This document shows positions 1 through 32,000 of a DNA stretch of 32,000 nucleotides, one piece after another. The position numbers were made by a program, and so were the translations under genes. Below the pieces are notes generated by a model. That model was not told where the DNA came from. It ran no database searches and was given only the letters and a program-made list of their open reading frames with translations. Within the stretch, counting starts at the first letter, position 1; the number at the start of each line of letters is the position of its first letter. The stretch covers positions 67,447-99,446 of the forward strand of contig NZ_JMCC02000029.1 in the NCBI RefSeq assembly GCF_000737335.2. The letters run 5' to 3'. This DNA is from Enhygromyxa salina (lineage in GTDB: Bacteria; Myxococcota_A; Polyangia; Nannocystales; Nannocystaceae).

Positions 1-445
1 CGTCGGGTCCAGGTGCGCCGCACGAGGCCTCGAACGAGGACATCACGTTGCCGATTGCGATGTCGTTGTCGCCCTCGACCAGCGGCTCGGCATCGAACTC
101 GGCGCAGGGGATCTCGCCATCGCCGTCGCCATCCCCGTCACCGGTACCATCGCCGTCGCCGTCCCCGGTAGCATCGCCGTCCCCGTCGCCGTCGCCGTCG
201 CCGTCTCCGGTGTCGTCGCCATCACCGTCGCCGGGATCGCCGTCGCCGTCGCCGTCGCCCGTGCCCGTATCAATGTCCCCGGTAGCATCACCGTCGCCGT
301 CGCCGTCGCCGTTCGAGCCTGTCTCTTCGTCAGCGACGTTGATGTCGATCTCTTCAGGCTCGATCTTCTCCAGGATGCAACCCTGCAGCGCGAGCGCGCC
401 GCCCAAGACCAAGCTGGAGAGTCCAAATTTTGCTGCGTTCGTCAT
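1..445 (-). CDS. Putative lipoprotein with acidic Gly-Asp repeat linker. The 3' end runs off the window. Paralog of 491..1144.
   Basis: ATG at 445. The frame is absent from the supplied ORF track because it has no stop inside the window. My translation is MTNAAKFGLSSLVLGGALALQGC (lipobox LQGC), then ILEKIEPEEIDINVADEE, (GDGDGD)n, and ...EIPCAEFDAEPLVEGDNDIAIGNVMSSFEASCGAPGPD. It is colinear with the product of the next gene. The track ORFs 43..426(-) and 48..494(+) are alternative frames of the same hexanucleotide repeat. Confidence 0.6.
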   Translation of the reverse strand, partial: MTNAAKFGLSSLVLGGALALQGCILEKIEPEEIDINVADEETGSNGDGDGDGDATGDIDTGTGDGDGDGDPGDGDGDDTGDGDGDGDGDGDATGDGDGDGTGDGDGDGDGEIPCAEFDAEPLVEGDNDIAIGNVMSSFEASCGAPGPD

Positions 446-490
446 GTCATGTTCCTCGCAAGTTCAAGGGGGCAAACGAGTTGCCAGGGG

Positions 491-1144
491 CTAAATGGGG
501 TTGATCTCGAGGCTGCCGGTTCCGCCGGAGGTGAACGAGTCGATCAGAATGTAGACCTGCTCACCCACCATCACATCGAGCTCGAGGATCTGCGGTGCGG
601 GCTCGCAGTCGAGCTCTTCGCATAGCTGGTTCATGATGTACACCGCGCCCTCGAAGGTTGGATTGCTCAGGGTGATCTGCACGGTGCCGTCGAGGGTCGC
701 GGTGTAGATGAACGCGGCCTCGGGTCCGGCTCCGCCACACATTCCCGCGAGCAACGAGACGCCATCGAGTACGTCGATCTGGTTCGCGCCGTCGAACACT
801 TCGGTTGGCACGAGGCTGTCACATGGCGTGTCGCCATCGCCATCACCGTCGCCGGTATCTGCAGTGTCGCCATCGCCATCGCCATCGCCATCGCCGTCGC
901 CACTTGGATCCCCATCACCGTCGCCGGTGTTGGCGTCGGTCCCGCCTTCATCATCACCAGTCTCGGTTCCGGTCACGGCACCGGTGCCGCTCTCATCAGC
1001 GACGTCGATGTCGATCTCCTCTGGTTCGATCTTGGCGATCCCGCAGCCGGTCAGCGGGAGCGAGAGCAGCAGGCCAAGACCCGCGATCCCCGCGAGGATC
1101 GGGCGTGAAGAAGGGCACGTTTTGGGAAGCAAAAAAATGGTCAT
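491..1144 (-). CDS. Putative lipoprotein with acidic Gly-Asp repeat linker and Cys-containing C-terminal domain
   Basis: Track ORF is 491..1228. The internal ATG at 1144 gives MTIFLLPKTCPSSRPILAGIAGLGLLLSLPLTGC, a signal peptide with lipobox LTGC. This is followed by IEPEEIDIDVADE, a GDGDGD linker and a ~110-aa C-terminal domain (PCDSL...CGGAGPEAAFIY...LCEELDCE...SLEINPI). Confidence 0.7.
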   Translation of the reverse strand: MTIFLLPKTCPSSRPILAGIAGLGLLLSLPLTGCGIAKIEPEEIDIDVADESGTGAVTGTETGDDEGGTDANTGDGDGDPSGDGDGDGDGDGDTADTGDGDGDGDTPCDSLVPTEVFDGANQIDVLDGVSLLAGMCGGAGPEAAFIYTATLDGTVQITLSNPTFEGAVYIMNQLCEELDCEPAPQILELDVMVGEQVYILIDSFTSGGTGSLEINPI

Positions 1145-1322
1145 GAAAGTCTCGTTTGGGGCGGGCGCCCGTGGGTGGCCCCTGGGGCCCCGTCCGCAGC
1201 AAGTAGAAGTCCGAGGTAGATGTACCATGAGCGCTACGGATCGATCGTTCTTCGGCGACTGTCCTCTAGGCCAAAGCCCAGCCCTGGGCGAGAAGATTGC
1301 GCACTGCTAGGATCGCGCTGGC

Positions 1323-1970
1323 ATGGCTCAGGTACCCGCGGCCAAGTCGGACATCGACCTGCTCGAGAGCTGGCGGGAAGGCGACGCGCGGGCCGGTAAC
1401 GAGCTGTTCAACCGCCACTTCGACTGCATCTGCCGGTTCTTCGCGAACAAGGCCCCCAACGAGGTCGACGACCTCATCCAAAGAACCTTCCTCGCGTGCG
1501 TCGAGGGCCGGGATCGGTTCCGCGGCGACGCCAGCTTCCGCGGCTACTTGTTCGGCGTCGCCCGCAACGTCCTGCGCCGCTACTACCGGGACAAGCGCTA
1601 CCACGACGCGCGCTTCGATCCGCTGGTGGTCTCCGTCCACGACCTCGGGCCTGGGCCGTCGCTGTTGGTGGCCGACAAGCGCGAGCAAGAGCTGTTGTTG
1701 CAGGCGCTGCGGCGGCTGCCAATGGACCATCAGATCACCCTCGAGCTCTACTACTGGGAGAACATGTCGGGCTCGGAGCTCGCGCAGGTGCTCGAGGTGC
1801 CCGAGGGCACCGTCCGCGGGCGGATCCGCCGCGCCAAGCAGCTGCTCGAGGCCGCGCTGTCCGAGCTCGCCGAGTCACCCCAGCAGCTCGAGAGCACGAT
1901 CGCCAACCTCGAGGGCTGGGCGGACTCGCTGCGTCAAAAGCTGCTGATCAAGCAGGCCGCCGACGCCTAG
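1323..1970 (+). CDS. ECF-type RNA polymerase sigma-70 family factor
   Basis: 215 aa. Region 2-like: DDLIQRTFLACVEGRDRFRGDASFRGYLFGVARNVLRRYYR. Region 4 HTH: LPMDHQITLELYYWENMSGSELAQVLEVPEGTVRGRIRRAKQLLE. No anti-sigma gene lies downstream; the next gene is convergent. Confidence 0.9.
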   Translation: MAQVPAAKSDIDLLESWREGDARAGNELFNRHFDCICRFFANKAPNEVDDLIQRTFLACVEGRDRFRGDASFRGYLFGVARNVLRRYYRDKRYHDARFDPLVVSVHDLGPGPSLLVADKREQELLLQALRRLPMDHQITLELYYWENMSGSELAQVLEVPEGTVRGRIRRAKQLLEAALSELAESPQQLESTIANLEGWADSLRQKLLIKQAADA

Positions 1971-2977
1971 AGCATTGAAATCTCGCGGAGCATGGCGGCG
2001 ACGGTGGGCGCGTCGAGCTGCTCGGCGATGTCGCTGGAGAAGTGATACCCGGGCGGGACCGGCTTGCCCTCGCGCTTGGGGCCACCCCACCACGGAAAGC
2101 TTGGGGTGATCACGAAGTGGCGATCGTACTCGAGCACGTTGCGCGACTCGTCGGTGGTGATCATCAGCTCGTGGATCTTCTCGCCCGGGCGGATCCCGAT
2201 CACCTGCTTGATGGCATCTGGCGCCACGGCGTTGGCCAAGGTCGCAACGGTGCACGCGGGGATCTTGGGCACGAAGACCTCGCCGCCCTGGCCGTCTTGC
2301 AGGGTCAGCATGACCAGGTCGATCGCCTGCTCCATGCGGATCCAAAACCGGGTCATCGTGGGATCGGTCAGGGTCAGGGTGCCGGTCTCGCGTTGCTGCA
2401 AGAACACGGGCAGCACGCTGCCCTTCGAGCCAACGACGTTGCCATAGCGGACCAGCTTGAACTTGGGGCCGTCCTTGCCGCTGTAGGAGTTGGCGGCGAC
2501 CAGCAGCTTCTCCATGCACAGCTTGGTCGCCCCGTACAAGTTGACCGGGCTCGCGGCCTTGTCGGTCGACAGGCCGATCACGGTCTCGACGTCGCGCTCG
2601 AGCGCCGCGTCGATCAGGTTGGCCGCGCCGTCGACGTTGGTGCGGATCGCCTCGATCGGGTTGTACTCGGCCAGCGGCACGTGCTTCATCGCGGCCGCGT
2701 GGACGACGATGTCGACGCCCCGCAGCGCTCGCAGCAGGCGGGAGCGATCCCGGATGTCGCCGACGAAGTAGCGCAGCCGCGGATCATCGAGCTCGCGCTG
2801 CATCACGTAGTGCTTTTGCTCGTCACGCGAAAACACGATGACCTTGGCTGGCGCGTGTTGCGCGAGCAGGCGCGTGACAAAGGCGCGGCCGAACGAGCCG
2901 GTGCCGCCGGTGACGAGGATGACCTTGCCGGAGAGATCCGGCGGCGTGTCCATGAGTGGGGGCCAGAGCGAGGCCAT
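1967..2977 (-). CDS. pseB: UDP-N-acetylglucosamine 4,6-dehydratase, PseB/FlaA1-like short soluble CapD-family SDR
   Basis: 336 aa. Rossmann motif VILVTGGTGSFG. Further matches: FSRDEQK, FVGDIRD, VHAAAMKHVPLAEYNPIEAIRTNVDGAANL, LSTDKAASPVNLYGATKLCMEKL, VRYGNVVGSKGSVLPVF, DPTMTRFWI, GGEVFVPKIP, IGIRPGEKIHE. By my recollection these are colinear with Helicobacter FlaA1/PseB. The start is ATG 2977 or the second Met. Confidence 0.85.
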   Translation of the reverse strand: MASLWPPLMDTPPDLSGKVILVTGGTGSFGRAFVTRLLAQHAPAKVIVFSRDEQKHYVMQRELDDPRLRYFVGDIRDRSRLLRALRGVDIVVHAAAMKHVPLAEYNPIEAIRTNVDGAANLIDAALERDVETVIGLSTDKAASPVNLYGATKLCMEKLLVAANSYSGKDGPKFKLVRYGNVVGSKGSVLPVFLQQRETGTLTLTDPTMTRFWIRMEQAIDLVMLTLQDGQGGEVFVPKIPACTVATLANAVAPDAIKQVIGIRPGEKIHELMITTDESRNVLEYDRHFVITPSFPWWGGPKREGKPVPPGYHFSSDIAEQLDAPTVAAMLREISML

Positions 2978-3278
2978 TGCGGGGCATCCTCAGAGGCGCA
3001 CCGGGCCGTGTCAACTAGAGCGCCGGTCAGTTTGCGGTCGTGTGGACCCAGACCGGCGCTTGACACCCTCAAACGGGCCGGGCAAACGAGCGAAGCGCTC
3101 CCCAGTCGCCCAGACCGGAGGGCGCGAGCGAAGCGAGTGCGTTGGAACGCGCGGAGGCGAGCCGAGCACGATCCGAGTCTGGGCGATTGGGGCCTCGTTG
3201 TTCGAAGAGAACCGCCACTACGGACACGCGCACCTGCTGCTGTCGTACTGCGGGCTCTCGCCGCGCACGCAGATCCCC

Positions 3279-4085
3279 GTGCGGCTGCAGCATGGCTGGC
3301 AACCCGGAGTTGGCATGCGGCCCCAAGACATGGCCCAGCCGGGGCCGAAGATCGTGTGGTCGAGCCGCAACCTGGCGCGGGCGCGGGAGGCCGGGTACCG
3401 CGGGGCCGTGGCGATCGGGGCGCCGTGGCTGTACATGCCGCGCGCGCCCGACCCGGGGCCGGATCATCCGCGCAGCGTGTTGATCGTCCCGTTTCACGGC
3501 TGGGAAAAGCAGGCCCTCGCCGGGACCATGGACGACTACGCGCAGGCGCTGGTCCGGCTCGAGGCCGCGGGGTTTGGGCCGATCACCGTGTGCCTGTACT
3601 GGTTCGAGTACGAGCAGCCGGCGCTGCGCGAGGTGTTCGAGCGCCACGGGTTTGCGACCACGACGATGGGCGCTCGCGGTGACAACCCGGCGTTCTTGCA
3701 GCGGCAGCGGGAGCTGATCCAACGCCACGCGTACGTCAGCTCCAACCGCGTGAGCACGGCCGCGTTCTATGCCCTCGAGGCCGGGCGACCGTTCTTCTTG
3801 TACGGGCCGCTGGCCGGGTTGAGCGCGACCGAAGACGCGAGCGGCGAGCAATTTGATCAGTGGCAGCGCGATGAGTTTCCAAGCCTGGCCGCGGTCGCTG
3901 CCGACGCGGTCTGCAACGTCGAGCTTGGCGCCTACGAGCTGGGCGCGGAGCACAAGCGCACGCCCGAGCAGCTGCGCGAGCTGTTGCTGCTTGGCGCGGA
4001 TCAGCGCGGCGCGCGGCTCACCGTTGGCCTGCGTCGTCGGGCGCATGATCTTGGCGTGGCGCTGGGTTTGGGTCGCCGGCCATGA
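3279..4085 (+). CDS. Hypothetical protein translationally coupled to the flippase; 5' end uncertain
   Basis: Track ORF is 2838..4085, but its 5' part lies antisense to pseB. Internal start candidates are TTG 3060, GTG 3279 and ATG 3315. Third-position GC is already high from about 3170, so the real start may lie upstream of 3279. The stop overlaps the next ATG (ATGA at 4082-4085). I recognise no domain. Confidence 0.5.
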   Translation: MRLQHGWQPGVGMRPQDMAQPGPKIVWSSRNLARAREAGYRGAVAIGAPWLYMPRAPDPGPDHPRSVLIVPFHGWEKQALAGTMDDYAQALVRLEAAGFGPITVCLYWFEYEQPALREVFERHGFATTTMGARGDNPAFLQRQRELIQRHAYVSSNRVSTAAFYALEAGRPFFLYGPLAGLSATEDASGEQFDQWQRDEFPSLAAVAADAVCNVELGAYELGAEHKRTPEQLRELLLLGADQRGARLTVGLRRRAHDLGVALGLGRRP

Positions 4086-5647
4086 ACGACACCAACGACG
4101 TAAACGAGGCCGATCCAGCTCTGCCGAAGCTCGGCAGCTCGCGGGCTCGGATCGCACGGCTGTTCAAGAACTCGGGCATCTACGCGCTCGGCGAGCTCGG
4201 TCTGTCGCTGCTGTCGGTGGTGATGATGCCGATCCTGACCATGTTCTTGCTGCCGGCAGAGTATGGCGTGTTCTCGCTGGCGATGATGGCCTTCACCGGC
4301 TTCACGCACCTGTGCAACCCCGCCCTGCACGGATCGGTCACCCGCTTCTACTTCGATCACGAGCACGACGAGGCCGCCAAGGCCCGGTTTCAAGGCACGA
4401 TCCTGTCGTTCTTGTTGGCGTGGTCGTTTGGCATGTGCGTGATCGCGACGGTCACCGGCCCCGCGCTGTTTCCGTTGTTGTTTGTTGATCTTCCGTTTTG
4501 GCCCTACGGCCTGATGACCGTGTGGATGGTGTTTCTCGGCGTGCTGGGGGTCGTGCCCAAGGCGGTCTGGGTCGCGTCCGAGAACTCCAAGCCGTTCGTT
4601 GGCGTCAGCCTGCTGGGATCGGCGGTCAACGTGCTCGGCACGCTGAGCCTGGTCGGGCTCGCGGGGATCGGGGTGATGGGGATGTTCGTTGGCCGCGCCG
4701 CGAGCTTGCTCGTGCTCGCGGTCCCGTTCACCGTCTTCACGGTTCGTCACCTGAAGCTGGCGTGGAGCTGGGATGACCTGCGCTCGGCCCTGCGCTTCTC
4801 GCTGCCGTTGGTGCCGCACTTGATCGCGCACTGGGTGCTGGGCATGTCGGATCGCTTCGTCATCGTGCACTACTACGCGGGGCTCGACGTCAAGGCGACC
4901 GCGGCTGCGGTCGCGGAGCTTGGGATCACGCCCAACGCCGAAGGCGAGCTGAACCTCGGCACGGGCGCGGTCGGGATCTATACCGCCGCGTACGACTTCA
5001 TGAGCGCCGTCAACATGATCGCGGTGTCCATGAACAACGCCTGGGTGCCGCAGTTCACCCGCGCCCACGGGCGGCCTGAACAGCGCGCATTCGTGGCCCG
5101 CTCGATCACCTATTTCATGCTCGCGGTCGGCTCGATGAGCGCCGCGATGGTCGTGCTCTCGCCCACGATCGTGCGTACCGGGCTCATCAACGCCAAGTTC
5201 GCGTTCGCGGCCGAGCTCGCGCCGATCCTCGCGCTTGGCGGGTTGTTTCAGGGGCTCTACTACGTCTACGTGGCGGTGCTGTTCTACTACAAGCAAAACC
5301 GCCTGATACCCGTGATCACGGTCGTCAGCGGGGTGACCAACGTGGCGCTCAACCTGCTGTGGCTGCCGAAGTACGGGCTCGTCGGCGCCGCGTGGGCAAC
5401 CGTCGTGGGCTACACGATCTTGGTCGTTGGCGTGCGCTGGGCGGCGCGGCGCTGCGAGATGCCGGACTTCGAAGTCGGCCGGCTCGCGCGGATCGCCGGG
5501 GTGCTGTTGGCGGTCGTGGCGGCCGGGATGCTCGTCGATGGGCGGCTTGGGGTCTGGCTGGAGCTGCTGGCCAAGCTTGGGGTGCTGGGCGTGGGGGCGC
5601 TGGCGCTGTGGGGTATGGGCGTGTTGGCTCGGCGTGAGCCGCAGTGA
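4082..5647 (+). CDS. Wzx-like oligosaccharide/polysaccharide flippase (MOP superfamily, Polysacc_synt family)
   Basis: 521 aa and hydrophobic throughout, with about 12-14 predicted helices. The N-terminus FKNSGIYALGELGLSLLSVVMMPILTMFLLPAEYGVFSL is typical of RfbX/Wzx proteins. It sits beside a nucleotide-sugar dehydratase gene. Confidence 0.75.
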   Translation: MNDTNDVNEADPALPKLGSSRARIARLFKNSGIYALGELGLSLLSVVMMPILTMFLLPAEYGVFSLAMMAFTGFTHLCNPALHGSVTRFYFDHEHDEAAKARFQGTILSFLLAWSFGMCVIATVTGPALFPLLFVDLPFWPYGLMTVWMVFLGVLGVVPKAVWVASENSKPFVGVSLLGSAVNVLGTLSLVGLAGIGVMGMFVGRAASLLVLAVPFTVFTVRHLKLAWSWDDLRSALRFSLPLVPHLIAHWVLGMSDRFVIVHYYAGLDVKATAAAVAELGITPNAEGELNLGTGAVGIYTAAYDFMSAVNMIAVSMNNAWVPQFTRAHGRPEQRAFVARSITYFMLAVGSMSAAMVVLSPTIVRTGLINAKFAFAAELAPILALGGLFQGLYYVYVAVLFYYKQNRLIPVITVVSGVTNVALNLLWLPKYGLVGAAWATVVGYTILVVGVRWAARRCEMPDFEVGRLARIAGVLLAVVAAGMLVDGRLGVWLELLAKLGVLGVGALALWGMGVLARREPQ

Positions 5648-5658
5648 CGCGCCTACGA

Positions 5659-5977
5659 CCGCACACCCTGAGTTCGTTCCGGGTTAGGTGCGGAGCTGAG
5701 GCCCAAGGGCGAGGAGCGGCGACGACGCTGTACCGGGCGTACTGCTAGGGCACCGATCAGTTTGGAGTCGCGGCGTCAGGTGCGTCTGGGGCCGTTCCTG
5801 CCTAGGAGGGAGGCCGAAGCTGTATCCGGCATACTGCGAGCGCCGACCGACAACGGCAGGGGCGGTCCCAGATGTGCCTGGCGTCGTGAATTCAAACTGA
5901 TTGGCGCTCTAGGAGCTGCGACACTGCCATTGGGCCTCAGTGCCGTGCATAACCCGGATCGAACTCAGGGTGTGCGG
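5659..5977. repeat. Imperfect palindrome of ~320 bp with 28-nt terminal inverted repeats (MITE-like element or large RNA hairpin)
   Basis: 5659-5686 is CCGCACACCCTGAGTTCGTTCCGGGTTA. The reverse complement of 5950-5977 is CCGCACACCCTGAGTTCGATCCGGGTTA, a 27/28 match. Arm complementarity continues inward: CTGAGGCCCAAGGGC pairs with GCCATTGGGCCTCAG, CTAGGGCACCGATCAGTTTGGAG pairs with ATTCAAACTGATTGGCGCTCTAG at 18/23, and 5790-5804 pairs with 5857-5871 at 12/15. The left arm carries about 21 extra nt. The central loop is about 5805-5856. Confidence 0.8.
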
Positions 5978-5979
5978 CA

Positions 5980-6654
5980 CTAGGCCACGGCAAAGCGCTC
6001 GAGCATCTCTAGCCACGCCCCGAAGTGGGCACACTTCACGCGAATTCGATCCAGCGAGATCTGCTGCGCTGCCAACGGCCCGTGGAGCGTCTTTTGATAC
6101 CTGGGGAACAAGCCCTCGATTCGCTTGGATGGCGCCGTGGCCGGACCCTCGTTGATGTCTTCAGGAGTGGCGAAGCTGGCCTGCAAGGCGGCAAAGCGCT
6201 CAGCGCTGTCGCGGTTCGCGTTGACGACGCGGGGCAAGGTGGTGCTGTCAGAGAACAACCACGCCTCAAACTCGTGCAATGCCAGAAACGCAGAGAAGCG
6301 TTGATCGCTGAAGTGCTGCGTGAGGTTGTCTTCGACGTGTTTCACCCGTTGTGCCGGTGAGCCGTTTGGCGGACGCGTCGAGATGCCGGGGCAGTCTCGC
6401 GGGAGCCCGTAGTAGTCGATTAGTGTCGTCACGAGTGCATCACCAGCGCCTTGAAGAATCCGCTTGACGTCGTTCTCGAGCTTGCCAAACGAAGTGACGC
6501 CTCCCTTGAAATTGGGTCCGGCCTTCACTTTCTTCGTCACCAGCAGGGTCGCGGAGAGATACAGGTTCTTGGGCCAAAAATGGGGCGCGAGCACCTCTTT
6601 GACGAAGCGCTCTTCGGTTTGGCCTTCGACCAACAAGATTGCCCGCTTGGTCAC
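5980..6654 (-). CDS. DUF4276-like protein with TOPRIM-like N-terminal motif; putative nuclease partner of the upstream ATPase
   Basis: 224 aa with a GTG start at 6654. The N-terminus (M)TKRAILLVEGQTEERFVKEVL carries the hydrophobic-VEGxTE acidic motif seen in TOPRIM/OLD-family domains, and by my recollection at the start of DUF4276 proteins. Start and stop overlap as GTGA with the ATPase gene. G+C is visibly lower than in the flanks. Confidence 0.65.
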   Translation of the reverse strand: MTKRAILLVEGQTEERFVKEVLAPHFWPKNLYLSATLLVTKKVKAGPNFKGGVTSFGKLENDVKRILQGAGDALVTTLIDYYGLPRDCPGISTRPPNGSPAQRVKHVEDNLTQHFSDQRFSAFLALHEFEAWLFSDSTTLPRVVNANRDSAERFAALQASFATPEDINEGPATAPSKRIEGLFPRYQKTLHGPLAAQQISLDRIRVKCAHFGAWLEMLERFAVA

Positions 6655-7742
6655 GGACGCGCCCCAATGATGTTCTTTTCCCAGAGCTCCCCGAGCGAGT
6701 ACTCGTCAGACCACGCGGACATGTCCTCGGAGGAGAGCTGTTTGAACACGCTCTGACCATCGTCGCGCTCGACCGTCCACACGTCCTCAGGAGTAAATTG
6801 GTTGATGAGAGTGACGGACTGCGTGGCTGCAATTATTTGAATCTGCGACGCCGCAGCGGACATCATGCTCGCGAGGTCCGTGATCGCGGCTGGGTGCAGG
6901 CCGAGCTCGGGTTCGTCGAGCAGGATCAAGCCAGGCGGGGCGGGCTGGAGCAGGAGGGTAGCGAGGCAGATGAAGCGCAGGCTACCGTCGGACAGCGCAG
7001 AGGCCTTGAAGAAGGCGTCACGGCCCCGCTCCTTCCATTCGAGCTGGATTCGGGACGGGTTGAGGCGCGAGGGGGCGAGGTCGAAGCGATCGAAGAACGG
7101 CGCGACCTGTCGGACCGCACCTTCGATCGTGGCGAAGTTGTCGGGGTGCCTCTGCGCCAGAAAATACAGGTAGGCTGGGAGGTTGTCAGCGTTCGCGCGG
7201 AGGAATCGATTGTCATCGATCTCGCACAGCTGCTTCATTGGCGCTGTCGCCCCGGTGTCGTGAAAGTGATAGATCCGGTAGCCCTCGAGGTCCTGAAGCG
7301 CCTGACGAGCACACAGGTGTGAGTGGGCCCGAAGCTGGGACTCGTCCGAATGCAGGCCGATGTCGAGTTCGTAGGGTTCACGATACTTTTCGCGTTCGTG
7401 ATAGAACGCCTGCTCGCGCGCGATGATCAGTCGGTTGTCTTGCGTTGGCACCAAGTCCACGGAGTAGCCGTTGGCGCGATTTCCTTCAGCGAAGTCTAGA
7501 TTGATGTGCAGCGTGTCGGTGTGCTTGCGTCCAAAGTGCAGCAGCGCGTCGGGTCCACCTTTGGTCGCGGTATAGCCAGCCAAATTCTGCGTGACGATCT
7601 CGCGCAGGAGCCGGAAGACCCCGACAAAGTTCGACTTGCCGACGCCGTTGGCCCCGATCAGGATGTTCAACGGTGCGAGCGCCAGGGTCTGATCGCGGAT
7701 CGACTTGAAGCCCTGGATCGTCAATTTCTCGAGTTTGCGCAC
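6651..7742 (-). CDS. ABC/SMC-type AAA ATPase (AAA_15/AAA_21-like)
   Basis: 363 aa with a GTG start at 7742. (M)RKLEKLTIQGFKSIRDQTLALAPLNILIGANGVGKSN contains Walker A. The signature-like motif is LSDGSLRFICLATLLLQ. Walker B / D-loop is LILLDEPELGLHPAAI. IIAATQS lies at the H-loop position. Confidence 0.85.
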   Translation of the reverse strand: MRKLEKLTIQGFKSIRDQTLALAPLNILIGANGVGKSNFVGVFRLLREIVTQNLAGYTATKGGPDALLHFGRKHTDTLHINLDFAEGNRANGYSVDLVPTQDNRLIIAREQAFYHEREKYREPYELDIGLHSDESQLRAHSHLCARQALQDLEGYRIYHFHDTGATAPMKQLCEIDDNRFLRANADNLPAYLYFLAQRHPDNFATIEGAVRQVAPFFDRFDLAPSRLNPSRIQLEWKERGRDAFFKASALSDGSLRFICLATLLLQPAPPGLILLDEPELGLHPAAITDLASMMSAAASQIQIIAATQSVTLINQFTPEDVWTVERDDGQSVFKQLSSEDMSAWSDEYSLGELWEKNIIGARP

Positions 7743-7786
7743 GCGTACCTTGCCCGTGGCGGGTCGCCGCGCAGGCTACCAGATCC

Positions 7787-9829
<2,043 letters not shown>

Positions 9830-9938
9830 CGAGGCACACTACCAGGACCATCCAGACCGCAGCGAGCGGGCTCCCGCTGGGGTCTGGCTGGTGTCGGCGA
9901 GCTGAGAAACCATCTGTCGGCTCCTATACAATGGTGTC

Positions 9939-11081
9939 GTGGCGACCCAACACCTCGTGCTCGTTCCTGGCTTCTTCGGGTTCGTGAACTTTGGTCCCCT
10001 GATCTACTTCGCCCACGTCCGCGAGCTGCTCGAGAGCGAGTTTCGGGCGCGGGGCTGCGACGTTCGGGTGCATCGGGTCCGCACGCATCCGGTCGCGTCG
10101 CTGCGCCAGCGCGCTCGAGATCTGCGCGACGTGATCGCCGAGCTGCCCGACGACGGCCCGGTCCACGTCGTTGGCCACAGCACCGGTGGGCTCGACGCGC
10201 GCTTGGTCACCAGCCCCGGGGTGGATCTCGGCCCCGGCGAGGTCGAGGTCCACGCGGCCAGGGTTCGCAGCGTGATCTCGGTCTGCACCCCGCACCGCGG
10301 CTCGCCGCTCGCGGGTCACCTCGCCGGGATGATCGGCGAGCCGCTGCTGCGCTCGGTCTCGATCTTGACGGTGCTGTTTCTGCGGCACGGCAAGGTCCCG
10401 GCTCACTTGGCGCTGCGCCTGGCGCGGGTGCTGGTGGGCGAGGGGCTGCTGCCGAACACGCCGGTGCACGTGGTGCTGCAGACCCTCGAGCGCGAGGCCG
10501 CCGACGCCCTCGAACAAGACTGCAAGACCGAGGACGAGCGGCTCTCGGTCGCGGACTTCATGCGCGAGCTTCGAACCGAGCCGCACCTGATCCCGCAGCT
10601 GATGCCGCAGGCGCTCGACCTGTTCAACGCGGGCGTCTCCGAGCGACCCGGGGTCCGCTATGGATCCGTTGTCGCCCGGTGCCCGGCGCCCAACTTGCGC
10701 TCGCAGCTGCGGGTGAGCGGGGGCCCCTACGAGCACGCGACCCATGCCTTCTTGCAGTGGCTGTACCGGCGCGCGACCCCGCTCTCGCCGGACTTTCACG
10801 TGCCCTTTGACGAGCAACAGCGCGGAGCCATGCGCGCGGCTTGGGGGGCGTTGCCCACCGCGGCCGACAACGACGGGATGGTGCCAACGGCTTCGCAGGT
10901 CCACGGGCGGATCATTCACGTGGCGACGGCCGATCACCTCGACGTGATCGGGCATCTACACGATCCCAACCACGAGCCCGCGCACCACGACTGGATCTCC
11001 TCGGGCTCGGGGTTTGGCCACAAGAGCTTCGAGGCGCTGTGGACGGACGTCGCGGGGGCGATCCTCGAGGCGTCTCCATAG
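9939..11081 (+). CDS. Alpha/beta-hydrolase, lipase/esterase-like
   Basis: 380 aa with a GTG start at 9939. HLVLVPGFFGF comes first, then the nucleophile elbow VHVVGHSTGGLDARL (GHSxG). Further motifs: SVISVCTPHRGSPLA and a late DGMVP...HLDVIGH (candidate Asp/His). Confidence 0.75.
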   Translation: MATQHLVLVPGFFGFVNFGPLIYFAHVRELLESEFRARGCDVRVHRVRTHPVASLRQRARDLRDVIAELPDDGPVHVVGHSTGGLDARLVTSPGVDLGPGEVEVHAARVRSVISVCTPHRGSPLAGHLAGMIGEPLLRSVSILTVLFLRHGKVPAHLALRLARVLVGEGLLPNTPVHVVLQTLEREAADALEQDCKTEDERLSVADFMRELRTEPHLIPQLMPQALDLFNAGVSERPGVRYGSVVARCPAPNLRSQLRVSGGPYEHATHAFLQWLYRRATPLSPDFHVPFDEQQRGAMRAAWGALPTAADNDGMVPTASQVHGRIIHVATADHLDVIGHLHDPNHEPAHHDWISSGSGFGHKSFEALWTDVAGAILEASP

Positions 11082-11230
11082 CGCGGGTTCGCGGCCGCGC
11101 GCGCGCGCGGGACGGGAGGAGATCTCCCGGCCGTCGTCAGCTCACCCGAGCCGACAACCTTGGCTGATCCGGAGCCGGATCGAAAAAAAATCTCTCGGAG
11201 GGGGTCACAGCAGGATCAACTCGACGCGAA

Positions 11231-11599
11231 ATGCCGACAACAGAAAAAGTGGCAGTTTCATTTGGGGCACACGTCAAGCGTCTCCGCGAAGTCCGACGGC
11301 TCACTCAAGAAGAGTTGGCGGAACGGAGCGGGCTCGCAGCCGACACAATCAGGCGCCTGGAGCATCAGGACTTCTCGCCCTCCCTCCGAACCTTGCGAAA
11401 GGTGTGTAGGGGCCTGGGTTTGTCGGTTGCGGCCATGTTTACCTCCTTCGAGCTCGAGGGCGTCCCGGAGGAGATCGCCCGGATCAACGGCCTGTTGGTC
11501 GGGCGCTCTCCCGCCGAGCTCAAATTGGTCGAGCGGGTACTCGCGACATTGTTCGAAGAACTCGACCGCGGTCCCGGGTCGGGGGCCGAATCGAGTTAG
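11231..11599 (+). CDS. XRE-family (Cro/C1-type) helix-turn-helix transcriptional regulator
   Basis: 122 aa. FGAHVKRLREVRRLTQEELAERSGLAADTIRRLEHQDFSPSLRTLRKVCRGLGLSVAAMF is a canonical HTH_3 pattern. G+C is lower than in the neighbours. The TAG stop at 11597-11599 overlaps the first unit of the palindrome array. Confidence 0.85.
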   Translation: MPTTEKVAVSFGAHVKRLREVRRLTQEELAERSGLAADTIRRLEHQDFSPSLRTLRKVCRGLGLSVAAMFTSFELEGVPEEIARINGLLVGRSPAELKLVERVLATLFEELDRGPGSGAESS

Positions 11600-11790
11600 C
11601 GCATCGGATCGCTATCAGTGCGCAGGGATCGCGATCCCTGCGCAGGGATCGCGATCCCTGCGCACGGGATCGCGATCCCTGCGCACGGGATCGCGATCCC
11701 TGCGCATCGGATCGCGATCCTTGCGCATCGGATCGCGATCCTTGCGCATCGGATCGCGATCCCTGCGCACTGGATCGCGATCAGTGCGCA
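11598..11790. repeat. Array of nine contiguous 20-21-bp units, each with a TGCGCA box and a GGATCGCGATCC palindrome; candidate operator, iteron or centromere-like array
   Basis: TGCGCA boxes (the first degenerate, AGCGCA) start at 11598, 11619, 11639, 11659, 11680, 11701, 11722, 11743, 11764 and 11785. Between them lie (G)GGATCGCGATCC(C) cores. The first core is degenerate (GGATCGCTATC) and the last is truncated at its 3' end (GGATCGCGATCAG). There are no spacers between units. I count 17 GATC sites in 193 bp. Confidence 0.9.
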
Positions 11791-11914
11791 CCGCTTGGCG
11801 GCGTTTGGCGAAGTGTCGCGAACGTGAGCGAGCTGTCGTCAGGCTGTGCGCATATGACTTGACGTCGGCGCGGCGAGCGTTGTTGGTTGGCGCGCGAGTC
11901 GGTAGTCTGCGTCC

Positions 11915-12661
11915 ATGAAGCGGGCTGCTCAGGTGGTCTTTGCAACGGTCTGGTGGCTGACCTTCGCGCTCGTGTGTGCGGTGATGTTTGTCGGCGCGAC
12001 CGTGTGCTTCATGGTGACCGTGCCGTTCGACAAGCGCCGCGTGATCCAGCATCTGTACTCGTGCTTCTGGGCGCAGATCATGTTCTACCTCAACCCGTTT
12101 TGGCGGCTGCGGATCACGGGCCGCAGCAAGCTGCCGTGGCGTGGCAAGGCCGTGCTGGTCTCGAACCACGAGTCGCTCGGGGACATCTTGGTGCTGTTCG
12201 GGCTGTATCGTCCTTACAAGTGGGTCAGCAAGGCGGCGGTGTTTCGGTCGCCGTTCTTGGGTTGGAACATGCACTACAACGGCTACGTCCCGCTGCGCCG
12301 CGGCGACAAGGCCAGCATCGTGGAAATGAGCAAGCGCTGTCACGCGTGGCTCGACATGGACATGCCGATCCTGATGTTTCCAGAAGGCACCCGCTCCCCC
12401 GACGCGGAGGTCAAGGCGTTCAAGGACGGGGCGTTTCGTCTGGCGGTAGAGGCCAATTGTCCGCTGTACCCGATCGTGCTGGTGGGCACCTCCGACACGC
12501 TGCCCAAGCACGGCTTGATGGTGAAGATCGCCGCCAAGTGTCATGTGCAGGTGATGGATCCGGTGGATCCGCAACAATTCAAGGGCGATGTCGCGGCGTT
12601 CCGCGACCACGTGCGCGAGCTGATCATCGCCGAGAAGGCGCGGATCTTGGCTGCACGCTGA
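11915..12661 (+). CDS. Lysophospholipid / 1-acyl-sn-glycerol-3-phosphate acyltransferase family protein (PlsC-like)
   Basis: 248 aa with an N-terminal TM segment. HX4D motif: VSNHESLGDILV. Also present: FPEGTRS and a downstream PLYPIVLVG block. Confidence 0.85.
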   Translation: MKRAAQVVFATVWWLTFALVCAVMFVGATVCFMVTVPFDKRRVIQHLYSCFWAQIMFYLNPFWRLRITGRSKLPWRGKAVLVSNHESLGDILVLFGLYRPYKWVSKAAVFRSPFLGWNMHYNGYVPLRRGDKASIVEMSKRCHAWLDMDMPILMFPEGTRSPDAEVKAFKDGAFRLAVEANCPLYPIVLVGTSDTLPKHGLMVKIAAKCHVQVMDPVDPQQFKGDVAAFRDHVRELIIAEKARILAAR

Positions 12662-12779
12662 CGCACGCAAAGAACGCCGGAACATGGCCGGAAGATGGCG
12701 TTGCTCTTGGTCGCAACGACGACATGCTTGGATTCGCGCACGCAGTTGTGAGGCCCGCAGGGCCGCGCGAAGGAACAAG

Positions 12780-14621
12780 ATGCCAAGCCGACTCGAGTCA
12801 TTCTTTGCCAGCGTCACCGCCTTGCTGGTGGTCATGTTGCCCGGCCTCGCCTTCGCAGGCCCGCCAGGTGGGTCGCCGCCTGCCGAGCAAGTCGTCGTGG
12901 ACCCGGGCCCGCCCGGTGTTTTAACAGTGCGGTGGTGGAGAGAGCTGCTGGGCCCGGTTGCGACTGATGACGTCGTGCAGCTGGGCTGGCGCTTGCTCGC
13001 GGGCGTGTTGCTGTTCATCGGCGGCTGGCTGATCGCAAAGTTGTTGGCGTGGGTGGTCTATCGCGTGCTGGTCAAGACCAGCTTCGACGACAGGCTCGCC
13101 AGGCGGCTTGGAATCGAGACGCTGGTCCAAGACACGAAGCGCGTGGACGGGACCCCGGCGGATCCCAACCGGCTCGAGCGGGTCACGGCCAGGGTCGTGT
13201 TCTATCTGTTGATGGCGCTCGTGGTCGTCGCCGTGCTCGAGTTTGCCGGGCTCGAGCAGGTCGCCGCGCCCATTCAGGGCTTCGTTGCGACCGTGGCCCA
13301 GGCGCTGCCGCTGATCGGCAAGGCGTTGTTGATCTTGTTCGTGGCCTACGTCGTCGCGCTGCTCTCGAGCAAGGTCGTCGTCAAGGCGCTGCAGGTCATG
13401 GGTATCGACAAGCGCTTCGCCGAGCTCGACGAGAGCCCCGCGGAAGCGCTGGAGCCGGCGGGCGTCCCACCAGCGGTTCGCGTGGACGCAGCTGGCGTGG
13501 ACACAGCTGGCGAGGTCACGCCAGTCGGGAAGCTTCGGTTCTCGCAGGCCGTCGGCAAGGTCGTGTTCTGGCTGGTCATCCTGCTGGGCCTGGCCGGGGC
13601 CGTTGACGCCCTGCAGATCCCCGCGATCTCGCGCCCGCTCAGCAACGTGATCAACTCGGTCATGAGCCTGCTGCCGGCGCTGGGTGTCGCGGCGTTGATC
13701 GGGATCGGCGGGTGGATCCTGTCCAAGATCGTGAGGCTCGTGGTCACCCGCGCGCTCGAGTCTTTGGGGTTTGACACCCTGGTCGCCAAGCTGCGGCTTT
13801 CGGGTCTGTTCGGCAGCTCGACGCCGAGCAAGGTCGCCGGCTGGCTAGCGATGGCGTTCATCCTGATCGAGACCGCGATCGCGGCGCTCGAGGCGGTCGG
13901 GCTCGAGACCCTGTCGGTGCCAATGGCCGCCATGATGGCGCAGTTTTGGCTGGTCCTCCCTTCGCTGTTGCTCGCGATCGTGATCGTGGTCGTGGGTGTG
14001 TTCATTGGCCGGCTCGCGCGTGGCATCACCCAGCGGACCCTCGAGGGCGTCGGCTTTGATCGCTGGATGGACAAGATCGGGTTTGGCCACATCACCGAGC
14101 GCGAAGATGATCTGGCCAAGCCTTCGGGGCTCGTCGGGTTTGTGGTCCAGGTCGGGATCGTGCTGCTCGCGACCGTGCAGGCGTTCACCAGCTTGGGGCT
14201 GCACCTGTGGGCCAGCTATCTGGACGCGCTGTTGCTGTTCGCGGTCACGCGGGCCGCGGTCGCGCTGGTGATCGTTGGGATTGGGTTCGCCGTCGGCAAG
14301 TACGTGCGGGATCTAATCGAGGCGCGGCAGCGGGCCGGTCAGCCCAAGCCTGGCCCCGGTGTGGACCCGCGCCCGGTGTGGATCGCCGAGTTTGCCCGCT
14401 ACGTCGTGCTGGTGTTCGCCGTCACGATGGCCGTGCATCAGCTCGGCTTCGCGGATGACTTCGTGCTGCTGAGCTTCGCCCTCTTGTTTGGCGCGCTGTG
14501 TCTGGCGGGGGCGCTGGCGTTTGGGCTTGGCGGGCGGGAGGTCGCTGGCGAGATCGTCCGCGAGCGCTACCGCAAGGCCAAGCACGGCAGCGTGATCATG
14601 TCGAAGCCCCCCGGCGAGTAG
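12780..14621 (+). CDS. Integral membrane protein with repeated 'conserved TM helix' modules (MscS-N-terminal-like)
   Basis: Track ORF is 12684..14621. I prefer ATG 12780, which is preceded by gaaggaacaag, a possible weak purine-rich RBS (no clean AGGAGG match). This gives the signal-like MPSRLESFFASVTALLVVMLPGLAFAG. At least four copies follow the pattern hydrophobic helix, basic stretch, then L..LG[FI]D (e.g. GGWILSKIVRLVVTRALESLGFDTLV and GVFIGRLARGITQRTLEGVGFDRWM). Confidence 0.6.
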   Translation: MPSRLESFFASVTALLVVMLPGLAFAGPPGGSPPAEQVVVDPGPPGVLTVRWWRELLGPVATDDVVQLGWRLLAGVLLFIGGWLIAKLLAWVVYRVLVKTSFDDRLARRLGIETLVQDTKRVDGTPADPNRLERVTARVVFYLLMALVVVAVLEFAGLEQVAAPIQGFVATVAQALPLIGKALLILFVAYVVALLSSKVVVKALQVMGIDKRFAELDESPAEALEPAGVPPAVRVDAAGVDTAGEVTPVGKLRFSQAVGKVVFWLVILLGLAGAVDALQIPAISRPLSNVINSVMSLLPALGVAALIGIGGWILSKIVRLVVTRALESLGFDTLVAKLRLSGLFGSSTPSKVAGWLAMAFILIETAIAALEAVGLETLSVPMAAMMAQFWLVLPSLLLAIVIVVVGVFIGRLARGITQRTLEGVGFDRWMDKIGFGHITEREDDLAKPSGLVGFVVQVGIVLLATVQAFTSLGLHLWASYLDALLLFAVTRAAVALVIVGIGFAVGKYVRDLIEARQRAGQPKPGPGVDPRPVWIAEFARYVVLVFAVTMAVHQLGFADDFVLLSFALLFGALCLAGALAFGLGGREVAGEIVRERYRKAKHGSVIMSKPPGE

Positions 14622-14811
14622 CTGCGACCTGTGAGTCGCTGCTATCGCAGCAATCTCGAGAGCGTACCCGGCGCAGGCCTGGTGCGCTCTGTGCGTTCGT
14701 AACCGTGTAGCGATGTGGTCGTACGTGCGCGGTGACAGACCACAAATGCGATACTCGAGCGGACGTGTCGATCCACCCGAGCTTCGCACGTCGACATGTC
14801 GGAGCCCTCCC

Positions 14812-16161
14812 ATGACCGTACGCGAGACCGCCGCCTACCCGCCTGGATCAGCGCCGCGCGCCAGCGCGACGCCACAGACCGATGCTGCCACGCTGTTTGC
14901 CCCTCAGACCCAGCAGACGCTGGTCGCAGACGCGTCGCAAGAGACGCTGGTCGCCGATCGCCAGACCGACTCCATGCAGCAGACGCTGATCGCCGGCGAC
15001 AGCGGTGGCAAGTCGGGGCCCGGCCAGACGCTCTCGGGGGCGACCCGGGGCCACGCGACCGTGCTGCCAGACGTGCGCAGCGAGGGCGACCGGCTGATCA
15101 TCGTGCCGCGGGATCAGACCCGCTACGAAGGGGACAAGCTGCTCGGGCGGGGCGGCATGGGTGAGGTCAAGCTCGCCCACGATCACGACATTGGCCGCAA
15201 GGTCGCCGTCAAGCGCCTGCTCGATGACACCGACCCGCACGCGGTCGCGCGCTTCATCGACGAGGTCCGCACGGTCGGCAGCCTCGAGCACCCCAACATC
15301 GTGCCGATCCACGACGTTGGCGTCGACGAGGACGGGGCTTTGTTCTTTGTCATGAAGTACGTCGAGGGCGAGACCCTCAGCTCGATCGTTCAAAAGCTGG
15401 CCGCGGGCGACGCTGGCTACCACAAGCGCTACAGCTTCGAAGCCCGGCTGGATCTGTTCGCGGGCCTGCTGCGGGCCCTGCAGTACGCACACAGTCAGGG
15501 GCTCGTGCATCGGGACGTCAAGCCAGAGAACATCATGGTGGGGCGCTACGGTGAGGTGGTGCTGATGGACTGGGGCATCGCGCATCTGATGCGCACCGAA
15601 GATCGGGCTGGCAACCTGGCCGCGCTGGATCGGGCCTCGACTGAGACAGTGGACGGCGCCGTGGTCGGCACGCCGCAGTACATGTCACCCGAGCAGGCGA
15701 CCGGGCAGGTGGCCGATCTCGACGGGCGCAGCGATCTCTACAGCGCGTTCGTGGTGCTCTACGAGTTGCTGACGTTGGTGCCCTACGTCGAGGCCAAGCA
15801 GACGGCGATGCAGACCGTGCTCGCCGCGGAGGAGCGGTCGTTGGCGTCGGGGGTCGATCACAACTTCGAGAACCCCCATCAGGCCGCCGTGCCGGTCGAG
15901 CTGAGGTACTTCTTGCGGCAGGGGCTCGCGCACGACAAGAACCAGCGCTACGCGGACGCGCTCGAGGCGATCGAGACCCTCGAGCTCGTGCGGGCCGGCG
16001 ACTTTGCCGTGACCTGCCCGGTCACGTTCATGAAGTCCAACAGCACCAAGATGGGTCGGTTCATGGATCGGCACCCAGCCGGATCCATGATGTTCGCCAC
16101 CATGTCGGCGCTGGCGTTCTTGGGTGGCGTCGCTGGCTGGGTCATGTGGGCGATCGGTTGA
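14812..16161 (+). CDS. Hanks-type serine/threonine protein kinase with C-terminal membrane anchor
   Basis: Motifs: GRGGMGEVKLAHD...KVAVKRL (P-loop and Lys), HRDVKPENIMV, MDWGIA, GTPQYMSPEQ. The C-terminus MMFATMSALAFLGGVAGWVMWAIG is a TM helix. I prefer ATG 14812 (MTVRETAAY...); the track ORF starts at 14713. Confidence 0.85.
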   Translation: MTVRETAAYPPGSAPRASATPQTDAATLFAPQTQQTLVADASQETLVADRQTDSMQQTLIAGDSGGKSGPGQTLSGATRGHATVLPDVRSEGDRLIIVPRDQTRYEGDKLLGRGGMGEVKLAHDHDIGRKVAVKRLLDDTDPHAVARFIDEVRTVGSLEHPNIVPIHDVGVDEDGALFFVMKYVEGETLSSIVQKLAAGDAGYHKRYSFEARLDLFAGLLRALQYAHSQGLVHRDVKPENIMVGRYGEVVLMDWGIAHLMRTEDRAGNLAALDRASTETVDGAVVGTPQYMSPEQATGQVADLDGRSDLYSAFVVLYELLTLVPYVEAKQTAMQTVLAAEERSLASGVDHNFENPHQAAVPVELRYFLRQGLAHDKNQRYADALEAIETLELVRAGDFAVTCPVTFMKSNSTKMGRFMDRHPAGSMMFATMSALAFLGGVAGWVMWAIG

Positions 16162-17584
16162 TCGCGGCCGCCACGGCGGCGTCCCAGTCGATGTCGGTGC
16201 GGACGCCCACGTAGGAAGGGAAGCGTGGGACGCCCGCGTCGGTGAGCTCTTGATAGCGGACCGTGATGATCTCGCCGCTGCTTGGCGGGTTGTCGCGCTC
16301 GGCGTCGGACAGCCCCGTGCCAACCTTGAACCGGGTGCCGTTGGGGAGCTCGAGCAGCAGGGCCCCGAGCCGGCCTTTGTGGCGGCCGGTGCCTGGCTGG
16401 TGGCCAATGATCCGGGCCTCGGTGTCGAAGAAGGTCTTGACCTTGAGCAGGGTGTCGGACCGGCCTGCGATGTAGTTTGAGCCGGGCTTGCGCAACATCA
16501 GGCCTTCGCCGCCCAGCGCCTCGACCCGCTTCAGCTCGGCCTGCATGTCGTCGACGCCGGTGCACACGCGATGCTCGAGGACGTTGGCGTGGGCCCACGG
16601 CTGCTTGCGGAAGTGATCCTCGAGCTGGGCGATGCGCCCCTCGAAGCCCGCGTTGAGACCGGGTCCGTCGAAGATCACGAACGAGAGCCCGCGCCAGGCC
16701 GCGCCCGCGTCGGCCCGCCGGGCGATCGAGACGGCCTGCGCAAACTTGCCGCGGCCGGCGAACAGCTCACCGTCGAGCGGGAACGAGGGCAACCCTTCAA
16801 TGAACCACTCCGGGGCCAAGTAGGCGTTGCCAAGCCGCGACACGAAGCCCTTGCCGTCCCAGTAGGCCCGCACGCCGTCGAGCTTCTCGCTCATCCACCA
16901 CCCGGTTGGATCTTGCTGCTCCCAGCGGTGCGCGAGCAGCAACGCGGGCGCGTCCGATGGGGTGACGGCGCGCTGCGGGAGCGTGCCGCCCTGGGCTTGC
17001 AGCCGGTCTTGCTCGGCAGCCTCACCCCGCAGGTTTCGAAGGTGCTTGCAGGTCCGGCGATCGATCGCCAGCGATTGGTTGCGCCACGCCGGGCAGGTGC
17101 ACGAGTACACGCCGCCGACGTTGCGCAGCGTGTAGACGCTCGAGCCCGAGCCTTTGACGGTCGTCTCGGCGCCGTCGGGTAGCGGATCCGGGCTTGCGGA
17201 GCCCTGCGGCGCGGCGGAGCTCTGCGGCGCCGCAGAACTCTGCGGCGCGGCGGAGCCCTGCGGCGCGGCAGAGCTCTGCGGCGCGGCAGCGGGCGGAGCT
17301 GCGGCAGCGGGCGGGGCTGCGGCAGAGACTGGAGCCGCCGCGAGCTGCGCCGCTGCGCCGACGCTAGCCGTGTCGGCGGTGCCCTGCTCGACGTAGCCTT
17401 TGCCGGTCTTCGCCAGGATCTGCTTGTCCGCGTCCGCTTCGGCCTTGGCGGGCGTCGGGTAGCTCTTGGTCTTCGACTGGCCGTCGGTCCCGATCCGCCC
17501 CCACTGCGTGGTGACCTCGTTGCCTTGCTGATCGATCTGCCAGAACTTGTTCGATTTTTGATCGCGGTATTCGAAGCGGCGCAT
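16142..17584 (-). CDS. WGR domain - SWIM zinc finger - ATP-dependent DNA ligase (LigE-like core) fusion protein
   Basis: 480 aa. WGR: MRRFEYRDQKSNKFWQIDQQGNEVTTQWGRIGTDGQSKTKSY. Low-complexity linker: (AAPQ[SG]S)5. SWIM CxC..CxH: YSCTCPAWRNQSLAIDRRTCKHL. Ligase motifs: I SEKLDGVRAYWDG, III LDGELF, IIIa FVIFD, IV EGLMLRK, V LLKVK, and an OB-fold tail ...VPRFPSYVGVRTD. Confidence 0.85.
   Translation of the reverse strand: MRRFEYRDQKSNKFWQIDQQGNEVTTQWGRIGTDGQSKTKSYPTPAKAEADADKQILAKTGKGYVEQGTADTASVGAAAQLAAAPVSAAAPPAAAAPPAAAPQSSAAPQGSAAPQSSAAPQSSAAPQGSASPDPLPDGAETTVKGSGSSVYTLRNVGGVYSCTCPAWRNQSLAIDRRTCKHLRNLRGEAAEQDRLQAQGGTLPQRAVTPSDAPALLLAHRWEQQDPTGWWMSEKLDGVRAYWDGKGFVSRLGNAYLAPEWFIEGLPSFPLDGELFAGRGKFAQAVSIARRADAGAAWRGLSFVIFDGPGLNAGFEGRIAQLEDHFRKQPWAHANVLEHRVCTGVDDMQAELKRVEALGGEGLMLRKPGSNYIAGRSDTLLKVKTFFDTEARIIGHQPGTGRHKGRLGALLLELPNGTRFKVGTGLSDAERDNPPSSGEIITVRYQELTDAGVPRFPSYVGVRTDIDWDAAVAAAINRSPT
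17196..17285. repeat. Five tandem 18-bp units encoding the (AAPQ[S/G]S) linker of the ligase fusion
   Basis: Units of gc[g/a]ga[g/a]c[c/t]ctgcggcgc[g/c] start at 17196, 17214, 17232, 17250 and 17268. Confidence 0.85.
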
Positions 17585-17663
17585 GGGTAGAAGCCGCGAG
17601 TATACGCGTGTTCGCGAGTGGCAACATTGACTCCATCAGTCGTCATGACCCCCACAGGCGGCT

Positions 17664-18689
17664 TCACTCGCCCCCGCCGTCGCTCGAGTCGGTGTTGGTG
17701 GGCGGGGTTGAAGCTGGCACGTGGGGCGGCTCGTTGGACTCGGCTGACCCGAGCGAGTGGGGCGTTGGCGCGATCCATGCGAGCGCGACCAGGAGCGCGC
17801 CCACGCCCGCCAGCATCGCGAGCTCGCGGGCGCTGAGCGGAGGGTCGTCGGCCACGCTCACGGGCGGCGCAGGCCGCCGAAGCACACGAGCAAAGACCCG
17901 CGCCCACGGGTAGCTCCAGGCCACGAGCAAGACCGTGGCCATGACGTACATGATGTGGAGGAAGGCCAGGGTCCCCACGTGGAAGCTGATCAACAAGGTC
18001 CCCCAGATCATCCGCCCGCGCGGGCCCGTCAGGTAGATCCACGCGCCGGCTTGGATCACCACGACCGAGAGCGCCAGGCCGACGCCGATCTGCGGGTGCG
18101 TGACAACCAGCTGGGCGATCCGCCCGATGATCGAGGTGTCATCGATGTGGTGATGGTGCAGGACGTAGATCTGGAACGAGTGATCATCGAACAACCCGCC
18201 GGCCATCAGCTTTTGCAGCCCCGCGTTGGCGTAGGTCGCAGCCAACGCAGCCGCAGCCCCGGCTTCGGCCAGGCGTTCGCTGCGATCATCGTTGGCGCCG
18301 CGCGACCGGGCGAAGATCAGCCCGCACAGCCAGCCAAACAGCGCCGCGCCCACGCTGTAAAAGCGGCGGCGATGCTCGCCCACGTGGGCGGCCATCGCCT
18401 CGACGAGCACCGCCATCGCTACCAGCGCCAACAGCCCAAACCACAGCTGCGTGCGCTTGCCCCGAGCGAGGCCAGCGATGCCAACCAGCGCGAGCCCGCA
18501 CAGCGCGACGATCGGCCAGACCAGCCCGTCGAGCGTGACCAACCACGCCGGGGACCAAGCGGGCGAGTCCTCGGGCGGGGGGATGAGGAAAAAATTCTCG
18601 ACCACGCCATACAGGCTGATCAACAGCACGATCGCCAGCACCCAGCGCAACCCGGGCCGGCCGCCATCACCGTGGACAGACGCGCTCAT
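17664..18689 (-). CDS. Polytopic integral membrane protein of unknown function (about 8 TM helices)
   Basis: Track ORF is 17664..19082. ATG 18689 (MSASVHGDGG...) lies 2 nt after the stop of the upstream gene. Multiple hydrophobic helices are present, plus a HHHHIDD motif. I recognise no family. Confidence 0.6.
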   Translation of the reverse strand: MSASVHGDGGRPGLRWVLAIVLLISLYGVVENFFLIPPPEDSPAWSPAWLVTLDGLVWPIVALCGLALVGIAGLARGKRTQLWFGLLALVAMAVLVEAMAAHVGEHRRRFYSVGAALFGWLCGLIFARSRGANDDRSERLAEAGAAAALAATYANAGLQKLMAGGLFDDHSFQIYVLHHHHIDDTSIIGRIAQLVVTHPQIGVGLALSVVVIQAGAWIYLTGPRGRMIWGTLLISFHVGTLAFLHIMYVMATVLLVAWSYPWARVFARVLRRPAPPVSVADDPPLSARELAMLAGVGALLVALAWIAPTPHSLGSAESNEPPHVPASTPPTNTDSSDGGGE

Positions 18690-18691
18690 GG

Positions 18692-19192
18692 TCAATCCAA
18701 TTGCGCCGTGCACTTGGCCACGGGACAGTCGAGCTCGCGGATCTGATCGCCCTCGAGCCTCCAGGTGCGGACGATCAATTCGACGGGCTCGGCGACGGCG
18801 TGGGGGGCAGCAGGGTTGTCGCGGATGTGGTCGAGCGCCTCTTTGACCAGGTAGCCGGTTGGTTGACCGGTCCGACCGTCGGGGCAGATCGTCTGCTCGA
18901 GGTCGTCGAAGCTCAGATCCGCCGCGCACGTCCAGCTCTCGTAGCGCTCGATCTCGCGCCGCTCCCCGGCTTGATCCTTGACGACCAAGCGCGCGCCAAA
19001 ATTGGGCGCGTCCTCGGAGTACATTGGGAAGGTCGAGAACGGATAGGCGTTGGTCACACCGATCGCCGCGCCCGAGTAGCAAGTGAACACCACGATCGCC
19101 AGGCCCAGGCGCTCGCGCACGCGCGTCATGGCCCGCACACCTGGCGTCGTGCTTTGTGAGTCACTTGCATCGCTGGCTTCCAACGGGCTCAT
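18692..19192 (-). CDS. Hypothetical membrane-anchored protein
   Basis: 166 aa. The start ATG overlaps the stop of the WD40 gene (ATGA at 19189-19192). An alternative ATG is at 19129. One N-terminal hydrophobic helix (LGLAIVVFTCYSGAAIGV) and four Cys residues in the soluble part. Confidence 0.55.
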   Translation of the reverse strand: MSPLEASDASDSQSTTPGVRAMTRVRERLGLAIVVFTCYSGAAIGVTNAYPFSTFPMYSEDAPNFGARLVVKDQAGERREIERYESWTCAADLSFDDLEQTICPDGRTGQPTGYLVKEALDHIRDNPAAPHAVAEPVELIVRTWRLEGDQIRELDCPVAKCTAQLD

Positions 19193-20259
19193 GGCGCTGC
19201 CCAGATCAGCACCGTGGTGTCGGCGCTCGCGCTGGCAAAATTGCCGCCGTCGGGCGAGAACGCGGCGTCGGTCACCGCGTCGGTGTGGCCCAGGAACCCG
19301 CGCACGATCCCGCCGCTGTTGACGTCGATCAGCGCCACGGAAAACTCGCTGCCCTCGAACTCGCCGGTCGCCAACATCAAGTTGCCGTCGGCCCCAAACC
19401 CGAACGGGTGCGCGACTGGGATCGTGGCGCTGCGCTTGCCGGTCGCGGTCGCGAAGATGCCCAGCTGCCCGGCCCCGATCCGGGCGGCCACGCGCTCGCC
19501 GTTGCCGCTATAGGCCAGGCTCGCGGGCGCCTCGCTGGCCTCGATCGTCCGCTGGACCTTGCCGGTTTGAGCGTCGATCAAGCGCACGCGCCCGTCGGCC
19601 CAACCCGAGGCCAGGCGCAGCCCGTTGGCGCTGAGCTGTAGACACGAGACCCCGGCGCCGCGGTGCTTGACGTGTCGACGCTCGGCCCCGTCGGCGGTCC
19701 AGATCCGCAGGCCATCGTCACCGCCCGAGGCGATGGTGGTCGCGTCGGCGGACACACCGACCGCCAGGACAGGGGCTTCGTGGCTGAGCCGGAGCCGGAG
19801 CTCGCCGGTGTCGCCGTCGAACACGTGGACCTCGTGCTCGGCGTTGGCGACCAAGGTGGCGCCGTTGGCACTGACGCCAACGCGAGCCGCCGGACCTGGC
19901 GAGCCCTGGACCGTCCGCGTGAGCGTGTGGCTGTGAGCGTCCCAGATGCGCCGCTTGCCGTCGCTCGAGGCGGTGACGATGACAGCACCATCGGCCGACC
20001 ACGCGAGGTCGGTGACGGGGGCGTCGTGGACCAGCCGCGCGAGCGTGAACACGGGCAGCGGCTCGGGCGGCGGCTCAGCGGGCGCGGGCGGTTCAGCGGG
20101 CGGAGCCAGCTCGGCAGGCGGTGCTTGGGGCGTTGCCGCGGACGGGGGGCCGTTGGCGGACGCAGGCTTGGCTGGAGCAGGCGCGCGCTCGACTGACGGT
20201 TCACATCCGGTTGGCAACGTGATCGACAGCGCCAGCGCGACCTTCCCGAACCTGTTCAC
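19189..20259 (-). CDS. WD40-repeat beta-propeller lipoprotein
   Basis: 356 aa with a GTG start. Signal and lipobox: (M)NRFGKVALALSITLPTGC. A Pro/Ala-rich linker follows, then WD40 units (LAWSADGAVIVTASSDGKRRIWDA; GHTDAVTDAAFSPDGGNFASASADTTVLIW). Confidence 0.85.
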   Translation of the reverse strand: MNRFGKVALALSITLPTGCEPSVERAPAPAKPASANGPPSAATPQAPPAELAPPAEPPAPAEPPPEPLPVFTLARLVHDAPVTDLAWSADGAVIVTASSDGKRRIWDAHSHTLTRTVQGSPGPAARVGVSANGATLVANAEHEVHVFDGDTGELRLRLSHEAPVLAVGVSADATTIASGGDDGLRIWTADGAERRHVKHRGAGVSCLQLSANGLRLASGWADGRVRLIDAQTGKVQRTIEASEAPASLAYSGNGERVAARIGAGQLGIFATATGKRSATIPVAHPFGFGADGNLMLATGEFEGSEFSVALIDVNSGGIVRGFLGHTDAVTDAAFSPDGGNFASASADTTVLIWAAP

Positions 20260-20402
20260 GCGCGGATGCTACCCCCAAGTCGGCGCTCGTGCGGCCTGAA
20301 CGGCGAGCCTGGCCAATCTGCCCCCTCGTGTGCCCAGCTGGGTCGCCCGGGCGCGGGCTCACGAAATTTGTTTCCCCACAGTCAGCTCCAGTCAGAAGTG
20401 CT

Positions 20403-21338
20403 ATGTTGGCGCCCTTGCCACGCGCGTCGGAGATCTTCGTGAATACACATCAGCTCGTCATTCTCACTAGCATCACCGCCCTGCTCTCGATCTCCGCGTG
20501 CGATAGCGGCAGCGACGACGCGGGTCTGATCGCGGACGCCGGCAGCGAAGAAGACAGCACCGGCGACGGCGACACCGAGACGGGTGAGACCGGCGAGCCC
20601 GAAGATCCCGACAGCGATCAAGATGGCCTGACCGACGCCCAAGAAGCCGAGCTCGGGACCGACCCCAACAAAAAAGACACCGACGCAGACAATTATTGGG
20701 ACAGCTGGGAGCTGCTCGAGGGCACCGATCCGCTCGACAAGGCCAGCCGCATCTACCAAGGTTTTTGGCCTTACAGCCCGACCAAGAACGAGCTGCCCCA
20801 GGGCAGCTGGGACACGTCAACGACCGAGCCGCTCAGCCCGTTCCCGCGCGCGGAATTTCTCGACCAGCACGGCGACATGGTCGACATCTACGACTTCAAC
20901 AACTTCACGATCAACGAGACGGGCGAGCCCTCGTACATGATCATCGACATGTCGGCGCAGTGGTGCGGGCCCTGCCACAACATGGCAGAGTGGATCTCGG
21001 GGGCCGACACCGCCGAGACAGCCTCGCTGCAGCAGACCTACCCAACGGTGCGCGACAAGGTCTACAGCCTGCGGATCTGGTGGATCACCGTGATCGTCGA
21101 GGACGCGGGGGGCGGGCCGCCCACGCTGTCGGACGCGGAGTCCTGGTACTCGATCCACCAGGACAACCACATCCCGGTGCTCGTTGACGAGACCCAGGGC
21201 GTCCGCAACATTTACAACGGCGGCCAGTACCCGTTCTTCTTCTTGCTCGATCCAAACATGGCGGTCGAGTACTGGGGCGTCCCAGGGCCCGGCGACAACC
21301 CGTTCTTGGCCCTGTGGTTCGTCGAGCAATACCTGTAG
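20403..21338 (+). CDS. Thioredoxin-fold lipoprotein (WCGPC active site) with acidic Ca-binding-like repeats
   Basis: Track ORF starts at 20289. I prefer ATG 20403 or GTG 20439, which gives (M)NTHQLVILTSITALLSISAC, a signal with lipobox. Aspartate-rich DSDQDGLTDAQE...TDPNKKDTDADN resembles thrombospondin type-3 repeats. The thioredoxin motif is IIDMSAQWCGPCHNMA. Confidence 0.8.
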   Translation: MLAPLPRASEIFVNTHQLVILTSITALLSISACDSGSDDAGLIADAGSEEDSTGDGDTETGETGEPEDPDSDQDGLTDAQEAELGTDPNKKDTDADNYWDSWELLEGTDPLDKASRIYQGFWPYSPTKNELPQGSWDTSTTEPLSPFPRAEFLDQHGDMVDIYDFNNFTINETGEPSYMIIDMSAQWCGPCHNMAEWISGADTAETASLQQTYPTVRDKVYSLRIWWITVIVEDAGGGPPTLSDAESWYSIHQDNHIPVLVDETQGVRNIYNGGQYPFFFLLDPNMAVEYWGVPGPGDNPFLALWFVEQYL

Positions 21339-21397
21339 AGCCGGCTGGAGCTTGGCCATGCGCACGGGCCTGAGCCGGAGCCTGACTCGGGTCTGGT

Positions 21398-21418
21398 CCG
21401 CGCGGTTGATCCGCGCGG
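21398..21418. terminator. GC hairpin CCGCGCGG-ttgat-CCGCGCGG between the thioredoxin gene and the next ATG
   Basis: Perfect 8-bp stem with a 5-nt loop. It lies 60 nt after the stop at 21338 and 8 nt before ATG 21426. There is no U-tract. It could terminate transcription or occlude the ribosome-binding region of the downstream gene. Confidence 0.3.
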
Positions 21419-21425
21419 CGCGACC

Positions 21426-22577
21426 ATGAGCGAGCGCGCGACACGAGAGGCGGCGCAGCTCAGCGTCGAGCTCGAGGCCAAGCTGCTCGCGCGCTTGGTC
21501 CAAGAGTGGCGCGGCATCAACTACGCCTACTTCAAGAGCGCGCTGAGGATCCCCGTGATCCGCCTGTCCGACGGGCCCGAGCTGGCCCACTGGAGCCTTG
21601 GCCTGCGCAGCCTCGAGATCTCGCGGGTCTTGGTGCTGGAGTACGACTGGGGCGAGGTGCTCGAGACCCTCAAGCGCGAGGTCGTCGTGCAGTTCATCGA
21701 CGAGCGCCTGAGCGTCGACGAGCGCCGGCATGGGCCAACCTATCGGCGGATCTGCGCGCGGCTGGGCATCGGCACCCGCCCAACCGGCAAGCCTCGTCCA
21801 GACCAAGGCATCGACCCGCGGGATCCCTCCAGTCGAGCGGTCAGCAGGATCCACAAGCTGCTCGCGCTCGCCCAGAGCCCCAACCGCCACGAAGCCGAGG
21901 CCGCGGCCGCGACGGCCCGGCGGCTCATGTTCAAGTTCAACATGCCCGCGCCGTCCGAGCGTCCGGGATCACAGCCTGAACAGGCCGACCGCCCGCGCTA
22001 TGGCTTTCGCCGGCTCGGGCGCCCTGTGGGACCGCTGTGGGAGCACGACCGGCGCCTCGCCAAGATCCTCAACGAGTACTTCTTCGTCGAGAGCGCGTGG
22101 CTGCCGGTCTATCTGCCCCGCGAGGGCAAGCGCGGCAGCGTGCTCGAGGTCTGCGGGCTCGAGGCCAATCTGCTGATCGCCGAGCACGTCCACGCGTTCG
22201 CACGCCAGACCGCGCAGCGCCTGTGGGCCGAGTACGCGCGCTCGACCGCGGGCGCGGGCCCCGGTGATCGCCTGGCGTTCTTGGCCGGCGTCATGAAGGG
22301 CTTCGAGACCAAGCTGGCGGCGCAAAACCAACAGCTGCAAGTAGAAGGATTGGTCTGGGTGCCGGCGCCGGATCTCGGCGTGTATTTTCGGCGACGCAAC
22401 CCAACACTGCAATACGTGCAGCCCGGGGATGCTCGGCACAATCACGCGTTCGAGCAAGGCAGCAAGGCAGGGTTGGCGATTGTGCTATCGCAGCCGGTTG
22501 GGTCTGGGTCTGGGTCTGGGTCGGGCGCGCGGCCCAAAGCCCTGAACGCCGCGCGCTCCCCAGCGGACAAACGATGA
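21426..22577 (+). CDS. DUF2786-like protein with an N-terminal degenerate SprT-like domain
   Basis: 383 aa. The central SRIHKLLALAQSPNRHEAEAAAATARRLMFKFNM matches the DUF2786 pattern as I remember it. The N-terminus (INYAYFKSALRIPVIRLSD...HWS...LEISRVLV...VLETLKREVVVQF) follows the SprT-like layout, but REVVV sits where HExxH is expected. The tail is a GSGSGSGSG tract. Confidence 0.55.
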   Translation: MSERATREAAQLSVELEAKLLARLVQEWRGINYAYFKSALRIPVIRLSDGPELAHWSLGLRSLEISRVLVLEYDWGEVLETLKREVVVQFIDERLSVDERRHGPTYRRICARLGIGTRPTGKPRPDQGIDPRDPSSRAVSRIHKLLALAQSPNRHEAEAAAATARRLMFKFNMPAPSERPGSQPEQADRPRYGFRRLGRPVGPLWEHDRRLAKILNEYFFVESAWLPVYLPREGKRGSVLEVCGLEANLLIAEHVHAFARQTAQRLWAEYARSTAGAGPGDRLAFLAGVMKGFETKLAAQNQQLQVEGLVWVPAPDLGVYFRRRNPTLQYVQPGDARHNHAFEQGSKAGLAIVLSQPVGSGSGSGSGARPKALNAARSPADKR

Positions 22578-22578
22578 A

Positions 22579-22612
22579 CATGGCCGAAGGGCCACTGCAC
22601 CCCTCGGCCATG
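22579..22612. terminator. Bidirectional stem-loop between convergent genes
   Basis: cATGGCCGAAGGG-ccactgca-CCCCTCGGCCATg: a 13-position stem with 12 pairs and one mismatch. It starts 2 nt after the stop at 22577 and ends 19 nt before the stop at 22632. No U-tract, which I understand is common in high-GC genomes. Confidence 0.5.
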
Positions 22613-22631
22613 TCGCGGCGAAGATCTGCGC

Positions 22632-22967
22632 TCAGCTCTTCTGGAAGGTCACGAGCCAGGACTTGCTCTTGTTCTGCCCCAACTTCTCCGAGACACGAAA
22701 CTGGTCCTTTCCGTTGACCTCGATCAGAAACTCGATCTGGCCGCCGCCGGAGCAATTGATGGCGGTCATCAACATGTCGTGGCTGCTCGATCGAAACGCC
22801 GGCGTCAGGTCGATCTCGTCCTGGAACTTCAGATCGTAGTCTGTCATTCGCTCGTAGATCTTGCGTCGAACGGTGTTGCTCTCGGCCAGGTGACCCAGCA
22901 AGATGTTGTCGGCCCGCGTCACGGTCATGGTCACGCGATCCCCTTGTTTGTACTTCACTGTTGGCAT
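22632..22967 (-). CDS. Small orphan protein (111 aa) in a low-GC pocket
   Basis: Track ORF is 22632..23066. The internal ATG 22967 is preceded by AGGAGA at a 7-nt spacing (caacAGGAGAcaatcatcATG). The product MPTVKYKQGDRVTMTVTRADN...FLIEVNGKDQFRVSEKLGQNKSKSWLVTFQKS is rich in Lys, Asn and Gln and uses AT-ending codons, unlike its neighbours. I recognise no family. Confidence 0.6.
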   Translation of the reverse strand: MPTVKYKQGDRVTMTVTRADNILLGHLAESNTVRRKIYERMTDYDLKFQDEIDLTPAFRSSSHDMLMTAINCSGGGQIEFLIEVNGKDQFRVSEKLGQNKSKSWLVTFQKS

Positions 22968-23160
22968 GATGATTGTCTCCTGTTGATCGCTGATTACCGA
23001 ATATTGGCGATACTTCGAACAACGACCATGGCTGGTATACTGTTTATCTGGTTGAAGGCTAGGCAATCATCGCGAAGAACATATGAAAAGTATTCGCCAT
23101 GTTTGTCCGTACGACCACGCTTTCGTTCGCGGCGGCGCGCTCGCCGAGCGCAGAGTCCAA

Positions 23161-24576
23161 TTAATCAAATGCGGCCGCGACCGCCTGCACGACGGTCTCG
23201 ACCTCGATCAGCTCGAGCCCGGCGCGGCTGGGCTTGGTGGGCTTGTTGGCTTTGCGGCCGCGCCCGCAGATGATCGCCCGCGTGAACCCGAGCCGGGCGG
23301 CCTCGGCCAGCCGCTCGTCCATTCGAGGTACGCGGCGCAGCTCGCCGGTCAGCCCAACCTCACCAATGATCACCGTGCCGGCTTGGATCGGCTTGCGCAG
23401 GTGCGAGCTGGCGACCGCGAGCAGCACCGCGAGATCGGCCGCCGGCTCGTTCAAGCGCAGGCCCCCGGCCACGTTCACGAACACGTCCTGGTCAACCACG
23501 AACAGCTCTGCGTGGCGATCGAGCACGGCCAGCAACATCGCGAGTCGGTTGGGGTCCGCGCCCACGCAGGTGCGCCGCGGATAGCCGCCGGGGCTGGGCC
23601 CGAGCAGCGCCTGGACCTCGAGCAGCAGCGGCCGCGAGCCCTCGAGCGAGGCCGTGACCGCCGAGCCGATCGCCTGCTCGGGGTGGTCGGCCAAGAACGC
23701 CTCGCTGGGGTTTTGTATCTCGCGCAGACCCAGGCCGGTCATCTCGAACACGCCGAGCTCGGCGGTGCTGCCAAACCGGTTCTTGCTGGCCCGCAGCATC
23801 CGCGTGGCCCGCTCTTCGTCGCCCTCGAAGCTGAGCACCGCGTCGACCATGTGCTCGAGCAAGCGCGGGCCGGCGAGCTGACCGTCCTTGGTCACGTGGC
23901 CCACGATCACCACTGGCACGTTGCTGGTCTTGGCCCAGCTCAGCAGGTGCCCGGTGACGCTGCGGATCTGGCTGATGTTGCCGGGCAGACCGTCTTGCGC
24001 GTCGCTGTAGACCGTCTGGATCGAGTCGACGACCAGCACGTCGGGGCGCTGCGTGGCGGCGTGATCCAAGATCGACTCGATGCGGGTCTCGGCGATCAGC
24101 AACAAGCGCTCGTCGCCCACGCGAAACTCACCGCCACGCAGGCGGGCAGCTCGCGCAGCGACCTGGGCGACCGACTCTTCGCCGCTCGCGTACAGGACCG
24201 TGCGGCCGCGCTTGCCCTCGCCGACCAGCGCCGCGCAAGCCTGCAGCAACAGCGTGGACTTGCCGATCCCCGGGGCCCCGCCAAGCAGGACGAGGCTGCC
24301 GGGCACCAAGCCGCCGCCGAGCACCCGATCGAATTCGCTGATCCCCGTGTGCAGCCGTAGCTCGCTGGCGGCGTTAGCCTGGGCATCGGTGACCGGGGTG
24401 GGCTTCGACTTGGCGCCCGGGGCTGCGAGCACGACCCGCTCGCCGGCCGCGGGCCGCTCGGTCTGCTCTTGGATCGTGTTCCACTCGCGGCAACCGGGGC
24501 ACTGGCCGAACCACCCGTTGGTCGTGGCACCGCATGCGTTGCACGCCCACCGGGTCTTGGACTTGGTCTTGGCCAT
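23161..24576 (-). CDS. radA: DNA repair protein RadA/Sms
   Basis: Track ORF extends to 24681. ATG 24576 gives MAKTKSKTRWACNACGATTNGWFGQCPGCREWNT, the C4 zinc finger. Also present: Walker A GGAPGIGKSTLLLQ, the KNRFG motif, and a Lon-protease-like C-terminal domain (VFVNVAGGLRLNEPAADLAV...GEVGLTGELR). Confidence 0.95.
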   Translation of the reverse strand: MAKTKSKTRWACNACGATTNGWFGQCPGCREWNTIQEQTERPAAGERVVLAAPGAKSKPTPVTDAQANAASELRLHTGISEFDRVLGGGLVPGSLVLLGGAPGIGKSTLLLQACAALVGEGKRGRTVLYASGEESVAQVAARAARLRGGEFRVGDERLLLIAETRIESILDHAATQRPDVLVVDSIQTVYSDAQDGLPGNISQIRSVTGHLLSWAKTSNVPVVIVGHVTKDGQLAGPRLLEHMVDAVLSFEGDEERATRMLRASKNRFGSTAELGVFEMTGLGLREIQNPSEAFLADHPEQAIGSAVTASLEGSRPLLLEVQALLGPSPGGYPRRTCVGADPNRLAMLLAVLDRHAELFVVDQDVFVNVAGGLRLNEPAADLAVLLAVASSHLRKPIQAGTVIIGEVGLTGELRRVPRMDERLAEAARLGFTRAIICGRGRKANKPTKPSRAGLELIEVETVVQAVAAAFD

Positions 24577-24724
24577 TGGCAGAGTGACTATCACAAGCCT
24601 GCGGCGACGGCCTCGCAAGACCCGAGGATGTTCGCCACAATACTGTCCAGATGGACGATCGACTTCGCCAGGCGGATGCACGGCTGCACCAGCAGCAAGC
24701 CGTCCGGGCGATGCAGGCGTCGAG

Positions 24725-25057
24725 TTGCTCTTTTGCGCCCCCGCGTCGGGCCGGCCCTTCGTCGCCTTCGATCGCCTCGAGCACCCCTGCGGTGTCGAGG
24801 TCCATTTTCAGCGCGAAGACAGCCCGCGCGATGCGGTCGTCGATCTGTTCGAGACCTTGGCGATCGACGATGGCGATGTTGGCCTGCACCCCGACTTGAA
24901 CCCAGAGGAGCTGCCCCAGTGGGCGCTCTGGCGAGAGGACGACAACAACAACCGATTCGAGATCGAGCGCTATCGCTGCTATGCCAAGGCGGTCGAGCGA
25001 GCGCGCATTTTTACCGCCCGCGGTCACCGTCAATTCTATTGGGTCGACCCGGCCTGA
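24725..25057 (+). CDS. Small hypothetical protein; start uncertain
   Basis: This is the C-terminal part of track ORF 24080..25057. Third-position GC rises sharply from about 24715. Candidate starts are TTG 24725 and TTG 24896. The C-terminus ELPQWALWREDDNNNRFEIERYRCYAKAVERARIFTARGHRQFYWVDPA resembles a small conserved bacterial family that I recall but cannot name. Confidence 0.45.
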   Translation: MLFCAPASGRPFVAFDRLEHPCGVEVHFQREDSPRDAVVDLFETLAIDDGDVGLHPDLNPEELPQWALWREDDNNNRFEIERYRCYAKAVERARIFTARGHRQFYWVDPA

Positions 25058-25085
25058 GCGACTGGGTGAGCGACTGGGTCATCAA

Positions 25086-25106
25086 CGGCGGCAGCGAACG
25101 CCGCCG
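25086..25106. terminator. GC stem-loop between convergent genes (small ORF and MVP homolog)
   Basis: CGGCGGC-agcgaac-GCCGCCG: a 7-bp perfect stem with a 7-nt loop. It lies 29 nt after the stop at 25057 and 6 nt before the MVP-homolog stop at 25112. Confidence 0.4.
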
Positions 25107-25111
25107 CCGGG

Positions 25112-32000: not shown

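Follow-up and report, generated by a model that had tools for sequence, protein, structure and literature searches.

Gene Organization and Composition of the Locus

Positions 5980-7742 of the 32,000-nt stretch of DNA that was analyzed (hereafter, the window) are occupied by an intact, self-contained two-gene operon of the HEC-01 family, which is encoded on the minus strand. The upstream gene (6651..7742, minus strand, GTG start) encodes a 363-aa ABC ATPase of the HEC-01A type, and the downstream gene (5980..6654, minus strand, GTG start) encodes a 224-aa HEC-01B/DUF4276 protein, a predicted TOPRIM-type nuclease that is referred to below as the partner. Both assignments combine the ORF with Pfam matches, PADLOC matches and the predicted fold. 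Given that both genes have full-length Pfam matches (AAA_21 and DUF4276) and thousands of homologues (>3,800 for the ATPase and >7,900 for the partner), chance ORFs were excluded. The two genes share a 4-nt GTGA stop/start overlap (6651..6654, minus strand), at which inspection of the sequence gave ...CGT CCG TGA in one frame and GTG ACC AAG in the other. Their translation is probably coupled.

The GC content of the cassette is 60.5%, compared with 67.5% over the remainder of the window; the adjoining 3 kb have 67.3% on the left side and 70.7% on the right. It is the lowest-GC 1763-nt stretch of the window, and none of 2671 non-overlapping windows was equally low. Similarly, GC3 is 0.73 and 0.78 in the two cassette genes vs. 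0.84-0.93 in the neighboring genes. The cassette is convergent with a Polysacc_synt flippase gene (4082-5647, plus strand) on one side, and on the other an RCC1/DUF4215 repeat protein gene (7787-9829, minus strand) lies 44 nt upstream of it. Thus, the original prediction was accurate about the locus: both ORFs were exactly where it had placed them and overlap by GTGA, the cassette is AT-richer than both flanks, and the neighbors are unrelated housekeeping and envelope genes.

No PADLOC defense model matched any of the 10 other window ORFs tested, which comprised the unannotated ORFs and several neighbors. Neither a tRNA gene nor a mobile-element gene was found within the window, which also held no methylase or helicase partner, and no UvrD-like (GajB-like) helicase adjoined the cassette. 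Because these ORFs gave no defense matches and the window has no tRNA or mobile-element genes, a defense island or an embedded context was rejected for it, and the locus provides no guilt-by-association. The cassette stands alone here among housekeeping genes.

The ABC ATPase

The ATPase matched Pfam AAA_21 (1.5e-29, residues 25-314) and AAA_15 (1.4e-11), and its residues 2-363 aligned to positions 4-362 of the 363 positions of the PADLOC model HEC-01A (PDLC04175, 4.7e-142). Weaker PADLOC matches were to mad3 (1.5e-27), AriA (1.5e-27) and AbiLi (1.3e-24) as well as to Old and GajA. In NCBIfam, the matches to the RecF and SMC N-terminal models were weak, and the MADS3 model scored 87.5 bits against a cut-off of 420. 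The best sequence match in the PDB was the Thermus OLD protein 6p74 (3.3e-5). When the AlphaFold2 (AF2) model of the ATPase (pLDDT 85.7) was searched with Foldseek, 698 PDB matches were obtained at E <= 1e-3, among which the heads of SMC, Rad50, RecN, PtuA and OLD led: the SMC head 4i99 came first (2.9e-14), followed by PtuA, Rad50, RecN and OLD 6p74. The ATPase is predicted from this model to be a compact SMC/Rad50/PtuA/OLD-like ABC head.

The AAA_15/21-type ATPase with Walker A, signature and Walker B motifs that had been predicted was indeed found. In the Walker A motif or P-loop (G30-A-N-G-V-G-K-S-N38; 7629..7655, minus strand), G30, N32, G33, G35, K36, S37 and N38 are invariant in the ATPase alignment, as are S251, D252, G253, L255, R256 and F257 of the ABC signature (S251-D-G-S-L-R-F257; 6972..6992, minus strand). 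The Walker B motif (L275-D-E-P-E279; 6906..6920, minus strand; codons checked), which is followed by the D-loop L-G-L-H-P, is also invariant. The head fold, the two Walker motifs, the signature and the D-loop therefore indicate membership of the ABC ATPases, while the H-loop His is absent. The H-loop position is occupied by T307-Q308-S309 (6816..6824, minus strand), which is invariant in the alignment, aligns with T-H-S of Thermus OLD 6p74 and has Gln instead of the His of canonical ABC ATPases. This Gln is present in 113 of 115 ATPases of the close subfamily, while divergent HEC-01 subfamilies have His. The H-loop Gln was rejected as a marker of every DUF4276-paired ATPase, as the divergent His-type ATPases have DUF4276 partners too. 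It may make the ATPase a slow, switch-like enzyme.

The C-terminal tail of the ATPase (residues 343-363, ...YSLGELWEKNIIGARP; 6654..6716, minus strand) is near-invariant in the alignment and has a pLDDT <50 in the monomer model. It is conserved wherever a DUF4276 partner is present and was lost together with the partner at two loci, namely in E. salina SWB007, where it is scrambled, and in Parabacteroides segnis, where it is truncated. However, the two genes overlap, so that one deletion could remove both. We can only hypothesize that the tail binds the partner as a DUF4276-specific docking peptide.

The DUF4276 Partner

The partner, whose sequence starts with MTKRAILLVEGQTEERF, matched all 192 positions of PF14103 (1e-52, 179.6 bits vs. 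a cut-off of 30.2, model positions 1-192), the accession that the original prediction had given for DUF4276. In PADLOC, its residues 3-221 aligned to positions 13-226 of the 230 positions of HEC-01B (PDLC04188, 3.5e-77). Its score against NCBIfam MADS4 was 13.9 bits, against a cut-off of 160, and no Pfam match to DUF4435 was found at E <= 1. The match to PF20469 (OLD-like_TOPRIM) was sub-threshold (14.7 bits vs. a cut-off of 23.2, E 0.046), covered residues 4-23 only and was present in only 3 of 20 members of the DUF4276 family.

No solved structures related to the partner by sequence were found. In its AF2 model (pLDDT 87.7, pTM 0.84), strands at residues 3-9, 31-37 and 74-80 are separated by helices, and a fourth strand is weakly defined around residues 120-125. 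The Foldseek matches of this model included 6nk8_A, the C-terminal region of Burkholderia pseudomallei OLD (E 2.7e-4, probability 1.00, TM 0.46/0.51), the class 2 OLD 6njv (8.2e-4) and 8ux9_A, a 306-residue chain of a PARIS complex whose size is as expected for AriB (probability 0.82, E 0.031). Judging from the model, the partner most likely has a divergent OLD-type TOPRIM nuclease fold, its similarity to known structures being moderate (TM 0.46-0.51, E 2.7e-4). The best folds being class 2 OLD and then the PARIS chain, the likeness to PARIS and OLD nucleases that had been proposed from the DNA was borne out. DUF4276 and RloB were published together as new TOPRIM families (PMC12065111).

Conservation was assessed in an alignment of 75 diverse members of the partner family, which shows no variation at E10, E14, E130, E165 and K188 and a conservation of at least 90% at D80. 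The TOPRIM beta1-Glu motif (V9-E10-G-Q-T-E14-E15; 6610..6630, minus strand) follows beta1 (residues 3-9), and its G11 is invariant along with E10 and E14. At the position of the TOPRIM DxD, where beta3 (residues 74-80) ends, the partner has D80-Y81-Y82 (6409..6417, minus strand), of which Y82 is invariant. An acidic motif after beta4 (H127-E128-F-E130; 6265..6276, minus strand), in which H127 and E128 also reach at least 90% conservation, may provide metal ligands and have a catalytic role. Thus, the conserved Glu after beta1 is kept, but the second Asp of the canonical DxD (at +2) is missing. E128, E130 and E165 may substitute for the missing Asp. Given that the DxD reads D-Y-Y, catalysis by the partner may be atypical or absent. 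The proposal that the partner is TOPRIM-like was accordingly upheld by the fold and the beta1 Glu, but the TOPRIM sequence model stayed below its threshold and the DxD was not found.

Pairing and Distribution Across Genomes

The two genes co-occur in other genomes, as the original prediction had anticipated. The ATPase gene was directly upstream on the same strand in 79 of the 80 genome loci found via the partner, and a DUF4276-family gene was directly downstream in 41 of the 47 loci found via the ATPase. The exceptions on the ATPase side were truncated or partial ATPases, one ATPase with a PDC-M31B partner and one locus (L134) in which the ATPase tail is intact and only a PIN ORF lies nearby. 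A 4-nt overlap was found in 49 of the 79 homologous loci (ATGA in 31, GTGA in 13 and TTGA in 5) and a 1-nt overlap in 10, so that the two genes share one of these overlaps in 59 of the 79; nearly all the others have a gap of <=7 nt. Of the 4,411 representatives of the family, the top 150 included no ATPase-DUF4276 fusion.

No recurrent third gene was found in the 80 loci. A conserved third gene was rejected given that the largest flank cluster was found in 6 of 80 loci and consisted of housekeeping genes. A restriction-type helicase was nearby in only 4 of 80. Standing alone is the rule in the subfamily of the window pair.

The partner family is abundant (4,411 clusters at 50% identity) and spread over many phyla at about 40-62% identity. 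It was found on 13 plasmids, which included an 11-kb mobilizable plasmid where it lies beside vapBC and one with an Hma/MADS-like embedded copy; in an Aeromonas plasmid, the homologue lies between an SNF2 helicase and a DNA methyltransferase. In 60 of 64 loci, the GC content of the cassette is lower than that of the sequence on either side. No conserved non-coding cassette ends were found between unrelated taxa. A phage origin was unsupported: tblastn against 50,697 phage records and the PHROG families returned no homologue of the partner, and no viral structure model matched significantly, the nearest being a phage RloB-like model (probability 0.75).

Inheritance in Enhygromyxa-Like Relatives

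The cassette is inherited at one locus in Enhygromyxa-like relatives, being syntenic in E. salina SWB007 and in a metagenome contig (L153). In SWB007, the nuclease gene is deleted and most of the ATPase gene remains; in E. salina SWB005, the whole cassette is absent. The nuclease is also lost from P. segnis, where most of the ATPase again remains. The effector has therefore been lost naturally at least twice, leaving a truncated or scrambled ATPase each time. Given its spread across phyla, its presence on plasmids, its persistently low GC content and the loss of the nuclease in a sister species, the pair behaves as an accessory element.

In the window, both genes are intact with all motifs kept and are under purifying selection (dN/dS 0.17 for the ATPase vs. 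SWB007). With this value, relaxed selection on the orphan SWB007 ATPase was not seen overall; its dS (0.83) is higher than in the flanks (0.27-0.48), possibly for no other reason than a weaker codon bias. Because the low GC content is family-wide and the cassette is syntenic in relatives, low GC is no sign of recent arrival here. A recent horizontal insertion with recognizable ends was rejected, considering the synteny in SWB007 and the metagenome contig, the lack of conserved ends and the family-wide low GC content.

Comparison with Known Systems

The pair is already catalogued in PADLOC as the candidate anti-phage system HEC-01 and is essentially a known kind of element: it has the A match and the B match, and the genes are adjacent and co-oriented. 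The original proposal of a candidate defense module stood in that PADLOC calls the pair, but its treatment of the pair as uncharacterized did not, as HEC-01 is a named candidate that has been tested twice with mixed outcome. HEC-01, or Hma-embedded candidate 01, was discovered within Hma systems and predicted to pair an ABC ATPase with a TOPRIM protein that has a conserved metal site; a representative tested stand-alone gave protection against none of the phages used (Payne et al., 2024; 10.1101/2024.01.29.577857). In a cold-seep study, another representative gave E. coli B protection from one or more of the phages T7, T5 and T4; this only positive test, reported in a preprint, involved a single representative described only as AAA_21-bearing and was made without mutants (10.1101/2024.09.26.614923). 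The window pair shares with HEC-01 the gene order, the adjacency, the full-length model matches and the fold assignments. It differs in being stand-alone without an Hma system and in its H-loop Gln, in contrast to the His of divergent HEC-01 subfamilies.

A homologous pair is found in the MADS system of Pseudomonas aeruginosa, in which the ABC-type ATPase Mad3 is followed by the DUF4276-family protein Mad4. Both mad3 and mad4 are needed for the full effect of MADS defense, and the methylase gene mad5 could be deleted only if mad2 or mad3 was also deleted (10.1101/2023.03.30.534895). The relationship is, however, distant (MADS3 87.5/420, MADS4 13.9/160), and the other genes of the eight-gene MADS system are absent from the window.

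PARIS is the best mechanistic template for the pair. It also consists of two genes for an ATPase and a separate TOPRIM effector, and a chain of its complex (8ux9) is weakly matched by the partner. In PARIS, an ATP-dependent sensor releases the nuclease, which dimerizes and cuts tRNA-Lys (PMC11464382). The differences are considerable: AriB is a DUF4435 protein, while the partner is a DUF4276 protein; the window ATPase, with 363 aa, is much smaller than AriA of 53-55 kDa (PMC11464382) and matches the AriA model at 1.5e-27 vs. 4.7e-142 for HEC-01A; and PARIS is often phage- or satellite-borne, while the window family has no phage match. The AbiL pair of Lactococcus (AbiLi and AbiLii), for which abortive infection was validated by experiment, has the same architecture, in which an ABC ATPase is paired with a TOPRIM-like protein (PMC13064643), and the PADLOC AbiLi model matches the window ATPase at 1.3e-24. 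AbiLii, however, is RloB/TOPRIM-like and not a DUF4276 protein, so the sequence similarity is limited to the ATPase.

The combination of an ABC ATPase and an OLD-type TOPRIM domain is also found in the OLD nucleases (class 1 P2 Old and the class 2 proteins of B. pseudomallei and Xanthomonas campestris) and in GajA of Gabija. OLD proteins account for the partner's top structural matches (6nk8 and 6njv) and for the ATPase's top sequence match in the PDB (6p74). In OLD and GajA, however, the two domains are fused in one polypeptide, while they are split into two ORFs in the window family; moreover, the DxD is replaced by D-Y-Y in the partner, and the GajB-like helicase of Gabija is absent here.

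Proposed Function and Alternative Explanations

With a probability of about 0.6, the pair is an ATPase-gated nuclease immune module that follows the logic of PARIS, AbiL and OLD and acts as a stand-alone unit against phages or other mobile DNA. The ATPase and the partner would form a complex in which the ATPase, as an ATP-engaged dimer or a higher oligomer, would be both the sensor and the keeper of the nuclease. On a cue from the invader, the TOPRIM effector would then be set to cleave nucleic acid, be it host tRNA, other RNA or DNA, which would stop the infection, probably with the loss of the infected cell.

It is less likely, though it deserves consideration, that the nuclease stays bound to the ATPase as in OLD or Gabija and that the complex cuts invading or damaged DNA under the control of nucleotide, with no free effector that attacks tRNA. 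The top structural matches of the partner are to class 2 OLD with the PARIS chain behind, and the ATPase matches OLD 6p74 in both sequence and fold. In addition, deletion of mad5 requires that mad2 or mad3 also be deleted, which suggests a killing arm that is directed at DNA, responds to methylation and depends on the Mad3 ATPase, and some homologues lie between an SNF2 helicase and a DNA methyltransferase. OLD and GajA are, however, single polypeptides, while the window family is always split, no fusion being found in the top 150 of the 4,411 representatives, and neither a methylase nor a helicase partner is encoded in the window. The same context in the Aeromonas plasmid, the discovery of HEC-01 within Hma, the lack of defense by the stand-alone copy that was tested and the operation of Mad3 and Mad4 inside the eight-gene MADS system would also be consistent with an accessory arm that has been orphaned from a larger system of the methylation-based Hma/MADS type and would be useless alone in this genome. 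This is improbable, given that standing alone is the subfamily rule (no third gene in 80 loci and a restriction-type helicase in only 4), that neither gene is disrupted, with purifying selection acting on them (dN/dS 0.17 for the ATPase) and their motifs kept, and that the MADS3 and MADS4 scores are far under their cut-offs (87.5 vs. 420 and 13.9 vs. 160).

A selfish addiction module, in which the ATPase neutralizes a toxic nuclease and the pair persists because its loss is lethal, without truly helping the cell against phages, is unlikely. The tight coupling of the two genes in an operon with a promoter-proximal antidote followed by a toxin, the carriage on a small plasmid beside vapBC and the scattered housekeeping contexts without defense neighbors would fit such a module, and PARIS itself has been likened to a type II toxin-antitoxin pair (PMC13064643). 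One HEC-01 representative protected against phage, however, and the retention of one chromosomal locus across Enhygromyxa-like lineages makes the logic of plasmid stabilization inapplicable. The putative toxin was also lost with most of the ATPase kept in SWB007 and P. segnis, but that order of loss is expected of any toxic effector and hence does not discriminate between the readings. Like RecF with RecR, an SMC-head ATPase and a TOPRIM protein could also form a housekeeping pair for DNA repair or chromosome maintenance; RecR carries a TOPRIM domain. The top folds of the ATPase (SMC, Rad50 and RecN), its weak NCBIfam RecF and SMC matches and the housekeeping genomic setting agree with this. 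Such a role is nonetheless very improbable, as the distribution is patchy (the cassette is absent in SWB005 and the nuclease is lost in SWB007), the pair occurs across phyla at about 60% identity and on plasmids with a persistently atypical GC content, and the strongest matches are to defense-candidate models, not to repair families. There is also only a slim chance that, given the H-loop Gln, the D-Y-Y and the tail, the mechanism of this subfamily is neither PARIS- nor OLD-like, as in an ATP clamp with little hydrolysis whose tail would tether an atypical TOPRIM enzyme, with the hairpin described below perhaps serving as an RNA partner or regulator.

The pair is one more intact copy of a candidate that has already been catalogued, and in itself it matters little. 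It has some value in that HEC-01 is very abundant and its phage tests are contradictory. This study adds family-level facts that can guide experiments, namely the near-obligate two-way pairing, the conserved overlap, the stand-alone rule and the natural loss of the effector at least twice, as well as two features that define the subfamily, the His-to-Gln change in the H-loop and the D-Y-Y that takes the place of the TOPRIM DxD. The myxobacterial copy, which related lineages have retained at a single locus, offers a native setting for tests, which may inform more than those in E. coli.

The Hairpin Adjoining the Cassette

The terminal 18-mer of a hairpin next to the cassette, on its downstream side, had only chance-level matches in genomes and a 24-mer had none in metagenomes, no match was found in Rfam, and the palindrome was absent from the other loci of the family. 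There was thus no support for it as a feature of the family, as a MITE or as a known RNA. The hairpin is 350 nt long (5641-5991) and strand-biased, its preservation being on the strand that lies antisense to the nuclease gene's 3' end. There is a slim chance that it is no unrelated neighbor but forms a functional RNA that partners or regulates the module.

Features of the Gene Pair and Its Surroundings

Two genes on the minus strand, each with a GTG start, were found by listing ORFs and reading the sequence directly: an ABC ATPase gene (6651..7742; 363 aa) and a gene encoding its DUF4276 partner (5980..6654; 224 aa). They share a 4-nt GTGA overlap, confirming the two-gene cassette at 5980-7742 that had been read from the sequence alone. 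The GC content of the cassette is 60.5%, compared to 67.5% in the remaining window, and none of the 2,671 other windows of its size in the 32 kb was equally low. The GC3 values of the two genes are 0.73 and 0.78, while those of neighboring genes range from 0.84 to 0.93. The cassette is thus AT-richer than its flanks, as proposed. The flanking genes are also unrelated to it, as originally described: a convergent polysaccharide flippase gene lies on its left, and a gene for an RCC1/DUF4215 repeat protein (7787-9829) lies 44 nt upstream. Farther neighbors include genes for an ECF sigma factor, an epimerase, a hydrolase, an acyltransferase, a mechanosensitive channel, a Ser/Thr kinase, a WGR-domain DNA ligase, RadA and a vault-like protein. 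All these neighbors are ordinary genes; PADLOC models matched none of the 10 other window ORFs tested, unannotated ones included, and neither a tRNA nor an Rfam family was found in the window. The flanking proteins share 89–97% identity with their counterparts in Enhygromyxa salina SWB007, and the source organism is Enhygromyxa-like (Myxococcota).

Three other regions of the window were noticed. The product of the gene at 7787-9829 has an RCC1-like propeller preceded by cysteine-rich DUF4215 repeats, and all the tandem or direct repeats reported around it are internal 96/192-nt and 168-nt DNA repeats of this gene. Another low-GC patch at 21339-23273 (0.59 at 22501-23000) contains two unannotated ORFs that overlap each other from opposite strands, adjoin a gene for a DUF2786/DUF7168 protein and had no PADLOC matches. 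The region 25112-31395 encodes an 835-aa protein bearing the shoulder and repeat domains of the major vault protein; the 1239-aa ORF after it has a coding-like GC3, and Pfam and PADLOC returned no match for it.

Assignment to HEC-01

In Pfam, the full length of the ATPase matched AAA_21 (1.5e-29) and its N-terminus matched AAA_15, while the partner covered the whole DUF4276 model (PF14103; 1e-52), so that both the predicted ATPase type and the accession given for the partner proved correct. The PADLOC search that had been suggested matched the ATPase to HEC-01A (4.7e-142) and the partner to HEC-01B (3.5e-77), both end to end, with scores far exceeding those of AriA, Old, GajA, AbiLi, mad3 and other ABC-ATPase defense models. 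This paired match was considered decisive. The pair therefore belongs to HEC-01, a known and catalogued candidate system, and nothing suggests a new category. Matches to the NCBIfam equivalog models MADS3 and MADS4 fell far under their cut-offs, which sets the pair apart from Mad3/Mad4 of the methylation-associated defense system (MADS).

HEC-01 was originally described as an ABC ATPase together with a TOPRIM-like protein, embedded in Hma systems, and was predicted to retain an OLD-type metal site; the representative examined in Escherichia coli protected against none of the phages used (Payne et al., 2024; bioRxiv 10.1101/2024.01.29.577857). In a cold-seep metagenome study, which offers no mechanism, E. 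coli B carrying one HEC-01 representative was protected from one or more of the phages T7, T5 and T4 (bioRxiv 10.1101/2024.09.26.614923). DUF4276 was also recognized as a new TOPRIM family and Mad4 homologue in the Menshen paper (PMC12065111), and the PARIS paper (PMC11464382) lists it as one partner of AAA_15/21 ATPases. The original prediction treated the pairing as uncharacterized; it is in fact already named, catalogued and partly tested, and that description holds only in that the pairing is still without a mechanism.

Co-occurrence of the Two Genes

The partner-based search confirmed 220 genome loci, of which the best 80 were kept. These 80 loci (38–62% identity) were from Verrucomicrobiota, Acidobacteriota, Planctomycetota, Myxococcota, Proteobacteria, Patescibacteria and other phyla. 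An ATPase homologue ended at the partner start on the same strand in 79 of them; in the sole exception, the contig ends 407 nt upstream. At the junction, the genes overlap by 4 nt in 49 loci (ATGA in 31, GTGA in 13 and TTGA in 5) and by 1 nt in 10, and are separated by ≤7 nt in nearly all others. Conversely, a DUF4276/HEC-01B gene was found directly downstream in 41 of the 47 loci recovered by the ATPase-based search, a count that includes divergent partners found by Pfam and PADLOC scans beyond the HMM of close relatives. Even distant ATPases (24–36% identity) are followed directly by such a divergent gene. Of the other six loci, L119 has a truncated ATPase, L139, L143 and L150 gave only partial ATPase matches, and the downstream gene of L148 matches PDC-M31B; the sixth is L134. 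The co-occurrence anticipated in the original prediction was thus found from both directions.

In L134, a Candidatus Schekmanbacteria MAG (954-5795), a 1012-aa ORF, which by eye resembles a DNA methyltransferase, is overlapped at its end by an ATPase homologue with an intact tail; no DUF4276 gene follows the ATPase, and only a PIN-domain ORF, 250 nt downstream, lies nearby.

When every flanking ORF in the 80 loci was clustered, no third gene proved to recur: the largest cluster, found in 6 loci, is housekeeping, and a restriction-type helicase is nearby in only 4. An exhaustive profile search placed 4,411 clusters in the partner family at E ≤ 1e-3; no ATPase fusion was found among the best 150 of these, all being stand-alone proteins of 154–285 aa. 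Homologues are also found on 13 plasmids. The pair adjoins vapBC on an 11-kb mobilizable Acinetobacter plasmid, and an Aeromonas plasmid has the embedded architecture, with the order WYL, SNF2 helicase, ATPase, DUF4276 and DNA methyltransferase. Phage records, PHROG families and viral structure models contained no match to the partner.

Two further arrangements were noticed among L005, L010, L016 and L019 (Verrucomicrobiota) and L096-L102. In several Verrucomicrobiota the cassette is flanked by the genes encoding the N- and C-terminal fumarase subunits, and in others the gene for a second AAA_15/AAA_21 protein (607 aa) comes immediately after the pair.

Predicted Structures and Conserved Residues

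The partner model is confident (pLDDT 87.7, pTM 0.84). Strands at residues 3-9, 31-37 and 74-80 alternate with helices, a fourth strand at ~120-125 is poorly defined, the conserved loop 41-51 is of low confidence, and a helical bundle forms the C-terminus. Sequence searches found no solved relative. At E ≤ 1e-3 the model matched only 6nk8 (E 2.7e-4, prob 1.00, TM 0.46/0.51) and 6njv in the PDB, both of them TOPRIM nuclease regions from the C-terminus of class 2 OLD proteins. The next-best match (prob 0.82) was to 8ux9, the PARIS complex, in which the matched chain has 306 residues, a length consistent with AriB. Among 75 members that are just 33–56% identical to the window partner, E10, G11, E14, G51, G52, Y82, E130, E165 and K188 are invariant, and D80, H127 and E128 are ≥90% conserved. 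Given that E10 is invariant, the TOPRIM glutamate after β1 is retained, which together with the modeled fold supports the proposed TOPRIM-like nature of the partner. The canonical DxD position after β3 is, however, D-Y-Y.

The ATPase model (pLDDT 85.7) is an ABC head of the SMC/Rad50/RecN/PtuA/OLD type without a coiled coil. The Walker A, signature and Walker B motifs named in the original prediction are invariant, as is the D-loop. In ABC ATPases generally, the H-loop histidine aids hydrolysis. At this position the window ATPase has T-Q-S, compared to T-H-S in Thermus OLD; its subfamily has Gln there in 113 of 115 ATPases, while divergent HEC-01 subfamilies retain His. The Gln suggests a slow, switch-like ATPase. 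The final 21 residues (...YSLGELWEKNIIGARP) are near-invariant yet of low confidence in the monomer model, a pattern common for partner-binding peptides.

Evolution at the Locus

The locus in the sister species E. salina SWB007 (L081 11532-12614) is syntenic with window positions 5624-7742, with the order flippase, ~76 nt (~1,080 nt in the window), ATPase gene and RCC1-type gene. Its ATPase, annotated as intact (360 aa), is 77% identical to that of the window, but the DUF4276 gene is deleted directly after its GTGACC start and the ATPase tail is disrupted by small indels from ~residue 347. The remainder of the ATPase is under purifying selection (dN/dS 0.17), and the SWB007 locus appears to hold the system in a state of decay. 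A second, independent joint loss of tail and partner is found in Parabacteroides segnis (L119 4001-5017), where a 338-aa ATPase homologue stops just before the conserved tail and no DUF4276 gene follows. E. salina SWB005 has neither gene. Metagenome contig L153, syntenic with window 5204-8044 on both sides of the cassette, has the ATPase closest to that of the window (80% identical), and its partner gene is intact. These syntenies and losses indicate that the cassette was inherited at this locus in Enhygromyxa-like lineages and is decaying in some, which is the behavior of an accessory gene. In 60 of 64 loci the GC content of the cassette is below that of its flanks (median -5.4 points), although it follows that of the host (r = 0.84); low GC is thus a family trait. 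No non-coding ends common to unrelated hosts were found.

Proposed Mechanism and Alternatives

These results support the candidate-defense-module interpretation. The best-supported reading, to which we assign a probability of roughly 0.6, is an ATPase-gated TOPRIM nuclease module directed against phages or other mobile DNA. The ATPase would gate the nuclease; we infer the physical interaction, the trigger, the substrate and the outcome. The clearest template is PARIS, in which an AriA hexamer holds three AriB subunits until AriA is bound by the phage protein Ocr, a step that depends on ATP, and the freed AriB dimerizes and cleaves tRNA-Lys (PMC11464382). AbiL, a validated abortive-infection pair (PMC13064643), has the same architecture of an ABC ATPase with a TOPRIM-like protein.

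The main alternative, an OLD/Gabija-like complex that remains assembled and cleaves DNA, is possible but unlikely. In its favor, OLD nucleases are the best structural matches to the modeled partner, which differs from them in its D-Y-Y. In MADS, deletion of mad3 or mad4 weakens defense, and the methylase gene mad5 is deletable only with mad2 or mad3 also removed (10.1101/2023.03.30.534895); these genetics indicate a DNA-directed, methylation-sensitive arm, also in agreement with such a complex. It is improbable that the cassette is a purely selfish addiction module and quite improbable that it is an orphaned accessory of a methylation-based system, while a RecF/RecR-like repair pair is very improbable. 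The H-loop Gln, D-Y-Y, the conserved tail, the near-obligate coupling and the natural effector loss are subfamily features open to direct testing in a huge family, HEC-01.

A Hairpin and Variable Interval Beside the Cassette

The interval between the partner and flippase genes is a variable spot beside the conserved cassette. In L153 (2070-4449) it is 2.4 kb long and contains a TPR gene (565 aa) and an ORF of 177 aa. In the window, the intergenic region 5641-5991 between these convergent genes is entirely one ~350-nt hairpin with TA on each flank. It is not at the same site in SWB007, SWB005 or L153, is not shared by other HEC-01 loci, and had neither an Rfam match nor further copies found. 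As RNA, its folding energy is -248.9 kcal/mol for the + strand (z = -15.1) and -193.4 kcal/mol for the - strand (z = -9.8). The + strand, which is flippase-sense and antisense to the cassette, forms a stem of 128 pairs that include 17 G·U, with just one A·C mismatch. Given that neutral decay of a palindrome predicts similar numbers of the two, this indicates that on the flippase-sense strand either the structure is preserved or mutation is biased.

What the first reader, a model, noticed from the sequence alone, without database searches (positions are those of the whole stretch)
11598..11790. Array of nine head-to-tail nested palindromes starting in the stop codon of an XRE regulator
Ten TGCGCA boxes at 20-21-bp spacing, about two helical turns, alternate with 12-14-bp perfect palindromes, (G)GGATCGCGATCC(C). 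Nothing separates the units. All sites therefore lie on one face of the helix. That geometry is typical of cooperative operator arrays, plasmid partition centromeres (parC/parH-like iterons) and replication-origin iterons. The array contains 17 GATC sites in 193 bp. Each core also contains CGATCG and TCGCGA, which makes it an extreme target or sink for methyltransferases and restriction enzymes with those specificities. It lies directly 3' of a lower-GC XRE gene and 125 bp upstream of the PlsC-like gene. The motif occurs nowhere else in the window. It could also extrude cruciforms.
Basis: seen in the sequence. Interest (0 to 1): 0.65.

Follow-up and report, generated by a model that had tools for sequence, protein, structure and literature searches.

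The report
Phased palindromic repeat array after XRE gene
Between a small XRE-type regulator gene and a lipid acyltransferase gene of a marine myxobacterium (Enhygromyxa) lie nine head-to-tail copies of a 20-21-bp palindromic motif whose core is conserved in four related genomes; it looks like a young array of protein-binding sites, not a plasmid centromere, a replication origin or a dispersed repeat.

Summary
The array is real: window 11599-11790, 9 units, period 20-21 bp, 17 GATC. Two details in the finding are wrong. There are 9 TGCGCA boxes plus one AGCGCA, and CGATCG does not occur in the array.

The window comes from an Enhygromyxa genome (Nannocystaceae). The same XRE-array-plsC arrangement occurs in three other genomes or metagenomes whose XRE is 91-94% identical: 6, 6 and 4 units. 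The shared module is G-GATCGCGATC-[A/C]-N-TGCGC-[A/G]. Its 15 core positions never differ between the four lineages, while 5 of 6 non-core positions do (p = 3e-4). Only 48% of 4-fold codon sites are invariant across the same four genomes. Periods are 19-21 bp or 31 bp, that is two or three helical turns.

More distant XRE-plsC orthologs (77-85% identity) have gaps of 32-85 bp and no array, so the array is a recent gain and the regulator does not need it. The full unit occurs nowhere else in 1.77 Mb of related DNA. No ParA, Rep, DnaA box, AT-rich stretch or GC-skew switch is present.

Best reading: a phased array of sites for a sequence-specific DNA-binding protein, most plausibly the adjacent XRE dimer, acting on XRE/plsC expression. 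Binding is untested. Rivals are a neutral minisatellite and an RNA hairpin element.

The parts
11249..11599 (+). XRE-family HTH gene. It is 116 aa from GTG 11249. The longest ORF starts at ATG 11231 and gives 122 aa. Stop codon TAG at 11597-11599.
   Evidence: Pfam HTH_3 2.5e-10 and HTH_31. Gene callers give orthologs a start at the Val/Met equivalent to residue 7, and the GTG is conserved in all orthologs. AF2 model pLDDT 86.5: a five-helix HTH plus two C-terminal helices. The nearest solved structures are the R-M controller proteins C.BclI, C.AhdI and C.Esp1396I, then ClgR and DdrO.
11599..11790 (+). Tandem array of 9 units. In the frame G-GATCGCGATC-NN-TGCGC-R the units are 11606-11624 (degenerate, GCTATC), 11626-11644, 11646-11664, 11667-11685, 11688-11706, 11709-11727, 11730-11748, 11751-11769 and 11772-11790.
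   Evidence: TRF; counts and unit list; excess over shuffles; palindromes. Syntenic arrays occur in L081, L205 and L204.
11564..11573 (+). Decayed unit-like palindrome GACCGCGGTC inside the 3' end of the XRE coding sequence (codons D-R-G), 43 bp before the first array core.
   Evidence: Read from the sequence. The homologous codons are GGATCGCGATCC in L204 (PWM score 18.5), GATCGCGACT in SWB007 and GATCGGGACC in L205.
11791..11914 (+). Post-array spacer found only in array-bearing loci. Conserved blocks: CGTGAGCGAGCTGTC (11823-11837), GACTTGACG (11856-11864) and a -10-like TAGTCT (11903-11908) 6 nt before the plsC ATG.
   Evidence: Four-way alignment A3. The segment is absent from SWB005. The motif TGnTAnnCT lies 6-8 nt before the ATG in 7 of 8 orthologs with or without the array; this window has CGG instead of TGG. 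A promoter role is inferred: the sigma-70 consensus scan found nothing.
11915..12661 (+). PlsC-like acyltransferase gene, the conserved downstream partner of the XRE gene.
   Evidence: Pfam Acyltransferase 1.9e-25. XRE-plsC adjacency is seen in L081, L082, L204, L205, L206-208, L209, L213 and the P0005 contig.
11213..11218 (+). GGATCA hexamer upstream of the XRE gene. It is invariant as GGATC[A/G] in all 9 orthologs, 47-48 nt before the Phe-11 codon. It is a candidate operator or transcription-start element.
   Evidence: Upstream alignment and position table. Its function is inferred only.

Best explanation
The array is a recently gained, helically phased series of binding sites for a sequence-specific DNA-binding protein. 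It lies in the spacer between an XRE regulator gene and its conserved partner gene plsC, in one sub-clade of Enhygromyxa.

Each site is the composite G-GATCGCGATC-[A/C]-N-TGCGC: a 10-12-bp palindrome plus an asymmetric GCGC box, always in the same orientation. The most likely binder is the dimer of the adjacent XRE protein, which is C-protein-like and carries a two-helix C-terminal extension.

Sites spaced by two or three helical turns would let neighbouring dimers touch along one face of the DNA and form a cooperative nucleoprotein block. That block could do three things:
- stop read-through from the XRE gene into plsC, acting as a roadblock;
- sequester XRE protein close to its own gene, acting as a titration buffer;
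- modulate the plsC promoter about 115 bp downstream.

Shown: the anatomy, the conservation pattern, the phasing, the synteny, and the gain of the array in one sub-clade. Inferred: that a protein binds, that it is the XRE, and what the regulatory outcome is.
For: 1. The module recurs at the same locus in four genomes: window 9 units, L081/SWB007 6, L205 6, L204 4.
2. The 15 core positions are invariant in all four lineage consensuses, while 5 of 6 non-core positions differ (Fisher p = 3e-4). Only 48% of 4-fold sites in XRE and plsC are invariant across the same four genomes, so 15 of 15 has P about 2e-5 under neutrality.
3. Spacing varies but stays in helical phase: 19-21 bp in three genomes; 31 bp with unique 13-nt spacers in L204 and once in SWB007. 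This separates conservation of the site from simple unit copying.
4. Orientation is constant relative to XRE and plsC.
5. The neighbour is an HTH_3 protein whose nearest solved relatives are R-M controller proteins. [quoted passage not shown] C.Kpn2I acts as an elongation roadblock (PMC6237814, title and abstract).
6. XRE-plsC is a conserved gene pair in at least 10 loci.
7. A GATC-centred hexamer, GGATC[A/G], is the only invariant element upstream of all 9 XRE orthologs.
Against: - No binding data exist.
- Orthologs at 77-85% identity have a virtually identical HTH but no array. The XRE therefore has a job that does not involve the array.
- No full unit is found upstream of any XRE ortholog or anywhere else in 1.77 Mb. 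A native operator resembling the unit has not been seen; only the half-site-like GGATCR has.
- The 12-bp palindrome puts half-site centres about 7 bp apart, which is closer than in classical Cro/cI-type operators.
- The HTH is nearly invariant across 5-12 paralogs per genome that sit in unrelated contexts, so its specificity is unclear.
- Short lineage-specific tandem repeats also occur 3' of other family members and are not rare in Nannocystaceae intergenic DNA. Expansion as such needs no function.
- The four genomes are one small clade.
- Copy numbers in short-read assemblies may be collapsed.
Confidence: 0.5

Rival explanations
1. The array is a neutral or self-propagating minisatellite. 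A palindromic sequence at the 3' end of the XRE gene expanded by slippage or unequal recombination and is homogenised by gene conversion. It has no function.
For: - Copy number differs between genomes (4-9) and units are more alike within a genome than between genomes.
- The array is absent from SWB005, L206-209 and L213.
- A unit-like sequence lies inside the XRE coding 3' end (LDRD codons) and could be the seed.
- L213 has a lone GATCAACGCGCA at the stop codon.
- Other family members also carry lineage-specific short tandem repeats in their 3' flanks.
Against: - The core is invariant in four lineages with 23-47% 4-fold-site divergence, while spacers vary (p = 3e-4 and 2e-5).
- In L204 the sites are kept although they are separated by unique 13-nt spacers. 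Slippage of a whole unit cannot by itself explain that.
- Helical phasing is preserved across different periods.
Confidence: 0.22
2. The array is an RNA-level element. Transcribed as the XRE 3' UTR or a plsC leader, it folds into a very long hairpin that terminates or insulates transcription, or is cut by RNase III, uncoupling XRE from plsC.
For: - The 211-nt region folds to -167.4 kcal/mol, z = -15.9.
- It lies between two same-strand genes that are only 32-85 bp apart, and so probably co-transcribed, in array-less relatives.
Against: - Sequence, not pairing, is what is conserved. No compensatory changes are seen in the array cores.
- In SWB007, L205 and L204 the flanks that make the window's units perfect 12-14-bp palindromes are not complementary.
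- The TGCGC box is kept on one side only in L204.
- There is no U-tract after the array, and the only terminator-like match in 10900-12100 lies inside plsC, not at the array.
- No Rfam family reaches threshold. The only matches are sub-threshold hits to generic hairpin models on both strands.
Confidence: 0.15
3. The array is a methylation or restriction target cluster. With 17 GATC, 8 TCGCGA and 9 TGCGCA sites, it would act as a methylation-dependent switch or a sink for a methyltransferase or nuclease.
For: - Site density is very high.
- The XRE resembles R-M controller proteins.
Against: - No methyltransferase or nuclease gene is adjacent.
- GATC is about 4 times over-represented across the whole window (385 sites), so it is not under restriction avoidance.
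- CGATCG is absent from the array.
- The TGCGC box and the exact 10-mer are conserved as a composite, not as separate short sites.
Confidence: 0.05
4. The array is a plasmid-type centromere or an iteron origin: sopC-, parC- or incA-like repeats next to the gene of their binding protein.
For: - The binding-protein-gene-then-array layout resembles sopB-sopC, which has 12 x 43 bp repeats each carrying a 16-bp inverted repeat (PMC3177203).
- The 19-22-bp in-phase period resembles iterons (from my own knowledge, not checked here).
Against: - The context is chromosomal and syntenic on a 200-kb contig.
- The neighbours are a hydrolase and an acyltransferase, not a ParA/ParM/TubZ or Rep gene.
- There is no DnaA box in 32 kb, GC is 61-66% with no AT-rich stretch, and there is no skew switch.
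- XRE relatives on plasmids are below 35% identity.
- The array is absent in sister genomes.
Confidence: 0.03

Closest known systems
R-M controller (C) protein operators (C-boxes), e.g. C.Esp1396I, C.AhdI, C.BclI
   Same: - The neighbouring protein's HTH is closest in sequence and fold to these proteins.
- In the C.BclI C-box, 12-bp inverted repeats suggest homodimer or tetramer binding (PMC2094064). For C.Esp1396I a second dimer binds adjacently to the first (PMC2504287).
- One C protein, C.Kpn2I, acts as a transcription elongation roadblock (PMC6237814).
   Different: - C-boxes have two sites overlapping the promoter of the C gene. Here there are 4-9 sites, 3' of the gene.
- There are no R-M genes.
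- The motif is different (GATCGCGATC plus TGCGC, against GACT/AGTC-type blocks).
- The protein has an extra two-helix C-terminal extension.
F plasmid sopC centromere and related ParB/SopB site arrays
   Same: A tandem array of palindromic sites lies immediately downstream of the gene for a DNA-binding protein. sopC has 12 x 43 bp repeats, each with a 16-bp inverted repeat (PMC3177203).
   Different: - The locus is chromosomal.
- There is no ParA partner and no ParB-type protein.
- The unit is 19-21 bp with no intervening sequence.
- The array is dispensable in sister genomes.
Iteron arrays flanking rep genes (P1 incA, F incC; from my own knowledge, not checked here)
   Same: Repeats of 19-22 bp in helical phase lie downstream of the gene of a DNA-binding protein. 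They are thought to titrate or handcuff it.
   Different: - Iterons are asymmetric direct repeats bound by winged-helix Rep monomers on plasmids.
- Here the core is palindromic, the protein is an XRE HTH, and there are no origin features.
REP/BIME elements and MIRU-type intergenic minisatellites
   Same: Palindromic or tandem units sit just after a stop codon between same-strand genes. Copy number varies between strains.
   Different: - REPs are dispersed in many copies per genome. This unit is confined to one locus in all DNA sampled.
- MIRUs are 46-100 bp and keep reading frames. These units are 19-21 bp and mix 20- and 21-bp periods.

Membership tests
Plasmid partition centromere (sopC/parC/parS array) | Adjacent partition NTPase gene (ParA, ParM or TubZ) | tested here: not met
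   The flanking genes are an alpha/beta hydrolase and an acyltransferase (Pfam). The AAA_21 ATPase 4 kb away belongs to a HEC-01 candidate defence pair.
Plasmid partition centromere (sopC/parC/parS array) | Located on a plasmid or other independently segregating replicon | tested here: not met
   The locus is syntenic and chromosomal on a 200-kb E. salina SWB007 contig. There are no close XRE relatives in 72,556 plasmids.
Plasmid partition centromere (sopC/parC/parS array) | Repeated sites bound by the adjacent centromere-binding protein | not testable with these tools
   Needs EMSA, footprinting or ChIP.
Iteron-type replication origin or incompatibility array | In-phase repeats of about 17-22 bp | tested here: met
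   Periods are 19-21 bp, or 31 bp in L204.
Iteron-type replication origin or incompatibility array | Adjacent Rep initiator, AT-rich unwinding element, DnaA boxes | tested here: not met
   The neighbour is an XRE HTH protein. GC is 61-66% throughout. There is no DnaA box with up to 1 mismatch in 32 kb. There is no GC-skew switch.
REP/BIME-like dispersed palindromic element | Tens to hundreds of dispersed copies per genome | tested here: not met
   A two-unit pattern occurs once among the 185,579 species-representative genomes, at the syntenic SWB007 locus. It occurs 0 times in the viral and metagenome collections. The full unit is found only at this locus in 1.77 Mb of fetched DNA. A single-unit scan of a whole genome was not possible.
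CRISPR array | Repeats of 21-48 bp separated by unique spacers of similar length; cas genes nearby | tested here: not met
   There are no spacers in the window. L204 has only 13-nt spacers. No cas-like domains are found in the neighbouring genes.
XRE/C-protein-type operator | Palindromic site of about 12 bp; neighbouring sites positioned for dimer-dimer contact | tested here: met
   The palindrome is GGATCGCGATC[C/A]. Site-to-site distance is 19-21 or 31 bp. For comparison, the C.BclI C-box has 12-bp inverted repeats (PMC2094064).
XRE/C-protein-type operator | Sites overlap the promoter of the regulated gene or genes | tested here: inconclusive
   The array lies 3' of the XRE gene and 113-310 bp upstream of the -10-like element of plsC. 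No sigma-70 consensus promoter is found in 10900-12100. Transcription starts are unknown.
XRE/C-protein-type operator | Bound by the cognate HTH protein | not testable with these tools
   No binding assay is possible. There is indirect contrary evidence: array-less orthologs keep a virtually identical HTH.
Known RNA family (Rfam) | Match at gathering score | tested here: not met
   There are 0 matches at gathering score in the window. The only matches are sub-threshold hits to generic hairpin models on both strands.

The most novel reading that the evidence does not exclude
The array is a natural 'decoy/nucleation' array. Four to nine phased sites placed right behind the regulator's own gene would assemble a cooperative XRE filament. 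That filament would buffer the free regulator concentration and insulate plsC from XRE transcription. This would be a chromosomal, XRE-based counterpart of plasmid sopC/incA arrays, caught soon after its birth from a unit-like sequence at the 3' end of the XRE coding region.
Probability: 0.12. Interest if true: 0.6.

Novelty: new member of a known kind. Interest (0 to 1): 0.4.

Why it matters
If a protein does bind, this locus is a compact natural example of how a multi-site, helically phased operator array arises. Sister genomes capture three states:
- the ancestral tight XRE-plsC pair;
- a possible proto-unit at the stop codon;
- arrays of 4, 6 and 9 sites with two different phasings.

That makes the cooperative binding, titration and roadblock ideas directly testable with one small protein and short synthetic DNAs. 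It would also give a first operator for a regulator family that is present in 5-12 copies per Nannocystaceae genome. If nothing binds, the array is a well-documented case of a palindromic minisatellite whose core is kept by something other than protein recognition.

Tried and rejected
- **Exact look-up of the window's XRE protein.** It is not on record, and the window's genome is not among the species representatives.
- **First ortholog search with the single protein.** It returned mostly unrelated HTH genes. The only near relative, L001 (48% identity), has no array.
- **Plasmid centromere or iteron origin.** Rejected for lack of ParA/Rep, DnaA boxes, AT-rich DNA and a skew switch, and because there are no close plasmid relatives.
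- **REP-like dispersed element.** Rejected.
- **Coding repeat.** Rejected. The mixed 20/21-bp periods break every frame, and the ORFs crossing the array are spurious antisense or overlap ORFs.
- **Known RNA family.** None found.
- **Sigma-70 promoter or intrinsic terminator at the array.** No promoter-like site in 10900-12100, and the only terminator-like match lies inside plsC.
- **Search for a unit-like autoregulatory operator upstream of XRE orthologs.** None found; only the invariant GGATCR hexamer.
- **Idea that 'XRE plus downstream tandem array' is a general property of the paralog family.** Several paralogs do have short 3' tandem repeats. My rough estimate of the excess over the background density of tandem repeats in these loci is at most about 2-fold, and those repeats are not conserved between orthologs. 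I therefore did not use this as evidence.
- **Literature search for the motif string.** It returned only unrelated primers and oligonucleotides.
- **E. salina DSM 15201 ortholog (P0003).** Its DNA could not be retrieved.

Full report
**The observation**

The sequence at 11599-11790 is a tandem array: period 21, 9.2 copies, 91% matches, TRF score 265. Direct counting gives:
- nine TGCGCA boxes at spacings 20,20,21,21,21,21,21,21;
- a tenth, variant box AGCGCA that overlaps the TAG stop codon (11597-11599) of the XRE ORF;
- 17 GATC;
- 8 TCGCGA;
- 7 GGATCGCGATCC, of which 4 extend to GGGATCGCGATCCC;
- no CGATCG, so that part of the finding is wrong.

The two end units are degenerate (…GCTATCA…, …GCGATCA…). 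All eight GATCGCGATC 10-mers in the 32-kb window lie in the array. The composite pattern GATCGCGATCNNTGCGC with up to 2 mismatches has 12 matches, 11 of them in the array, against 0.78 expected from shuffles. The longest perfect palindrome is 48 bp. The array ends 124 bp before the ATG of a PlsC-like acyltransferase gene.

**Context**

The upstream ORF is an HTH_3/HTH_31 (XRE) protein. It most likely starts at GTG 11249 (116 aa), because that codon is conserved and is where gene callers start its orthologs.

Downstream on the same strand lie the acyltransferase (11915-12661), an MscS-like channel and a Ser/Thr kinase. Upstream lies an alpha/beta hydrolase.

The acyltransferase is 90% identical to that of Enhygromyxa salina SWB007 and 83% to that of SWB005. 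The order hydrolase-XRE-plsC-mscS-kinase is the same on a 200-kb SWB007 contig. The window is therefore chromosomal DNA of an Enhygromyxa (Nannocystaceae, Myxococcota) that is not itself in the collections.

**Related loci**

The XRE-plsC gene pair recurs in at least ten loci. Four of them carry the array:

| Locus | XRE identity to window | Units | Spacings (bp) |
|---|---|---|---|
| Window | - | 9 | 20-21 |
| SWB007 (L081) | 91% | 6 | 31,21,21,21,21 |
| JGI metagenome contig (L205) | 93% | 6 | 21,19,21,21,21 |
| Logan contig (L204) | 94% | 4 | 31,31,31, with unique 13-nt spacers |

All four also share a conserved segment of about 125 bp between the array and plsC.

More distant orthologs have the pair but no array:

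| Locus | XRE identity | XRE-plsC gap |
|---|---|---|
| SWB005 | 85% | 51 bp |
| L213 | 83% | 62 bp |
| P0005 contig | 82% | 34 bp |
| L206-208 | 77% | 85 bp |
| L209 | 77% | 32 bp |

The array plus its 125-bp companion is thus most simply a gain in one sub-clade. The regulator clearly works without it.

Two things hint at how the array began. L213 has a single GATCAACGCGCA at its stop codon. In L204 the last codons of the XRE gene (L-D-R-D-P) read GGATCGCGATCC. These suggest that the array grew out of a unit-like sequence at the 3' end of the gene. This is inference.

**What is conserved**

Aligning all 25 units gives G-GATCGCGATC-[A/C]-N-TGCGC-[A/G]. The 10-mer is invariant apart from one T in the window's first unit, and the GCGC of the second box is invariant in all 25 units. 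The T before GCGC is replaced once, in L204.

In the window the inner units changed the flanks to GG…CC, which creates the perfect 12-14-bp 'nested' palindromes. The other three genomes have …GATCA, so the extended palindrome is a peculiarity of this genome.

In L204 the TGCGC box lies only on the 3' side of each palindrome. The unit is therefore asymmetric, and it is always oriented the same way relative to the genes.

Between the four lineage consensuses, 0 of 15 core positions differ and 5 of 6 non-core positions differ (Fisher p = 3e-4). Pairwise 4-fold-site differences in XRE and plsC are 23-47%. Only 48% of such sites are invariant in all four genomes, so fifteen invariant positions have P about 2e-5 under neutrality.

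The periods of 19-21 and 31 bp are close to two and three turns of B-DNA, so the sites stay on one face of the helix even where the architecture differs. This pattern has three parts: sequence kept, spacer free, phase kept. It is what repeated protein-binding sites show, and it is the main argument against a purely neutral minisatellite.

**Not dispersed, not a plasmid or origin element, not a known RNA**

A two-unit pattern occurs once among the 185,579 species-representative genomes, at the syntenic SWB007 locus. It does not occur in the viral or metagenome collections. The full unit is found only at this locus in 1.77 Mb of fetched, mostly Nannocystaceae DNA. The best other PWM hits are the in-gene copy in L204 and one weak site upstream of a paralog.

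There is no ParA or Rep gene among the immediate neighbours, no DnaA box, no AT-rich tract, no GC-skew switch, and no close plasmid relative of the XRE.

Rfam gives nothing at gathering score. Below it there are only generic long-hairpin hits on both strands.

**The candidate binder**

The XRE model is confident (pLDDT 86.5): a five-helix HTH followed by two C-terminal helices. Its closest solved relatives by sequence and by fold are the restriction-modification controller proteins C.BclI, C.AhdI and C.Esp1396I, then ClgR and DdrO. Three published points make these relevant:
- 12-bp inverted repeats in the C.BclI C-box suggest that it binds as a homodimer or tetramer (PMC2094064).
- For C.Esp1396I, a second dimer binds adjacently at higher concentration (PMC2504287).
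- C.Kpn2I acts as an elongation roadblock (PMC6237814).

A dimer per unit, with contacts between dimers two or three turns apart, is therefore mechanistically reasonable.

One further lead: the only invariant element upstream of all nine XRE orthologs is GGATC[A/G], 47-48 nt before the Phe-11 codon (window 11213-11218). It resembles the outer half of the unit palindrome.

There are four points against the XRE as the binder:
- Array-less orthologs keep a virtually identical recognition helix.
- No full unit is found near any XRE promoter.
- The HTH is almost invariant across 5-12 paralogs per genome in unrelated contexts.
- The half-site centres are only about 7 bp apart.

**Mechanism proposed**

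In the ancestral state XRE and plsC are 32-85 bp apart and probably co-transcribed. plsC keeps a conserved TGnTAnnCT element 6-8 nt before its ATG in 7 of 8 orthologs, which may be an extended -10 of a leaderless mRNA. This is inferred: the window has CGG rather than TGG, and the consensus promoter scan is negative.

In the sub-clade, about 270-320 bp were added, namely the phased site array and a conserved 125-bp segment. I propose that a sequence-specific protein, most likely the XRE dimer, fills the array cooperatively. The resulting block would limit read-through into plsC, hold XRE protein near its gene, and/or modulate the plsC promoter about 115 bp away.

I put about 0.5 on 'phased protein-binding array with a regulatory role'. 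Within that, roughly two in three that the binder is the adjacent XRE.

**Rivals**

- **Neutral or self-driven minisatellite (0.22).** It is supported by the variable copy number, the within-genome homogenisation, the absence from sister genomes, and the fact that short lineage-specific tandem repeats also follow other genes of this family. The conservation statistics and the spaced L204 architecture count against it.
- **RNA hairpin element (0.15).** The region would fold to -167 kcal/mol (z = -15.9). But sequence rather than pairing is conserved, and there is no U-tract or known family.
- **Methylation or restriction cluster (0.05) and centromere or iterons (0.03).** Both are poorly supported.

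**Novelty and interest**

No described family fits. The nearest analogues are C-protein operators, sopC-type arrays (12 x 43 bp, PMC3177203) and iteron arrays. Each fails at least one defining feature here.

It is best filed as a new member of the general kind 'tandem array of regulator sites next to the regulator gene'. It is lineage-restricted and evolutionarily young. It is a tidy experimental system rather than a surprise, and I score its interest at 0.4.

Noticed in passing
window 5983-7742 (- strand): A two-gene pair: an AAA_21 ATPase (363 aa) overlapping a DUF4276 protein (224 aa). It matches the PADLOC candidate defence system HEC-01 (HEC-01A 4.7e-142, HEC-01B 3.5e-77). It lies about 4 kb upstream of the array and is unrelated to it.
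   Followed up: partly
L113-L203: The XRE belongs to a Nannocystaceae-specific family with many copies per genome: at least 5 in E. salina SWB005, 6 in SWB007 and about 12 in Plesiocystis pacifica SIR-1. The HTH is almost invariant (DTIRRLEHxxFSPSLxTLRK) although the genomic contexts differ. Some copies are followed by a ComM/Mg-chelatase-like gene or by a second HTH gene.
   Followed up: partly
L118, L164, L165, L168, L163, L172, L120, L127: 100-250 bp after the XRE paralog stop: A second ortholog group (55-59% identity to the window's XRE) shares a conserved non-coding element containing two copies of ACAT[TC]TGCC[GT]GTC about 24 bp apart. It might be an operator pair or a promoter.
   Followed up: no
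L128 4522-4578; L130/L174 4381-4453; L165 4492-4540; L120 about 2568-2600: Lineage-specific short tandem repeats occur 3' of other family members: 6 x 10 bp TGATCAnCGG, 4.6 x 16 bp, 3.3 x 15 bp GCGGGGATCGGCACA, and 3 x 9 bp GATCGGCCT. Most contain GATC. They are not conserved between orthologs. My rough estimate of the excess over background is at most about 2-fold.
   Followed up: partly
window 11213-11218, and the same position in L081, L082, L204, L205, L208, L209, L211, L114: GGATC[A/G] is the only invariant element in the otherwise unalignable region upstream of all nine XRE orthologs. In several it is preceded by a TAnAAC -10-like hexamer.
   Followed up: partly
window 11166-11181: A window-specific 16-bp palindrome, GATCCGGAGCCGGATC, is followed by an A8 run upstream of the XRE gene. 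It is not conserved in SWB007, L204 or L205.
   Followed up: no
window 11564-11573: The in-gene, unit-like 10-mer reads GACCGCGGTC. Compared with GATCGCGATC it carries two symmetric transitions, so it is still a perfect palindrome. It is the only instance of a 'compensated' change seen in any unit.
   Followed up: no
window 25115-27607 (- strand); also L209 612-2183: A protein with Major Vault Protein shoulder and Vault_3 repeat domains, which is unusual in bacteria. A similar gene lies near the XRE ortholog in L209.
   Followed up: no
window 16145-17584 (- strand), including the 18-bp tandem repeat at 17196-17325: A WGR-domain plus ATP-dependent DNA ligase protein. Its ORF contains an 18-bp (6-codon) tandem repeat of about 5-7 copies.
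   Followed up: no
window 7787-9829 (- strand): A 680-aa secreted-looking protein with DUF4215 cysteine-rich repeats and RCC1 repeats. It accounts for the 96-, 168- and 192-bp tandem repeats that TRF reports at 7804-9636.
   Followed up: no
L081 4481-6170 versus window 9829-9939: SWB007 carries about 1.7 kb of extra DNA between the RCC1-repeat gene and the hydrolase gene. The window does not have it.
   Followed up: no
window 11900-11917 and the orthologous positions: TGnTAnnCT lies 6-8 nt before the plsC ATG and is conserved in array-bearing and array-less orthologs, which suggests an extended -10 and a leaderless plsC mRNA. The window itself has CGG in place of TGG.
   Followed up: partly
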